This document shows, piece by piece, positions 1-64,000 of a stretch of 64,000 nucleotides of DNA (the stretch's first letter is position 1; the number at the start of each line of letters is the position of its first letter). Both the position numbers and the translations under genes were made by a program. Source of the DNA: a virus. The notes under the pieces were generated by a model. It worked only from the letters and a program-made list of their open reading frames with translations, was not told where the DNA came from and ran no database searches. Location of the stretch: IMG/VR virus record IMGVR_UViG_3300043788_000101, positions 26,917-90,916 of that record. The stretch is one strand, 5' to 3'.

Positions 1-2
1 GC

Positions 3-158
3 GGGCGCGAGACGTTCGACGCCATCCAGCGTCAGCAGCTCCACCCGATCGTGACGCTCGCGAATGGCCAGCTCCCGGGGCAACAGCAGCCGAAGGTCAT
101 CTCGTTCTCGGTCATCGACCTTGCGACTGGAGCAAAGGCGGCACGACGTGGCTGGTAG
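3..158 (+). CDS. 3' end of a probable head-tail connector protein (partial)
   Basis: Open frame GRETFDAIQRQQLHPIV...AARRGW* entering from the window edge, directly before the tail completion gene. Confidence 0.5.
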   Translation, partial: GRETFDAIQRQQLHPIVTLANGQLPGQQQPKVISFSVIDLATGAKAARRGW

Positions 159-606
159 TGGAGACGCGGCTGCAGCCGAGATGCAGAAGATCGCGAGCGC
201 GATTCGAGCGCTCACGCACGTGCCATCGCGCGCGAGCCGCGGGGCAGCGCACTCGATCGGCCAGCTCATCGATCGTCAGTTCGACACGGGGACCGATCCG
301 TACGGCAAGCGGTGGAAGCCGCTCAAGCCGAGCACGATCGCCCGCAAGGGCCACGCTCAGATCGGCGTCGATACCCATCGCATGCGCGATTCGCTCGAGG
401 TCAAGCCGATGAGCGGAGCCGGTGTGCAGATCACGGCCGGGCCCGAGTATACGGCCTACTTCTCGCGCAAGCGTCCGCTCTTTCCGACGCATGGCCTCCC
501 TCGCGCGTGGCGCAACGCCATCACGGACGCCCTCAACGTCGAAGCCAAGGCGGTTCTCGCCGGCACGGGCGCGACGGGCGCGATCCTCGACCAGGCCGCG
601 GAGTAG
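148..606 (+). CDS. Phage virion morphogenesis / tail completion protein (Mu gpG / P2 gpS-like)
   Basis: FDTGTDPYGKRWKPLKPSTIARK motif; GTG at 148 overlaps the upstream stop. Confidence 0.75.
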   Translation: MAGSGDAAAAEMQKIASAIRALTHVPSRASRGAAHSIGQLIDRQFDTGTDPYGKRWKPLKPSTIARKGHAQIGVDTHRMRDSLEVKPMSGAGVQITAGPEYTAYFSRKRPLFPTHGLPRAWRNAITDALNVEAKAVLAGTGATGAILDQAAE

Positions 607-609
607 AGC

Positions 610-1212
610 GTGACCGGAGTCATCACGCAGATCGTCGCCGCGCTCGGCGACACGCTGAACGTCCTCCTCACGAACGCGCAGCAACGCCCGCTCCAAGATG
701 GCAAGATCCTTATCGGTCGCGAGCACGTGGCGGACGGTTCCGCGGCTCCGCGCGTCGTCATGATCCCGATGACGTCGCGCTACGAGGTCGCGCGGCATTC
801 TCCGTCGACGTACCTGCCCGTCGACGCCAATGGGCGCGCATTGCGATGGCGAGCGCGCCCGCTCTGGTCGGAGGCGCTCACGATGCAGTGTCACTGCTGG
901 GGCGACACCGAGAGCTTCTCGGCCACCGACCCAGCGCGCGGCTTCAACGCCGCCCAGGCCCTAACGCATCGTCTCTTCACCGCGGCCTACCTCATCATGA
1001 CGGCCAACGGCTGCAGGCCGACCGCGGGCGCATGGGGAGACCAGGCGACCGACAAGCCGGATCTACTCACTTCGGGTCACTACACGGTAGTGGGGCTCGA
1101 GGTCGACATTCCGATCACCGATCAGGCGCTGCGATTCGTGCCGCCTGGCACGATGATCGAACGGCCGGATCCAGCGCGCAGCCCGCTATTCACGGCGCCA
1201 GCTGGCGACTAA
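610..1212 (+). CDS. Putative tail terminator / completion protein
   Basis: 200 aa, between morphogenesis and sheath genes; synteny only. Confidence 0.5.
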   Translation: MTGVITQIVAALGDTLNVLLTNAQQRPLQDGKILIGREHVADGSAAPRVVMIPMTSRYEVARHSPSTYLPVDANGRALRWRARPLWSEALTMQCHCWGDTESFSATDPARGFNAAQALTHRLFTAAYLIMTANGCRPTAGAWGDQATDKPDLLTSGHYTVVGLEVDIPITDQALRFVPPGTMIERPDPARSPLFTAPAGD

Positions 1213-1323
1213 CTGGGCGCTTTCGCACATACGGAAACCGCACGCATGCGCGTGTAACGCAGGCGCCCAGCCGGGCTGCCATGGGCCGACAACTATCAAC
1301 GGCAGCAAGAGGCAAAGAACTAC

Positions 1324-2892
1324 ATGGGCAGCAACGGATACGTTCAGGTCAATTTGGTCGACGGAGGAGGGGCCGCAATCGTCGTCCCCAACACGCAAGT
1401 GCAAGTCGTCATTGGTGTTGCTTCGTCTGGCACCGTCAGCACCATTACGGCCACGAAGTCGCCATCCACGCTAGCCTCAACCTTCGGCTGGGGTCCGCTG
1501 CCTGAGGCGGCAGCGCTCACGTGCCTCGCGGGCGGCACCGTGCTCGCGATTCCGGTCACCAAGGCTACAGCAGGCGCGCTCTCGGCGGTTACGACATCGC
1601 AGGGCACTGGAGGCTCGACGGGCACTTCGGTCACGACTGTCAGCGGCACGCCATACGACACATATTTCGTCGAGGTTCTCTATACGACGGGCGGCACGAT
1701 CGGAACTGGGCCAATCGCGTTCACGATATCGCTCGACGCCGGGCGGAGCTACTCGCCGACCATTCAGATCACGACCGCGACCACGTACCTCATTCCGGGC
1801 ACGAACATCACGCTCAACTTCGCGGCAGGCACCAAGGTCGCCGGCAACTACGATCAGTTCTGCTCGACTGAGCCGCTCTGGAACGATGCGGGAGTGCTCG
1901 TGGCGCTCAACGCGCTTGCCGCGAGCCCGTACGGTCAACAGGGCTTCGGCAGCATGCACATCGTCGGCGGGTCGACGTCGCCAGGCTTCGGCACGAGCGG
2001 CGCAGCTGGCAGCGACGTGACGGCCATCGCAGGGGACTCGTCGGGCTACATCACGGCGTGGTCCACGAACACCCAGCCCATCTACGCGGATGCGATCTTT
2101 TCGGCGCGTGACGCGGAGGCACCGACTGTCTGGGGCGGCAGCGGCGGTGAGACCGACTCGCAGTGGCAGACGTCGATCCTCACGGGTTTCAGCGCCGTCG
2201 CGGCGCGGCGCGCGAGCGTCTGCGCGGCCTACTACAACATGCCCTCGGCGCTCATCAACCCGCTCGGAATGGTGCCGCGGTTCCGGCGTTCGATCGCCTA
2301 CAGCGTGGCACAGCGCACCGTGCTCATGAGCGGTCCGCAGCGGAGCTGGGGCCGCGTCAAGGATGGCCCGCTCGGCAATATCGTCATCAATCCGCTGTCG
2401 GACCCGACCGACGGGTTCAACTACCACAACGAGGCGATCAACCCGGGGCTCAACGCCGGTCGCTTCGTCACGACGACGACGCGCGCGTATCTCCAGGGCG
2501 TCTACGTCCTTCAGGCCAACAACTTCGCCAGCACCGGCTCGCAGATCAACTCGCGGCCCCTCATGGCCGTCTGGAACGTGGCGGCCACGATCCTCGTCCA
2601 GGTGGGGCAAGACCTCATCAACGACAACGTGCGACTGCTGCCCGCGGGCACGCTCGATCCGCGCGACGCGGCGACGATTCAGTCGAACCTACTCTCGGCC
2701 ATCACCTCGAATATGACGGCGCAGCAGATGATCTCGAGTGCCACGGTCATCGTCGACCAGACCGCCAACGTTGGGCTCAACGGCATCGTGCCCATCACGT
2801 GCACGCTGACGGCGCGCGGCATAGTGCTCCAGGTCAACATCAACCTCCAGTACAGCGACTCGAGCCAGGCCGGCCCGGGACAGCTCGGCTAG
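1324..2892 (+). CDS. Contractile tail sheath protein
   Basis: 522 aa, G/T/A-rich, LASTFGWGPL N-terminal motif, sheath-like C-terminus, precedes the tube gene. Confidence 0.8.
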   Translation: MGSNGYVQVNLVDGGGAAIVVPNTQVQVVIGVASSGTVSTITATKSPSTLASTFGWGPLPEAAALTCLAGGTVLAIPVTKATAGALSAVTTSQGTGGSTGTSVTTVSGTPYDTYFVEVLYTTGGTIGTGPIAFTISLDAGRSYSPTIQITTATTYLIPGTNITLNFAAGTKVAGNYDQFCSTEPLWNDAGVLVALNALAASPYGQQGFGSMHIVGGSTSPGFGTSGAAGSDVTAIAGDSSGYITAWSTNTQPIYADAIFSARDAEAPTVWGGSGGETDSQWQTSILTGFSAVAARRASVCAAYYNMPSALINPLGMVPRFRRSIAYSVAQRTVLMSGPQRSWGRVKDGPLGNIVINPLSDPTDGFNYHNEAINPGLNAGRFVTTTTRAYLQGVYVLQANNFASTGSQINSRPLMAVWNVAATILVQVGQDLINDNVRLLPAGTLDPRDAATIQSNLLSAITSNMTAQQMISSATVIVDQTANVGLNGIVPITCTLTARGIVLQVNINLQYSDSSQAGPGQLG

Positions 2893-2915
2893 GCGCGTAG
2901 GAGAACTGCAAGCCC

Positions 2916-3449
2916 ATGGCAAACGTAGGACTAAACCTCGGCGTCCAGGTCGGGGGTTTCGGCGTCCCGCTCCAGTACCCGCTTATCAACGGCGTGTCGT
3001 ACTCGTTCGCGTCGATCGAGTTCAAATTCGCCGGAGGACCGCCAATCACGGCGGTTTTGTCGGTCGATTACAAGATCAACCGAGAGCGCAAGAAGACGTT
3101 CGGGACCAACGTCAACCCACTTCGCAAGACGCGAGGCAAGATCGACTACTCTTCCAAGTGGAAGATGGCGCTGCCCGAGGCCTACAACCTCATCGGAGCC
3201 CTGGGCGCACAGGACCCTTCCGGGCTGAACGCCTACGGCGACGTCTTCTGGGTGGCGACGGTCACGTACTCGGAGAACGGGTTCTCGACCAACGTCATCA
3301 CCATCGAAGGCAACACGATGGACACCTGGGAGAACTCGCACGCGGAAGGCGTCGAGGAGCCGGTGGTGGAATTTGAAACATCTCCATTAATGATATTGTT
3401 GAATGGCCAGCCCATGTCGTCGATTCCGTTGTCGGCGCCTCAGTTCTGA
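2916..3449 (+). CDS. Tail tube protein
   Basis: 177 aa, YPLINGVSYSFASIEF...P.RKTRGKIDY pattern, follows sheath. Confidence 0.75.
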   Translation: MANVGLNLGVQVGGFGVPLQYPLINGVSYSFASIEFKFAGGPPITAVLSVDYKINRERKKTFGTNVNPLRKTRGKIDYSSKWKMALPEAYNLIGALGAQDPSGLNAYGDVFWVATVTYSENGFSTNVITIEGNTMDTWENSHAEGVEEPVVEFETSPLMILLNGQPMSSIPLSAPQF

Positions 3450-3461
3450 TATACTGGGCGC

Positions 3462-4169
3462 GTGAAACGGGGCCCACGCAATCATACCGAACCTCAACGC
3501 TGCGACCTTTGCGCTACTGAGAACTCACTAGCGTTCAAGACGCAATGGCAGCACGTTTGCGAACCCTGCAAAGCTGCTAGGCGCGCGAAGTACCGCGAGA
3601 CGAATAGTAAACATGTGCTCGCGTATGCACGAGAGCGGTCCGCAAAGATTCGGGCTGAGCATCCCGAAAGAATCAGGGCGGCGAAACGAGCCTCGGACCG
3701 TCGATGTGCGGCGCGCAAGCGAGCCTACGATAAAAAGTACGCCGCCGAGCACCCAGACAAGATGCGTGAGATTTCGCGACGCGCAGTCAAGAAGTGGATG
3801 GCCAAGCCGGAAAACAAGGCGAAGCATATAGCCTGGACGAAGGCGAACCCAGAAAAGCGTCGCGCCTACGCCCGCAAGTGGATTGCCGCCAACCGCTGGC
3901 TGACGTGCCTGTACTCGCAAAACCGCCGGGCGCGTGAGCAACTGGTAGCCCACACCCTGACGCTAGCCGAGTGGCGAGCCATCCTCGACTACTTCGGTCA
4001 CGCGTGCGCGTACTGCCTGCGCGGCAACGTGAAGCTCACCATCGAGCACGTCGTCCCAATCATCGAAGGCGGCCCACACTCAGCCGAGAACGTGGTGCCA
4101 GCCTGCGCATCGTGCAACTCGACGAAGGGCCGACGTAGCATCCTCACGATGCTCAACCGCGCAGCCTAG
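3462..4169 (+). CDS. Free-standing HNH endonuclease
   Basis: CAYC...TIEHVVPI..GG.H..ENVVPAC..CNS.K. Confidence 0.9.
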   Translation: MKRGPRNHTEPQRCDLCATENSLAFKTQWQHVCEPCKAARRAKYRETNSKHVLAYARERSAKIRAEHPERIRAAKRASDRRCAARKRAYDKKYAAEHPDKMREISRRAVKKWMAKPENKAKHIAWTKANPEKRRAYARKWIAANRWLTCLYSQNRRAREQLVAHTLTLAEWRAILDYFGHACAYCLRGNVKLTIEHVVPIIEGGPHSAENVVPACASCNSTKGRRSILTMLNRAA

Positions 4170-4264
4170 TCACTCACACAAGTTTACCGGCCGGGTCACC
4201 AGCCGAGCAACGCAAAGCGGGTCGCCGCCGAGCGTTGCACCTTCATCCAAAGGAGACCCGAGCC

Positions 4265-4603
4265 ATGTCCGTCAGCGAAAGTGTAATCCCGCAAGCGAAA
4301 CTCGAAGCCCTCGAAGCCATGCACAAGCGCATCGGCGTCGTCACCCACCCCGACGGCAAGTCGTGGGCGGTCGTGCTGCGCAAGCCTGCGCGCTCCGAGT
4401 ACAAGCTGTTCAAAGCGAACGCCAACAACCCGAGCACGCAGGCGGAGGCGCAAGAGAAGCTCTTCAAGGCGACCTGCTTGATCCCCGAAGGTCAGCCGGC
4501 CATCGAAGCGCTGCTCGAGGACTGGCCGGGCATTCCTGAGGCCTGCAGCAAGACCTTTCAGATGCTCGCCGGCATGTCGGGTGTCGAAGAGGGAAAATCC
4601 TAA
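4265..4603 (+). CDS. Tail assembly chaperone (short form)
   Basis: 112 aa between tube and tape measure; ends in slippery G GGA AAA. Confidence 0.75.
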   Translation: MSVSESVIPQAKLEALEAMHKRIGVVTHPDGKSWAVVLRKPARSEYKLFKANANNPSTQAEAQEKLFKATCLIPEGQPAIEALLEDWPGIPEACSKTFQMLAGMSGVEEGKS

Positions 4604-4770
4604 TGTCCCTGCGCTACAAGCAGCGCAGGGACGCGATCACCTTTGCAGACGGGCTCGACGAGATGCTCCGCGGCGAGGACACGCTACCCGCAGAGGCTGC
4701 GCGTCTAAACGTCGCGGAGCTTCTTCTTATTTGCGGCAACTATATGACGGATGGTAAGTTCAGTAAGTGA
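4591..4770 (+). CDS. -1 frameshift extension of the tail assembly chaperone
   Basis: G GGA AAA at 4591-4597 in X XXY YYZ register; -1 frame stays open to TGA 4768-4770. Confidence 0.7.
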   Translation, partial: GKILMSLRYKQRRDAITFADGLDEMLRGEDTLPAEAARLNVAELLLICGNYMTDGKFSK

Positions 4771-5303
4771 ACCTAGCCAACTACGCGCGCGGCCCGCGAC
4801 CCAAGGGAGAGCCGCTTTGCTGCAACGGATGCGAGACGACCGATCCGAGCGCATTCCGTAACCCACTATGCGACAGATTCTGCATATCGTGCAGAGCTAT
4901 CAGGCGTAAAGCCAAGCTCAATCGGCCGTACTACATAAAGTACGCGAAACGCAGGCAGCAGGACCCGGAATTGCGAGCCCGTGACCGGGCGCAGAAACGC
5001 AAGCGCGAACGTGAGCGCTACGAGACTGAGCCTGGATACAGGGACCATAGGCGCAAGCGTCACGCGGCATGGAAACTGGGCATTGCGAGGTCCGACGTAG
5101 AGAGCCTCATCGAGGCAAAACGTAGGCCTTGTCCGATATGTATGAGACAAAGAACGGTGCGGCATATGGCGATAGACCATGACCACAAGACTGGGAAGGT
5201 ACGCGGCGTTATATGCATTTCGTGCAACACCGGAATAGGCCAGTTCCGAGATGACATAGAAGCCATGATGCGCGCCGTCGCGTACCTCAAAGAGCATAGT
5301 TAG
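4767..5303 (+). CDS. Endonuclease VII-domain protein (probable homing endonuclease)
   Basis: CPIC...IDHDHKTGKVRGVICISCNTGIGQFRDD. Confidence 0.9.
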   Translation: MNLANYARGPRPKGEPLCCNGCETTDPSAFRNPLCDRFCISCRAIRRKAKLNRPYYIKYAKRRQQDPELRARDRAQKRKRERERYETEPGYRDHRRKRHAAWKLGIARSDVESLIEAKRRPCPICMRQRTVRHMAIDHDHKTGKVRGVICISCNTGIGQFRDDIEAMMRAVAYLKEHS

Positions 5304-5570
5304 ATGGCCCGCATCCGAATCGTGACCAAGCGACCACCGCAGCCCGAACGCGTGCCTGGCTATCCGCGTATCAACGGCGTGCAGACGAGCCTCGTGGACT
5401 GCTACTTCTACGCCGTTGCCGACGACGGAACGGAGGAGCCGCTTCACGGCGTGACAGCGTTCGCGATTGATTGCTCGGAACCGACGGAAGCCCTCCGAGC
5501 CACGATTCAGTTCGTCGATGTGGACATCGACATCGAGGCGGAGACCAGCGACATACCGGAGCACGGGTAA
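5304..5570 (+). CDS. Hypothetical protein with a tube-like YPRING motif
   Basis: 88 aa ORF abutting both neighbours. Confidence 0.55.
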   Translation: MARIRIVTKRPPQPERVPGYPRINGVQTSLVDCYFYAVADDGTEEPLHGVTAFAIDCSEPTEALRATIQFVDVDIDIEAETSDIPEHG

Positions 5571-5573
5571 AGC

Positions 5574-7454
5574 GTGGCGATCGTATGGGGCGTGACGCTC
5601 AAGGACGGAGTCTCGACGTCAGCGAACCTGATTGGGTCCGCTATGGGCGACGCCGCCTCGCAGGCCAAAGTGCTCGCTGGGGCGATGAAGTCGGCGCAAG
5701 CAGCGGTCGCAAAGGCAGCGGCGCTCGGTGACGTGAAGGGTGCCCAAATAGCGGCAACACGGTTTCATGCTCTGAGCGCGACGTTAGAGTCACTGCCTCC
5801 GCACGCGGAAGCCGCCTCGGAAGGCGCCAGGGGACTTGGCGAGTCAATGACTGAATCCGTCTTCAAGGCGGAGGTGCTCAAAGACGCGCTCGAGGAGCTT
5901 GGCAAGAAAGCCGTCGAGGCGCTCAAGACGGGCTTCGAGTTCGCCATCGAGGCGAGCGAGAACCTCAAGCGCATGACAGCGCAGTTCGATGCGCTCGGGC
6001 CCGCAGGGCAGCACGCGGGCGCGCAGACCATCGCGGCCATCCGAGGGATCGCCAAGGAGGTCCCGCAGTCCGAGGCGCAGATCGCCGGCTGGGCTCGTTC
6101 GCTCCAAGCGACGGGCACGATCAAGCTCGACAAGCTCAAAGACCAGATCAAGGCCATCGCCGGGGCCGATGCGCTCGGTGCGGTCGAGGGTGCAGGGGAG
6201 GCGACACGAGCCGTCCTCGCGAAGCTCAACGAGACGTCGCAGAAGGGCGGCAAGACGCGCTTTACACTCGCGGAGCTGGCACCGACAGGCATCAGCGAAG
6301 CCGAATTGTTCAAGGCCATGGGGCCAAACATGAACGCGGCAGGCTTCGAGGCGGGCAAAAAGGCTGGCGCGATTACAGGCGCCCAGATCTCCGAGGCAAT
6401 CACCAAGGCCATCAACATCAAGAGCGGCGGTGCGCTCGCGGCGCAAATGGACGAGCTGTCGACGATCGCGACCAAGGCCAAAGACGGCTTGATGCACCTC
6501 TTCGAGGACGTCGACGTCTCGCCGCTGACAGATAGTCTCAAAAGCTTCTTTTCGATATTCGATCTTTCCGCGCCAAGTGGACAAGCGATCAAGCGAGGCA
6601 TCACGGCGGCATTCAAGGAGGTTTCCGCCATCCTACTCAAGGTCGGAGACGGTGTCCGCCACGTCATCATCGCGTTTCTGCAGGGAGCGATATTCATCAA
6701 GAAGCACGGCGAGGGAATCAAGGCGGTTGTGCTCGGGGTAGGAGCCACGATTCTCGTCGCCTTCGGGCCCGCGGCACTCATAGCCATTGGGGCGTATACG
6801 GCAGCCATGTGGGGCGCGGCGGTTGCGACCATTGCCGCTAATCTACCACTCATCTTGTGGGCGGCTGCCATAGGACTAGCGGTCGCCGCTATTATGTACT
6901 TCGCGCCGCAAATCAAGAAGTCGGCTCTCGCGATTGGCGAGTTTGCGACCAAGGGCTGGAACATGGCCGTCGACTTCGTGGCCAGTCTAGTGGACGGGTT
7001 CATGAGTGGCGTCAAGAAGGTCGAGGACGCAGCAAGCAAAATTGCGCACGCGGCAATCGACGCCGTCAAAAACATCTTCAAGGCTCATTCGCCATCCCAG
7101 GTCATGATGGATCTCGGCGTAGGCATTCCCGAAGGGATGGCTACCGGGATTTCGCAAGGCACCGGAAAAGCCGTCGGCGCGTCTCAAGACATGAGCGCGG
7201 ACGTCATGAGCGCGGCAACTCCTGGGCCACAATCTGGCAGCGGCGTCGAAGCGGCGCCAAAAGGCAGAGGCGGCGCAGCGTTAGGCGGTAGGGGTGGTGG
7301 AGGTGGCGGCTTCAATATCACGATCGAGAGCTTCGTCATCGAGGCGGGTCACGCATCCTCACCCGGGGAACTGAAGGAACTCGTCGAGGAAGGTTTCTCG
7401 ACGCTCGCCGATAGGCTGGCCATCATGGTCGGATCAGGACCTAGCCCGGCGTAG
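5574..7454 (+). CDS. Tape measure protein
   Basis: 626 aa Ala-rich helical protein with a hydrophobic segment and HSPSQVM motif. Confidence 0.85.
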   Translation: MAIVWGVTLKDGVSTSANLIGSAMGDAASQAKVLAGAMKSAQAAVAKAAALGDVKGAQIAATRFHALSATLESLPPHAEAASEGARGLGESMTESVFKAEVLKDALEELGKKAVEALKTGFEFAIEASENLKRMTAQFDALGPAGQHAGAQTIAAIRGIAKEVPQSEAQIAGWARSLQATGTIKLDKLKDQIKAIAGADALGAVEGAGEATRAVLAKLNETSQKGGKTRFTLAELAPTGISEAELFKAMGPNMNAAGFEAGKKAGAITGAQISEAITKAINIKSGGALAAQMDELSTIATKAKDGLMHLFEDVDVSPLTDSLKSFFSIFDLSAPSGQAIKRGITAAFKEVSAILLKVGDGVRHVIIAFLQGAIFIKKHGEGIKAVVLGVGATILVAFGPAALIAIGAYTAAMWGAAVATIAANLPLILWAAAIGLAVAAIMYFAPQIKKSALAIGEFATKGWNMAVDFVASLVDGFMSGVKKVEDAASKIAHAAIDAVKNIFKAHSPSQVMMDLGVGIPEGMATGISQGTGKAVGASQDMSADVMSAATPGPQSGSGVEAAPKGRGGAALGGRGGGGGGFNITIESFVIEAGHASSPGELKELVEEGFSTLADRLAIMVGSGPSPA

Positions 7455-7467
7455 CTGCAGACGATGG

Positions 7468-7731
7468 TCAACCGTGATTGGATAGATCCCACGTTTTCTC
7501 TAGCACAATAGTCTCTAACGCCTGCAATTGGACAATCATACTTCGTAGATCGATTACATAAAGACGAGCTTCGAGGTCGTCGGTAAAGCGTCGCACGGGA
7601 CGTGTGGCCTCTGGGTTGAAGCAGCGCGCGCATGCAGCGATGTCACGCAAGCTGAACGACTCTACGCGCCCAGACGAATCACGCAAAGTGTCGATGGTCA
7701 TGGTTGGAACAGATGATTTTGGCGTGTTCAC
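7468..7731 (-). CDS. Hypothetical antisense moron gene
   Basis: Fills the gap between tape measure and next gene; GGAGG-like RBS before GTG; lower GC. Confidence 0.45.
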   Translation of the reverse strand: MNTPKSSVPTMTIDTLRDSSGRVESFSLRDIAACARCFNPEATRPVRRFTDDLEARLYVIDLRSMIVQLQALETIVLEKTWDLSNHG

Positions 7732-7746
7732 GGAACCTCCTATGGC

Positions 7747-8388
7747 TTGTCACAAACACTATCACGGAGCACGATGACGCTTCAAGTCTCCACGGGTAGC
7801 TACCAAGTCAGCGCCAAGGCCGTGGGCGCCGCCCAATACAACCCGATCGATTACCCGGACCTCTACGACTACATCTACGTCAACGGACAGGAGTGCCCAG
7901 GCTGGTGCGTCGTCAGCGGCTGGGTCCGAAAGTGGGGATGGGAGAAAAAGACAGGCAAGGGAATCCAGGGAACGGTGCTCACCTTCACGGGCAAACCCTC
8001 GGCTGAGGGCGACATCATCTTCTATTTGACGGAGCCGGCAGATTTTGAGGAGTGGGTTACCTTCTTTCTCAACTTCAAATACGATGCAACGAAGAAGAAG
8101 CAGCTCTTCGCGGTGGACGTGCGGCATCCGCTGCTCGTTGATATAGGCGTGCGCGCCTGCGTCGTCGAGACCATCAGTCAGATCGAGCACGAGGGCCTCA
8201 ACCTCTGGTCGCGCAAAGTGCACCTCGTCGAGTACGCGCCTCCGCCGAAGGCCGCTTCCGTATCAACGCCGCAGGGCTCCACCAACAAGAGCGACGTGAA
8301 CACGTTCATAGGACCGCCTGCGCCTGACCCCACGAATCCGCTAGATACCAAGATAGCCTCGATGGCCGTAGAGCTTGGCCAGCCATAG
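7747..8388 (+). CDS. Putative tail tube initiator / baseplate protein
   Basis: 213 aa after tape measure; synteny. Confidence 0.5.
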   Translation: MSQTLSRSTMTLQVSTGSYQVSAKAVGAAQYNPIDYPDLYDYIYVNGQECPGWCVVSGWVRKWGWEKKTGKGIQGTVLTFTGKPSAEGDIIFYLTEPADFEEWVTFFLNFKYDATKKKQLFAVDVRHPLLVDIGVRACVVETISQIEHEGLNLWSRKVHLVEYAPPPKAASVSTPQGSTNKSDVNTFIGPPAPDPTNPLDTKIASMAVELGQP

Positions 8389-8391
8389 GCG

Positions 8392-9042
8392 ATGGCTCTC
8401 TGTCTCGTCAGCGGCCAGACCGCCGTGCACCTCGATCTCTCGATCCCGCTCTACGGCCTTTGGGTGGCGGATGTGGCGCTGTCGCTCGGCACCCTCATCG
8501 CCTCCGGTCCAGTGAGCCTCACGCTCGGCAACATGACGCTCAGCGGCGCCGTGTACCGGCAGAACGTTTTCGCGGGGCAAGTGAAGGCGCGGCTCGTGGG
8601 TGGCGCTGGCGGCTGGAACAAGAAGGTCGCGGCGCGCGGGTACAATAACCCGGCTGGCGTTCTCCTTTCGATGGTCCTCGGTGACGCGGCCATGGAGGTC
8701 GGTGAGACGGTCAGCGTCGCGCAAGATCAGGTCATCGGCAACTTCTACGCGCGCTTTGCCGACAAGGCCTCGCGCGTGCTCGCGGCCGTCGGGGGCCCGT
8801 CGTGGTGGGTTGATAGCTCCGGCGTGACACGTATCGGCCCGCGCACGGCGTCCACAATCAAAAGCTCGTTCGTCGTCGAGGACTACAAGCCGCACACGGG
8901 CGAGCTAGTCGTGTCGACCGAGGACTACGCGAGCTGGCAGCCGGGCGCGATGTTCACGTCAGCCACGACAGGCACGCAGACGATCGCGAGCGTGCGTCAC
9001 CAGATGAACGACACGGCGACCATGAGGGTGATGGCCGCATGA
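8392..9042 (+). CDS. Putative baseplate hub protein
   Basis: ASRVL...WWVDSSGVTRIG pattern; synteny. Confidence 0.6.
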   Translation: MALCLVSGQTAVHLDLSIPLYGLWVADVALSLGTLIASGPVSLTLGNMTLSGAVYRQNVFAGQVKARLVGGAGGWNKKVAARGYNNPAGVLLSMVLGDAAMEVGETVSVAQDQVIGNFYARFADKASRVLAAVGGPSWWVDSSGVTRIGPRTASTIKSSFVVEDYKPHTGELVVSTEDYASWQPGAMFTSATTGTQTIASVRHQMNDTATMRVMAA

Positions 9043-9494
9043 GCAACGCGACGCCGGAGATCGATCGCTGGGTCGCATCGATGCGCGAGATCGTGCGTCA
9101 AGAGAACGCGCGCTTCCTTTGGGGCGTCTACGACTACGTCGTGCAGAACGCCAACGGACCCGCAGACACGGTCGACTGCACGCCAGCCGATCCGAGTACG
9201 GGGGCTCCGTCGATCTCAGGGCTCGTCATCTGGACGGGGCTCCCGGGCAGCAGCTGCACGCCGGCCATCGGTTCGCACCTCGCGATCGTTTTTCTCGACG
9301 GCAACCGGGCGAAACCGCGTGTGATCTCGTTCGACGCGACGTCCCCGATCCCAGGCCAGACGCCACCTCCGATCGTCATCGGAAGCCAAGAGCCGTCACC
9401 CCCGGTTCCTCTGCCAGGTGCCGCTGCGCGCGTCGGCGACGCTGCGGGCCCGTTTCTGGTGACCACAGGCAGCAGCCTCATCTCACTCGGGTAA
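9039..9494 (+). CDS. Putative baseplate spike (gpV/gp45-like)
   Basis: PAIGSHLAIVFLDGNRAKP OB-fold-like motif and AARVGD. Confidence 0.7.
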   Translation: MSNATPEIDRWVASMREIVRQENARFLWGVYDYVVQNANGPADTVDCTPADPSTGAPSISGLVIWTGLPGSSCTPAIGSHLAIVFLDGNRAKPRVISFDATSPIPGQTPPPIVIGSQEPSPPVPLPGAAARVGDAAGPFLVTTGSSLISLG

Positions 9495-9498
9495 GAAC

Positions 9499-9729
9499 AT
9501 GCCGCTTGTAGGATCCGCACTATCGGCCGAGCTATTTACCGCGATGAGCGCGCGCGGTTGGTTCAACAAGGAATCGGTCGACGCGCAGCAGTTCTGCGAC
9601 GACCTAGCGGACACGATTGTGTCGTACTTCGTCGCGAACGCCGTCGTACTCCCTCTCACGCTCGGCGTCCCCACTCTCATCGCACCGTCAGGCGGCGGGC
9701 CAGTGACTGGCGTCGGATCCATCGAATAG
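9499..9729 (+). CDS. Small baseplate-associated protein
   Basis: 76 aa ending GGPVTGVGSIE, after the spike gene. Confidence 0.55.
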   Translation: MPLVGSALSAELFTAMSARGWFNKESVDAQQFCDDLADTIVSYFVANAVVLPLTLGVPTLIAPSGGGPVTGVGSIE

Positions 9730-9745
9730 AAAAGGACATTTTCCC

Positions 9746-11200
9746 ATGAAAGCAGGAAGTCTCACGCTCCTCTATAGGATCGGCCTTGCGTGCGCAGTCA
9801 TCGCCGCATGCTCGGGTGTCAAGCAACCATCGCCACGTGTGAGCGCGATCTACGTGCCGCCAAGCTCCCTCACGGTGGCGCAGTGGTACATCGACGTTCA
9901 AAATACGACCACGTGCGCCTCGGACCAGAACAACGGGACCTCGTCGACGTGCGGTGGCTCGGACTCGACCGGCACGCCCAACGGCCCGATGCTGACAGGC
10001 TACGGCCTCGTGACGGGGCGCTGGAATTGCCAGTCCTCGCTGCAGGGCTGCGCGCGTCTGCCGCAGAACACGACGATCACATACCTCAGCGAGTACGCCA
10101 CGGCGGCAGCTGCGGCAGCTGACCTCATGTACCTCAGCCCGTCGCTCGAGGGCGGTTCCTATCTCAGCATCGTGTGCAATCTCCCGGCGCCGATTGGAAC
10201 GGGAACTCTCGGTACGGTCACGGCGCTCAATGCTCCCGAAGGAGTGCTGCTCCAGTCGACCACGGTGCCAGGATCGCCATCGCCGGGCACGCTCGTGGTC
10301 AACACGACGCACCCGGGCTACGCGTGGGTCCAGACGGCCGCGAATCCCGACGGCGGGGCTCCGACGACGTACACGCTCACGCAGCCACTTCTCGCGCAGG
10401 CCGTGCCACTGACGAACGGCACACCGCCGGCCGAGGTCAACTCGTGGGCGACGAGTGACGCGGTCAACGTGTACCAGCCTGGCTACGTGGCGTTCGCGGC
10501 CATCACCCCGATCGACGAGAACCTCGGTTCAAATTCCAACGGCGGGCGGGTCTATGTCTCTGGCTGCGCGAATGCCGCGGAATCGGGCAACGCCCAAACG
10601 ACGCTGAATGGCAACGTTCACTTCATTCAGTCTTCGTCAGCACGCACGATTGTCATGTCGTCAGCGGGCGGTGGAGCGGCGTCGCAATATTTCACGAACG
10701 ATTACCTGTCATCGCCCGTTTACATGGGCAGCGTGAACCGCGGAACTATGACGGTTTTCGTGGGAGGCTATGCGAGCGCCATCAACGGCGGCAGCGTCGT
10801 GCTCGACGGAGACCTCCAGGTAGGTAGCGCAAACATCGGAAGCGGGTCGGTGCTCGGGCGCGTTCAGTGCGCAACGATTACAGCCGCCGATGGCGTTGTG
10901 AAGGCGGCGATCGCGAACTACGGGAATCCGGCCATATACGGGTCCTGCATCGTCAACGCCAACATCGCGCACGTGGTCTACTCAGGCGACGCAGGTCCGA
11001 ATGCCGGCAATACGTTTCTCAACGTGGACGCGGGCGGGGTGCTGCAGGCGAACGGTCAGACCAAAACGTGCATCGGCGTCCCGAGTTTCTCGGCCATCGG
11101 CGCGTGCAATACGACGCTCACGCCTGCGAACCTGCAATCGAACCTTGCCGACGGAGGCAGTCTCTTTGTTCCTGGCGGCGGCTCTTTCGGAACGCTCTAG
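9746..11200 (+). CDS. Secreted / lipoprotein-like beta-rich protein
   Basis: Hydrophobic N-terminus with lipobox-like IAAC; PDGG and DAG motifs. Confidence 0.65.
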   Translation: MKAGSLTLLYRIGLACAVIAACSGVKQPSPRVSAIYVPPSSLTVAQWYIDVQNTTTCASDQNNGTSSTCGGSDSTGTPNGPMLTGYGLVTGRWNCQSSLQGCARLPQNTTITYLSEYATAAAAAADLMYLSPSLEGGSYLSIVCNLPAPIGTGTLGTVTALNAPEGVLLQSTTVPGSPSPGTLVVNTTHPGYAWVQTAANPDGGAPTTYTLTQPLLAQAVPLTNGTPPAEVNSWATSDAVNVYQPGYVAFAAITPIDENLGSNSNGGRVYVSGCANAAESGNAQTTLNGNVHFIQSSSARTIVMSSAGGGAASQYFTNDYLSSPVYMGSVNRGTMTVFVGGYASAINGGSVVLDGDLQVGSANIGSGSVLGRVQCATITAADGVVKAAIANYGNPAIYGSCIVNANIAHVVYSGDAGPNAGNTFLNVDAGGVLQANGQTKTCIGVPSFSAIGACNTTLTPANLQSNLADGGSLFVPGGGSFGTL

Positions 11201-11220
11201 CCGGAGCGCGCGCATTCGCC

Positions 11221-11628
11221 ATGAACTCGACCACGACGGACTATGGCTCGGACATGAGCCTGCTCATGGATCTCGATCCCATGGGCACCGTTGTAACGGG
11301 TCGGCTCTTGCTCGCGCAAGCGCTCATCCGTCGGTGGACGACGCCGCGTGGTCGGCTGCTAGATGATCCGAACTACGGCTACGCGGTCACCGACGAACTC
11401 AACGATGACCTCGGCCCCGCGGACATCAATCAGATTGCGGCCAACATGGACGCCGAGGCCATCAAGGATGAGCGCGTGGTCTCGAGTCAGACGACCGTGC
11501 AGTTCAATCCGGCTACGGGTTTTCTCATCACGACCACGATCATCGACGACGGTTCGGGTCCGTTCCCGCTCGTGCTCCAGATCAGCGACGTCACCGTGAC
11601 CATCCTCTCGCAGCAGCTTCTGGTCTGA
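11221..11628 (+). CDS. Baseplate wedge protein (gp25/gp46-like)
   Basis: QALIRRWTTPRGRLLDDPNYG...KDERV. Confidence 0.75.
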   Translation: MNSTTTDYGSDMSLLMDLDPMGTVVTGRLLLAQALIRRWTTPRGRLLDDPNYGYAVTDELNDDLGPADINQIAANMDAEAIKDERVVSSQTTVQFNPATGFLITTTIIDDGSGPFPLVLQISDVTVTILSQQLLV

Positions 11629-13493
11629 TGGCATCCCCCCTCACGATCGATCAACTATTCACTCCGTCGCCACCTGGCATCAACAGCCAGAACCCCGCAG
11701 GCACGATCGCGCCGAACTCATGGCTCGCGACGCTGCTTGCGGACGGGACGACGTTGGGACTGCCGACGACCGCATGGCAGGCGGGTCAGCCGATCCGCAC
11801 CGTCATGGCGATCCAAGCCGTAGAGCTTGCGAAAGAAGACAGCTTCATCTCGCAGCAGGCGCAGGGAGGTTTTCTCGACTTTGCCGCGACGGGCACCGTC
11901 ACCTTCACGGATCTCGACGGGACGACGACGACGGTTCCCGTCAGCCCAGACCCGAGCATCCCGGGCCAGAACCCGAACGCGAATCTCACCTGGCTCGATC
12001 TCATCGCCAACAGCGTCTACAACATCTACCGTACGCAGGCGACCGCGGCTTCGGGGCCGCTATATTTTGCAAACCTTGGCACGTCCACTTCGGGTACGTA
12101 TGCGGCTGGCGTATTCCACACGGCCAACACGCAGACGAACGCCACGTTCTCCAATCAGACGGCGTTCACGGGGACACAGTCCAGCATACTCGGCACGAAT
12201 ATCACTGTCGCCACAGCCGCGTCGCCAGTTTCGATTACGACGCAATCCGCGCACGGTCTGACGACCGGCAACGTCGTATACATTGCGAACGCAGTCGTCA
12301 CACCCAACGGTTTCTATGCGGTCACCGTGGCAAGCGGGACCGTATTTACGCTCAATGGGTCGAGCGGATCGGGATCTTATACGGGCACGAGCGGCCTCGT
12401 CTACTCGACGCAGGCCATCACGACGGCCGCCGATGTCGTCGGCACATCGAGCAACTCGCCGCCAGGACTCATCACGAAGCTCATCACGAGCGCGCCCAAC
12501 TGCTATGTCGCCAACCTCACAAGTTTCGCGGGAGCCAACTGGCAGAGCAACGTCTCGCTGGCTTCGCAGTGCCGCGCCAAGCTCGCGGCGCTGTCGCCCA
12601 ATGGTCCGCAGGGCGCGTACCTCTTCTACGCGCTCGCGTCGTATCTGATCCTGAGCGGTGAGTCGCCAGTCGCAAACGTCAACAATGCAACTGCGGTAGC
12701 GGCTGCCAATTACCTATCGGCGACGGGACTCATGCTGCCGAGCCCGTTGCCAACGAACGTCGTGCTCGACGGAGGCGCAATCACGCGTGCTCTGCCGCTG
12801 GCCTCGACCGCCACTGGCGTAGTGACAACGACACTTGCGAACGGCAACGGGCCAGTAGATGGTTGTATCAATAACGCGATCACCAACGTCACAGCGACAA
12901 GCCCGATCCAGGTCACGACAGGATCGCCGCACAATCTGGTCACGGGCGATTATGTGCAGGTGAACGCGGTTCAGGGAGTGACGGGCGCGAATGGCGTCGC
13001 CGTCTGCACGGTGCTCTCCAGCACCACAGTCTCGCTGAATGGGACGTCTGGCACTGGCGTTTACACATTTGGCGGGCAGCTCTCGGGCGGAGACGTCTAC
13101 GCTGTCAATCAAGTCATTCAAGCCTTCTGCGTCCCCAATGGCGTCACCGCGATCACGCAGTCCGCCAACCCAGTTACCGCCACGATAGCGGCCACGGTAT
13201 ACGTACCTGCAGCCTACGTTCCGACGTACACGACGGCTCTCGGGATAGGGCTGACGGCCTATTTCGCCTCATTTCCGATTGGAGGTCTCAACGTCGACAA
13301 CGCGCTCAACGTGCTGCCCATTGGAGCTATCGAGGGGCTGCTCTATGCGCTCGGGTCGGTGGCCGCGGGGCAGTTCTACACGCGGAGCGTTACCGGGGTA
13401 CTCATCAACGGAGTACCGAACGATCTGAGCCTCACGGCCACGGGCGTCGCGGTGCTGGGTTCGCCCGCCGGTATCGTCATCATCGGGCAATAG
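11628..13493 (+). CDS. Baseplate J-like protein with two inserted beta domains
   Basis: GFLDFA...WLDLIA..VY...R..AT.ASG; follows the wedge gene. Confidence 0.75.
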   Translation: MASPLTIDQLFTPSPPGINSQNPAGTIAPNSWLATLLADGTTLGLPTTAWQAGQPIRTVMAIQAVELAKEDSFISQQAQGGFLDFAATGTVTFTDLDGTTTTVPVSPDPSIPGQNPNANLTWLDLIANSVYNIYRTQATAASGPLYFANLGTSTSGTYAAGVFHTANTQTNATFSNQTAFTGTQSSILGTNITVATAASPVSITTQSAHGLTTGNVVYIANAVVTPNGFYAVTVASGTVFTLNGSSGSGSYTGTSGLVYSTQAITTAADVVGTSSNSPPGLITKLITSAPNCYVANLTSFAGANWQSNVSLASQCRAKLAALSPNGPQGAYLFYALASYLILSGESPVANVNNATAVAAANYLSATGLMLPSPLPTNVVLDGGAITRALPLASTATGVVTTTLANGNGPVDGCINNAITNVTATSPIQVTTGSPHNLVTGDYVQVNAVQGVTGANGVAVCTVLSSTTVSLNGTSGTGVYTFGGQLSGGDVYAVNQVIQAFCVPNGVTAITQSANPVTATIAATVYVPAAYVPTYTTALGIGLTAYFASFPIGGLNVDNALNVLPIGAIEGLLYALGSVAAGQFYTRSVTGVLINGVPNDLSLTATGVAVLGSPAGIVIIGQ

Positions 13494-13630
13494 CAGAGGG
13501 CGCGAAGTCCACTCGCGTTACTAAAATCGGATTCAAATCGTTAGGCACCCAATTTCAGACGGACATCGTCAGCGATCAGGTCGCGCCGCCGTGGCTTCAG
13601 AACCCGACGGGAAGCGCGTACCTCCAGGCG

Positions 13631-14650
13631 ATGGGGCAAGGCCTCGATCTCGTTCGGTATCGGAGCGCCCTGGCGTCGCTGCTGCACATGCCTGGGCAGA
13701 TGCCAATCTCCGCGATCGCGACGTCGGCCGACTACTACATCGGTCTCGATAGGCTGCTGACGCAGGGTCCGAATGAAACGCAGTCCGCCTTCGAAGCGCG
13801 ATTGAGCGCGGCGTTCGATACGTGGCAGCATGCCGGAAACGATTGGGCAGTACTACAGCAAGCGCTTGCGCAGCTGTCGCCGTACCAGCCGAAGGTGAGC
13901 GTCGTAAGCGACTCGAACACCTGGAGCTGGTACAACGAGGCGCAGCCATCCAGCGTACCCCCAAACACGTTCCTATCTCTATTTCTAAACTGGGACTGGG
14001 ACGGGGAGAGCTACGATCCACATCCGTTCAATGCGACGTCGTGGTGGCGCTTTTGGCTCATCTTGCAGTCCGGGTTGTCGATTGTGGGTGGGACGATCAG
14101 CGGCGCTACCGCGGGCACACCGGTCGAGATCACGACCAGCTCTCCGCACGGCCTATCTACGGGAGCGACGGTCTATATTGACCAAGTGCAGGGCGTCGTC
14201 GGCGCAAATGGCGGGCCGTTCCTGATCACGGTGATCGACACCACTCACTTCACGGTGCCAACGTCGGGCACCGGCTCCTACACGGGCGGTGGCTACGTTT
14301 TGACGCCAGACGCGCAGAACTGGGCGCATCCGTTTCCGTCACTCGGAACCACGCACGCGCCAGCGCTCGGAGGCAATCCTGTCGTATCGCTCGGTTTCGG
14401 CAATGTCCCGCCTACATTCTGGACGACGCTCAGGCAGGTACTCCAGACGTTCAAGGCCGCGCACGCATGGCTTCGGTGGATTGTCGTCTCGTACGACGCG
14501 TCATGGTTCAACCAGGACACGGGAATCATCGGCACCGAGATGCCGGATGGCAGCTGGGGACCGAACGTTGTGATTGAGTTTCTTGGAGGCAAGGGCGTCT
14601 ACGTCGCCACTCGCTACAGCAATGCCCGGTTCGTTCCGGGTGTGATCTGA
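13631..14650 (+). CDS. Baseplate I-like / tail protein (true start probably further upstream)
   Basis: IGLDRLL..GPNETQSAFEARL; frame is open upstream through PPWLQ. Confidence 0.65.
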   Translation: MGQGLDLVRYRSALASLLHMPGQMPISAIATSADYYIGLDRLLTQGPNETQSAFEARLSAAFDTWQHAGNDWAVLQQALAQLSPYQPKVSVVSDSNTWSWYNEAQPSSVPPNTFLSLFLNWDWDGESYDPHPFNATSWWRFWLILQSGLSIVGGTISGATAGTPVEITTSSPHGLSTGATVYIDQVQGVVGANGGPFLITVIDTTHFTVPTSGTGSYTGGGYVLTPDAQNWAHPFPSLGTTHAPALGGNPVVSLGFGNVPPTFWTTLRQVLQTFKAAHAWLRWIVVSYDASWFNQDTGIIGTEMPDGSWGPNVVIEFLGGKGVYVATRYSNARFVPGVI

Positions 14651-14660
14651 GGTCGACAGC

Positions 14661-15539
14661 ATGACTGGGCAATTGTACGGAGGGATGCCGGGCAACATCA
14701 GTAACCCGGCAGCCATCGCTATCACAAGCTCGACGGCCGCGAACCCGATCGAGATCGCGACAAGCACCGTGCATGGCCTGACGACGGGAGACTGGGTCGA
14801 CGTCTATTCGCACCTTACCAACCTTCCAGCCAATTGCGTGAATACGCAAGTCACGGTCGTCGACACGACGCACTTCACGATCCCGATCTCTGGGATCGGT
14901 TACACAGCGGGCGGAGCGAGCGGATACGTCCAGCCCCTCTCGTACACCCAGAACGTCGCGACGATTCCGGCCGACGGTGATCCGTACGCCGCCGCCACAT
15001 ACACGCCTGGGTACACGGCCGCGCTCGACCGGAGCGCCTTCGAGCGAGCGAACTCTGGAGCCTACAAGCTCGTTTACTACAATGTCGCCAAGATCTCCGA
15101 GACATTCTCAACGACATGGTTCACGAATACGACGAGCGCGGCGACCGTGCAGACGCAAATCTTTGGCATAGGCACGCCGCCGCCAGCGGTCGGTGTCAAC
15201 GATACCGTCGTCATCACGGCTGACCTCACGCTAGCCAATAGCAATTCGAACAACGTTGTCGCGTCTATTGGGTGCACATGGGGCAACGCATCTATCGTTA
15301 CCAAGATCCCTGGCTCCTCGAAGTTTCTGATCTCGCAGGGGGCCTCGTCGATCTGGAGCTTTCAGCTTACCGCCGTTTTCCAGGCCGACTTCGGGATCAC
15401 GGCTCCGCAGACAGTTAGTCCCATCGGACTGATTAGCTTTCTCTACAACCAGACCGTGTCCACAGCGGCGCTATTCGAGGGCGCCGGTGACGTCACGTTG
15501 CAGGTCTGGGTCTACAGGCCGACGCTCATTCTTCAGTAG
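14661..15539 (+). CDS. Tail fibre / appendage protein
   Basis: Thr/Ser-rich, shares the HGLTTGD module with the baseplate proteins. Confidence 0.55.
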   Translation: MTGQLYGGMPGNISNPAAIAITSSTAANPIEIATSTVHGLTTGDWVDVYSHLTNLPANCVNTQVTVVDTTHFTIPISGIGYTAGGASGYVQPLSYTQNVATIPADGDPYAAATYTPGYTAALDRSAFERANSGAYKLVYYNVAKISETFSTTWFTNTTSAATVQTQIFGIGTPPPAVGVNDTVVITADLTLANSNSNNVVASIGCTWGNASIVTKIPGSSKFLISQGASSIWSFQLTAVFQADFGITAPQTVSPIGLISFLYNQTVSTAALFEGAGDVTLQVWVYRPTLILQ

Positions 15540-16342
15540 CCGGGTGGACAGCACCATTCCGTTTCGCCGACAGGCGCGGCGTAAGGATATGCCATCGACG
15601 TACAACTGTGGCCCGTGGCGGCGGGGGACGCGGCACCTGGAGGGCATAGCACTATCCAGCCCTGATACGCGCCCGTGCTAGAGGGGTCGCATGTCGGCGC
15701 AGAGTCCCCAATGCGATAGAAGCACGTGGGCGTGGAGCCGCATACGTTCGCTACCCCACCACCTCCGCACGATTCGCCGGACGGACATATCGGACTGCCG
15801 TTGGCGTCGTTCTGCCCACATCCAGTGGTGCCGCCACATCCGTCTGGAAACGTGCCGCATCCGTTTGCGGGGCACGACGCGACATCGAATGGCGTGCATC
15901 CGCAGTCGTTCGCTACCCCACCACCGCCGCAGGTCGCGCCAGGCTTGCTGCACGTTCCCGTACATTCGAGCGTACCGCCGCAACCGTCTGGCATCGTTCC
16001 GCAGTGAGTGAGCGCGACCCCTGAGAGGACATAGTCGCAGCCGACTGGCACGCAGGCCTCGGGCGCGGCGTCTCGTTGACTAGGGCCGCCGTCAGGCTCT
16101 TGGGGCGCATCCGGCACGCCAGCGTCGCTTGCATCAATATCGGTGGAGGCTTCTACTGGAGGCGAGGCGACGGCATCTGCCTGGGCGTCCGGCGTGGTCT
16201 CGGAGCCAACGTCCGGTTCGGCGACCGCACCGGAGTCGTCACTCGTCATCATGTCCGAATGGGCAGGGTCGAGCGGACCGCCACCGCAGGCACAGAACGC
16301 TAGCGCAATCCACGTCCAGGCCCATCCAATAGCACGCCTCAT
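15533..16342 (-). CDS. Cys-rich myxobacterial-type lipoprotein (moron)
   Basis: Lipobox FCAC, acidic DAG/DGG linker, two CG..PDGCGG...CGGGGVAN repeats. Confidence 0.7.
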   Translation of the reverse strand: MRRAIGWAWTWIALAFCACGGGPLDPAHSDMMTSDDSGAVAEPDVGSETTPDAQADAVASPPVEASTDIDASDAGVPDAPQEPDGGPSQRDAAPEACVPVGCDYVLSGVALTHCGTMPDGCGGTLECTGTCSKPGATCGGGGVANDCGCTPFDVASCPANGCGTFPDGCGGTTGCGQNDANGSPICPSGESCGGGGVANVCGSTPTCFYRIGDSAPTCDPSSTGAYQGWIVLCPPGAASPAATGHSCTSMAYPYAAPVGETEWCCPPGY

Positions 16343-16425
16343 CGTCCAACCCTCCCAAAGAGCGCAATGCCCATGCCATATCATACGGCCCAGCCGCGCT
16401 TTTACAATAGGGGACCGGGTGTCCA

Positions 16426-16824
16426 GTGAGTAGCCCGCTCGCTCTCAACCTGACGCTCCGGGCGGGGTGCGCCGAGACAGGCTCTCTCCGCTGGCAGACC
16501 GGGGCTCCGCCGCCTTCGGGGGCCACCGACGTGGACCTGACGGGCTGCACGGCCATCGCGACGGTCTGGGCGCCGCAGCAGTGGACCTCGCCGCTCGTGA
16601 CCATCACGACGACGCCGGGCGCTTACGGGTCGATCTCGATCGGCACCTTCGGCAGCGCACAAGTCCCGAGCGTCGTCACGTGGCTTTTCACGGCGGCTGG
16701 CGTCGCGCTCTTGCTACCGAGCGCTCCGCTTGACGAGGCGCGGCTCGAGTGGGGGCTCAACGTTATCTTTCCGAGCACGGGGCCATGGCCGCTCATTCGC
16801 GGGCGCGTCACGGTCAAGCCATGA
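16426..16824 (+). CDS. Hypothetical virion protein
   Basis: DLTGCTA...RGRVTV pattern resembling small phage adaptor proteins. Confidence 0.55.
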   Translation: MSSPLALNLTLRAGCAETGSLRWQTGAPPPSGATDVDLTGCTAIATVWAPQQWTSPLVTITTTPGAYGSISIGTFGSAQVPSVVTWLFTAAGVALLLPSAPLDEARLEWGLNVIFPSTGPWPLIRGRVTVKP

Positions 16825-16825
16825 C

Positions 16826-17230
16826 ATGGGAACACCGAATGTCACAAATCTCAACCTCCTCAACGTCATCCTGCCGTTTGGTCCGGCCGCGCAGTCGGGG
16901 ATCACGGCCTACTACCCGAGCATCGGGACATTCGTCCCACGCATGTCCGGCGCGGTGGGGCCGCCGATAGTGGGAAATTACCAGACCGTCCAAACAGACT
17001 TTGTGGCGCTACCAGGGCAGCCAGCGCTCAACTTCCTGCCGCCGCTCAAGGCCGCGAATGATGGCGCGAACGCGAGCACCGACGTGAGCACGACGCAGAT
17101 TCAGTACGGCACGAACGCCGCGTTGCCGTCGCAGCCTGTCGCTCAGTACACCCTCTATCTCGCGACCGACAATGGCGCGATTTACGTCAGTAGTGGGAGC
17201 GCGTGGCTCCAGATACTAGGGCCGGCATGA
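16826..17230 (+). CDS. Hypothetical virion protein
   Basis: C-terminal LYLATDNGAIYVSSGSAW fibre-like motif. Confidence 0.55.
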   Translation: MGTPNVTNLNLLNVILPFGPAAQSGITAYYPSIGTFVPRMSGAVGPPIVGNYQTVQTDFVALPGQPALNFLPPLKAANDGANASTDVSTTQIQYGTNAALPSQPVAQYTLYLATDNGAIYVSSGSAWLQILGPA

Positions 17231-18264
17231 CCAAACTTCAGAAACTCATCATCGGCGCTGTGCTGCTTTGCTACGGAGTAATGCTCTCCGTGCTATTCGT
17301 GCGTCATAGGCCAGCCACGTCGCCGACGCAGCCGCATACCTACGGAGCAGTCGGCGGCTACACGCTGCCCGCTGGAGCGGCGACCGGGACCACAGTCTAC
17401 GCGAACAATGCCGGCGGATGGTCGACGTTGGCGCCAGGAAGCAACGGGCAGACCTATCAGCTCTCATCCGGTATCCCTTCGTGGGCTACAGCCTCTGGTG
17501 GCGCCACACTGCCGGACGCGGGCACCGGCGGCATGTGGTTTCAGAACGACGCCGGAGTGGTCACGCCTGTCGCGGCAGCAACTGTCGTCGGACAGCCGCT
17601 CCTGAGCGGCCCTGGCGAGTACCCGGCGTTCGGTACGCCCACATTCGGCACGGGGCTTGTTGGTACAGGCAATGTTACACCACCTCCTACCGTAGCGGGT
17701 GGCGGATGGACATCGATCAACAACTCGACAGGTCTAACGGCGAGCGATCAATCCAACGGATCGATTCTCATCGTATTCCAGAATGCAGCCAGCGCTGGTA
17801 ACGGCTATGTGAGAACTGGCTGGACCACCGGCGTAGAAATTGGCTTCGATATGGATGATATATTCATAACGACCGTGGCCGGAGGCTCGGCGCAGCAGCT
17901 TTGGGCTGGCGTCTGCATGTGGAACGGCACGCAGTACTTGCTCATGGGCATTCTTAGCTATTGCACCGGCGCAACAGGCTATTGCGGAACGGGCCTTATC
18001 CTTACCGGCACGGATGCTTCGGGTACACAGACGCAGGGCAACTGGTCTCAGTGGTCCAAACCATTCGTGCGAATGCAGATATCCGGCTCGAACATCATAT
18101 CGCAGTTGTCGGTCGACAAGCAGTTGTGGTCGACCATCTACACGACGGCGATCTCGACGGCGTTCCCAAGCGGCACGCCGACCTATGGCGGAGTGTGTGT
18201 CGGGCACCCGCCGTCGAACAATGGGGCCGTTGGCCTAACGCTCTTCGACTTCGTCCTGAACTAG
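17227..18264 (+). CDS. Membrane-anchored fibre / lectin-like protein
   Basis: N-terminal TM helix, LAPGSNGQ....GIPSW fibre-like motif, beta-rich C-terminus. Confidence 0.6.
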
Positions 18265-18341
18265 GAGAGCGCAGTGAGCGATCCAAACGATTCGCAAGTC
18301 GTTTACACGATTGGCTTTCGACGCGGTATAATGCGCGCTGG

Positions 18342-18926
18342 ATGCCTGCAAAGCTGACGTGTCCGAAGAGATGTTCGAAGTGCGGATCGGCGGGCCCGTT
18401 CTACAAGAACAGGGCAATGCGAGATGGCCTGACGAACCAGTGTCGACGCTGTCACAACGCTAGTGCGACAAGATGGGCAAAGGCAAACCCGGAAAAAACG
18501 CGGGCCATCGGGAGACGATTCGAGCGTGCGCACCGTCATGAGCGCAGCAAGTGTAGGACGACGCCGCAAGTCCTAAAGGCCTGGAGAAACGCGAATCACA
18601 TCAAGCTCGTTGCACAAGCGCGAGAGTGGTGGAAAACCCATCCAGAGCAACTCGCAGCTAAGAAGGCACGACGTCGCGCAAGAGTGCACGGAGTCGAAGT
18701 ACGATTGACCGCCAAAGAATGGCGAGACATCGTCGAGTTCTTCGGACACAGATGCGCGTACTGCCTGCGAGGCGACGTCAAGCTGACGCAGGATCATGTG
18801 GTCGCGCTGTCGCGTGGCGGGACACATACGGCCGAAAATGTCGTGCCGGCATGCTTGCCGTGCAACTCGAAGCATAAACGAGAACTACCTGTTTTCTGGA
18901 TGGTGAATATTCATGGGCGATCCTAA
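18342..18926 (+). CDS. Free-standing HNH endonuclease (paralog of 3462-4169)
   Basis: [38 protein letters not shown]. Confidence 0.9.
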
Positions 18927-19317
18927 TGACCCGATGCAGGTCTTCACTATAGGGGTTCCTGGTCCGAGCGGCCTTCCGATGCTATGGCAAGGCGCGCTGC
19001 CGATTACGCCAGGTCAGTCGCCGTACTCGGCCGCGATCCTGCAGCCCGTACCGGTCGATTGCCGCACGGGCCCAGTGACGATTCAGCTGCCGGCGCTCAC
19101 CGACTCCTCGACGTGCGTCGTCGCGATCAAGGACTTGTATGGCGCGAGCGCGACCAACAACATCACGTTGCTCCCAGTCTCTGGGCTCAGTACCGTGGTC
19201 GAGCAGCCTGGCGCTCTAGGCACGTACGCCTCCACCGGGGTCATCGCGAGCAATGGCGCTGTCGTTTGGCTCGTGTCGATGTTCTCGATCAACGCATGGG
19301 TCATCTGGGTGCACTGA
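18913..19317 (+). CDS. Hypothetical virion protein
   Basis: [13 protein letters not shown]...IKD..G.SATNNIT fibre-associated pattern. Confidence 0.55.
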
Positions 19318-19671
19318 ATGCTCGAAGATTACCAGCCTCAGACCGAGTTCGAGCGAGTCGTGTTGGCCCTCGTGAGCCGCGCAGAAACAGCAGCCATACG
19401 TGCCGAGGAATCCGCGAAGGCGGCCATGAATGCAGCCGTCGCCACGCACGCATGCGTCGACGAGATGCGTCTGGAGCTTCGACAGGCGGCCAGCAATGTA
19501 GCGACAGCGCGGCGCGAAGCCGAAGTGTGTGCGCTCCGCGCCGAAGCCGCCGAGGACTATGTGCGCGCAGCCACTCGGGAAGCGCGCTCTGTCGACCCGA
19601 CGCCGCGAGAGCTTCCTAACTCCAGTATGCCTCCGTCGTCGAGCGTGCCACCAGTTCCAGAGGGCAAGTGA
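19318..19671 (+). CDS. Coiled-coil hypothetical protein
   Basis: Abutting ORF, Ala/Glu/Arg-rich. Confidence 0.5.
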   Translation: MLEDYQPQTEFERVVLALVSRAETAAIRAEESAKAAMNAAVATHACVDEMRLELRQAASNVATARREAEVCALRAEAAEDYVRAATREARSVDPTPRELPNSSMPPSSSVPPVPEGK

Positions 19672-19970
19672 CGCCCGAAGCCGACATCGCGCTCGCGGCG
19701 ATTGTCGTCGCTATTGTGAGTGGCCTTGTTGCGACTGTGTTCGCGCTTTTCACGCTGCGTGTGCGCGACCTCGAAGAGAAGACAATCTCGCGGGAGCTTT
19801 TCCAAATTCACCAGAAGCACGTCGACGATCGGCTCGACAAGCAAGACAAGGCGCTTGAGTCTCACGGTGCCACGCTGCAGCAAAACACGAACGCCACCAA
19901 CCGCGCGCTAGGCATCCTTGAACGTTTGGAGCGTAAAGCTTCACCACCACCTCGGAGCTACGGTGGATGA
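19668..19970 (+). CDS. Single-TM holin/antiholin-like protein
   Basis: One N-terminal TM helix plus coiled coil. Confidence 0.5.
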   Translation: MTPEADIALAAIVVAIVSGLVATVFALFTLRVRDLEEKTISRELFQIHQKHVDDRLDKQDKALESHGATLQQNTNATNRALGILERLERKASPPPRSYGG

Positions 19971-20218
19971 GTGTCGCACCCATTCGAGCCCGACGAAGCG
20001 CCGACCAAGCCCGAAGGATTTCGAGCGGAGCTACGCCTCATCGCAGAACGCGTACTGGCGTGCGAACCCGGTGACATTGCGGTCCTCAAGATGCTTCGGG
20101 AGTCGGCCACCAATTCGGACGCTGACATGGCTCGGTATCTATCGGCCTGCCACAAATTCGTCGAGCGGTTGCTCGGCTGAGATTCCTACCACACCATCGA
20201 AAGACAAGAGGCGATCTG

Positions 20219-20878
20219 ATGCTCAAGCACTTCAATTTCGCAATCGGAACGTGGACGCTGCCATCGTGGCTGACGCTCATCGGCTCGACGATCAGTGCCG
20301 CAATCCTGACCTACGTCATGTCGGTGCCGCCTGGGACGCTCATCACGTCGCTGACGACTGCCGCGGGGTTCACGGCTCTTTGGCATGGAGCACTCGTCGC
20401 CGTACTCGTCGCCGTGGTCAACCTCGCCAAGACGCAGCTCACGCCGGCGGACGCGAAGGCGAAGGCCGCGCTCGCGGCTGCGGCCGTCAAGACGCTGACC
20501 ACGCTGGTCATGACGTTCGCCTTCGTGCTTATGTGCGCAATCCTCGCTGGCTGCGGCTCATTCCTCAGTGCCTCACCGACGGTGCCTGTCACCCCAGCGA
20601 ACTCCGCTCAGGTCAGTTCGTGTGAAGCGACGGCGACGGGCCACAATCTCGGAGCCATCGGCGGAATGACGCTGGCCGGCGGAGCCACGGTGGTGGGCGT
20701 CATCGACTCGCAGGAGTCGAACGCCAAGACGCAGCAGGCCCTCGGGTGGACGGCTGCAATCATCGCAGCACTCGCGGGCGTCGATACGCTGTTCACGACC
20801 ATCGAGAGCGCGAACTACGCACAGAGCCAGTGCTCGGAGCTGCTCGGGCCCCTGCCCGTAGCAAAGGTGGCCCAGTGA
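20219..20878 (+). CDS. Multi-TM membrane protein (holin-like)
   Basis: Several hydrophobic helices and an internal LAGC. Confidence 0.55.
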   Translation: MLKHFNFAIGTWTLPSWLTLIGSTISAAILTYVMSVPPGTLITSLTTAAGFTALWHGALVAVLVAVVNLAKTQLTPADAKAKAALAAAAVKTLTTLVMTFAFVLMCAILAGCGSFLSASPTVPVTPANSAQVSSCEATATGHNLGAIGGMTLAGGATVVGVIDSQESNAKTQQALGWTAAIIAALAGVDTLFTTIESANYAQSQCSELLGPLPVAKVAQ

Positions 20879-21855
20879 GAATCCAGCAGCACACGGTCCA
20901 GCACCATGTGGGGGGCCGCAAGCGCCCCGACTTCGCCGCGCTCGCCGGCCATCACCGGATGGCGAAGTACATGACGCTGTCGACGCTACCGACGCCTCCG
21001 GCAAGCTTCAACTATTGGCCGCTCGCGAATCAGGCCGCGGTTGCGGATATCCTCGGCAACAACACGCTCGGCGACTGCACCGCGGCGGGCGCCTGTCACC
21101 TCGCGGACGTCTACTCGGCGGGTGGGGGCTCGCAGGCTGCAATGACATCGGCGCAGGCGATTGCGTTCTACTCGCTGTCGACTGGATACAACCCGGCGGA
21201 CCCGAGCACGGACCAGGGGGGCGACGAGGTCACGGTGCTCACCGACTGGCAGACCAAAGGATTGGACGGCGCAGGCCTGCACGCGATCAAAGGTTTCGTG
21301 AGCGTGGACGGATCGAACGCGGCGCTCCTCTTCGCGTCCTGCTGGCTTTTCGGAGGATTGTACTTCGGGCTGGAGCTGACCGAGGCCATGGCCAACACGA
21401 GCGGCTCGGGCTTTCTCTGGGTGCCAGGTACGGCCAACCCGAACGACGGTCACTGCGTCGTCGGCGCGGGGGGCGACTCCTCGGGCAAGGGGCAAATCCA
21501 AATCAACACGTGGGGTCTTCTCGGCGGCTTCGAGATGGATGCCATCGCGGAGCTTTGCGTCGAGTCGGCGGGCGGCACCGTGTTCGTTCCCATCAGCGCC
21601 GAGTGGGTGAACGCCGCGAAGTCTGCGGCGCCGAGCGGCTTCGACTGGGAGCAGCTTGCCTCGGACTTCGACCTCGACCTCGGTGGGGCGGTACCTGTGC
21701 CTTCGCCGGTTCCGCCTCCCGCGCCATCGGGCCCCGCCACGCAGGCCAGCGTCAATGCGGCTCTCGCGGGCGCGTTCCAGTACGACATGATGACCAAGTC
21801 GCAAGCCGTCACGCAGGCGCAGGCCTCGGTGGCGGCCCTTACGTGGCCGGCGTGA
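20875..21855 (+). CDS. Papain-like cysteine peptidase
   Basis: GDCTAAG (Cys), GHCVV (His), INTWG (Asn). Confidence 0.75.
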   Translation: MRIQQHTVQHHVGGRKRPDFAALAGHHRMAKYMTLSTLPTPPASFNYWPLANQAAVADILGNNTLGDCTAAGACHLADVYSAGGGSQAAMTSAQAIAFYSLSTGYNPADPSTDQGGDEVTVLTDWQTKGLDGAGLHAIKGFVSVDGSNAALLFASCWLFGGLYFGLELTEAMANTSGSGFLWVPGTANPNDGHCVVGAGGDSSGKGQIQINTWGLLGGFEMDAIAELCVESAGGTVFVPISAEWVNAAKSAAPSGFDWEQLASDFDLDLGGAVPVPSPVPPPAPSGPATQASVNAALAGAFQYDMMTKSQAVTQAQASVAALTWPA

Positions 21856-22121
21856 AGCTCGACGCCGCGCTGCTCTGGGCTGGCTGCTTGGCCCTGACGT
21901 TCGCCCAGTGCAACGCCTGCCAATCGACACCATCCGCCGTGTCGCCGTCGACCATCTGCGCGGAGCTATCAGAAGCCGGTTGCCTGCAAATCAGCTCGGA
22001 TTGCGCCTCGTCGATCACCGTTCAGCTTGAGGGCGGCGCCGGAGCCAATCCGCTACTCTCGACGGCCATCAACTGCCTCGCCGCGGGCGGGACGGTGCCG
22101 AGCTGCGGAGGGTGCCCGTGA
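21852..22121 (+). CDS. Small Cys-rich secreted protein / lipoprotein
   Basis: GTG start overlapping the previous stop; signal-like N-terminus. Confidence 0.5.
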   Translation: MKLDAALLWAGCLALTFAQCNACQSTPSAVSPSTICAELSEAGCLQISSDCASSITVQLEGGAGANPLLSTAINCLAAGGTVPSCGGCP

Positions 22122-22400
22122 GCCTCGATTGGAAAGAGCCTGGCACGTTCGACCAGTGGCGCGACCAGTTCGTGAACGCGCTCGGGTCCGCTGCGACGTG
22201 CGCCGACAGTCCTACGCACATCGTGGACGCGGCCGACATGATCGCTCAAGCCGCCGTCGAGCTGATTCAGCAGCGCGCGAAGGAAGCGGGGCGATGATCG
22301 GCCGTCTGTCAAGGCTCGACTACGCGCGCGATGCCGCAGCAGGCAAGACCGGCTTTACGCGCTGGCTTGCCTGGGCGATTGCGCTTATCCTCGGGCCCCC

Positions 22401-22886
22401 ATGAATCCAGCCTACATACTCGCAGCCCTTCTCGCGTGGAACCCCGGTGGCAAGCAGGGGGCCAGAGGCTCCACGACGGATGCAGTTCTCACGGAATGGG
22501 CGACCGCCATCGCGGATGCCTGCAACCTTGACGAGGACGGGCGCAAGCTGACGCCGCTCGAGTGCCTCACGCAAGCGGCCATCGCCAGCGAGGAGACACG
22601 GTTTGCTCCGTACATCCTCGACGGATCGTGCAACATCCAGGGATGGCGCGCGCTGCACCATCTGGACAAGAAGTGCGACGGCGACAAGGCGTACGGACCA
22701 TGGCAGGTCTGGCAGCCAGCGTGGGTCAGTGTCTGCCCTGCCGGCGGCGAGAACCCAGACACGCGTGACCCATTCATCAACGCGCTCGTGGCTAGACGCC
22801 TTCTGCTCAAGAACCCGCACGGCTGGATGACGTACGACGCCGCGAAGGCGAAGGCCGAGGCCTGGACGGCGACGCACAAGGAGTAG
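22401..22886 (+). CDS. Putative lysozyme-fold / lytic transglycosylase
   Basis: AIASEETRF...DGDKAYGPWQV resembles the SLT E-S/T and G..Q motifs. Confidence 0.55.
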   Translation: MNPAYILAALLAWNPGGKQGARGSTTDAVLTEWATAIADACNLDEDGRKLTPLECLTQAAIASEETRFAPYILDGSCNIQGWRALHHLDKKCDGDKAYGPWQVWQPAWVSVCPAGGENPDTRDPFINALVARRLLLKNPHGWMTYDAAKAKAEAWTATHKE

Positions 22887-22888
22887 CG

Positions 22889-23200
22889 ATGTGCACGTTT
22901 TCGATGATCGTCGATCAGTTGGGGCCGAAGATACCGGACATCACGTCGCCGAATCCGTTCGCGCCTTGGGTTGCGCCGCAACCTCCGATGTCGTTCACGC
23001 CGTACACGCACGAGCAGATCGAGGAGTGGCGCAAGTTCTTCGAGGAGGCCAAGGCAAAGCTCGCAGCGGCGAAAGCCGAGGACGAAGCGGTCGGCACGCC
23101 AGACTGCACGGACCCCGCGAAGCGCCCCATCCTAGAGCGGCTCGCGGAAATGGAACGTCGACTCGCAGCGATCGAAAAGGCCGTTGGCCTGAAAGGATAA
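22889..23200 (+). CDS. Hypothetical phage protein
   Basis: MCTFSMI...AKAEDEAVGTPDC.DP.K; RBS present. Confidence 0.6.
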   Translation: MCTFSMIVDQLGPKIPDITSPNPFAPWVAPQPPMSFTPYTHEQIEEWRKFFEEAKAKLAAAKAEDEAVGTPDCTDPAKRPILERLAEMERRLAAIEKAVGLKG

Positions 23201-23203
23201 CCC

Positions 23204-23446
23204 ATGCACTATCGAAACGGACGCGAAGCCAAGAACGGGGACCAAATCGTTTCACTCGGGCCTGACGGCAAGGTGCTCGGCGTCGGCATTCTCTACAACG
23301 CCGTGGCTGGCAACGACTACTGCAACGGGAGCCTTGCGCTGATTCCGGGCCCCGCGTACGCGTGCCTGGTCGACGCGTTGCACGTTGACGACCTCGCGGC
23401 CCTCCTCGCCGAGAAGGGCCTCGACAAGCGTCCGGCCGGCAAGTGA
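23204..23446 (+). CDS. Hypothetical phage protein
   Basis: MHYRNGREAKNGD...NDYCNG; RBS AAGGA. Confidence 0.65.
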   Translation: MHYRNGREAKNGDQIVSLGPDGKVLGVGILYNAVAGNDYCNGSLALIPGPAYACLVDALHVDDLAALLAEKGLDKRPAGK

Positions 23447-24102
23447 CCGATTACGCCGTAGCACCCGCACGGGTCGGCCTCTGGCTCGACTGCGACACGA
23501 TCGGCACGCTGACGCCGTCTAGGATCGCGGCTGCCATGGCGCATGTGCACCCGACCTACGGCAAGGTCCAAGGAATCGAAGGCTACAGCGAGCTTCCGAA
23601 CGAACGCGTCGACGGGACCATCTGGACGGCCGACTCGCTCGCGATGGTCGTCGCTGCTGGGGCGCAAGCGCTCTGGATACAGCACCCACTCGCGCCGGGT
23701 TGGATACCGTCCGAGAACCTCGGGGCTATTCACGAGGAGCACGCGAGCGCCTACGCGGCCTCCTGCGGATTCCCGATGCCGATCCACGGCGGCGTCGACA
23801 TCGAGGGCACCGCGGGGCCTTCGTACGGCTACGGGCTCACGTGGGCCACGAATCGAGTGCAGCGCGGCGGCAAGTGTATGGGCTACTACGGCTACCAGCT
23901 CGGGATGAGCCTCGCTGACTTCGCTGCGATGGCGAACGTCACGGCGTATTGGGAAGCCTTCAATCAGCCGCGCATCGGTGGGCGCGGGCCGTGCCTTGTC
24001 CAGGGTCCTACGCTCACGATCCCAGGCTTCGGCGCGGTCGACACCGACCTGATGGCGGCCGACCTGAAGGGTGAGCTTCCCATGGTCTGCCAAGCCGCCT
24101 AG
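23443..24102 (+). CDS. Putative GH25/DUF1906-like glycoside hydrolase
   Basis: VDIEG, MGYYG and VDTD motifs typical of TIM-barrel muramidase-like proteins. Confidence 0.5.
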   Translation: MTDYAVAPARVGLWLDCDTIGTLTPSRIAAAMAHVHPTYGKVQGIEGYSELPNERVDGTIWTADSLAMVVAAGAQALWIQHPLAPGWIPSENLGAIHEEHASAYAASCGFPMPIHGGVDIEGTAGPSYGYGLTWATNRVQRGGKCMGYYGYQLGMSLADFAAMANVTAYWEAFNQPRIGGRGPCLVQGPTLTIPGFGAVDTDLMAADLKGELPMVCQAA

Positions 24103-24131
24103 CAATCGCGACCTGCACAGCAGCGTCAAGC

Positions 24132-24172
24132 GCCCCCACCTGGCTTCGGCTGGGTGGGGGCTTTCTGCTTTT
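24132..24172 (+). terminator. Intrinsic terminator ending the late operon
   Basis: GCCCCCACCTGGC-TTCG-GCTGGGTGGGGGC followed by TTTCTGCTTTT. Confidence 0.85.
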
Positions 24173-25381
24173 GTGCGCCCTCTCGCCCGAAGTCGCCTAG
24201 GCTAGCACGTTGGGCAGGGGCGGCGATGCTCGTCGCAGTAGTCGCAGTTGCCTAAATGCTGGCCGCAATCCGGGCACTTGACCTCGGCGGACAACGTCTC
24301 CGCCCACGTGCGCCAGTGGACGGTGGACGGACACGGCGGGTCCGAATCGGGCCGGCCAGTGTAGGGCCGGTGGCACCAGGCGCAAGTCTCGTCGCTCATT
24401 CGCTCTCCCTTGCGCGCACTCCCGCGCCGTTCGTCCTTACTTTTCACCACGCGAAATCAAGATGACATCGGCGACGAGTAGCGGTCGCTGCCACTTTCCC
24501 TTTGAGGCGAGACCATTCTCGCGCGTGAATCGGTAGCTGCCACAATTCGAGCAGTCTTCGCGCGCCATACTGCCGAACCCGAACGCGACCATTGGCTTCG
24601 GGTGACGGCATCGCGCGAGGCGCAGCACGGCGGTGTGAATCATCGGCGTCCCGTCACGTCGAGCGACGAAGCCTCATCGAAAACGCCCGCAGAAGCGTTT
24701 GGCTCCGTCTTCGCTTCTGAAAGCCTACGCGCCTCATTCACAAGGCTGTAGGTCTTGTCGCACTCGGCACAATGCTCAACGCACGACGCGCCGGGGCACG
24801 CGCACCCGAGCGCGTACTGGTCGAGGCGAGCAATTGTCCTCGCGAGCATCGTACGCAAGGCGTCGCCGTACTGTTTCTGCGCGTCGGCAATCACCGTCCA
24901 GCGGTTCCGAGCCTTCGTCATCTCTTCGAGATCGGCTTCCGCCATAGCGAGCCTTGCGCGACTCTCGATTAGCCGCGTCTCGGTGCCGGCTAGAAGCTCT
25001 GGGCAGAACGCCTGGTGTTCGACGCCGCGCGCTGTCTTACGCCCGCCGCACGCATCGCAAACGAGGTAGCTCATGGCAACGGCTCCCATCGTCCAGGCAG
25101 CCAGTGAAGCGCCTCTCCGATGCCCCAATTCTTCCAATGCTCATCGCACCTGAGCGAGCGAACTATCACGCGACCGCTTCGCGTTCGACGATGCCTCGTA
25201 GGCCTCTGAGGGCAACGTCCGTCGCCACTCTCATGCTGGCATCGGCGGTGCTCAGTTTCGGTATGCGGGGTATCGACGCCGCACACGGGGCATGAAAACG
25301 TACCTGTCGGAACTGCACTCATGTCGCCTCCGTTTGCCATTGTCCTAAAGCCCCTCGCGCGTAAAACAACGCCCATATTCC

Positions 25382-26190
25382 CTACAGCGGTAGCCGCTCA
25401 GCGAGCCCAAACCCCGCACTATTGCGGTGTCCGCCTCCGCCGTACTTCTTGGCAATCTCCGAGACGTCCACGCCTTCGGGACCGCGCGACCGAAGCGAGT
25501 AGGCATAGATGCCGTCCGCTCGCTGGAACCATCCAAGGGCGAACGGGGCCGACTCCGCGAGCTTGCCGACTAGCTCTGAGATGTTGATGTACGGCGCATT
25601 CACGATCGGGATGCGGTAACCCTCGAAGTCGACCGTCCGGGCTTGTTCGACCATCTCCGATACGTAGCGGTCGACGAACGCGAGCACCGCTTCCCCCTTG
25701 TCGATGACAGCGGCAAGCGATAGGTCATTCAGTGCGCTCCACTCCGAGAACGAATCGCGCTTGCAGGCCGAGATCCAAGCGTTCGCCTCCTTGCTCTTGT
25801 CGAATTTCCACCGCCACAAGTCGCGGTCCTCCACGAAATCGATGAGCCACGGTCGTGCAGTCCGGTGCAGCAAATCCCATGTGAGGCCGGCGCCACTTCG
25901 ATCCATGTCGAACGTGGCGAAGTCGAGCCCTTCGAGCGCGCCTGCGCCGTCTTGTGGTGGTCGAACACGGATAGTCCGGAAGCCTTCGCCTTCATGTCCA
26001 GCATGACGTCGCGCGGGTAGCTGAAGTCGACGACGAGCACCGACCGTCCGGTCACGTCGGGCGGTGCGTCGCCGTAGCTGGCTGGTAGGTACTCGGCCTC
26101 ATCGCCGTACTTGAGCCACGCCGCCCACGCAGCGGTGTACCCGTCGATACAGTTCCCATGGTAGATTACGAGTCGCTTCTTCTCAGCCAT
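25382..26190 (-). pseudogene. DHH/DHHA1 phosphoesterase split by a 1-nt frameshift near 25940
   Basis: YHGNCIDG, VDFSY and DHH in one frame; EDRDLW and GGGGHRNSAGF in another. Confidence 0.8.
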
Positions 26191-29100
26191 GGCCTTTCCT
26201 TTCCTGCGTGATCCTACGGGTTGCGCGCATCACTTCGGGCATCGTCCGTACATCAAACCGCACCCCTCACACTCCCAGTGCGCCACGTAGGAAGGCGGCG
26301 GCGGTCCTCCGATTCGGTCTGAATGGCGGTAGCGCACTACACCGGAAACGCGTCCACCACATACGCGGCACGGCGCAGTCTCGGGAGCGTATTTACCGAC
26401 CCTGCGTCTCTTATCCTCTTCGTCCGCACGCCGCTCTGCCATGTGCTTCGGTATCTCGCGAGCTATGCGCGCCACGTCCTCGGGAGTGAACTTGGGCAGC
26501 TTCAAGGTGTCTCCTCTCTCAGTGCGCGCATCACTTCGCCGATGACACCGACAAGTCTTCGAGTGCGCACGTCAAACCGTGTAGCATGTCTTCACTCCAG
26601 AATTCTTGTCGTAGGCGTTCCACCCGTCGCACGGCATCCGTCCGCCGTGACAGTCTCTTCAGTCTGCCCATTGGCATGCAGTTCGTGAGTGTCTAACCAT
26701 GGACGCAGGCCGTCATCCAAACCGCTCCACGTGAAAGACGATCCGCACGGGCAAACGTACGTGGACGTATCAAGATCAACTTGAAGCTTTAGCGGTCCGG
26801 TCTCTCCCGCTCTCATGTTGCTCCGTTCCTTTCTTCCGTCTCCTAGTCGTCCGCGCGCATCACTTCGCCACATCCAGGCGCGCAAGGTTCGCCTGCTCCC
26901 GCGCCACACAAGACGCACGTCGGTTTGCACCGTCCGCCATGGCCAGCGGGCAGCCGGCAGTGCCGTACGTTGCGCTCGTAACAGGGAATGTCACTCACCA
27001 TGCGCGGCTTACACCGCTCACATCGACAGATGCAGGCGCGCGTCTGGCAATGAATCCCGTTTAGACAGTGCCCCGTCATCTTCGTCTCCCTAGCGCGCGC
27101 AGCGTCGGCGCGATTAGCAGTAGCATTCCGGACATGCGTGATGGCCCGTGTTCGGGCAGCCGATCTCGTTCTCTTTCTCACACGGGACGGCCTTCATATC
27201 CTTGAAGCAGAGAACGCGAGCGCCAAGACACTTCTTGCAGGCGAGCCCGCGAGGTGGGCGCATGCGCTCGTTCATTCGAGCCACGATTCGAGCGGCCAGC
27301 TCGGGCGTGTCGACCATGCCAACGCACACGTCGTCAAAGTAGAGCGTGCGTCCCAATTTTCGTCCCACTCGCCACCTGGGAATCATCTAGCTCTCCCTCG
27401 CGCGCACTACTTCGGCCTTCGTGACGACGTGCGCTCACATGGCGGCCATGACGTCGTGGCGTCGATTGTGACGTGCACACCTTCGTGCCCGCGTTCCCGA
27501 TGGCATCGCATCCGGTGGTTGTTCGGCGGCTCCGCGCGGTACGCCCACGACCGACACCGCGCAGCTTTCTTTGTTCGGATGACCATCTGACTCATCTATC
27601 TCTCCCTCGCGCGCAGTTAGACCGCCGATGCTCCAGACACTTGCGCACTGACACTCACCGGAGTGTAGGCGTCACACTTCCCGCACCTGGCGCACTTGTA
27701 AGGCGCGTGGTCGTAGTGCCGGTGCGGGATTGGGTCGTCGCCCTGACACTCGCAACGGTCGGGGTGCTCGTAAAAGCCGCGACCGCACCAGCTTAGCGCG
27801 CCGCCCTCGTTGTTGATTCGGTCTAGCCGTGCGTGGTCGACGTCCTCGGCTCGAATCTTCCCGATGGCGTCGTAAGCCCGAAGGACGACACGTACCCTTT
27901 CCCATTCCTCGTCTGATGGGCGCACCCCTGGTGTTTCCAATTCTTGGAGTCGCCCACACTCGTCGTTGAGAGCAGATAGGATGTCAGCGATGGCTTTCGA
28001 CTTCACGTTGTCACCCTTCGTCCGTGTCCCGGTTCATCGCGCGCATCACTTTTGGGATGCTTCCGGCTTCGGAATACCCATCCGCACTTTGCGCAGAATG
28101 ACGCATCCAAGGCACTTGCATCCGCGTGCGATGTATTGGCCCGTCTTCTCGTTCCCCAGCGTCCGCCATGCCTCTGCGGCTAAGCGGTCTGGTAATTCGA
28201 TCGTTACCTTCACGGCGTCTCCTCTCTCAGTGCGCAGCGTCGGCGCGATGTTCCTCACGTATGCCCACCGTCTAAAACCTCGGAGGCGACGATCAGCGCC
28301 GGATCGTTTGAACCCTTGTGCTGCACGCCACAAATTGTCGATCCTGGAACATGCTCCATCGCACACTCGATTGCGCGCATTGCAGTTGGAGCCACAACGG
28401 CCAGCATCCGATTTTCGGACCACCGACGTCCCGCTGCCTCATCTTTCGGCAACGTGACCGTCACATGCCACACGTGCTGCCCCTTGAATACTTGAATGGC
28501 CATTTCGTGCCTCCTCTAGAAGTCCGCGCGCATCACTTCGGGGATGCTGGCGACACGTGCCCACCATTTTCGATGATCCGAACCGCGTCCTCTAACGCAT
28601 GACCAGCCATCCGTCGGTCGCCATTCTTATATCGCTCCCACGAGGCGAGCGCCTCTGCCTTGAGCCAAGCAACGATGAGAGCCCGCTCGCTCTTCACGCC
28701 CTCATCGTACCCCGCCGCACGCATGATGCTCGGGACGTCTATCGGCGGTTGCTGCCCGACGTCCACGTAGATGACGGCGTTTGGCGCCAGTGTGCCTCGT
28801 AGGTCTGTCGGTTCATTAGCCATCGTGCATCCTCCTTCGCCTCGCGCGCAGCATCGGCGCGATTGTCGTTACACTTCCTCACGGTTCGCGAACCCATCAG
28901 TGTTCGGGCAAGTCTGCGAGTTTGGCCTGATGTGATTGTCGAGGATGCCTACGTACTTGCATTGGGAGCACCGCTCCAGACGAGGCTTTTTCTTTGGCCA
29001 CGACAGGCCAACGACGCCGAGCACGATGGCGACCACGAGCAGAAACGTGAGGTACTGAATCGAGAAGCCTTGCATGGTCGCCGTCTCCTAGAAGTCCGCG

Positions 29101-29570
29101 CGCAGCCGCGCGGCAATTGTCACTACAGATTCTCACCGCCGTTGACCAGGATGATCCCCTTGGCTTCATAGGACCTAGCGCGCCTCTCGCGTTCTCGCGT
29201 TCCTCACAAGCTGCTCCACGGCCCCGCTCCGCGTCTGACCGCGCTGGCTCGCGATGGCGTCGAGTCGGGCAAGCGCCTCGGGACTCAGCGTCAGCGTCAC
29301 CATGGGGCGCGTGCGCTTGGCGTTGGGGGTCGTGGGGGTGCCGGAGCGGGTCACGACTTCGATCGTTCGATTTCGATGATGCGAGCTATCTCGTTCAAAG
29401 CATCCCGGCGTGACCCGCGAACGGACGCCATCAACGTTCGGGAAGCATGTTCCCAGCCGACCGTAAAGCCTCGCCCGTCACTGTCGCGGCGAACGCGAAC
29501 GTAGGCGCACTTCCCGTTGACGACAAGCTTGCGCGCGTCCCAGCCTGTCCATGTTTCTGACATGAGATAG

Positions 29571-29599
29571 ATAGTACATGCGCCGTACGTACAGCGCAA
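29571..29599 (-). promoter_or_regulatory. Sigma70-like promoter, probably leaderless transcript
   Basis: TTGCGC-N17-TACTAT-N7-ATG(29563). Confidence 0.55.
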
Positions 29600-30014
29600 G
29601 GGATAATCGTACGCGCTATGTCGATTTCTGCGGACGCGGCTAAGTGCGCGAAAAGGCTGGGCGCGCGCATGGCACTTACTCTACCGAAGTGCGTTTCTGC
29701 ACTCGTCCAATGTGCGCTGAACGAGATAGTTGAACTCGGTTGGTCCGTCGATCAGGCCCCGTGCCATCAACAGTGTGGCTGCCGCGCTGTTCAGTGCGTC
29801 TCGAAGACGTTGCGTCTCCGCATCCTTCGTCTGCTCGATAATGACCTTGCGGACACGGTCATACAGCGTCTCGAAACCGAAGACGATCATTGTCCCGTCG
29901 CCACCATCGCTCTGCCGAGCTGGGTCGATGGTGCGTCTCACGAGTCGGTCAAGCTCTTCGTCCGTCATCGGGTGATCCTCCTGGTGCGCGCGCATCTGAG
30001 TTAGCTCACCCTCC

Positions 30015-31658
30015 CTAGTTGCTCTGGATGGCGACGGCCATGTTGGTGAAGTTCGACGTGCTGCCCGAGTTGTTGCCGAAGCTCGGCGTCGCGCTCCCGG
30101 TGAACGTGCCGGTTTCGAGCGTGGCCGAGTCGCAGTCGCAGGATCCCTCTAGGCCGTCCCAGTTCCACGTGCTGCCGAGCGCCGTGTAACCGGCGCCGGC
30201 CGACGAGGGATTGAATCCGTACGTGACCGCCACGACCAGCGACGGTACGTCGAACGTGAGGGTAGGCAGCACGTCCGGCTGCGTCCCGTTGCCCCCGCAG
30301 CAGTCCTCGAAGACGACGTTGGCCGACGAGCCGACCACGGGTAGCGGGCCGGTGCCCGCGATCTCGAGCACCGCGATCGTCTGCCACTGGTTCACCCCGT
30401 CGAAGGTCGATGTCACCGTGAGCCCGCCGGGCGCCGCCGGGACGCCCGTGGCGGCGAAGCCGAGCATCGCGCCGAAGTCGGGCGCGTCGGTAACCGAGTC
30501 GAACTGCGCGTACGAGTTCCCCGCGCCGTCGGTAATCGTGATGGGCGGCGGGGTCATATCGCCGTTGTTGTCCTCGGCCGAGAAGACGACGATCGTGCTG
30601 CCGGCGAGCACCGGGCCGAGGGTCGCGTAGATCGCCTCGTTGTTGCTGTTGCCCTCCGGCGGGCAGTCCCCGTCGCACTGGAAGGCCGCCCACTGCCGGA
30701 CGTACGCCGCGACGCCACCGGCATCGGGAGCGGCGTCTGGGGCAGCGTCCGCCGTGGCGTCGACACCGCTCTCGGTCTCGCCCGCTTCGTCGCTAGAGGC
30801 CTCCGCCTCTGCCAGAGCATCTAGCGTGCTGGAGTCGCTGGCGTCACTCGAAGGGGCCGCGTCATTGGCATCGCTGAGCGCTCCATCGGTCGCGTCCGAG
30901 CCCGCCCCGGCGTCCGAGGCGTCCGATACGTTCGCGTCGGATGCGTCGGCAACGGCCGCGTCATTCGCGTCGCCGCTCCCGTCCGAGGCGTCGCTGCCCG
31001 CATCGTGCGCCGCATCGGTGCTGGCGTCGCTCGACGCGTCGGCCGCGCTGTCCGCCCCCGCGTCCGAGCTGCCGGCCGCCGCGTAGACACGCATCTGCCC
31101 GGTCGTCGTGTAGTAGTTCAAGCCGCCAGGCGCGCCGTACACGCGGATCGCAGTGCCCGTCACGGCCGGGAAGGTGAACGTGTAGGTCTCGAAGTTGACG
31201 CCGTTGTCGCCGCCGAACGCCGGGCTCGTCGTCACACCCGAGACGGTCGTCCACACCCCGCCCTGCTCGACCTGCACGGCAACGCTCGTGAACCATCCGC
31301 CGTTCCAGTACTGGATGCCCTGCTGGTAGACGACGCCGCCGAACGTCTGCGCGGTCGCGTAGGTGTAGCTGATCCAGTTCGCCGTCTCGGTCTTGCCGGT
31401 GTACGCGTTGAACTGCTGGGCGGAGTCGGTGGACCCCTGCGGCTCGAAGATGCCGTCGTAGATGACCGATAGCGGCCCGGCCGTCCCGAGCGCGGCGTGC
31501 GTCGGGGTATCGCCGAACGCGGCCGTCCCGCTTGCGGTGATGTCGGTGCCGAGCACCGCCTGGCTCTGGCTCTCGACGCGCTCTGGTGGGGCGGACGCAC
31601 TGCAGCCGAGCAAAGCAGAAACGCAAACGGCGAGAACGCTCGTCTTATGGATCATCAT
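30015..31658 (-). CDS. Myxobacterial-type lipoprotein with two beta domains and an Asp/Ala/Ser linker
   Basis: LLGC lipobox, ESQSQAV, discoidin-like domain, long DAS/DAG repeat. Confidence 0.75.
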   Translation of the reverse strand: MMIHKTSVLAVCVSALLGCSASAPPERVESQSQAVLGTDITASGTAAFGDTPTHAALGTAGPLSVIYDGIFEPQGSTDSAQQFNAYTGKTETANWISYTYATAQTFGGVVYQQGIQYWNGGWFTSVAVQVEQGGVWTTVSGVTTSPAFGGDNGVNFETYTFTFPAVTGTAIRVYGAPGGLNYYTTTGQMRVYAAAGSSDAGADSAADASSDASTDAAHDAGSDASDGSGDANDAAVADASDANVSDASDAGAGSDATDGALSDANDAAPSSDASDSSTLDALAEAEASSDEAGETESGVDATADAAPDAAPDAGGVAAYVRQWAAFQCDGDCPPEGNSNNEAIYATLGPVLAGSTIVVFSAEDNNGDMTPPPITITDGAGNSYAQFDSVTDAPDFGAMLGFAATGVPAAPGGLTVTSTFDGVNQWQTIAVLEIAGTGPLPVVGSSANVVFEDCCGGNGTQPDVLPTLTFDVPSLVVAVTYGFNPSSAGAGYTALGSTWNWDGLEGSCDCDSATLETGTFTGSATPSFGNNSGSTSNFTNMAVAIQSN

Positions 31659-31682
31659 CAGAAACCTCCCTGCAAGGTGAAC

Positions 31683-32165
31683 TTAGAACGTCGGCACGTC
31701 TTCGTCAGCGTCACTGTACTCGCCGAAGCTCGGCGCCTCGAACGCAGGAGCCTCGAAGCTGGGAGCCTGCGGCGGCGGCCCGTCTGGCCACTCGGTCTCG
31801 CCAGCAAGCGCGCGCGCCTCTGGGGGCGGCGGCACGACGCCGGAGCGGATGCGGCGGGACCACCCCCTAGCTCTCGCAGCTGAGCGACGGTTGCCGGCGA
31901 CATACTTGAGCTTGTCGGGCTTTGGGTTGTTAGCCGCGTAGGTCATGGCCTCAGCCAGGGCCTCTAGGAACTCGGGCGAGCACTGGCTCATTCGTTTGCC
32001 GGTGTAGTCGGGCCCACGGAAACTCTTCGGCGAAAAACGAATCTGCTCGTCACCGTACTGCGAGTCAAGATCACTGTCGCTAGCAAACAGTCCGCTCGCG
32101 GACTCAAGGTAGGCGACCCGATCTCGCAGGTCCTTGAAAGCCTTTCGCAGCGCGTCCTCGTTCAC
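31683..32165 (-). CDS. Hypothetical protein with an SSB-like acidic tail
   Basis: Ends DADEDVPTF; lies in the recombination operon. Confidence 0.55.
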   Translation of the reverse strand: MNEDALRKAFKDLRDRVAYLESASGLFASDSDLDSQYGDEQIRFSPKSFRGPDYTGKRMSQCSPEFLEALAEAMTYAANNPKPDKLKYVAGNRRSAARARGWSRRIRSGVVPPPPEARALAGETEWPDGPPPQAPSFEAPAFEAPSFGEYSDADEDVPTF

Positions 32166-32668
32166 TCGGTCCTCTGCGCAAAACGAGAGGGCGTGGTGAG
32201 AGCACGTTCAATAGACCATCCTACAGCTAGCCGTTCGCAGAGCGAGCACGGCTGGATGCCAATGCGTCGAGCCCAATCACTTATAGTGAGACACTCTCCC
32301 CGGAATGAGATTCGACGATTGGTCGTACGATTGTTCGCCTGTTCTTTCTGCGTCGCCCATCGACAATTGCGCGACGTATAGTTGCCGTTAGTGTTGTTGC
32401 GCTCAAGCGTGTGTTTTGGAGATGGCTTGCGACCCATGTCGGTTAGGAAGTTCTGAAAGCCGGTCCGCCCAGACCATCGAGCGCAGACCTGGATGCCGCG
32501 AGCGCCGTATCGCTTGAAGCGCGATGAGCTTTCGATCTCGCAACGCGCGTGCATGTTTTGCCAAGCAGTGTACTCAGGCGTGGCCTTGCGACCAAGTGAC
32601 TGACTAGGAGATTCGCCGTGCGTCGTAAGCGCGGCTCGTGCGGCTGCTATCTGATTCGGGTTGCCCAT
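32162..32668 (-). CDS. HNH-type homing endonuclease
   Basis: THG..EY.AW..M.ARC...YGARGI.VC.RW...GNY...NCRWAT.KEQANN. Confidence 0.85.
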   Translation of the reverse strand: MGNPNQIAAARAALTTHGESPSQSLGRKATPEYTAWQNMHARCEIESSSRFKRYGARGIQVCARWSGRTGFQNFLTDMGRKPSPKHTLERNNTNGNYTSRNCRWATQKEQANNRTTNRRISFRGECLTISDWARRIGIQPCSLCERLAVGWSIERALTTPSRFAQRTE

Positions 32669-33798
32669 CACGCGACCTCCTTCGGCTTGAGCGCCCGGGG
32701 CCGACGTGGAGCCTTCGCAGCCCCGATCGGCTTGGCCGCAATGATACGCGAGACCGGGGACTCCCGGTAGCATTCCGCGATCTCTTCCTCAGTGGCCCCG
32801 CGCTTGCGGGCGAGCGCGAGCAGAGACTCCGCGTGCAGTCGTTCGCTGGAACTGAGCGACTCGCGTAGCTCCCGCCCGTCCGGCAGCGGCAGACGCTCTT
32901 GACGGGCCCGCTCCTTGATGAGGTCGAGGACGCGTTCGAGAAGCGGCTTCATGCGGTCGTGGCCGAGCACCCAGGCCTCGCCGAGCTGCTCGGGCGTGGC
33001 GGTCGCCAGCGTACCATCGACGGCCACGAGGTCGGGCAGCATCGAGCGGACGAGGGCCTGTTTCGCCGGGCAAGCGCCCGACGTGAGGGCCGGGCAGTAC
33101 CGGCACCATTCGCCCTCGTTGACGTCTGGCGTGCCTTTGGCCAGGTAGACGCGCTTTGCCTCCTTCGACGCCGCGAGCGCCGCCTCAAGCTCATCGAGGA
33201 AGCCGTCGAAGTCGAAAGCCGTGTGCACCGCCGAGTCGTTCCAGACCTTGCCGCTCGTCTTGACGCTCGAGATGCGAAACTCGACCTCGGGCGCGTCGTG
33301 GGCCAAGTGCACCGCGCTCGCGAGCATGAGGCCCTGGCCGTTGTAGGCGGCGGGCTCGACGTCTAAGAATCCTGTCTTTATATCCGTAATCCTCGGCCTG
33401 CCGTCGACGTCGTTCCCGAGAATGTCGATGCTGCCAGGCACGTCCCACTCGCCGAGCGGGCCATCCTTCTCGTATTCGCGGCCGATGTCGACCCCGATGA
33501 AGCGCGCGGTGCGCTCGCGCACGTTGACGATGTATGAAACTTCGCACGAGATGTCGCTGAGGTCGCCGCCGATCTTGTGCCAGTCGATCGCGGCGCATGT
33601 CTCGCGCGTGGCCGGATCCTTCACGGCTTCGAGTGCGCGTGCGACTGGCGTGCCGGTGAGCACAGCCTTGCCGTATCGGTGGATGACGGTGCCGCGGACC
33701 GCGTGCGGGCTGTCGCTGTCGGCGTGGCTGAAGGCTAGCCAACTCGGGCACATGAGGGTGCGCGTCGTCGCGCTGGCGGAGCCGTTCGGGTATCTCAC
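32668..33798 (-). CDS. PD-(D/E)XK exonuclease (Cas4/DUF2800-like)
   Basis: RGTVIH, GSID, DIKTG, WCRYCPA...C. Confidence 0.8.
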   Translation of the reverse strand: MRYPNGSASATTRTLMCPSWLAFSHADSDSPHAVRGTVIHRYGKAVLTGTPVARALEAVKDPATRETCAAIDWHKIGGDLSDISCEVSYIVNVRERTARFIGVDIGREYEKDGPLGEWDVPGSIDILGNDVDGRPRITDIKTGFLDVEPAAYNGQGLMLASAVHLAHDAPEVEFRISSVKTSGKVWNDSAVHTAFDFDGFLDELEAALAASKEAKRVYLAKGTPDVNEGEWCRYCPALTSGACPAKQALVRSMLPDLVAVDGTLATATPEQLGEAWVLGHDRMKPLLERVLDLIKERARQERLPLPDGRELRESLSSSERLHAESLLALARKRGATEEEIAECYRESPVSRIIAAKPIGAAKAPRRPRALKPKEVA

Positions 33799-33982
33799 GG
33801 GCCCTCCTTCAAAGCGGTCGCAATCATATTGCAGATGTCGCGGTCGTGAATAGCAGGAAGCGCCTCGACGAGGAGGCGCTCTAGCACGATGCAGCGGAGC
33901 ACGAGGCGCCGCGTGCGTGGGTCATCCGCGAACCCGTCGTCGACCATCGAGTCGTCTTCGAGCGGGGCGGAGATGACGGCGG

Positions 33983-34414
33983 TCATGACCAGCGCCCAAG
34001 TGGCTTATCAAGCGGTATGCCGCGTTTCAGTCGAGACCACACCGTACCCTTGTCGAGGCCAAAGCGATCTGCCCACGCTTGCATACAAAGAGTCTCGCCA
34101 CGGAACGTAATCATGCGGTTGTTCCGACGATTTCGGTTCTGCTCTGACGACGTCGCCCAGCGCACGTTTCCCGGCTCGTAGTTCCCGTTTGGGTTTGGAT
34201 GACGATCCAGAGAATGCCATGGGCTGGGTCGAGGGCCAACGGACGCGTAGAAAGCCTCGAATGAACCCATCCAGCTGGAGCAGACACGAATCCCACGGCC
34301 ACCATACAGATGCCAGTACTCGTGCGTAGAACGAGTACACCTGGCCTTCATACTATGCCAGGCCGAGTACTCGGGTGTCCCGTACATGCCGTGAGTAGTC
34401 TGCGAGTGGGTCAT
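33983..34414 (-). CDS. HNH-type homing endonuclease (paralog of 32162-32668)
   Basis: THGMYGTPEYSAW..MKARC...YGGRGI.VC...SLDR...GNYEPGNVRWAT. Confidence 0.85.
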   Translation of the reverse strand: MTHSQTTHGMYGTPEYSAWHSMKARCTRSTHEYWHLYGGRGIRVCSSWMGSFEAFYASVGPRPSPWHSLDRHPNPNGNYEPGNVRWATSSEQNRNRRNNRMITFRGETLCMQAWADRFGLDKGTVWSRLKRGIPLDKPLGRWS

Positions 34415-35379
34415 CGCGCAAGCGTCCCCTGCTGCGCGCCACCGAATGGGATCGGAGGTTCCTCAGGGCCGTCATACGAGTCACCGCGCTGATTCGGCGG
34501 GAGGTACGGCTTCGTGTTCGCGGGCGGCGCCGTGGTCGAGGCGGACCCCTTCGGCTCGTCTTTCTTCTTCGCGCCGAGGGTCAGATTGTAGAACGTCCGA
34601 AGCTCTGCCCCCATGGCCTCCGGCGCGTCCGCCGAGAACTTCCCGATGAGCGCGTGGACGGCCTTCTTGTCCTCGGTCTTGCCCGACGCCGCTGCGTCGG
34701 TGACGGCCTGCTTGAGCACGTCGGCCTCGGCCTGCCAGTCGCGCGCCGCGACCTGCGGAGGCGGAGCGCCTGCCGTGACGACTTCGCCCTGCATCTCGTC
34801 CTCAAGCTCGTCGATGGTAGGCAAACCCATGGTCGCGTCGGGAAACCAGATGTCGGCCGCTTCCGATCGGGCGCGAGCCTGCATCATGCGCCGAGGGAAC
34901 TTCTCATAGTTGGAGTCGGGCTTCACGACCCCCATACGCTTCGCGTCTTCGATCGTGAACTTGACGAGCTGTTCGGGCGAGCCCTTCCGTTTGACCTTCC
35001 ACGTCGCGTGCGTCGTGTCGCTCGAGACGTGCTCGAAGATTTCGCACTGCGGGTGACGCAGGACGAGCGCCTGCTTGAGCGCCGCCGAGAGGCCGGTGCG
35101 CCCGTAGAGGTCGTAGACGTGCTGCATCGCGATGACGGCAGGAATGCCGAGGTTGCGCCCGGTCATGAGGCGCATGAGAGCCTGCTGCTCAGTGAGCTTC
35201 GCTGCGCCCTTCGGCGCCCACATGCCCGAGTCGGAGATGATCTTCGCGAGGCTCATCGCGTGCTGAAAGTCGTTCGGTTCGAGCGCGAGCGCGAACGAGT
35301 TGTCAGGCGTGGTCTTCGCGAGCGCGACGCTCGGACGGCTCGGGTCGTCGTGGCTGTTCGGCGGAGTCGTGGTCATCAT
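34411..35379 (-). CDS. RecT/Bet-like single-strand annealing protein
   Basis: FTIEDAKRMG...NYEKFPRRMMQARA...FPD..MG; adjacent exonuclease. Confidence 0.7.
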   Translation of the reverse strand: MMTTTPPNSHDDPSRPSVALAKTTPDNSFALALEPNDFQHAMSLAKIISDSGMWAPKGAAKLTEQQALMRLMTGRNLGIPAVIAMQHVYDLYGRTGLSAALKQALVLRHPQCEIFEHVSSDTTHATWKVKRKGSPEQLVKFTIEDAKRMGVVKPDSNYEKFPRRMMQARARSEAADIWFPDATMGLPTIDELEDEMQGEVVTAGAPPPQVAARDWQAEADVLKQAVTDAAASGKTEDKKAVHALIGKFSADAPEAMGAELRTFYNLTLGAKKKDEPKGSASTTAPPANTKPYLPPNQRGDSYDGPEEPPIPFGGAQQGTLAR

Positions 35380-35436
35380 GATCTAGCCCTCCTACAGGCC
35401 GAGAGAATGTAACGCCTCATTCGAGCGAATGCAAGA

Positions 35437-35643
35437 TTATTGCGATGCGGTCGGGTCCGCGAGTCGACGCCGTTTGGCGTAGCGCTGGACCGCGGTGCGG
35501 GCGAGCGTCTTGAGCGGTTGTCCCATCCCCCATCGATAGATGCTGGACTGAGAAACGCCGAGCGCCTCGGCGAGCTTGCCGACGCCGCCGGCAGACTCTG
35601 CGAGCTGGAGCCACGCGCCCTCGAGCGACGTCTTGCGGCTCAT
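35437..35643 (-). CDS. Cro-like HTH regulator
   Basis: GGVGKLAEALGVSQSSIYRW. Confidence 0.75.
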   Translation of the reverse strand: MSRKTSLEGAWLQLAESAGGVGKLAEALGVSQSSIYRWGMGQPLKTLARTAVQRYAKRRRLADPTASQ

Positions 35644-36395
35644 GCGGACACCAACGCAAGGCGCGGTTTTGTATAGCGGTCGAGGTAAGCGCCGACGTCT
35701 GGGCGCCCTTGTCTCTCAAACAGACCCACGAGTCGATTACACGCGCTATGAACAAGCGCCCGCGGGACCCCAGTGGCGTGGTCATGGTCGCGGTGCACGG
35801 AGTCACCGCGGTTTCCGTGCGGCCGCATGGGCTTGCCGCAGCAGGCGCAAAGCCCACACTGAGATTCCCACGCAGCCTCGAATGCCTCACGAGTCCAGCC
35901 GGTACGTTTCTCGATCTGGGCGTAACGGTATCCGTTCGCCTCGCGACGGGTCTTGTCGTGGCTTCGAAGATGAGTCTCGCATAGAAGTGGACTACCGAGC
36001 TTGCGATTCTGCAAAAACGCATTGCAAACCTTGCAATACGGTGGGCGCGGCCTTTTCGTGTATGGCCGCTTCGGCTTCCGCATCTTTGCCTTCGCCTCTT
36101 CGGAATGAGGACGACCAATCCACGGGTGGTGCTGCGAGCGATACTCAGCACGCGAGGCAAGAAAGAGATGGTCGATGCGAACGCATGCCCTATTGCGGCA
36201 GCGCCATAGAAGGACGAGCCCGTGCGGAATTGGCCCAACAGATACGCGCCAAGCTACACGATGATTGTGTGTCTCGCGCTTTTCGCCAGGAATGCTAATC
36301 GAAATCGTGCCGTACCATTCCAGGCATTCCCCTACCGACACACAGTCGACCGAGAGGCGGTGCCGCGCGACAGCAATCCGTTCGTCTGGCGTCAT
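35640..36395 (-). CDS. Composite endonuclease: degenerate HNH + NUMOD3-like motif + EndoVII domain
   Basis: HRVAW...C.NRACV..DHL; HSEEAKAKM; HRDHDHATG..RAL.HS.CN. Confidence 0.75.
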   Translation of the reverse strand: MTPDERIAVARHRLSVDCVSVGECLEWYGTISISIPGEKRETHNHRVAWRVSVGPIPHGLVLLWRCRNRACVRIDHLFLASRAEYRSQHHPWIGRPHSEEAKAKMRKPKRPYTKRPRPPYCKVCNAFLQNRKLGSPLLCETHLRSHDKTRREANGYRYAQIEKRTGWTREAFEAAWESQCGLCACCGKPMRPHGNRGDSVHRDHDHATGVPRALVHSACNRLVGLFERQGRPDVGAYLDRYTKPRLALVSA

Positions 36396-36554
36396 CGCTT
36401 GCGGTGCGCGCCCAAGAAGGTGAGAGCAGTCGCCGGGACAAGTTTCGGGCACTTGCGCGTGTCGCATGGCGAATCAAGCTAACGCACGATTCAAATATTG
36501 ACAACGCGAAAGCGTCGTGGCAGCGTGGCCGGCATCCTCGGAGGCGACCATCCC

Positions 36555-37007
36555 ATGAGCAAGACTCCCGACCAGAACGACCGCGGCGTGCGCGAGTTCG
36601 CAGCCCAAGAGCCGAAGGCCTTCGGCGTCATCTTCTCACAGCTTGAGGACGGGCAGCTGCAGCTCGACGCGACCGCGCGCCTGGCCGAGCTTTGCGCCGA
36701 GCTGTCGCGCCAGGCGGACGCGACGGGCGGCAAGGTCAAGGGCTCCTTCACGCTCAAGATCAAGATCGCCGCGGAGCGCGGAGGCGTCGTCGACATCGAC
36801 TCGGACATTACCATCGTCAAGCCCAAGGCGCCGCGTCACCGCAGCGTCATGTGGCTGAATGCAAAGGGTGCTCTCTCGAACGAGAACCCGAAGCAGCTCT
36901 CGCTCGGGGTGCGCGACGTCTCGAAGCCTGCCGAGGAGAAGCCGCGCGAGGCGCCTGCGGTCAAGACCGCGGTGGCGCACGACGCGGCGACCGGCGAGCT
37001 TCGGTAG
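36555..37007 (+). CDS. YfdP-like partner of the DUF2303 protein
   Basis: KGSFTLKIKI...G.LS.ENPKQLSL; typical gene pair. Confidence 0.65.
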   Translation: MSKTPDQNDRGVREFAAQEPKAFGVIFSQLEDGQLQLDATARLAELCAELSRQADATGGKVKGSFTLKIKIAAERGGVVDIDSDITIVKPKAPRHRSVMWLNAKGALSNENPKQLSLGVRDVSKPAEEKPREAPAVKTAVAHDAATGELR

Positions 37008-37102
37008 GAATCTTCAAAAAAAAGAGAAGCAGCCGGACGCGTCCGCGAGCCTGTGGTGGGTCATCGCGGGCGTAGTCCGGCACCATTGAAAGAGAGACAG
37101 CC

Positions 37103-38005
37103 ATGACGACCGAAGCGCAAGCCATCGCAGAGTTGCAGAAGAAAGCCGACCAGCAGCCGCACACCGTTCTCGTGGGAGACGAGGATCACACGGTGCAAGT
37201 GCTCATGGTGCCCAACGGGGCCGGAGGCTGGGCACCGAATCACGTGAAGCAATTCACCGAGCCGTACCGCAAGGCGCCCGAGCGTCGCCGTGGGACCGCC
37301 GTCCTCACGGACCTCGTGAGCTTTATCTCACACGTGAAAAGATTCGCAGACACCGACTCGGTCGTCTTCGCCGACAAGTCGCCGGCATCTCCCAAGCTGA
37401 CGGCCGTTCTCGACTACCACAAGACGGGCGCCGCGGGCGATCCGCGCTTCGGCACGCACCGATCGGTCTACACGTTCCCGCTGTCTGACGAGTGGAAGGC
37501 CTGGGCGGCGCAGGACGGCGTCGTCATGAGCCAAGTCGACTTCGCGGCGTTCATCGAGGAAAACCTTGCGGACGTGGCCGATCCTTCGAGCGCCCTCGAC
37601 GGTGCCAAGAAGTTCTCGGCGCTCATGTCGTGCGCGTATGCTTCGGCCAGCGCGCTTCTCGAGCTGTCGCGCGGTCTCACGGTGCACGTGGGCGCGAAGG
37701 TCGCGCAGCATGTGAACCTTCAGACAGGCGTGGGCAAGGTCACATTCGAGACCAAACACGCCGATGAGAGTGGGGCACCCGTGAGCGTGCCTGGAGCCTT
37801 TCTCATTCAGATCCCCGCCTTCAAAGAGGGACCGCTCTATCAGATCCCAGCGCGCCTCCGGTACCGCGTGAACAGCGGCAACATCACCTGGAGCTACGAC
37901 CTCTACCGCGCGAGCGCCGTGCTCGACCACGCGATTCAAGAGGGCTGCGACACCGTGGCCGAAGGGACCTCGCTGCCGGTACTGTCCGGCTCGCCCGAGT
38001 CGTGA
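37103..38005 (+). CDS. DUF2303 (YfdQ-like) protein
   Basis: SFI.HVKRF...TAVLDYH...SDEWKAW...MSQVDFA.FIEEN...ARLRYR. Confidence 0.85.
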   Translation: MTTEAQAIAELQKKADQQPHTVLVGDEDHTVQVLMVPNGAGGWAPNHVKQFTEPYRKAPERRRGTAVLTDLVSFISHVKRFADTDSVVFADKSPASPKLTAVLDYHKTGAAGDPRFGTHRSVYTFPLSDEWKAWAAQDGVVMSQVDFAAFIEENLADVADPSSALDGAKKFSALMSCAYASASALLELSRGLTVHVGAKVAQHVNLQTGVGKVTFETKHADESGAPVSVPGAFLIQIPAFKEGPLYQIPARLRYRVNSGNITWSYDLYRASAVLDHAIQEGCDTVAEGTSLPVLSGSPES

Positions 38006-38403
38006 GTCGTTGCGGCAAATGCCGCAGGCCCATCGTGCGGAGCCGAGGCAACCTGCCGCGCGAGGCCTGCCGGTGCCATCCGCGGCGCGTGCCGCCGCTT
38101 ACGCGGCTCACCGTTCGGATGTGCATGGGCAAGGTGGACAGGCGCAAGCTTTGGGTACGGGCGCTCGAGGCGAGGCGCGATGTCGCAGCCGAATAGCATC
38201 GACGCGCAACTCGGTCTCTTCGCCTCAACCGAGACGCACTACATTCTCGTCCAGTACGAGAGCGCGACGATCCATCCGTACTTCGGAACGCCGTGCCGTT
38301 GGCAGAACACGCTCGACGCGAAGGACGAGGCCGAAGTTCGCGCGTACGCGGCTGCGCAAGGCTAGACCGTGACCGTCACGGCGGAATGAGGTAAGCTAGA
38401 GCC

Positions 38404-39645
38404 ATGCCTATGATCTGCGTTACGTGCGGAGACTCTCTCAGCGAATGCGTCGAGCAAGGCTACCAGCCGTGCAAGAGCGGTAAGCACCCGCAGTTGCGCG
38501 CGGAGCTTCAGCGCGTGTACTCTCATAGGTGGCCGTCATTCACCGACGGACCGGAGCGGTTGCAGTGTATGAACTGCGAAGCCTTCGCCGACCGCCAGCC
38601 CGACGGCTCCTACCTCGCGCGCGGCCAGATCAAGAGCTTCGACGTCTCAATCACCATCGGCGGCGTGAAGGCGCCTAATGCGAAGCGAGTTGGCGACCTC
38701 GTGGCAGCGGAGTTCTCGAAGCCCGTCCCGCTAGCCTACGAGACGAAGCAGAACGTTTCGAAGTGCGAGAAGTGCGCGACGCCGATCTTCTGGCACTCCG
38801 GCCAGTGGCTTGACGCGTTCTCGGAGAGATTCGGCGACGCCGTCTGCCACGCCATGCCGACGCATCATCAGCCGCTCGACTTGAGCGAGGACGCCCGAGA
38901 GACCACGTGCATGGCGTGCGGCCTCACGATTCACCGATACGCTGGTGGCCTATGGTACGTGCGCCATGGTGATGGGAGCGCGGCTGATCCCATTCGTACT
39001 GACGCGAAGTGCCGCGCCACGCCCGAGCAGAAGGCGCACCCGCTCATGCTGAAAGACGTGGTCGAGAACCCGAAGCTTCTGGCGCCGAAACCGTGCGACC
39101 ACCGAGCCGGCGTCGTCATGTCCAACGGCGAAGCGCGGTGCGCGGGCTGCCATCTTCTCGTCGGTACGGCCATCAAAAATCAGGAGCGGCTCTACGACCA
39201 GTTCGGCGAGATGCTCCGACACGCCGGGCAATACCCCGAGAAGGTGCTCGCGGAGTTGCTCTCAGCCGATCCGCTCACGACCGCGCTGAGTAAGCAGGTC
39301 GCGCGCCGCCTTCTCACGCCGCGAGATCCGTTCCCACTGCCACCACCCGAATACGGAGTCGACATGTCCCCATTCATCAAGACGCCGGGCTTCGGCGAAG
39401 CGGTCCGCCACGCAATCGAAATGATCAAGCCAGCCACGCTCTCGCTCGACGAGATGATGCTGTCGGCCGGCTATGTGCCGAAGGCCGACGTGGTCAAGCT
39501 CGCGCATCAGCTCTCCGAGGGCGCGCTGCGTCTCGTTCAAGAGCGCGGAGACGAGCTGCAGACCGTCAACGACGAGATGCGCGCCATCAAGGCCGAGAAC
39601 TCGGACCTGCGCCGCAAGGTCGAGCGACTTGAGCGCCGCAAGTGA
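38404..39645 (+). CDS. Hypothetical multi-CxxC protein with C-terminal coiled coil
   Basis: 413 aa, several CxxC pairs. Confidence 0.6.
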   Translation: MPMICVTCGDSLSECVEQGYQPCKSGKHPQLRAELQRVYSHRWPSFTDGPERLQCMNCEAFADRQPDGSYLARGQIKSFDVSITIGGVKAPNAKRVGDLVAAEFSKPVPLAYETKQNVSKCEKCATPIFWHSGQWLDAFSERFGDAVCHAMPTHHQPLDLSEDARETTCMACGLTIHRYAGGLWYVRHGDGSAADPIRTDAKCRATPEQKAHPLMLKDVVENPKLLAPKPCDHRAGVVMSNGEARCAGCHLLVGTAIKNQERLYDQFGEMLRHAGQYPEKVLAELLSADPLTTALSKQVARRLLTPRDPFPLPPPEYGVDMSPFIKTPGFGEAVRHAIEMIKPATLSLDEMMLSAGYVPKADVVKLAHQLSEGALRLVQERGDELQTVNDEMRAIKAENSDLRRKVERLERRK

Positions 39646-39983
39646 GATTCAAGAAGACCGAGCCGCGCACCGTTGAGCAGCGCGACTACCACTCGTCGAC
39701 CGTCTGCGACTTCTGCGGTGCGCGCAAGGTCGAGCGCATGCGCTACTGGCCAAAGCCCATCCAGCAAACCGACTCCGAGGTCGAGCTGTCGGCGAAGCTC
39801 GGTGACATTTACGACGACGATGACCGCAATCTCGAAGCCTTCGACTGCTGCCCGGACTGCTGGCAAAAGAAGGTCAAGCCGGCGCTGCGGGCGCTTCTCA
39901 TGCCGGGCCACGAGATGTACGAGCATCGCTGGGGGCCGTACCACGACTCGGAGCGCTACCCGATCGATCCGGTGGAGCCGTGA
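39642..39983 (+). CDS. Hypothetical Zn-ribbon protein
   Basis: CDFC...CPDC; coupled start/stop. Confidence 0.55.
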   Translation: MRFKKTEPRTVEQRDYHSSTVCDFCGARKVERMRYWPKPIQQTDSEVELSAKLGDIYDDDDRNLEAFDCCPDCWQKKVKPALRALLMPGHEMYEHRWGPYHDSERYPIDPVEP

Positions 39984-40502
39984 GTGTTTCGATGTTCGAT
40001 GTGCAGTTTGGCACCGGCAAGGTTCTGATTCCTCTTCGTATCGAGGCCGCGACGTGGTTTGACGCGCGGGCGTACGGGGCGCAGTGGCTCGGCGTCGATA
40101 CGATGAACGTGCTCTGCCGGCCGTCGCAGCCGGGCTACCGGGCCGCCATCGCACTCGAGTGGCGCGGTTCAGATTACAACGGCCAACGGCAACTCTGGAT
40201 GCGACAACGCGACAAGCGCGGCCGCTGGCGTCCGTGGGTGCTCGCGTGACGTACTTCTGGGCGACGCTCTGCCTTCTCACGTGGACCTGGATCGCGGCGG
40301 GCCTGTTCATTCGCTGGCGCATCGAGCGCAATGTACTGAAGGCTTACGGGCTCCTCCTCAACGTCAAGCCTGGGCGATGGGAGAGCAACCGGGCCGTACG
40401 CGCACGCATGGTCAAAGTCGTGGCTGGCATTGCCGCGCCGTCGCCTGAGGCGCGCGCACGGTGGGCCGCTGCGATGACGCGTCGCCCGGAGGACCGGCCG
40501 AA

Positions 40503-40757
40503 TTGACCTACCGAGCCCACTGCCTCGGGGTCCGACTGCGGCGCGCGCTCAGGAAGCGTCCGCGCTATCCGCTCATCAACGGCGAGTACTACAGCTACTC
40601 GAGCGTCACGATTACGATCGGCGGCCAGACGTTCGCCGAGGTCGGTTCAATTGACTACAAGGCGACGCTCGACGTGGGTGCGCCATCGTCGCGCAGGCTC
40701 GCAATGCGAGAGCAGAGGCTCACCCAGAAAGGGCTCTCCATCCCATGGCCGAAGTAG
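40503..40757 (+). CDS. Small protein containing a copy of the tail-tube N-terminal segment
   Basis: YPLINGEYYSYSSV...VGSIDYK; GGAGG before TTG. Confidence 0.6.
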   Translation: MTYRAHCLGVRLRRALRKRPRYPLINGEYYSYSSVTITIGGQTFAEVGSIDYKATLDVGAPSSRRLAMREQRLTQKGLSIPWPK

Positions 40758-41482
40758 ACCAGGAGCCCGCCGGCTACCGCTGCCAGTGCGGCCACATCCG
40801 CCTCGAGCACGTCACGGGCGGCAAGCTCTGCATGGTGACGGGTTGCGAGTGCAAGCGGTTCCGTGCTAGTCCCTCTCGCGTACAGGCTCCCATCGAGCCG
40901 ACGCAAGAGGACGAAAACATGACTGTTCACGCAGTACCGAGAGACGAGTTCAACCAGACCGAGCCCAGCGAGTTCGTGCTCGCCAATGGCAGCGACGAGC
41001 CCGAAGCGAGCGATGAGGTCGACGGAGACGAGACGGAAAAACCGAGCGTTCTCGAACGCATCGCGGAGATTCGGCGCAACAAGGAGGGCGTACTCAAGGA
41101 GTTCGCCTCGCAGGAGGCGGCGCTACTCGACAGCGTGCGCGCCAAGCTCGCGGTCGCGCGGCTCGAAGTCCAGCGGCTCGAGGACGCCGAGGCCGGGATC
41201 TTGGAGGCCATGGGCGCCGACAAGCCCAGCAGACAGGCGCCAGCAGTCAAGGCCGCCGCGACCCGCAAGGCGCGCGCCGCCAAGCCCGCGGCAGACGGCA
41301 CCTTCCAGGCCAAGCTCGTCTCGTGGGTCGTCGCCCATCCCAAGAGCACGCTCGACGACATCGCCCAGGCCTTCCCGAAAGAGAAGCGCGCGACGATCTC
41401 CTCGCGCCTCTATCTCGCGAAGAAGGCCGAGACGCTCAAGACGACGGGCACGCGCGGCTCGATGAAGTGGAGCGGAGCGTAG
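40745..41482 (+). CDS. Hypothetical protein with C-terminal winged HTH
   Basis: HPKSTLDDIAQAF...TISSRLY.AKK...G.RG...W. Confidence 0.6.
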   Translation: MAEVDQEPAGYRCQCGHIRLEHVTGGKLCMVTGCECKRFRASPSRVQAPIEPTQEDENMTVHAVPRDEFNQTEPSEFVLANGSDEPEASDEVDGDETEKPSVLERIAEIRRNKEGVLKEFASQEAALLDSVRAKLAVARLEVQRLEDAEAGILEAMGADKPSRQAPAVKAAATRKARAAKPAADGTFQAKLVSWVVAHPKSTLDDIAQAFPKEKRATISSRLYLAKKAETLKTTGTRGSMKWSGA

Positions 41483-41492
41483 TAGAAGCCCG

Positions 41493-41521
41493 TTGACGCG
41501 ATCGCGATGACGTGACAGGCT
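41493..41521 (+). promoter_or_regulatory. Putative promoter of the protein-ncRNA-rtcB unit
   Basis: TTGACG-N17-CAGGCT, then AGGAGG RBS. Confidence 0.45.
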
Positions 41522-41550
41522 GCGCGGACCCGTAGGAGGGCAAGCTCACC

Positions 41551-42279
41551 ATGAGACTCAATCACGTCATCGCGATCGAAAAGGGCGTCAAGAATCAGAG
41601 CAACGTCGAGATCACTGCGGCCTACCACGAGCTGCAGAAGGTCGCGCTGTTCAGCGGCATCGCGCGCACGTACGAACCGAAGGACGAGGACGGAGACAAG
41701 TTCCCGCCCGAGCATCAGAAGGTCCAGCGGCTCGCCAACGATCTGCTCGCGTTCACCGCGACGTCGATGAGCAAGTACTGGGACATCACGCTCACGAAGG
41801 ACCGGGCCAACTGCGACGCGCGCGCCAACGTCACCGTCGACGGCAAGGTCATCCTGAAAGATGCGCCGGTCACGTTTCTCATCTTCCTCGAGAAGCAGCT
41901 CGGGGACCTCTCGACGATGGTCAAGAAACTGCCGACGCTCGACGCGGGCGAGACCTGGAAGCACGACGCGTCGACGAACGCCTACGCGACCGAGTCGAGC
42001 GAGACCATCAAGACCAAGAAGGTGCCCAAGGCCTTCGTCAAGGCGCAGGCGACCAAGGAGCACCCGGCGCAGGTCGAGACGTTCACCGAGGACATCGTCA
42101 TCGGCAAGTGGCGCACGGTCAAGTACAGCGGAGCCATCCCTGCGCAGCGCATCGCGGAGATCCTCGAGCGCATCACCAAGCTCCAGGCGGCCGTCAAGTT
42201 CGCCCGCGAGGACGCCAACTCGATCGACGTCCAAGACCTTCACATCGGAAAGACGGTCTTCGACCACCTCTTCGAGTGA
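41551..42279 (+). CDS. Uncharacterised 242-aa protein (candidate ncRNA partner)
   Basis: Strong RBS and codon bias; SGIARTYEPKDEDGD.FPPE, KLPTLD and ATKEHPAQV motifs; not TROVE-like. Confidence 0.85.
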   Translation: MRLNHVIAIEKGVKNQSNVEITAAYHELQKVALFSGIARTYEPKDEDGDKFPPEHQKVQRLANDLLAFTATSMSKYWDITLTKDRANCDARANVTVDGKVILKDAPVTFLIFLEKQLGDLSTMVKKLPTLDAGETWKHDASTNAYATESSETIKTKKVPKAFVKAQATKEHPAQVETFTEDIVIGKWRTVKYSGAIPAQRIAEILERITKLQAAVKFAREDANSIDVQDLHIGKTVFDHLFE

Positions 42280-42707
42280 CAAGATTTGCAGCGCAAGCTC
42301 AAGCTGACACGCAAGTTCAGGGTTTCTAAGCTGGAGGTTTCAGGTTCGAGTCCTGACCGGCGATCCGAGAGGTCGACACGACGTCGCTCCCCCGGGTCGC
42401 CGGAAGCTCAAAGGACGAGCGCCAGTAAGCGCCCAGTGACTCTCAAGCTCTCTGCTGCCAAGCTCAAAAGAATCGCAGGAAGCGCAATCGATCGGTGTGG
42501 AGCAGTTTTTGGTATGCGCCGGTGCAATTCCGGCAGAGCCAGCGGAGCGGGCGAACACGTCGCCTTCTGCGCTGGCTCTTAGCTCAGTTAGCAGAGCAGC
42601 CATCGTAACGATTGACTCCGCGTCTCAAGTGGCGTGCGCCTCTGGCAAAAGCGAGAAAACAGCTACCGATGGGGCGGGCCAGGCTAGTGCCCGCCTCGTC
42701 CCTTTTT
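42280..42707 (+). ncRNA. Structured RNA with two circularly permuted tRNA-like domains and CAAGCT hexamers
   Basis: Domain 1 at 42330-42426 and domain 2 at 42510-42602; each runs T-arm, closed acceptor stem, D-arm. Confidence 0.8.
42668..42707 (+). terminator. Terminator-like hairpin between the ncRNA and rtcB
   Basis: GATGGGGCGGGC / GCCCGCCTCGTC followed by CCTTTTT. Confidence 0.6.
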
Positions 42708-42723
42708 GTAGGAGGCACTTCTC

Positions 42724-43911
42724 ATGGCAGCTGCCATCAAAGAGTGGACGAACGGCGTTCTGGTCGAGGCGTCGGCGCGCAAGCAGCTCGAAGAGACGGC
42801 GAGCCTCCACATCGTCTGGCCGCACCTCGCGGTCATGCCGGACGTTCACTGGGGGATGGGCTCGACTGTCGGCTCCGTCGTGCCGACGCGAGGCGCCATC
42901 ATCCCGGCCTGCGTGGGCGTCGACCTCGGGTGCGGCATGTCGGCCGTGCGGACGTCGCTCTCGTCGTCGGCTCTGCAGGATAACGGCCAGGCCATTCAAG
43001 ACGCGATCGAACGCGCGGTCCCGCACGGGCGCACCGATGACGGCGGGCCCAACGACCGCGGGGCCTGGCGCAACGTGCCGGACGACGTCGCGGCAACGTG
43101 GGCCGGCCTCTTCGAGACGTTCGCGACCCTGCCGCAGGCGTCGCAGAAGCTCGACACCAAGCGGCAGGCCCAGCAGCTCGGGACGCTCGGGACCGGCAAT
43201 CACTTCGTCGAGGTCTGCCTCGATGAGGCCGATCGCGTGTGGGTGATGCTTCACTCGGGCTCGCGCGGGATCGGTAACCGCATCGGCTCGACGTACATCG
43301 CGGCAGCGAAGCGTCGCTGCGAGCGCGACGGCGTGCAGCTCCCGAACAGCGATCTCGCGTGGCTGCCGGAGGGCACCCCGGAGTTTTCCGAGTACGTCGA
43401 GGCGGTCGGCTGGGCGCAGAACTACGCTCGGCTCAATCGGGAGCTGATGCAGATCCACGTCCTCTCCGCGCTCCGCTCGATGTTCCCAGACATGGGCGAC
43501 AGCTGGGCGGTCGTGTCGTGCCATCACAACTACGTCGCGCGCGAGCGGCACTTCGACGAGGACCTCTGGATCACGCGCAAGGGCGCGGTCTCCGCGAAGC
43601 TCGGGCAGCTGGGAATCATCCCGGGCGCGATGGGCAGGCGGAGCTACATCGTGCGCGGCAAGGGCAACCCGGAGAGCTTCGAGACGTGCAGCCACGGGGC
43701 TGGGCGCGTCATGAGCCGAGGAGCCGCCAAGAAGGCGATCACGCTGGAGCAGCACGCCGAGGACACGGCCGGCGTCTTCTGCCGCAAGGACGCCGACGTG
43801 CTCGACGAGAGCCCGCGGGCGTATAAATCGATCGACGCGGTCATGGCGGCGCAAACGGATCTTGTCGAGGTCGTGCATGTCTTGCGGGCCGTCGTGTGTG
43901 TAAAAGGCTAA
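42724..43911 (+). CDS. rtcB: RNA 3'-phosphate/5'-OH ligase RtcB
   Basis: MPDVH.G.G.TVGSV, VGVDLGCGM, GTLGTGNHF, HSGSRG, HHNY, SHGAGR, DESP.AYK. Confidence 0.97.
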   Translation: MAAAIKEWTNGVLVEASARKQLEETASLHIVWPHLAVMPDVHWGMGSTVGSVVPTRGAIIPACVGVDLGCGMSAVRTSLSSSALQDNGQAIQDAIERAVPHGRTDDGGPNDRGAWRNVPDDVAATWAGLFETFATLPQASQKLDTKRQAQQLGTLGTGNHFVEVCLDEADRVWVMLHSGSRGIGNRIGSTYIAAAKRRCERDGVQLPNSDLAWLPEGTPEFSEYVEAVGWAQNYARLNRELMQIHVLSALRSMFPDMGDSWAVVSCHHNYVARERHFDEDLWITRKGAVSAKLGQLGIIPGAMGRRSYIVRGKGNPESFETCSHGAGRVMSRGAAKKAITLEQHAEDTAGVFCRKDADVLDESPRAYKSIDAVMAAQTDLVEVVHVLRAVVCVKG

Positions 43912-43920
43912 AATGAGCGC

Positions 43921-44457
43921 ATGCATTCATGCATGACAGACGCCCGCGCAGCAGGCGCAAGCAAGTACTTTACTGGCCGGCCGTGCACACGCGGTCATCT
44001 CTCGGTGCGGTACGCCCAGAGTGGGTGCTGCCTGGCCTGTCAAGCGTTCCTGCAAAAGCGGGACAGGCGGACCCCGAAAGGTTCAGCCCGCAACAAGGCT
44101 TATGTGCGAATGCTTCGCGAGGAGCGGCCATGGTATTTGCTGTGGCAGTCCGCCAAGGCACGTGCCAAGGAGCGCGGCGTACTGTTCACGCTAACCGCCG
44201 CTGACGTACAAGCGGTGTGGCCTTCAGACGGGAGATGCCCAGCGCTCGGTGTCGAGCTACGTAGGAGCACCTCTGGAGACCATCGCTATGCGCCAGAGTC
44301 TCCTTCGATTGACAAGATCGTTCCTCGGCTTGGATACGTGCCCGGTAACATTGCCGTGATCAGCATGAAGGCGAACCGTCTGAAGCACGACGAAACGTCC
44401 CCGGACGCTCTGCGCCTCGTCGCAGACTGGATCGAGCGCGTCTGCGTGAAGGGCTAA
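43921..44457 (+). CDS. HNH-like homing endonuclease
   Basis: YFTG.PC..GH, CPALG, SPSIDKIVP.LGYVPGNI.VIS..ANR.K. Confidence 0.85.
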   Translation: MHSCMTDARAAGASKYFTGRPCTRGHLSVRYAQSGCCLACQAFLQKRDRRTPKGSARNKAYVRMLREERPWYLLWQSAKARAKERGVLFTLTAADVQAVWPSDGRCPALGVELRRSTSGDHRYAPESPSIDKIVPRLGYVPGNIAVISMKANRLKHDETSPDALRLVADWIERVCVKG

Positions 44458-44504
44458 ACTTTCCCCTTGCGCTCTTTCCAGAGCCGTGCAAGGCTCAACC
44501 CGTC

Positions 44505-44612
44505 ATGACCAGTCGCCCGACACGAATTGCAGGCAGGACGCATCGGCAGTACGCCGAAACGTCAGCCTGCGCCGCGTTTGGCGATAAGTCCAATCCGGTG
44601 TGGGCCATGTAA
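44505..44612 (+). CDS. Putative 35-aa leader peptide of the tRNA operon
   Basis: MTSRPTRIAG...NPVWAM*; follows TTGCGC-N17-AAGGT-like box (AAGGCT); stop abuts the attenuator. Confidence 0.6.
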   Translation: MTSRPTRIAGRTHRQYAETSACAAFGDKSNPVWAM

Positions 44613-44676
44613 GCGCGGGCTCCTTTCGACTTCAACCGAGCCCGCGCCTCTCAGAGACCGCGGGCTCTTTTCGTTT
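44613..44676 (+). promoter_or_regulatory. Transcription attenuator (antiterminator / terminator)
   Basis: GCGCGGGCTC (44613-22), GAGCCCGCGC (44638-47), CGCGGGCTC (44659-67), then TTTTCGTTT. Confidence 0.75.
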
Positions 44677-44678
44677 CT

Positions 44679-44761
44679 GCATCTCGATCAGCACAAGGGT
44701 ATGTGTGGCGCGTTGTAACCGCGTTGTCTTTGACGGAGCCGTTCGACTCGGCCGGGGTGCA
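44679..44761 (+). tRNA. tRNA-Tyr(GTA)
   Basis: GCATCTC/GGGGTGC acceptor, loop TTGTAAC, long variable arm. Confidence 0.7.
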
Positions 44762-44816
44762 CGGAGGACAAGACGATGAAACTCAAACCGCAGGCGCTCG
44801 GAGCGCACAACCGAGA

Positions 44817-44888
44817 GGAGGCGTAACTCAAGCAGCAGAGACCGAGCTTTTACCTCGCGTGATCTCCGTGCAAGTCGGAGCGCCTCCA
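44817..44888 (+). tRNA. tRNA-Lys(TTT)
   Basis: GGAGGCG/CGCCTCC, loop CTTTTAC. Confidence 0.75.
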
Positions 44889-44896
44889 CGACACGC

Positions 44897-44968
44897 GCGA
44901 TGCTGATGTATCGGTTCGCATAGCAGATTCTTACTCTGTCCGGCTCGGTTCGATTCCGAGGCATCGCA
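44897..44968 (+). tRNA. tRNA-Lys(CTT)
   Basis: GCGATGC/GCATCGC, loop TTCTTAC. Confidence 0.75.
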
Positions 44969-44973
44969 CTCAC

Positions 44974-45045
44974 TGGGGTCCGTCTTGGAGACCGACAACG
45001 CTCTGAACGTTGCGCGCGAGAGTCCGATTCTCTCGACCCCATCCA
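44974..45045 (+). tRNA. tRNA-Gln(CTG)
   Basis: TGGGGTC/GACCCCA, loop CTCTGAA, encoded CCA. Confidence 0.75.
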
Positions 45046-45076
45046 CGACGCACAAGGCGTCGACGTTCTTTGAAAA
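45046..45076 (+). promoter_or_regulatory. boxB-like hairpin plus boxA antitermination element
   Basis: CGACGC-ACAAG-GCGTCG then GTTCTTTGAAAA. Confidence 0.6.
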
Positions 45077-45157
45077 CCTGACGACCCCTCGACGCGCACT
45101 TCGGTGCGGCGGTCCCGGTCGACGACACGACGCGCGAGTGAAGTAGCTCGCGCACTT

Positions 45158-45230
45158 TGCAGGGAAGGCCAAGTGGTGAGCCGAATAGCTGTTAACTATT
45201 TGCGAGCGGGTTCGAGCCCCGCCCCTGCAG
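45158..45230 (+). tRNA. tRNA-Asn(GTT)
   Basis: TGCAGGG/CCCTGCA, loop CTGTTAA. Confidence 0.85.
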
Positions 45231-45235
45231 CGAAC

Positions 45236-45307
45236 GCCCAGAGGTTCCAGCGAACAGCACCGTTTCGTATTCGGTGCAGCTCGAGGCAGCATCGAGTCTG
45301 GGCTCCA
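45236..45307 (+). tRNA. tRNA-Thr(CGT), atypical
   Basis: GCCCAGA/TCTGGGC, loop TTCGTAT, T-loop GGCAGCA, CCA. Confidence 0.65.
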
Positions 45308-45308
45308 C

Positions 45309-45385
45309 GTCGCATTCGTCTAGCAGGCCCAGGACGCCAGATTCTCAATCCGGCAACACGAGTTCAACTCTCGTATGCGACGCCA
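45309..45385 (+). tRNA. tRNA-Glu(CTC)
   Basis: GTCGCAT/ATGCGAC, loop TTCTCAA, CCA. Confidence 0.85.
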
Positions 45386-45386
45386 G

Positions 45387-45458
45387 GCCTCGTTCGTCTA
45401 CCAGCTAGGATGCTGCGTTTTCACCGCGGCGAAGCGGGCGCGACACCCGCACGAGGCA
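45387..45458 (+). tRNA. tRNA-Glu(TTC)
   Basis: GCCTCGT/ACGAGGC, loop TTTTCAC. Confidence 0.75.
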
Positions 45459-46170
45459 CCTTCGGCTGACGCTTCCTTGGGGCATGTCCGAGCCGCGAGA
45501 GCAGATACTTCTTCACGGCGTTGTCTGACATACCAAGTCTTTTGGCGACCGCTCGGTAGCTCGTCATCGAGACTTCGATGGCCAACACGTCCGCTGGCGG
45601 CCAGACGATCTTCTGGTGGCGTCCTCCGTCACACTTGGCGCATCTAGTGGATGAGCGAAAGATGGGATTTCCGCAGTCCACACATCTATTCTTCGGCCTA
45701 GAGTAACGACCCTTCAAAGCGTTTCCCGCAAAGTTTTTCGTCTGCGAGTGACAGTTCGGGCATAGAATTCGGAGATTCAAAAGACGATTGTCTGTCGGGC
45801 ACCCGTTGACATGATCCATCTGCAGGGTCAGCGGCTCGTCATTCCACACCGGGCCGAGACCGCACATCACACAGCGTTCCTCAAGCAGTCCCTCTCGGAT
45901 AAGGCGACGACGTAAAGTAGGACCGCCAGTGCCAGACGCGTTCTCTACGAGAAGCGATGAAGTCGGGCGCTTCTTTGGGTCAACGGATCGACCATGCGCC
46001 TTCCCAACGAAGTGGAGCGTACTCAAGTGCAGACGTCGTATATGACAACTGATGTTTGCGTAGTTTCCTGGGCTGACTGACAGCCCGAGCGAACGAAGCA
46101 CGTCCGACTTCGTTACGCAGGCCGCCACGGCGTGGCGTAACTGGTCGTCAGACCATCGTCTCTTAGACAT
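45421..46170 (-). CDS. HNH homing endonuclease inside the tRNA array
   Basis: LQMDHVNG...DNRL.NLRILCPNCHSQT. Confidence 0.9.
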   Translation of the reverse strand: MSKRRWSDDQLRHAVAACVTKSDVLRSLGLSVSPGNYANISCHIRRLHLSTLHFVGKAHGRSVDPKKRPTSSLLVENASGTGGPTLRRRLIREGLLEERCVMCGLGPVWNDEPLTLQMDHVNGCPTDNRLLNLRILCPNCHSQTKNFAGNALKGRYSRPKNRCVDCGNPIFRSSTRCAKCDGGRHQKIVWPPADVLAIEVSMTSYRAVAKRLGMSDNAVKKYLLSRLGHAPRKRQPKVPRAGVAPASPR

Positions 46171-46176
46171 TGACTA

Positions 46177-46206
46177 AATGTACCGCACTGACGTAATGCG
46201 TGTCAA
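46177..46206 (-). promoter_or_regulatory. Promoter of the HNH gene, probably leaderless
   Basis: TTGACA-N18-TACATT-N6-ATG. Confidence 0.65.
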
Positions 46207-46208
46207 TC

Positions 46209-46281
46209 GGCTTGCGAGCGAGTGGGGTCATCGCGGCCCACTGAAAATGGGCAGAATTCCGTTCAACTCGGAAGCAAGCCA
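46209..46281 (+). tRNA. tRNA-Phe(GAA)
   Basis: GGCTTGC/GCAAGCC, loop CTGAAAA. Confidence 0.8.
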
Positions 46282-46282
46282 C

Positions 46283-46358
46283 CGGAGCCTAGCCTAGCAG
46301 TCCAGGCACTTGTTTCGGGAACAAGACCAGGCGGGTGCGACTCCCGCGGCTCCGACCA
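46283..46358 (+). tRNA. tRNA-Pro(CGG)
   Basis: CGGAGCC/GGCTCCG, loop TTCGGGA, CCA. Confidence 0.85.
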
Positions 46359-46427
46359 GCGTGTAGCAAAGTGGCCATGCACTCGCTTTGGGAGCGAGAG
46401 ACGTCCGTCCGAATCGGACCACGCTGA
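46357..46427 (+). tRNA. tRNA-Pro(TGG)
   Basis: CAGCGTG/CACGCTG, loop TTTGGGA. Confidence 0.8.
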
Positions 46428-46433
46428 CTGTAT

Positions 46434-46506
46434 GGTGTTCGTGTTGTAGTGGTCTGCATGGCTGGATGTGACCCAGCCGGTACGGGTCCGATCCCCGTCG
46501 AACACC
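46434..46506 (+). tRNA. tRNA-His(GTG)
   Basis: G-1 plus GTGTTCG/CGAACAC, C discriminator, loop ATGTGAC. Confidence 0.8.
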
Positions 46507-46510
46507 CTAT

Positions 46511-46582
46511 CTGCTCGTCCTGCCGGACGCAGGCGACTCGCTCCTATCGAGTTCGTGCTGGGTCCGACTCCCAGCGAGCAGA
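46511..46582 (+). tRNA. tRNA-Arg(CCT)
   Basis: CTGCTCG/CGAGCAG, loop CTCCTAT. Confidence 0.7.
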
Positions 46583-46592
46583 CAAAACGTTT

Positions 46593-46665
46593 GCCGTCAT
46601 TGTGCCACTGGCTGTGGCAGGCCGGTTGTCTCCCGGTTGAGCCGGATCGAAACCGGATGGCGGCG
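46593..46665 (+). tRNA. tRNA-Asp(GTC)
   Basis: GCCGTCA/TGGCGGC, loop TTGTCTC, G discriminator. Confidence 0.7.
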
Positions 46666-46671
46666 CCGCGT

Positions 46672-46743
46672 GCGCCTCAGGTCATGGTGACCAATTTGGC
46701 TCCAAACCAATAGGCGTCGGTTCGACTCCGACGGGGCGTGCCA
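46672..46743 (+). tRNA. tRNA-Trp(CCA)
   Basis: GCGCCTC/GGGGCGT, loop CTCCAAA, CCA. Confidence 0.8.
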
Positions 46744-46744
46744 C

Positions 46745-46815
46745 GGGCTGTTCGTCCAACGCGAAGACGCTGCTCTTGCAAAGCAGAGATGAGGGTTGAA
46801 CTCCCTCACGGTCCA
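46745..46815 (+). tRNA. tRNA-Ala(TGC)
   Basis: GGGCTGT/ACGGTCC with G3:U70, loop CTTGCAA. Confidence 0.85.
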
Positions 46816-46819
46816 CAAT

Positions 46820-46889
46820 GCCGTTCACGCCGTGGAGGCGAGCAGCCGTTGGTATCGGTTGCGATGGGTTTCGATCACCCAGAGCGGCT
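46820..46889 (+). tRNA. tRNA-Thr(GGT)
   Basis: GCCGTTC/GAGCGGC, loop TTGGTAT. Confidence 0.7.
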
Positions 46890-46891
46890 CC

Positions 46892-46959
46892 GCCGATTCG
46901 TCCAAGGGACAGCGGGAGCTTGTATCTCCCTCGGGCCAGGGCAGTACTGGCAGTCGGCT
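46892..46959 (+). tRNA. tRNA-Thr(TGT), atypical
   Basis: GCCGATT/AGTCGGC, loop CTTGTAT, T-loop GGCAGTA. Confidence 0.65.
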
Positions 46960-46965
46960 CTAGTT

Positions 46966-47037
46966 GCGGGTGACGCTCAGCAGCGGGTGCGCCTTCCAAG
47001 CGTTACCGACCGTGGGCAGCACACGGCATCCGCTCCA
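46966..47037 (+). tRNA. tRNA-Gly(TCC), atypical
   Basis: GCGGGTG/CATCCGC, loop CTTCCAA, T-loop GGCAGCA, TCCA. Confidence 0.7.
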
Positions 47038-47038
47038 C

Positions 47039-47109
47039 GCGGGGTATTCGGAAAGTGACGAGGCTTGAGTGCCACTCAAGCATTGCCGGAGCATTACCGG
47101 CACCCCGCT
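47039..47109 (+). tRNA. tRNA-Gly(GCC)
   Basis: GCGGGGT/ACCCCGC, loop GTGCCAC. Confidence 0.7.
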
Positions 47110-47114
47110 CGAGT

Positions 47115-47186
47115 GAGCCCATGATCAAGCGGTCATCGTGCGCAGCAAACGCACGCGGCTCGGTGCGATTCCGAGTGGGCTCTCCA
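47115..47186 (+). tRNA. tRNA-Cys(GCA) with A33
   Basis: GAGCCCA/TGGGCTC, loop CAGCAAA, U discriminator, CCA. Confidence 0.7.
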
Positions 47187-47187
47187 C

Positions 47188-47259
47188 GCTCTCGTCCTGG
47201 CAGCCAGGCATGCCGCTTCTATCGGCGTTGGCTCCGTGCAACTCGGAGCGAGAGCACCA
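47188..47259 (+). tRNA. tRNA-Arg(TCT)
   Basis: GCTCTCG/CGAGAGC, loop CTTCTAT, CCA. Confidence 0.7.
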
Positions 47260-47260
47260 T

Positions 47261-47330
47261 CTGCCTGTCCGGTGGATCCGGGCCAGTCCCTCCGAAGGAT
47301 CGGTTCGCGGTTCGACTCCGCGCAGGCAGA
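47261..47330 (+). tRNA. tRNA-Arg(CCG)
   Basis: CTGCCTG/CAGGCAG, loop CTCCGAA. Confidence 0.7.
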
Positions 47331-47336
47331 CAACTC

Positions 47337-47406
47337 GGGCTCGCCAGTGGACCTGGCGGAGACGCTACGAACGTTTCTTGCGAAGATTCGATTTCTTCCG
47401 AGCCCA
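47337..47406 (+). tRNA. tRNA-Arg(ACG)
   Basis: GGGCTCG/CGAGCCC, loop CTACGAA. Confidence 0.75.
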
Positions 47407-47407
47407 C

Positions 47408-47481
47408 TGCAGCGTGGAGAAGTGGCCTATCTCGCGTGGCTCATAACCACGAGACCTCTGGTTCAAATCCAGACGCTGCTA
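47408..47481 (+). tRNA. tRNA-Met(CAT), initiator-like
   Basis: 1:72 mismatch, loop CTCATAA, T-loop TTCAAAT. Confidence 0.8.
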
Positions 47482-47482
47482 C

Positions 47483-47550
47483 GCCGGCGCCGCGTGGCGC
47501 GAAGCGGTTTTCATACGACCGCGACGACGGTCCGATTCCGTCCGCCGGCA
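47483..47550 (+). tRNA. tRNA with CAT anticodon (elongator Met or Ile2)
   Basis: GCCGGCG/CGCCGGC, loop TTCATAC. Confidence 0.65.
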
Positions 47551-47554
47551 CGAC

Positions 47555-47627
47555 CTCTCGCGAGTGAGCTAGCGAACACCGCGCTCCTACAAAGCGATGC
47601 CGCAGGGTGCAATCCCCTGGCGAGAGA
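47555..47627 (+). tRNA. tRNA-Val(TAC) with C33
   Basis: CTCTCGC/GCGAGAG, loop CCTACAA. Confidence 0.7.
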
Positions 47628-47628
47628 C

Positions 47629-47699
47629 CCGAGCGTGCGTTCGGTCAACGCAGGATCCCTTATAAGAATCCGATTCGGGTCCGACTCCCGACGCTCGGA
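47629..47699 (+). tRNA. tRNA-Ile(TAT)
   Basis: CCGAGCG/CGCTCGG, loop CTTATAA. Confidence 0.6.
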
Positions 47700-47700
47700 C

Positions 47701-47774
47701 GCGGGACGAGTGAGCCAGTGAACACACCATCTCGACAAGATGGCCAATGCTCGGAGCGACACCGAGGTCCCGCA
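47701..47774 (+). tRNA. tRNA-Val(GAC) with C33
   Basis: GCGGGAC/GTCCCGC, loop TCGACAA. Confidence 0.7.
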
Positions 47775-47778
47775 CAAC

Positions 47779-47853
47779 GCGCCATGACGGGTCGGTTACC
47801 ATTTCGATCCTGATAAGATCGGAGACCAGTTTCGACTACTGGATGGCGCACCA
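47779..47853 (+). tRNA. tRNA-Ile(GAT)
   Basis: GCGCCAT/ATGGCGC, loop CTGATAA, CCA. Confidence 0.8.
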
Positions 47854-47872
47854 ACGTGCTAGACGACACCTC

Positions 47873-48199
47873 ATGAAGACGAGGCCGAGCACGACGCCAC
47901 TTGACCCCGGCGTACTCAAAGCCGCAGAGGCATGGGACGCAATCGCACGCATGCACGGCTATAACGAGATGGCCAAAGAAGCGAAGACGTTAGGCCAGAG
48001 AGTCTACTGCCGTATGGCAAGGGATGCCGCGTGCGAGGAGGCGAAGCAGCTCGGCGCGGACATTACGCGCACGGAGGTCGGTGGCGATGCCGTGATGACC
48101 ATCGACGAGGTAGCGCCGCACATCGTCTTCAAAGCGGACGACATCGAGATGATGCGCGAGGCCGTCCGAGTATTTGACCTCGAGCACCCGAAGCCGTAA
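47873..48199 (+). CDS. Hypothetical protein
   Basis: ORF between the tRNAs and an HNH gene. Confidence 0.5.
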   Translation: MKTRPSTTPLDPGVLKAAEAWDAIARMHGYNEMAKEAKTLGQRVYCRMARDAACEEAKQLGADITRTEVGGDAVMTIDEVAPHIVFKADDIEMMREAVRVFDLEHPKP

Positions 48200-48212
48200 C
48201 CTTTGCCGCGTC

Positions 48213-48740
48213 ATGGAACCTCGAACGCTCGTGCTCACGCCCCAGATGGCGCCCATCCGCATCGCGACGTGGGAGGAGTCGGTCGTCCTCGTCTGGCAGG
48301 GCAAGGCTGACGCGCTCGAACTCTACGAGGCGACGGTGTCCTCGCCGAGCGTGACGCTGCAGGTCCCAGCGGTGGTGCGGCTGCACAAGTCGGTGCACAT
48401 GCACAAAAATGGAGTAAAGTTCTCGCGCGTGAACGTGCTATCTCGCGATGGCCTCCGTTGCTGCTACTGCGGCGAGCGCAAGAAGGCGCGTGAACTGAAC
48501 TACGACCACGTCATCCCGCGGTCGCGCGGCGGTAAGACGACGTGGACTAATATCGTCACAGCTTGTTTGGCGGACAACCGCCGCAAGGGCAACCGCACGC
48601 CGCAGGAGGCCGGGATGCGGATGCACTTCAAGCCGTACGTTCCGACGACGCTGGTGCGTCAGCAACCGCTACTCTTTCTCATCGGCGATGCGCCGGGGCA
48701 GTGGGGTCCGTACCTCGGCGAGGCGGCTCAGAGCGCGTAA
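48213..48740 (+). CDS. HNH (McrA-like) endonuclease of the type often found with tRNA arrays
   Basis: PAVVRL...FSR.NV..RD..RC.YCG...DHVIPRSRGG.TTW.NIVTAC...NR.KG. Confidence 0.9.
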   Translation: MEPRTLVLTPQMAPIRIATWEESVVLVWQGKADALELYEATVSSPSVTLQVPAVVRLHKSVHMHKNGVKFSRVNVLSRDGLRCCYCGERKKARELNYDHVIPRSRGGKTTWTNIVTACLADNRRKGNRTPQEAGMRMHFKPYVPTTLVRQQPLLFLIGDAPGQWGPYLGEAAQSA

Positions 48741-48747
48741 GATTTCT

Positions 48748-48833
48748 GGAGCCTAGTGGGCAATGGCGCCCAACCCGGTTCGAACCCGGGACCACGGTGA
48801 GGAATCGTGACTGTTCGATCCAGTTAGGCTCCG
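48748..48833 (+). tRNA. tRNA-Ser(CGA)
   Basis: GGAGCCT/AGGCTCC, loop TTCGAAC, long variable arm. Confidence 0.75.
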
Positions 48834-48839
48834 CAACTT

Positions 48840-48922
48840 GGAAGACGAATCGGGCAGGGCCCGAGCCGGTTTGCTAAACCGTGCGGCGCGCAAGCGCTGG
48901 GGATCAGGACCTCCGTCTTCCG
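48840..48922 (+). tRNA. tRNA-Ser(GCT)
   Basis: GGAAGAC/GTCTTCC, loop TTGCTAA, long variable arm. Confidence 0.75.
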
Positions 48923-48937
48923 CTATCGCGCGCGTCG

Positions 48938-49207
48938 TCAGTACCCGAACACGTTGCGCCCTCCAGGCGTGCTGTCGGTTCGGCGATCGAACGTCTCGCG
49001 AGTCTGAGGCAGCGCCGCAAGCTTCGCGTCGACGTCGCGCGCCATCTCGACGACGAGATCCGCGATGTCTCGCATGGCTTGCGCGACCTCGTACGTGAAC
49101 CTCTGGACCTCGGTCCCATCCTGCGTGAAGTACTGGATCCGCTTTGCGATGTCGGCGGCCTTCGCTTCGTATGACAGTCGCACGATGTTCGACGGGTCGA
49201 TCGGCAT
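48938..49207 (-). CDS. Hypothetical protein
   Basis: 89 aa; TAGAAT 6 nt before ATG. Confidence 0.55.
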   Translation of the reverse strand: MPIDPSNIVRLSYEAKAADIAKRIQYFTQDGTEVQRFTYEVAQAMRDIADLVVEMARDVDAKLAALPQTRETFDRRTDSTPGGRNVFGY

Positions 49208-49230
49208 GCGGGCGATTCTAGCATCGACGG

Positions 49231-49306
49231 TCCCACGAGCGAGATTCGAACTCGCACTGTCCTCCTTCTGAGGGAGTCGACTCCTACCAAGTTGGTCTAC
49301 CGTGGG
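49231..49306 (-). tRNA. tRNA-Leu(CAG), short variable arm
   Basis: CCCACGG/TCGTGGG, loop CTCAGAA. Confidence 0.8.
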
Positions 49307-49309
49307 TCG

Positions 49310-49394
49310 TGCGCACTAGCGGAGTCGAACCGCTACGGACTTTCGTCCCCACGCTTCTCAGGCGCGGCTGTCTTCCGAATTTCAGCAAGTGCGC
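49310..49394 (-). tRNA. tRNA-Leu(GAG)
   Basis: GCGCACT/AGTGCGC, loop CTGAGAA, long variable arm. Confidence 0.85.
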
Positions 49395-49395
49395 G

Positions 49396-49465
49396 TTCGG
49401 GTTGAAGGTGACGATCCTTCGCGCGCTGGATTCAAAGTCCAGTCGTCCCACCGGGGAGAACCCGA
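49396..49465 (-). tRNA. tRNA-Gln(TTG)
   Basis: TCGGGTT/AACCCGA, loop CTTTGAA. Confidence 0.7.
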
Positions 49466-49466
49466 G

Positions 49467-49541
49467 TGCCTGACCTGGGATTCGAACCCAGAGACCCCAA
49501 CTTTTGAAGGTGGGAGGTTTACCGATTACCGTCAGCCAGGC
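49467..49541 (-). tRNA. tRNA-Leu(CAA), short variable arm
   Basis: GCCTGGC/GTCAGGC, loop TTCAAAA. Confidence 0.7.
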
Positions 49542-49887
49542 GTGTCTCGACTCGAACGCTTCTATCGAAGCGCGAGGAGTAACAAGCGTTGGCCTAGGCG
49601 AAAGCGGCTCACGGGCTTCAATCTATTCGCGGGCTTGGCTGCGGTCAAGCCGTGGCGTTTGGCAAAATGTGTTCGCACGATGCGAAAGAATCTTGACGGC
49701 CTCGGCCGAGTCTGGCTAGGGTGACCATTCCGTCGCGGCCCCCCAGGCCGGGGGCGATCGATGCGCAGGTTCCTCCCCCGGTCCCTCGCATGGTCGATTC
49801 CGGCCTAGGGAGTCGCGGCAAGAAGGACCGGGGATACATGGGACGTCGACGAGACGGTGGCGGCTTGCGCGCTTGGGTGGGGGTCCT

Positions 49888-50538
49888 ATGCACGCCATCA
49901 ATTTGATCCGCCCGCTCGGGTACTATGTTCCGTCCAAAAGACGATCGGGCCAGGCACGTGTGCGTCATGAGCCAGAAGACGATTGCGAGGACTGCGACCG
50001 CGCGCGACGCCTAGGAATATGGTCGGTCTGCACATTCGATCCCGATGAGGCATGTCGGATCAGGTACCTGCGCGAACTCGACAAGGCGCCTCCGCGCTGG
50101 ATGGGGTTGGGCAATCCGAAAGATCCGAAGCCGCTCGCGTACATCGAGTCTCGCGCCTGGCTCGAGTGGAAGCGGTACCATCGACGACCTCACTGCGAGA
50201 GCGCAAGGGTCGCCTACGCTATCAGATGCGCAGTCATTGAGCGCGACGGCTACGTGTGCTGGCTTTGCCGAGGGCGCGTTCTACGAAACGACGTTGACCT
50301 CGACCACGTGATCCCGCGATCGAAGGGCGGAGCGACCACGCTGGAGAATCTCCGCGTCGCCCATTCGTCCTGCAACCGCAGTCGCAGCAATCGAGACGTC
50401 GCCGAGCTGGACCAGTTCAGGGCTCCGAAGCTCGTCGCCAACATCAAGCGCCATCAAGCTCGCGCCACTCAAAAACAGGATGTCTCCCATGCAGACGAAT
50501 GTAACGTGACTGAAACCGTTACGCAAGGTAATGTGTAA
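49888..50538 (+). CDS. HNH endonuclease
   Basis: RDGYVCWLC...DLDHVIPRSKGG.TT.ENLRVAH..CNRSR. Confidence 0.85.
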   Translation: MHAINLIRPLGYYVPSKRRSGQARVRHEPEDDCEDCDRARRLGIWSVCTFDPDEACRIRYLRELDKAPPRWMGLGNPKDPKPLAYIESRAWLEWKRYHRRPHCESARVAYAIRCAVIERDGYVCWLCRGRVLRNDVDLDHVIPRSKGGATTLENLRVAHSSCNRSRSNRDVAELDQFRAPKLVANIKRHQARATQKQDVSHADECNVTETVTQGNV

Positions 50539-50540
50539 CC

Positions 50541-51494
50541 GTGAATAACTGGGTCCGTTTCCACGCTCAACTACGCCAAGGGGAGAAGCGTGGAATCCCT
50601 CGGGCCTGGCGCTTCGTCTACATGGAACTCTCGCACGAGGCCCGCGAACGTGGCGGCTGGATCGCTCTGCCACTCGGGATGGGCGATGTCGACGGTGTCC
50701 ACGAACTGCTCGGAGGTAAGCGCCAAGAGGTCGCTGACGCGATCAAACTGTTCACGTCCGGCGACGACCCGATGCTGAGCTTCGGTGTAGTCGACGGCAA
50801 ACGTGCAATCATCGTAAACAACTGGCGAAAGTGGAATCCTCAGAGCGACGACAGCACCGAGCGAGTGAGGAAAAAAAGGCGCGAGGACGAGGCCAAGAAA
50901 CTGGCGGCAAGTAACGCCGATGTAACGGTTATTGTAACGGAAGAAAAACAGGGTGTAACGCCTCGCGCGCGCGCGCTACTCTCCTCTCCTCTTCTCTCTT
51001 CTGCTTCTGAGGGAGAGCCTGAGAGGGAACCGGAGCGCGACTCCGGCACCGTCCCGACGGCTCGCAATGCAATGGCCGATGGCGTGTTCGGGATGGCCGT
51101 CGCCAACTGGGCGGATGGGATCAAGTCGGTGACGGGCAAGCCATTCACGCTCCCGAAGGGCGGCAGTGCGGAACTCGCTAAGCTAGTGCAAGCCATGCTC
51201 GACCATTGCCCAGACTCGAGCGCCCGCGAGCAGTGGGCCTTCCGTAAGGGCGCCGACTTTGCGAGGACTAACAAGGGCAAGCTGTCGGCCCACTCGTTCG
51301 CCGACTGGCTGAACTCGCCCGAGGCCGGCTCGCAGCCTGGCAGCATCGGCGGGCCCGTCGTCGACCGAGTGGCGCGCGCGCAGCAGCGAAGCGAAGACGC
51401 GAAGCTCGAAGCCGAGGGCGCGCTGCCGGTGCACATCGGGGCGGCGGGCGTGCTCGAGGCCATCAAGCGAAGGGCAGGAGGGACGGGAGCATGA
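50541..51494 (+). CDS. Phage replication initiator
   Basis: NWRKWNP...STERVRK.R followed by an internal repeat tract. Confidence 0.7.
   Translation: MNNWVRFHAQLRQGEKRGIPRAWRFVYMELSHEARERGGWIALPLGMGDVDGVHELLGGKRQEVADAIKLFTSGDDPMLSFGVVDGKRAIIVNNWRKWNPQSDDSTERVRKKRREDEAKKLAASNADVTVIVTEEKQGVTPRARALLSSPLLSSASEGEPEREPERDSGTVPTARNAMADGVFGMAVANWADGIKSVTGKPFTLPKGGSAELAKLVQAMLDHCPDSSAREQWAFRKGADFARTNKGKLSAHSFADWLNSPEAGSQPGSIGGPVVDRVARAQQRSEDAKLEAEGALPVHIGAAGVLEAIKRRAGGTGA
50911..50960 (+). repeat. Iteron-like GTAACG repeats (putative origin)
   Basis: GTAACG at 50911, 50922, 50934, 50955; related copies at 50501-50540. Confidence 0.6.
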
Positions 51495-51820
51495 GCGCCG
51501 TCGAATACACCGAGCAAGACCTCGAGCGCGCCCACGTCGTGCGCAGTCTCACGAAAGCTCATGGCACCGCCGATCAGGCCGCCGAAGAGGTCGCGCAGCG
51601 GCACGGCGTGAGCGTGCGCGAGATGAAAAGCGCGTCGCGCGAGACGCACCTCGTACGGGCGAGGCTGGAGCTGTATCGCATCTTGCGGGCGCCACCCTTC
51701 TCGTGGAGTTACCCGAGTATCGGGAAATTCGTTGGTGGCCGCGATCACACCTCGATTCTTTACGCGCTCATGAGCGACGACAAGAAAGCGCGCAAGCGGC
51801 TGCGCGCGACTGGATCTTGA
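51491..51820 (+). CDS. DnaA C-terminal (domain IV)-like HTH protein
   Basis: SYPSIGKFVGGRDHTSILYA. Confidence 0.8.
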   Translation: MSAVEYTEQDLERAHVVRSLTKAHGTADQAAEEVAQRHGVSVREMKSASRETHLVRARLELYRILRAPPFSWSYPSIGKFVGGRDHTSILYALMSDDKKARKRLRATGS

Positions 51821-51872
51821 CGCTGCGAGTCGTCTCGTGCACGATGCAGCGACTGAGCCTGTAGGAGGGCGA

Positions 51873-54800
51873 ATGATAGACGAATTGCAAGACGGCGGCT
51901 TCATTGGACCCGAGCGCAAGCCGTGCCCGTGCGTGTCCGGCTGGATGCCGTGGCTGCCGCCAACTCCTCCGCCCATCGGCGGGCCCGTCCCCGATCGCCG
52001 AATCGCGCGCGCCCAGATCAACCAGCGACCCTTGTCGCAAGTGGTCGGTGATGCCGAAAACGTGGTCTGACGTGCCGATCTCGCTCGACGGACTGCTCCG
52101 CCTACGGCTGCGACTCTTGCAGCAGCTGACCGAGGTCAACGTGGGCATCGACGCGTTCAAGGTCAAGTGCGCGACTTGTGACGCGATGCTATTGCCCAAG
52201 CAGAAGTGCACACGCTGCAGTGAGGCCGAGATGTTCGTCGAGGAGGAAGCGGGATGAGAGGAGAAGGGCCGTCGTCGTGGAGCACGGGCGGTTACTGCGA
52301 GGGAATGTTGCTCGTGGTGACCGAATCGAACGCTGGGATGATCTACAGCGACAACGTGCCACGCGGACTCTGCATGGCCGTCTCGCACGGTGGCGACGGC
52401 TTCTGGTACTACGCGCCGGTGACGAAGGATGGCAACCGCTACACGGCGCAGCTCGACAAGAAGTTCTGCGGCTACGCCTGGGCGGACAAGAACGCCCGGC
52501 AGCCGACGCAGCGGCAGATGTACCTGCTACTCGCGGGCGAGACGGTGGAGCTTGAGCCATGACCTACGGCCTCTACATCTCCGGGCCCGGCATCGTGGGC
52601 GAGCTAGTCATGCGCGGACTCGCGCGCGACAGCTGGGAGGTCTACGAGACAGAAACGGATGCGACGATCGTGCGCAACGAGGTCGCGCGGCAGAGGCCCT
52701 ACCACCACGTAAAGGTGAAGCCGTACACGAAGGGCGACGAGGACCTCGGAGGTTACGCATCGCACCCGGACGGGTACATATGAAAACTGGCGACGAAGTG
52801 CGGGACAGGTTTGACAAGACGTGCCCTCCGCTCGTCATCGTTCGTCTCACCGATCGTCCTTCCGTTTCGCCGCCTGGCTACCGCGTATGGCGCGTGCGCG
52901 ACCCATGCGGTGACGAGTTCGACGCGTCAGAGTACGACCTCACGCTTCTGCGGTCAGTCCCATGAGTCTCGCGACCGTTGCAAAACTCATCGCCCTCGCC
53001 GCCGACGATCGCGGTAATCTCAACGAGCGGCAAAACGCGGCGCTCAAGGCTTGCGAGATGATGAAGCGGGAAGGCCTCGTGGTCCACGACCCGGACCCGT
53101 GGGACGTGCGCGACAGGCATCACTTCCCGAAGGATCCGCGCGTCGATTGCACGTGCCGAGCGGATGGTGGCACTCGCGGGCCGCAGCACGCGGCGTCGTG
53201 CGCCTGGTACGATCACCACTCGCCGAACTACGAGTCGACGTTCCGCGTCAACATCGAGGACATCTTCGGATATCCGAGATACCACTCGCCTCCGCATGAC
53301 GACTTCGTGGATGCGTCGCGGGCCGCAGCGGCAGGCCAGCGCGAGGCCGAACGGCGCCGGCGAGAGCAAGCGCAGACGGAGAAGTCGCGACTCTGGGACT
53401 TGTGGGAGTCGAAACTACGCGACGACGATCCCAAGGTCCAGGCGCAGAAGGCGTACGCGAAGGGGTTCGACGCGATAGACTGGGAGAAGCGATGAGAGCA
53501 CGACCGACTCTCATGCCATCGACGACACCCGACTTCATGGCGCCTGCCTGGGCGTCCGCATTGCACTGGGCCATCGGGTCCGACCACGTGCGCGCAGATT
53601 TCGAGGCGATGACGGGCAAGAAGTGGACGCCACCACGCAACGGTCTTGACCGAATGATCGACGAGGCGACTGGCGCGGATAAGGAGTACATCGAGGCCTT
53701 CGTCGCGTGGTTCAATGAGCACGTCTGGGGAGACGTCGAATGAGCGACGCAGCCGACGCCCTCAACTCCCGCCAGCAATGGGTCGACAGCGATACCGCGC
53801 AGCTCGACGCGATCCGAAAGTGGGTTTGCTCGTCCTGCGTGCGCCCGCCGTTCATCAAGCTCGGGACGTGGGGCGCGGGCGTGGCGCTGCATCGCTGCCC
53901 GATGTGTGGCGCCAGCGTGACGATGGGCGCGATCGTCGTCGACCCGTCGGCGCAGCAGAGGAAACCGAAACCGCCGCGCGTGCACGCCAAGCGAAAGCAG
54001 GAAGACACCAAGCCATGACCGCACCGTTCGTCAAGGGATCGGACACGAGCCGCGAGGCCGCGCAGTCGCTGCCGGAGCCGGCGCTCGCGCGGTTGGAGTC
54101 GCAGGTCTTTCTCATGATCTGCAAGTGGGGCCCGCACGGCGCGACCGACGACGAGCTTGAACGAGAGACCGGGCTCTCGCACCAGACGGTCAGCGCGCGC
54201 CGACGTGGGCTCGTTCAGAAGGGCCGCGTCGTCGATAGCGGGCTTCGCCGCTTGACGCGCAGCGGTCGCAAGGCCACCGTCTGGATCCCGGGGCGCGGCG
54301 TCGTCAAAGCGGGCGTGTCGATTGACCGGATGGCGCGACCGTCGAGCGAGGTCCTCCTCGCGGCGGCCGACGCGATCGTCGACGAGCGCAGCCTCTTCTC
54401 GAACCCGGCATTGCTCGAGGTCGCGCGGTGGCTGCGTCACATCGCGCGATGAGTGTCGACCTTACGATCCGGGACGACGGGCTCAACGTGCCGCCGCCGA
54501 TCTGCGACGTGTGCCAGAAGCCCGTCGACAAGATCGTGTCGATGCGCGACGGCTTCCGCGAGGTCGTCTCGTTTCGAGTCTTCTGCCACGGCGAGCAAGA
54601 GACGGTGCGGCTCGATCTGATGGATCTCCATGACGCGACGGGGCCGATTTACTTCGGCCGGGCGTTCGTCCAGCGAGAGAAGCAGCTCGGCCCGTGACGG
54701 TCGCCTGGGTCGTTGTCATCGAGTGCCTCAAGACGGGCGCTCGCAGCACGCACCGTGGGACCGAGGAGCAGTGCCGCCACATCGCGGCGCACGGCCGAAG

Positions 54801-54942
54801 CGACTTCAAGGTCTACGATGGCCCGCGCCTCGAGACCGACATGAGCGAGGACAACCGGCGCTTGATCGCGGCGGAGCACGAACCCGAGCCAAGGCCGCGG
54901 AAGGTACGCAAGCCGAAGGCGGACCAGGGTTCGCTGTTCTAG
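51873..54942 (+). other. Run of small coupled rightward hypothetical genes
   Basis: ATGA/GTGA-type overlaps: 52254-52562, 52559-52783, 52962-53495, 53492-53743, 53740-54018, 54015-54452 (wHTH-like), 54449-54697, 54694-54942. Confidence 0.6.
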
Positions 54943-55048
54943 ATCCAGAAGACGCCGAACTCGGGCGGCTTGCACGACCAGACGATGATCTCGCTGATGC
55001 GCGCGCAGAGGACCTCGTTCAGGTCGAAGATGGTCGATGGGGCGAGCA

Positions 55049-55486
55049 TCACGGTGCAGGTAGTTCGAAGAGTCCGAGCGCGCCCTTGCACGGGACGAAC
55101 GGGAGCGGCTCAACGTCGGCGAGAACCCATCCGTACTGATCCCCCATGCGCCAGCGCATATCGACGCCAATGCGAGCCCAGTGTTGCTCGACGTCGTCAG
55201 GCCATAGAGCGCCGGTGGCAAAGTTGCGAGGCGGCAGTACGTCCACAATGGTCGCTCGCCCGACGATGCCGCCGCGCTGCACATCGGAGAGAATCGGAAC
55301 GTGTTCGACGACACCAGCGTCGAGCATCCAATGCGCTGCGTCGGCGTACTCACCGTGGGTGCATCCCTTGGCGGCATGCAGCAAAATAGGTCCGCGATAC
55401 TTCGTGCTCCACACACGGTTTTCGATGCGCTTGCCGGCGTGCAAGATGGCCCACCACCACGGCTGACGGCCCGAGAGCGCTTTCAC
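55049..55486 (-). CDS. ASCH domain protein
   Basis: KALS.RQPW.WAILH.GK.IENR.W...YRGP.L.HAA. Confidence 0.85.
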   Translation of the reverse strand: MKALSGRQPWWWAILHAGKRIENRVWSTKYRGPILLHAAKGCTHGEYADAAHWMLDAGVVEHVPILSDVQRGGIVGRATIVDVLPPRNFATGALWPDDVEQHWARIGVDMRWRMGDQYGWVLADVEPLPFVPCKGALGLFELPAP

Positions 55487-57836
55487 TTCCCACCGTCGAG
55501 AAAAGGATCGGTGACTCGATCCCGTTCGGGTTCGCGTCCAAGCGCGATGCGAACAGACGAGAGCGCGTTGCGGCCGGCCGGCGTAATCCAGACCTTGCGT
55601 ATCTTGTGCGGGTTGTCGCCGTAGACCTTCGTCACGCGTACCTGGACCCAGCCGAGTTGCGCAAGGGCGCGCGCAGACCTGTTCGAGATGGCGAGGCCGC
55701 GCTCGAGGCGAGCAAGCTCGGAGACTTGATGTTCGGTAACGGATTGACGGGTACTCATCTTCTCCCCGGTGGCTTGAGTGGTCGATGCGCGAGCGCGGGC
55801 GGGTCCGGCACTTCTCGCCCACGAGGGTACGCGCTCGCTGGCAGCGGCGTCTCCTCGGGCTTCTCGTAGCGCACGCCGTCGATCATCGCTTGGACGAAAG
55901 CGCGCTGGGCCGGAGTGAGCGGCTTGCGTTCGAGCTTGACGCTCATGTCGTCGATGATCTCGAGCTGCGCGTCGCTGAGACGTCCGCACGACTCGGCCTC
56001 TTCGAGTAGCTCGAGGTCGGTCATCGTTTCCGCGCCTTCCACGCCTTCTTGACCGCTGCGACGGCCTGCTGCTTCGTGCGGTATCGGTCATGCTCCTCGT
56101 CGAGTTCGTGATCATCCCAGTACACCGCCCACGGCTTCTTACCCACGTAGCAGCTCTCCACGTAGCCGACGTATGTCTTGCCGTCCCACACCTCCCAGAG
56201 CACGGGGACGGTTCTCATTCGCCGCACTCGCGCTTGAGGACTTCGATGGCGGACTCGAGACCGCTCTTCCTGCCGTCGAAGAACGAGACGTCGCCATCCG
56301 TGCGAGCGGCGGAAGCGAACGTGCGGAGTCTTCGCAGCGCCCGCTCGACGCCCTCCGACCGGACGACCTTCTGCTTGACGATCGGCCCGAGCTTGGGCGC
56401 GACGAGGAGCACTCCGCCCTTCGCGCAGTCTCGGCACACGCACGCGCCCTTGAGGCCGTTGGGTGTGAGCAGCATCGCGATCGTTGTCTTGCGGACCTGC
56501 TTCTGGCAACCCTTGCACTTGGTCATGGTGTCAACTCCTTCGTTGGCTCTGCCAGCTGCATCGGTGGTGGTGTCCCGATGAAAACACAATCGATCCAGAT
56601 GCGGTACGAATGCTCGTACTCTCCCGAGGCGCGGCCCTTCGCGGCGTCGCAAATAAGCTGAGCCTCTTCGTAGTCGACGCCGTCGCGCAGCGTGAGCTTG
56701 GAGCCATCGTAGTGCTTGTAGACGTAGACCGAGAAACGCAAGTCAGTGAGGCGGGTCGGAACGTCGAACGCCGTGCGCAGGCCTCCGGCACTCACGTTGG
56801 CGCAGCGCGCGGCCTCCTCCTCGGAGTCGAAGCGAGCGATCCGTCCGATGTGTCCACGGTCGGGGAATCCCATCGACACGCCGCCCGTATGCATGTAGCG
56901 CGGGTCGACGAGGTGTGAGACGGGGCCGCAACACTTCCCCTCGTGCCAGCGGACGACGCACCATGCGCCAGGCTCGCGCGCCTCTGTCGAGAGCGAGCGC
57001 AAGTCGTCGAAGAGGTCGAGGTCGGTCATCGGCTGTTACTCCAAGGCCAGAAGGTCTTGCCGAAGACCGCCTCGAGCGCGGCCTCGGTGACGTAAACGCG
57101 GCACTTCGAGCGGGCATATTCCGAGCCTTCGGTATCGACCGTGTCGGCGTAGCTGCAGGCAGCCAAGTACACGGGCTCCCAGTCGACGTCGAGAAAACTT
57201 GTCGGCTCCGGGCGCTTCGGCTTGCCAGCTTCCTCGCGGCGCTTCAACTCGGCTTCGAGGTCCCGTGAGGGCAAGTCTTTGAGATTCATGGTCGTCTCCA
57301 ATCTCCGACGATGACCGGCTCGTTCGTTTTGCGCAGCTCGGCGGCCAGTTCTTCGCCGCGTGCGTCGTCGGTCGCCAGACGCGACACGAACGCATAGACG
57401 GGAATGCCGGAGGCCGTATGTCCTTCCCATACGCGGGCAGGCGTGCCGCTGACGTGGACGATTCGGGCAGTGCTATCGAGTGTGATTTTCATGGGAGCAC
57501 GCGTATCCTTTCGCAGTGACCGAGGTCCGACGTTATCGTGTCCGCCACACAAAGCTCGTGCGCAGGACACTCCGGCGAATGGCTGCATCTCCAGCCCTCC
57601 GCGTCGCTTGTAGCAGAGAGAAGCGCGAGGGCGAACGCGATGAGGAGTAGCAGCGCGGTTCTCATCGCGTCTGACTCCAGGCGAGCGCCGCCGATTCGAT
57701 CAGTGCGTCGATGTCGTCGCGCAAGCTGCCGAGAGCGGCGCGCGCGATGGGAAGCGGATAGAGCGCAATCGTTTCGTCGATGAGTGCGCGGACCTCTTCG
57801 AGGACGGCGATGCGTTCCTGGGTGGGGCCGGTCATA
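55483..57836 (-). other. Run of small coupled leftward hypothetical genes
   Basis: Overlapping start/stop junctions near 55755, 56021, 56215, 56523, 57026, 57286. Confidence 0.55.
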
Positions 57837-58473
57837 GCGCTAGCGCCCTCTCGATTGCTTCCGATGGAACGCGGCGGTGTGCCTTGGCCTTCCCGCCGAC
57901 GCTGGCGATCGCGACACCAGAGCGGCGCAGTCTTGCGACCAGCCATTCCGCCGAGCGCCAACGCGCCCGCGCGGCGCCTTCGATCGTCTCGGTCGCGTGC
58001 CACTTCGCGAGCGCCTCGTCGACCTCGAACGGATCGACGCAGTGGAAGCGCCTGGGCGCCTTGGTGGGTCGCGACAGTGTGCGGCTCACCGGGACGGCCG
58101 CCCATGCGAGGATGCGCCGGAGCTGGCCCGCGGAATAGCCGGTTCGCTTCGCCGCAGCCGACAGATACTCGTAGCCTGGCGGTACCCCGAGCGGAAGCCC
58201 GAGATGCTGCGCGCGCCAGTATGTCGTTGCCTTCGAGCGCCGGAGCTTGCCGGCGATCCACTCGAGCGTCGATCCGCCTTCCCAGTGCGCACGGAGTAGC
58301 GCGTCGTCCTTCGCGGTCCATCGTCGATGGCTCTGCACTCCGAGGCGTGCTGCGCGCTTGGCGACCGAGGAAAACGTGCGCCCGAGCTTCACCGCCACCG
58401 TCGACGCGCCGAGACGGCAGTAGTCGCGGCGCAAAAGAGCGTCCTCTGCTAAAGACCATGCCCGAGCGGTCAT
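57832..58473 (-). CDS. Multi-HTH / Myb-like repeat protein
   Basis: Repeated W(S/T)..(E/D)DALLR...IA.KL.R. Confidence 0.65.
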   Translation of the reverse strand: MTARAWSLAEDALLRRDYCRLGASTVAVKLGRTFSSVAKRAARLGVQSHRRWTAKDDALLRAHWEGGSTLEWIAGKLRRSKATTYWRAQHLGLPLGVPPGYEYLSAAAKRTGYSAGQLRRILAWAAVPVSRTLSRPTKAPRRFHCVDPFEVDEALAKWHATETIEGAARARWRSAEWLVARLRRSGVAIASVGGKAKAHRRVPSEAIERALAL

Positions 58474-59234
58474 GGTGTGCCAGAGGCAAAGTCGAAGCGC
58501 GTCATGAGCGCGTCATTGGCTACCTCTACAGACTTCGGGTCTAGGTCAAAACCAACGCACCTTCGGCCGCACGACTTCGCAGCACAGAGTGTCGAGCCGC
58601 TACCAGCGGTTGGGTCGAGCACAAGTGCCCCGGGATCGGTGAATGACCGGATGAACCACTCGATTAGCTGCTCCGGCTTCTGAGTGGCGTGTCGTCTCCC
58701 AACGTCATGTAGTTCGACCATGTCCATTTCAAGAACGGTGGTTGGATGACGCTCGGTCGAGTCGTAAATCTCTGTCTTGATAACAGCACCGTACGTCGAT
58801 GAGCCGGGCCGCTCTGCTAGCTTCGATGGTGTCACCCTTACGCGGTCGTGGCCCTGCGTCTTTTGTGGATAGTACGGTGGCGTCTCGCGCCAGAACAGCA
58901 GCACATTTTCATGGATGCGGAGCGGGCGTTTAGCCGCGTTTAGAAATCCGGTCGCCATGTTCTTCTTCCAAATCATCTCGTATCGGAACTGCTTACGGTT
59001 GCTGACGATCAGGTCGGACGCGAAAGGCTGGACGGCTGTGAAGATCATGGCTGCATCTCTTGCGCAGACACGCCAGAGTGCAGGCCAGAGACGTTCCATG
59101 TCGAGAGGCTTGTCCCAAGCGTTCGCGGTCACGCCATACGGCAGATCCGCAAACACCATGTCGACCGAACCATCGTCGACCTCATGGAGCCGCTCGAGGC
59201 AATCGCCTAGATGGACGCGGCCTAGTTCGATCAC
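58470..59234 (-). CDS. DNA N4/N6 methyltransferase (beta class), orphan
   Basis: DLPY, H.TQKP, VLDPTAGSGST. Confidence 0.92.
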   Translation of the reverse strand: MIELGRVHLGDCLERLHEVDDGSVDMVFADLPYGVTANAWDKPLDMERLWPALWRVCARDAAMIFTAVQPFASDLIVSNRKQFRYEMIWKKNMATGFLNAAKRPLRIHENVLLFWRETPPYYPQKTQGHDRVRVTPSKLAERPGSSTYGAVIKTEIYDSTERHPTTVLEMDMVELHDVGRRHATQKPEQLIEWFIRSFTDPGALVLDPTAGSGSTLCAAKSCGRRCVGFDLDPKSVEVANDALMTRFDFASGTP

Positions 59235-59871
59235 GGGGCCACGTCCCCGTTCCGAACAACCTCTCGCCCAACGTCGGTCAACCCGTACCGCGTCCAGCCG
59301 TGGCCCACGTCCTCGCGGTACATGAGGCCGATGGCGATAAGCTGCTCGACCTCGGTGGGAGCAGCCTGCTCGGTCGGGCGCTCGATTGGCCAGTGGAGCA
59401 GCAGCGTGTGGCGTAGCTTGACGGTGTCGACGGCGGGCATCTTAGTCGTTCTCCGCGATCGGGCCGCAGGCGCAGTGCGAAGCCTTCATGGCTCCGCACC
59501 AGGAGCACCACGGTGTGGGGTCGTAGTCCGGGTCGCGCTCGGGGTGGTCTTCCTTGTATTCGGCAAACAGCGCATCTACGTCGCTGTCGTCCAGCTCCCG
59601 TACTAGGTGGCCGTTCGCGATGGCCCAGTCGCGAAAGTGTTCCGCGTCCGCGTCGTTGTTGAACCGCAGGGGACCGAGGATAACGCTCATCGGCTTGCCT
59701 CCGCGTCCTGAAGCTTTGATTCGAGGTTGGCCAATGCGTTGAGCACGGCGCGCGCCTGCTCCGCCGACAACGGGATCGGCGTTCCGTCGCGCGTGCATCG
59801 GAGTCGATCGATGGCGCCGGTCAGTGTGGCCGCATCGACAGGAAACAGTCTGGCGGCCATTGCTGCCACGC

Positions 59872-60204
59872 TCACGTCGCCCTCGGCGCGATGCTGGACG
59901 CGAGCCGCAGAGCCCCGCGGCAGATGCGCTCGACGCTGTCCTCGACCGAGCGAGACGCGATGTGGTCGAGAAGGATGCGCGCTTCGGCCGCAATGACGGC
60001 GTGACATTCGGAGCACCGCGGCCGGCAGTCGGCGCTGAGCACGGTGGCCGGCTCGTCGCAGTCGCGGCACGTGGCCTCGACCTGGCCCGTGCCGTCGCAG
60101 GTCCCGCAGTCGTGGGACGTCCAGGTGTCTACGGTGTGCTGGGTGCCGACTTGGCCGCAGCCGTCGCATCGTGAGCAATCTACGAGAATCCGATTCGTGG
60201 TCAT
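59872..60204 (-). CDS. Zn-finger hypothetical protein
   Basis: CxxCDGxG repeats; strong RBS. Confidence 0.6.
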   Translation of the reverse strand: MTTNRILVDCSRCDGCGQVGTQHTVDTWTSHDCGTCDGTGQVEATCRDCDEPATVLSADCRPRCSECHAVIAAEARILLDHIASRSVEDSVERICRGALRLASSIAPRAT

Positions 60205-60905
60205 GGTCGAGCCCTCCTACAGGCGCTTAGGCGAGAATGTTGCGGATGCCGTGTGCTCGCGAAAGCGAGCGGGTGAGTTGTCCTCCGAGGTCGCCGGACG
60301 TGTCCGGGCGCGCAGCGCGGGCGAGGTCGCAGGCTTCGATCCACGTAGCGGCCATGCCGAGTTTGAGGAAGCGGCGGGCCATGCGGCGCTGGACGGCGGT
60401 GAGTGTCACGAGGCCACCTGAGCGCCGTCGAACGTGATGCTGTACGCAACCGGCGTTCCGGGCACGCATGATTCGACGTTCACGAGGCAAGCCGTCCGCA
60501 TCCTCAGTACGCGCTTGATGTCTGCGTCGGTCGTCGCGAGCGCAAGGCCCTCTTCGTCATTCATGGCAGCCTGGAGCAGGCGAAGGCAATCCGCATCGAG
60601 GCGGAGCCGGCTCTTGACCTCAGTGCGGCTCGGGATGTGGACGCCACGGCCCGCGTTCTTGCCGTTGAGGTAGCTCACGACGCCACCTGAGCGCGCGGCG
60701 GGCGAACCGTCTCGGTCATGGTCGAGTACATGATCCAGCGGGCCGCGGTGTCGACGGTCTGCGAGACCGCGAAGGCGCGGAAGTGCGCGATTGAAACGGG
60801 CGCGGTGGGGGCGGGCGGGGGAAGCATCGTTGCGTTCATAAGTAGTAGTATGGGGCCTTTTGATAGAGTGTGCAATCAAAAAAGCACGTAGCCACGAAAA
60901 TAGTT

Positions 60906-61157
60906 TCAGGCCCTCTTTGCCGCCCTGGCGCGGGGTACCGCGTCCGCGATGGCCTTGTGAGAGCCGATGTAGTGGTAGATGGTGCGCCGGGAGACCTCGA
61001 GGTCTTTGGCCGCTGCGCTGAGGTCGCCATAGCAGGCCATGATGGCGTCCACGACGATGGCGATCGCCTCCTTGGGCTCGGTCATGAAGCGGAGTTTGAG
61101 GCGACGGCTGCGCTCTGAGGAGAAGTGGCCGCCGAGGACGTGCTTGGGTGTGGTCAT
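60906..61157 (-). CDS. Fis-like HTH protein
   Basis: GDLSAAAKDLEVSRRTIY. Confidence 0.7.
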   Translation of the reverse strand: MTTPKHVLGGHFSSERSRRLKLRFMTEPKEAIAIVVDAIMACYGDLSAAAKDLEVSRRTIYHYIGSHKAIADAVPRARAAKRA

Positions 61158-62176
61158 CGCATTGGCTCCTGGGTCATCTCGCCGTAGACGTTCGGGAAGT
61201 CGCGGACGCGCAGGTCGTCCGGCCACTCGCTCGGCTCGCCTCCGTGGCCATCACGTATAGACGCCATTGGCGAACCGTCAAAGTAGATTGGCCGAGCGCC
61301 GAGTTGCTTCACGAACACGCGAGAGGTCGCCGCCGCGGGCTCGCGTGAAGCGGCCAGGAGGTCGCGCGCCCAGTCGATGCGGAACGGCCGAGCCTTGTGC
61401 CCACTCTCTCCGCCCACGATGACCCAGTCGAGCCCGCGCTCCCATGTGCCGCCAGCGCCGGCGATCTCAGGGTGCGGGTGCTGCAAGCGGCGATCGTCCG
61501 TCGTGCGCAGTGTCCACTTGAGATACGGCAAAAAGTCGACGGGGCCGAGCGCGGGCTCGTAGCTCACGAACCGGACCGCGGCGGGCGACGCAAGGAGCGG
61601 CGGGATTCGCTCGTCGGCGTACTGCTGACTCTCGACGCTCACGCCGAGCCAAACGTTCGGGAGTGGCCAAGGCATCTCAAAGCGCACCTTGTCGTGCCAG
61701 GCATCGCCGTCTTGCATCATCTGTCCGGCGAGCACACCTAGCCGCTCGCGCATCTCCGTGCGGCCAGCCGCCATGTAGCGAGCGAGCCTAGCGGCGCGTT
61801 TGGTGAGAATTTGGAAGGTGTGACCGTAGTTGCGGTCGTGCATCGCGCACACGGCCATGACGGCGAACACGCGATCGATATCGTGGTCCGCGAGACCTTC
61901 GTGGAATAGATCGCTCATACTATTGACGAAGATGCGGCGACCGCGACGCCAGCGGATAGGATCTAGCAGATGCGACGGCACGAGTGCGACCTTACGCGTC
62001 CAGCGCGGACCGTGCGCCGTGTGCTCCGCGAAACCGTAGTACGGGAGCCCCGGCCTCGAGAACCTAGCGGCCTGCGACTCGGCGTAGCACGACTCGCAGC
62101 CAGGCGAGACACGTGAGCACCCGCGGATGGGATTCCAGCTCGCCTCGGTCCACTGGATGTCGGACTTGGCGCCCAT
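61154..62176 (-). CDS. Phage Gp37/Gp68 (DUF5131) family protein
   Basis: IQWT..SWNP..GCSRVSPGC..CYA, FVNSMSDLFH, WVIVGGESG. Confidence 0.92.
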   Translation of the reverse strand: MGAKSDIQWTEASWNPIRGCSRVSPGCESCYAESQAARFSRPGLPYYGFAEHTAHGPRWTRKVALVPSHLLDPIRWRRGRRIFVNSMSDLFHEGLADHDIDRVFAVMAVCAMHDRNYGHTFQILTKRAARLARYMAAGRTEMRERLGVLAGQMMQDGDAWHDKVRFEMPWPLPNVWLGVSVESQQYADERIPPLLASPAAVRFVSYEPALGPVDFLPYLKWTLRTTDDRRLQHPHPEIAGAGGTWERGLDWVIVGGESGHKARPFRIDWARDLLAASREPAAATSRVFVKQLGARPIYFDGSPMASIRDGHGGEPSEWPDDLRVRDFPNVYGEMTQEPMR

Positions 62177-63103
62177 CTAGGACACCGCTTCCCAGCGAAC
62201 ATCCGCCAGCCTGACCACGTACGGCGCACCGTTGCCAGCGGGCGAGTAGTCGGGAAAGCACGCGACGCAACCAGGCTCGGGCGCGTAGAGCCCATGCGTG
62301 CGACCGTTCGCGAGAAGCCGCGCGGCGACATCCAGCTGCGCGATGGTCGAAAGAAAGCCGCCAGCGCCGCTCACGGGGCCGGTCACGCTGCCGGAGCCGT
62401 CGAGGAATGTGAAGCGAACGCGTAGCGCGCCCTCACGATGACGCGGGCAGGCGCCTCCGCCCGTGCGCCAGAGGCACCGCCCATGCGGGCAGAAGTCCTC
62501 CGGGTGCGCTTCCTTCGAGCGAGCCACAGAAGCGGCGACCGATGATCGGGAAGTCATCGCGGCCGCTCGTCGGCAATCTCGGCCGCTACGCCGCGGTCGT
62601 ACTCTTCGAGACCGGCTTCCGCGTCCGAGAGTGGTGGCCCACCCGCGAGCATCCACCCGCGCTCGGGCGTCCAATCCCACGGGCTGTCGAGAAACGAGCG
62701 AATGCTGTCCGCATCGAGGTCGAGCAAGTCGTGATCGACGAGGTAGCTGAAAAGCTTTGCTAGTTCCGTGTGGTCGGTCCACCACTGGGATAGCTGGTCT
62801 GTCGTGCTCATGGTCGCACCTCTCCGTAGTAGATGAACTCGCCGTCCGACTTGTACTCTTTGACGCTGCCAGAAACCGTGTCACGGACGCGGTAACGGCC
62901 GGGCGCGTCCGATATGGCAAGACCGCGAGCACACGCGGAGGCGTCGCCAGCCGCGTCGTAGCCGCCGACGTACGCCCACGTGGCGACCGCGGGCGGAGAC
63001 TTGGTAGCTGAGCCGACGAGGGCCTCGATGTGGAAGCGGACGGCCTTCGCGGGGCGAAGCGTCCAGGCGGCCGAGTCCACGTCGATGGGAATAGTATCGC
63101 TCA

Positions 63104-63589
63104 TCAGTCCCTCCACTCCGTATTGTTCTTGAAGATGTACTCCGGGTCGTAGTCGTGATTGAGGCGATCGAAGTCGTAGAGCGACAGGCGGTGATTGCGG
63201 CCCTCGTGGTCGTCTTCGGCAATCGTGACCGTCTCCGCGCCGATGGCCACGATAGGGCCGGTGAAGATGAGATTGTAGGTATGGTAGACGGCGCGGTCGC
63301 CGAGCTTGAACGACTGCGCGAAGAGGCGCGAGCGCTTCGTAACCTTGCCGTCGACGTAATCGTGGCTCGTCTCGATGCCGTGGAGCAGGATGCTCTCGCC
63401 GGGAACGATGACGGCGTGGTGGCCTTCCGAGACGCGGCCCTCGTGCTTGTGGCCGAAGCGCGTCCAGTCGCGGGACTTGATGACGTCGACCGCGATGGGA
63501 GCAGAAGCCTTACGAGCGCGCTTGGCGCGGGCCGGCTGGGCGGTATCGTTCGCGGGCATCGTCTCGGCGGTGTTGGCTGCGCTGTTCAT
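63104..63589 (-). CDS. Hypothetical protein
   Basis: 161 aa; TTGCAC-N17-CATAGT-N6-ATG upstream. Confidence 0.65.
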   Translation of the reverse strand: MNSAANTAETMPANDTAQPARAKRARKASAPIAVDVIKSRDWTRFGHKHEGRVSEGHHAVIVPGESILLHGIETSHDYVDGKVTKRSRLFAQSFKLGDRAVYHTYNLIFTGPIVAIGAETVTIAEDDHEGRNHRLSLYDFDRLNHDYDPEYIFKNNTEWRD

Positions 63590-63726
63590 GAAGATACTAT
63601 GCGCCCAGGCTTGCTCGTGTGCAATCGAAAAAGCACACCGCTCGGTCGATTTCTTCCCGGCCCTTTCGCCCTTGACAATCCGCCCAAACTAGGGCCAAGT
63701 TTGCGGGCTACGCTGGAGGGCGTCCG

Positions 63727-64000
63727 ATGGCATACACCAAAGAGCAGCTTGCGGAGATACTAGTCAAGCACGCCGCATGGCGCCGAGGCGAACACGATGG
63801 CGCCCGCGCGAACTTGGCCGACGCGAACTTGGCCGGCGCGTACTTGGCCGACGCGGACTTGGCCGGCGCGTACTTGGCCGACGCGAACTTGGCCCGCGCG
63901 GACTTGGCCGGCGCTCGGAACGTCCCAGCTTCACTGAAAGACCACGTCGATCCGACCACGCCATACGTGCGCAAGTCGACGCCGGACACGCGGCAGGCGC
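63727..64000 (+). CDS. Pentapeptide-repeat protein (runs off the window)
   Basis: GGAGG RBS; MAYTKEQLAEIL.KH..W...RANLADANLAGAYLADADLAG. Confidence 0.85.
   Translation, partial: MAYTKEQLAEILVKHAAWRRGEHDGARANLADANLAGAYLADADLAGAYLADANLARADLAGARNVPASLKDHVDPTTPYVRKSTPDTRQA

Follow-up and report, generated by a model that had tools for sequence, protein, structure and literature searches.

What is the role of the 221-nt spacer (from 44458, plus strand) that lies between a homing-endonuclease gene and a large tRNA array in this phage genome? The window that we analysed is a stretch of 64,000 nucleotides, bases 26917-90916 of an IMG/VR record of 90,916 bp with 118-bp terminal repeats and 63% G+C. 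The original prediction described the spacer as a leader-peptide attenuator, with a promoter, a 35-codon ORF rich in uncommon codons and, directly after the stop codon, three complementary segments whose alternative pairings would allow transcription of the tRNA genes only under translational stress. The ORF (ATG at 44505, TAA at 44610-12, plus strand), segments 1 to 3 and the T-tract were all found where they had been placed. We consider it reasonably probable that the element, which stands where the phage tRNA array begins, is a bistable intrinsic terminator and, in the broad meaning of the term, a transcription attenuator.

By its portal protein, the closest phage relative is an uncultivated fragment of 62 kb (86% identity), which has no tRNA and no similar DNA. 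The nearest cultured phage by portal is Myxococcus phage Mx4, with 36% identity. Upstream of the spacer, and on the same plus strand, are a DUF7873 gene (41551-42279), rtcB (42724-43911) and an HNH homing-endonuclease gene (43921-44457) with matches to PHROG endonucleases. The last 19 nt of the HNH ORF (44439-57) match conserved rtcB 3' ends at many loci, and this terminus encodes the conserved RtcB end VCVKG followed by the stop codon. Alignments of the RtcB of this phage with its homologues end at residue 380 of 395, and the present rtcB has a substitute C-terminus (43866-43911). The rtcB/HNH junction is hence consistent with a homing-endonuclease insertion that rebuilt the end of the gene. 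Since it is the ancestral 3' end of rtcB that closes the HNH ORF, the spacer is the native sequence downstream of rtcB. No relatives of the HNH protein were found in IMG/VR; the best RtcB relatives in IMG/VR and metagenomes have 67-74% identity, and the spacer is present in none of them. Between the DUF7873 gene and rtcB, there are also two weak plus-strand matches to the Rfam family YrlA, a bacterial Y RNA-like tRNA mimic, at 42332-42424 (27.7 bits, E 7e-4) and at 42517-42597 (18.4 bits), both compared with a gathering score of 69. They may represent Y-RNA-like modules of an RtcB RNA-repair operon; no Ro60/TROVE gene was found among the window proteins scanned.

The switch itself is located in the 3' part of the spacer, on the plus strand. 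Segment 1 (GCGCGGGCTC, 44613-44622) directly follows the TAA of the ORF and forms the 5' arm of the antiterminator. Segment 2 (GAGCCCGCGC, 44638-44647), with the 8-nt core GAGCCCGC, is common to both hairpins and serves in the antiterminator as 3' arm, in the terminator as 5' arm. Segment 3 (CGCGGGCTC, 44659-44667) is the 3' arm of the terminator and, together with segment 2 and the T-tract (TTTTCGTTTCT, 44668-44678), makes up an intrinsic terminator. Pairing of segments 1 and 2 gives 10 perfect bp (-21.3 kcal/mol), and pairing of segments 2 and 3 gives 9 bp plus an inner 3 bp (-19.5 to -20.9 kcal/mol). The locus has two of the features expected of a leader-peptide attenuator, namely exclusive hairpins with a common segment and a GC hairpin plus U-tract directly upstream of the tRNA genes. 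A further, weak and G.U-rich complement of segments 1 and 3, which we denote segment 0' (GGGCCAUGU, 44602-44610, plus strand), overlaps the last codons and stop of the ORF and is present in the lowest-energy structures of the terminator state. A stronger fourth segment inside the ORF, AGCCTGCGC (44564-72), was considered as a partner of segment 1 and rejected, its folding probability being at most 0.01.

In order to have a measure of how unusual this arrangement is, we scanned the 90,916-bp genome for the pattern of a motif, its reverse complement and the motif again (k=8). Segments 1-2-3 are the sole site, and first-order Markov simulations give a chance expectation of 0.1 site per genome. 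The terminator half was confirmed as being of canonical type: the identical arm followed by TTTTCG is found at gene ends in 5 unrelated viral contigs of IMG/VR, which makes the 2:3 hairpin a canonical terminator and segment 1 the unusual addition. The motifs, promoter or other, that the spacer has in common with the rest of the genome are not longer than 10-12-mers. Three sites of the minus-strand gene 61154-62176 (61333-43, 61429-40 and 61548-59) carry, in both orientations, 10-11-mers with the sequence of segment 2 (CGAGCCCGCG(C)) and segment 1 (AGCGCGGGCTC); these may have arisen by chance in GC-rich coding sequence.

Thermodynamic predictions for the switch vary with sequence context. When the RNA was made to end at segment 3, the terminator had a share of 0.02 to 0.47 at equilibrium, varying with the amount of upstream RNA included. 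Pairing of segment 0' with segment 1 or 3 gives the terminator state a small energetic advantage (-28.6 vs -24.9 kcal/mol). For the change from antiterminator to terminator, the direct-path heuristic findpath gave an estimated barrier of about 12 kcal/mol in the reference and 16 kcal/mol in the diverged soil relative X4 described below. Refolding over a barrier of about 12 kcal/mol is slow compared to the time that polymerase spends on the U-tract, so that read-through is the predicted default and termination would need segment 1 to be kept unpaired. The mechanism that we propose starts with segment 2 pairing with segment 1, which is made first, to give the antiterminator; alternatively, segment 2 would pair with segment 3 and, with the U-tract, give the terminator. 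Given the near-equal hairpin energies and the high refolding barrier, the antiterminator would form first and still be in place when polymerase passes the U-tract. Transcription arriving from the rtcB/HNH side would then continue into the tRNAs by default, and termination would occur only if segment 1 were blocked from pairing during the brief time until segment 2 emerges. At the other strong terminators of the phage (24132-61 and 42668-700), there is no competitor, and the in-context pairing probability is 0.97-1.0. The latter site (42668-42705 with its tail, plus strand, -23.5 kcal/mol, followed by TTTTT; P 0.97, no competing hairpin) ends 2 nt before the rtcB Shine-Dalgarno sequence GTAGGAGG and is a second terminator adjoining the next gene within the same transcription unit as the switch. 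A terminator before tRNA-Ala was also considered as an analogous layout and rejected, as it has no competitor segment.

Comparative evidence comes from three partial relatives of the spacer (X1, X2 and X4), which are public contigs aligned on 44200-45200 with their sequences rebuilt from difference tables; they amount to one diverged low-depth contig (X4, 3.7x) and two partial ones. X4, from soil, spans 44413-44681; its divergence is about 2.6% both in the HNH gene and over 44458-44611. The region 44612-44657 has 15 substitutions and 8 indel letters, so that about half of it is changed. For the rebuilt sequence, the predicted antiterminator has 5+7 bp with an internal loop between them and the predicted terminator has 8 bp; one outer pair is changed from C-G to G-C. 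The prediction of mutually exclusive antiterminator and terminator hairpins before the tRNA array was thus upheld, with the 1:2 and 2:3 pairings computed here and both kept in this diverged relative. The segment 2 core is unchanged in X4 even though the CC of this core falls into the internal loop of the antiterminator there and has no partner, which argues for constraint from the 2:3 pairing. X4 differs from the reference downstream of 44681. The lake relative X2 is identical over 44584-44679 except for one loop base; its tRNA-Tyr is found on another contig and shows 13 differences over 92 nt. The homology of X1 begins exactly at 44458; its loop differs, and its segment 2 is GAGCCAGCGC, which gives a G.A mismatch in the 1:2 hairpin. 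Over the three relatives, the retention of both pairings is suggestive, and the alignments are likewise suggestive of the spacer being a module with breakpoints at both ends. A blastn search of 44300-45000 against 50,697 phage records gave no match, and neither did exact-pattern scans of IMG/VR for the three segments, the apical hairpin and tRNA-Lys. An Arenimonas MAG contig matching the apical 21-mer was discarded as a chance hit, since the match does not extend.

The first gene of the plus-strand array is a class II tRNA-Tyr(GUA) of 84 nt (44679-44762, plus strand), which was identified by ARAGORN at a relaxed threshold and missed both by default ARAGORN and by Rfam. It has the GUA anticodon, long variable arm, G1-C72 and A73 of a bacterial-type tRNA-Tyr, and a weak 3-bp D stem. 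In the relatives, 44710 G>A is accompanied by 44722 C>T, which compensates for it in the anticodon stem, and 44757 G>A changes U.G to U-A in the acceptor stem. These stem changes show that the gene is real. It had been expected to start 2 nt after the U-tract; this has to be corrected, as its start at 44679 directly adjoins the end of the T-tract at 44678. There is no room for a promoter before the tRNAs. The plus-strand array extends over 44679-48834, is broken by two HNH genes (45421-46170, minus strand, and 48174-48740) and is followed by four minus-strand tRNAs. Between 44679 and 49541, default ARAGORN counts 23 tRNAs and the relaxed threshold about 33; the Rfam gathering score is reached by only 9 tRNAs across the window. 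Many tRNAs of this region are non-canonical, and HNH genes are interspersed, three in number if the one at 43921-44457 is counted.

From 44679 on, neighbouring tRNAs are separated by 0-150 nt, and a scan of 30000-50200 gave no consensus promoter on the plus strand. The promoter originally proposed in the 5' part of the spacer (44458-44504, which also holds a small hairpin at 44470-83) consists of TTGCGC (44467-72) as -35 and AAGGCT (44490-95) as -10 on the plus strand, separated by 17 nt. It matches about 3/6 and 2/6 consensus positions, respectively (5/12), and is absent from the output of the consensus scan, so we do not retain it; on the minus strand, the same scan does give good consensus sites, both for the HNH gene and for the tRNA block encoded there. 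One variant among the contigs of the relatives has 44492 G>C. Close packing of the tRNAs and the lack of a consensus promoter together imply that expression of at least the first tRNA block passes the terminator site, which provides a reason for both hairpins to exist. A soil metatranscriptome contig of 170 nt (44800-44969) contains both tRNA-Lys genes with one difference and may stem either from expression or from DNA carried over into the library. It stops at a breakpoint between variants (44970), is uninformative on RNA ends and lies outside the leader. The homology of the relatives breaks exactly at 44458, 44679-44681 and 44970, and the slot of tRNA-Gln(CUG) (44974-45045) is occupied in X1 and X2 by other sequence of similar length. 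As judged from these alignments, the array is a mosaic of exchangeable cassettes.

It was also suggested to look for the same layout before related tRNA arrays. Both pairings are kept in X4, as described above. A tRNA lies within 1.5 kb after rtcB in 15 of 160 rtcB loci, and in 10 of these 15 the gap between rtcB and the tRNA is 0-20 nt; a hairpin plus U-tract is found in none of the 10. Among 249 tRNA genes from other loci and the window, three have a hairpin plus T-tract adjoining the 5' end, tRNA-Tyr included. These counts point to a layout that is specific to this lineage.

Control of read-through by the element in vivo is an inference, and so is any trigger that would flip it. Among single triggers, we tentatively regard a ribosome that completes the 35-codon ORF as the most likely one. 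As a sub-case of the bistable terminator, this is the ribosome-mediated leader-peptide attenuator, a possible but doubtful reading: a ribosome at the stop codon would cover segment 1 and lead to the terminator, and a slow, stalled or absent ribosome would leave the antiterminator and allow the tRNAs to be transcribed. The geometry required by such a model is present as predicted, in that the TAA at 44610-12 adjoins segment 1 with 0 nt between them and a terminating ribosome would cover 44613-22; in X4, a TAG likewise adjoins the variant arm. With read-through as the kinetic default, a factor masking segment 1 would also have a function. The ORF is preceded by a weak AAGG 10 nt before its ATG, and a few real genes of the phage have AAGG 7-12 nt before their starts, although most have GGAG, GAGG or AGGAGG at 7-12 nt and one X1 variant has AACG in place of AAGG. 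The sole Rfam match of the spacer is the Leu operon leader, which is not significant (14.6 bits, E 1.8). Persistence of the ORF and of the place of its stop (TAA to TAG) in X4, where the variable region starts, would favour translation; however, with 2.6% divergence and a 50% chance of stop retention, it carries little weight. The claim that the ORF is rich in uncommon codons is correct as a description, with a GC3 of 0.67 and a CAI of 0.454 compared to 0.638 for the genes of the phage, and it places the ORF within the lowest 3% of 35-codon windows from real genes. As an argument for a leader peptide it fails, because the small ORFs of the genome (30-45 codons, n=281) have a mean CAI of 0.436 and 38% of them reach or exceed the value of this ORF, so that being rich in rare codons amounts to looking non-coding. 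With 281 such ORFs per genome, about 0.3 would be expected by chance in a 221-nt spacer. The ORF has no run of regulatory codons and no tandem identical codons; its four Arg codons are all different (CGC, CGA, AGG, CGG), and its Thr codons are ACC, ACA, ACG and ACG. At the five sites that differ in relatives, two changes are synonymous (44519, 44528) and three are non-synonymous (44560, 44566, 44568), with no signal of purifying selection, and its divergence equals that of the flanking HNH gene at about 2.6%. Finally, the ORF lies inside a hairpin of -48.6 kcal/mol with its start at the base, and the promoter claimed for it is unsupported. By this profile, the ORF resembles chance ORFs and its role as a leader peptide is putative. 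A fixed leaky terminator without any sensor, which would set the ratio of upstream mRNA to tRNA transcript, has about the same probability as the ribosome trigger.

The hairpin just mentioned (44507-44590, plus strand) is an imperfect duplex of about 30 bp that covers most of the ORF, with a z-score of -3.7 and 0/200 shuffles as good. It is relevant to two other readings of the spacer. In one of them, which we regard as rather improbable, the whole 221-nt spacer would be a self-contained cassette for a small structured RNA, with its 3' end produced by the terminator or by RNase P cleavage at the 5' end of tRNA-Tyr, and the competing hairpin would be a part of the RNA fold and not regulatory. 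The tRNA cluster of phage T4 encodes stable RNAs (species 1 and 2) of unknown function, to which such a cassette would be similar. The whole spacer folds at -96.9 kcal/mol (z -4.8, 0/200 shuffles as good), and homology breaks exactly at its ends, upstream of 44458 in X1 and downstream of 44681 in X4, as would be expected of a module. However, the minus strand folds about equally well (z -4.5), which indicates a DNA palindrome and not a strand-specific structure; four of five substitutions in the relatives disrupt pairs of the long hairpin, which hence has no covariation support; and the spacer gave neither an Rfam family match nor a promoter. The long duplex could instead be an RNase III-type site separating the rtcB/HNH mRNA from the tRNA precursor, with the GC hairpins protecting the new 3' end and no regulated termination taking place. 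The presence of a duplex of this length, the hairpin right at the RNase P site of tRNA-Tyr and the 10 other rtcB loci with tRNAs 0-20 nt after rtcB, which suggest co-transcription and processing, are in agreement with a processing or stability element. Nevertheless, we consider it very unlikely that the spacer is nothing else, because the third copy of the arm and the survival of both pairings and of the 8-nt core in X4 would be left unexplained, and a hairpin followed by a U-tract is of the canonical terminator type. In our judgement, the RNA switch is real and probably functional.

To our knowledge, the tRNA arrays of phages are usually regarded as cargo that is co-transcribed constitutively. 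With a conserved bistable terminator at the entrance of its array, a phage would control the supply of tRNAs through transcription, or would at least meter it. Should ribosome occupancy be the trigger, viral tRNA expression would be linked to the translation state of the host, which bears on phage answers to tRNA-targeting defences. In the most far-reaching version, which is speculative and which we consider unlikely, the phage would gauge host translation speed via the 35-codon ORF and would allow its set of about 33 tRNA genes to be transcribed only if translation falls behind, e.g., after depletion of tRNAs or their cleavage by host defences. This would amount to a translation-capacity sensor wired to viral tRNA supply, beside an RtcB RNA-repair module. 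As the element is short and self-contained, it is directly testable in vitro.

We found no described attenuator before a phage tRNA array in the literature, and comparison has to be made with systems that resemble the element in part. T-box riboswitches have a long stem, then a choice between antiterminator and terminator, and a tRNA-related setting. However, the T-box family (RF00230) gave no Rfam match at E up to 10 in 44300-45500 or 44440-44770, no conserved T-box sequence or UGGN bulge was seen on reading the sequence, and the antiterminator loop here varies freely among relatives. Canonical intrinsic terminators of GC-rich phages and bacteria have the same GAGCCCGC...GCGGGCTC stem followed by TTTTCG. 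They have no upstream copy of the 3' arm, whereas segment 1 competes here for the 5' arm, and the terminator adjoins a tRNA gene and not the end of an operon. Leader-peptide attenuators that sense translation inhibition reportedly exist upstream of antibiotic-resistance genes such as mef/mel(msr), and they resemble the model of the original prediction in that a ribosome stalled in the leader ORF permits read-through of the terminator. Those systems respond to ribosomes that have bound a drug, on specific peptides, and the output is resistance genes; here, there is no known stalling motif and the output is tRNAs. The amino-acid attenuators (trpL, hisL, leuL, pheL, thrL; Rfam Leu_leader) are similar in the order of a short ORF, exclusive hairpins and then the regulated genes, in the stop codon beside the antiterminator arm and, with the weak segment 0', in the classical 1:2/3:4 vs 2:3 topology. 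The present element differs from them in having no codon run for a sensed amino acid and in gating phage tRNA genes instead of biosynthetic genes. Its putative leader ORF lies inside a long hairpin and, in the absence of translation, read-through is predicted here and not super-attenuation.
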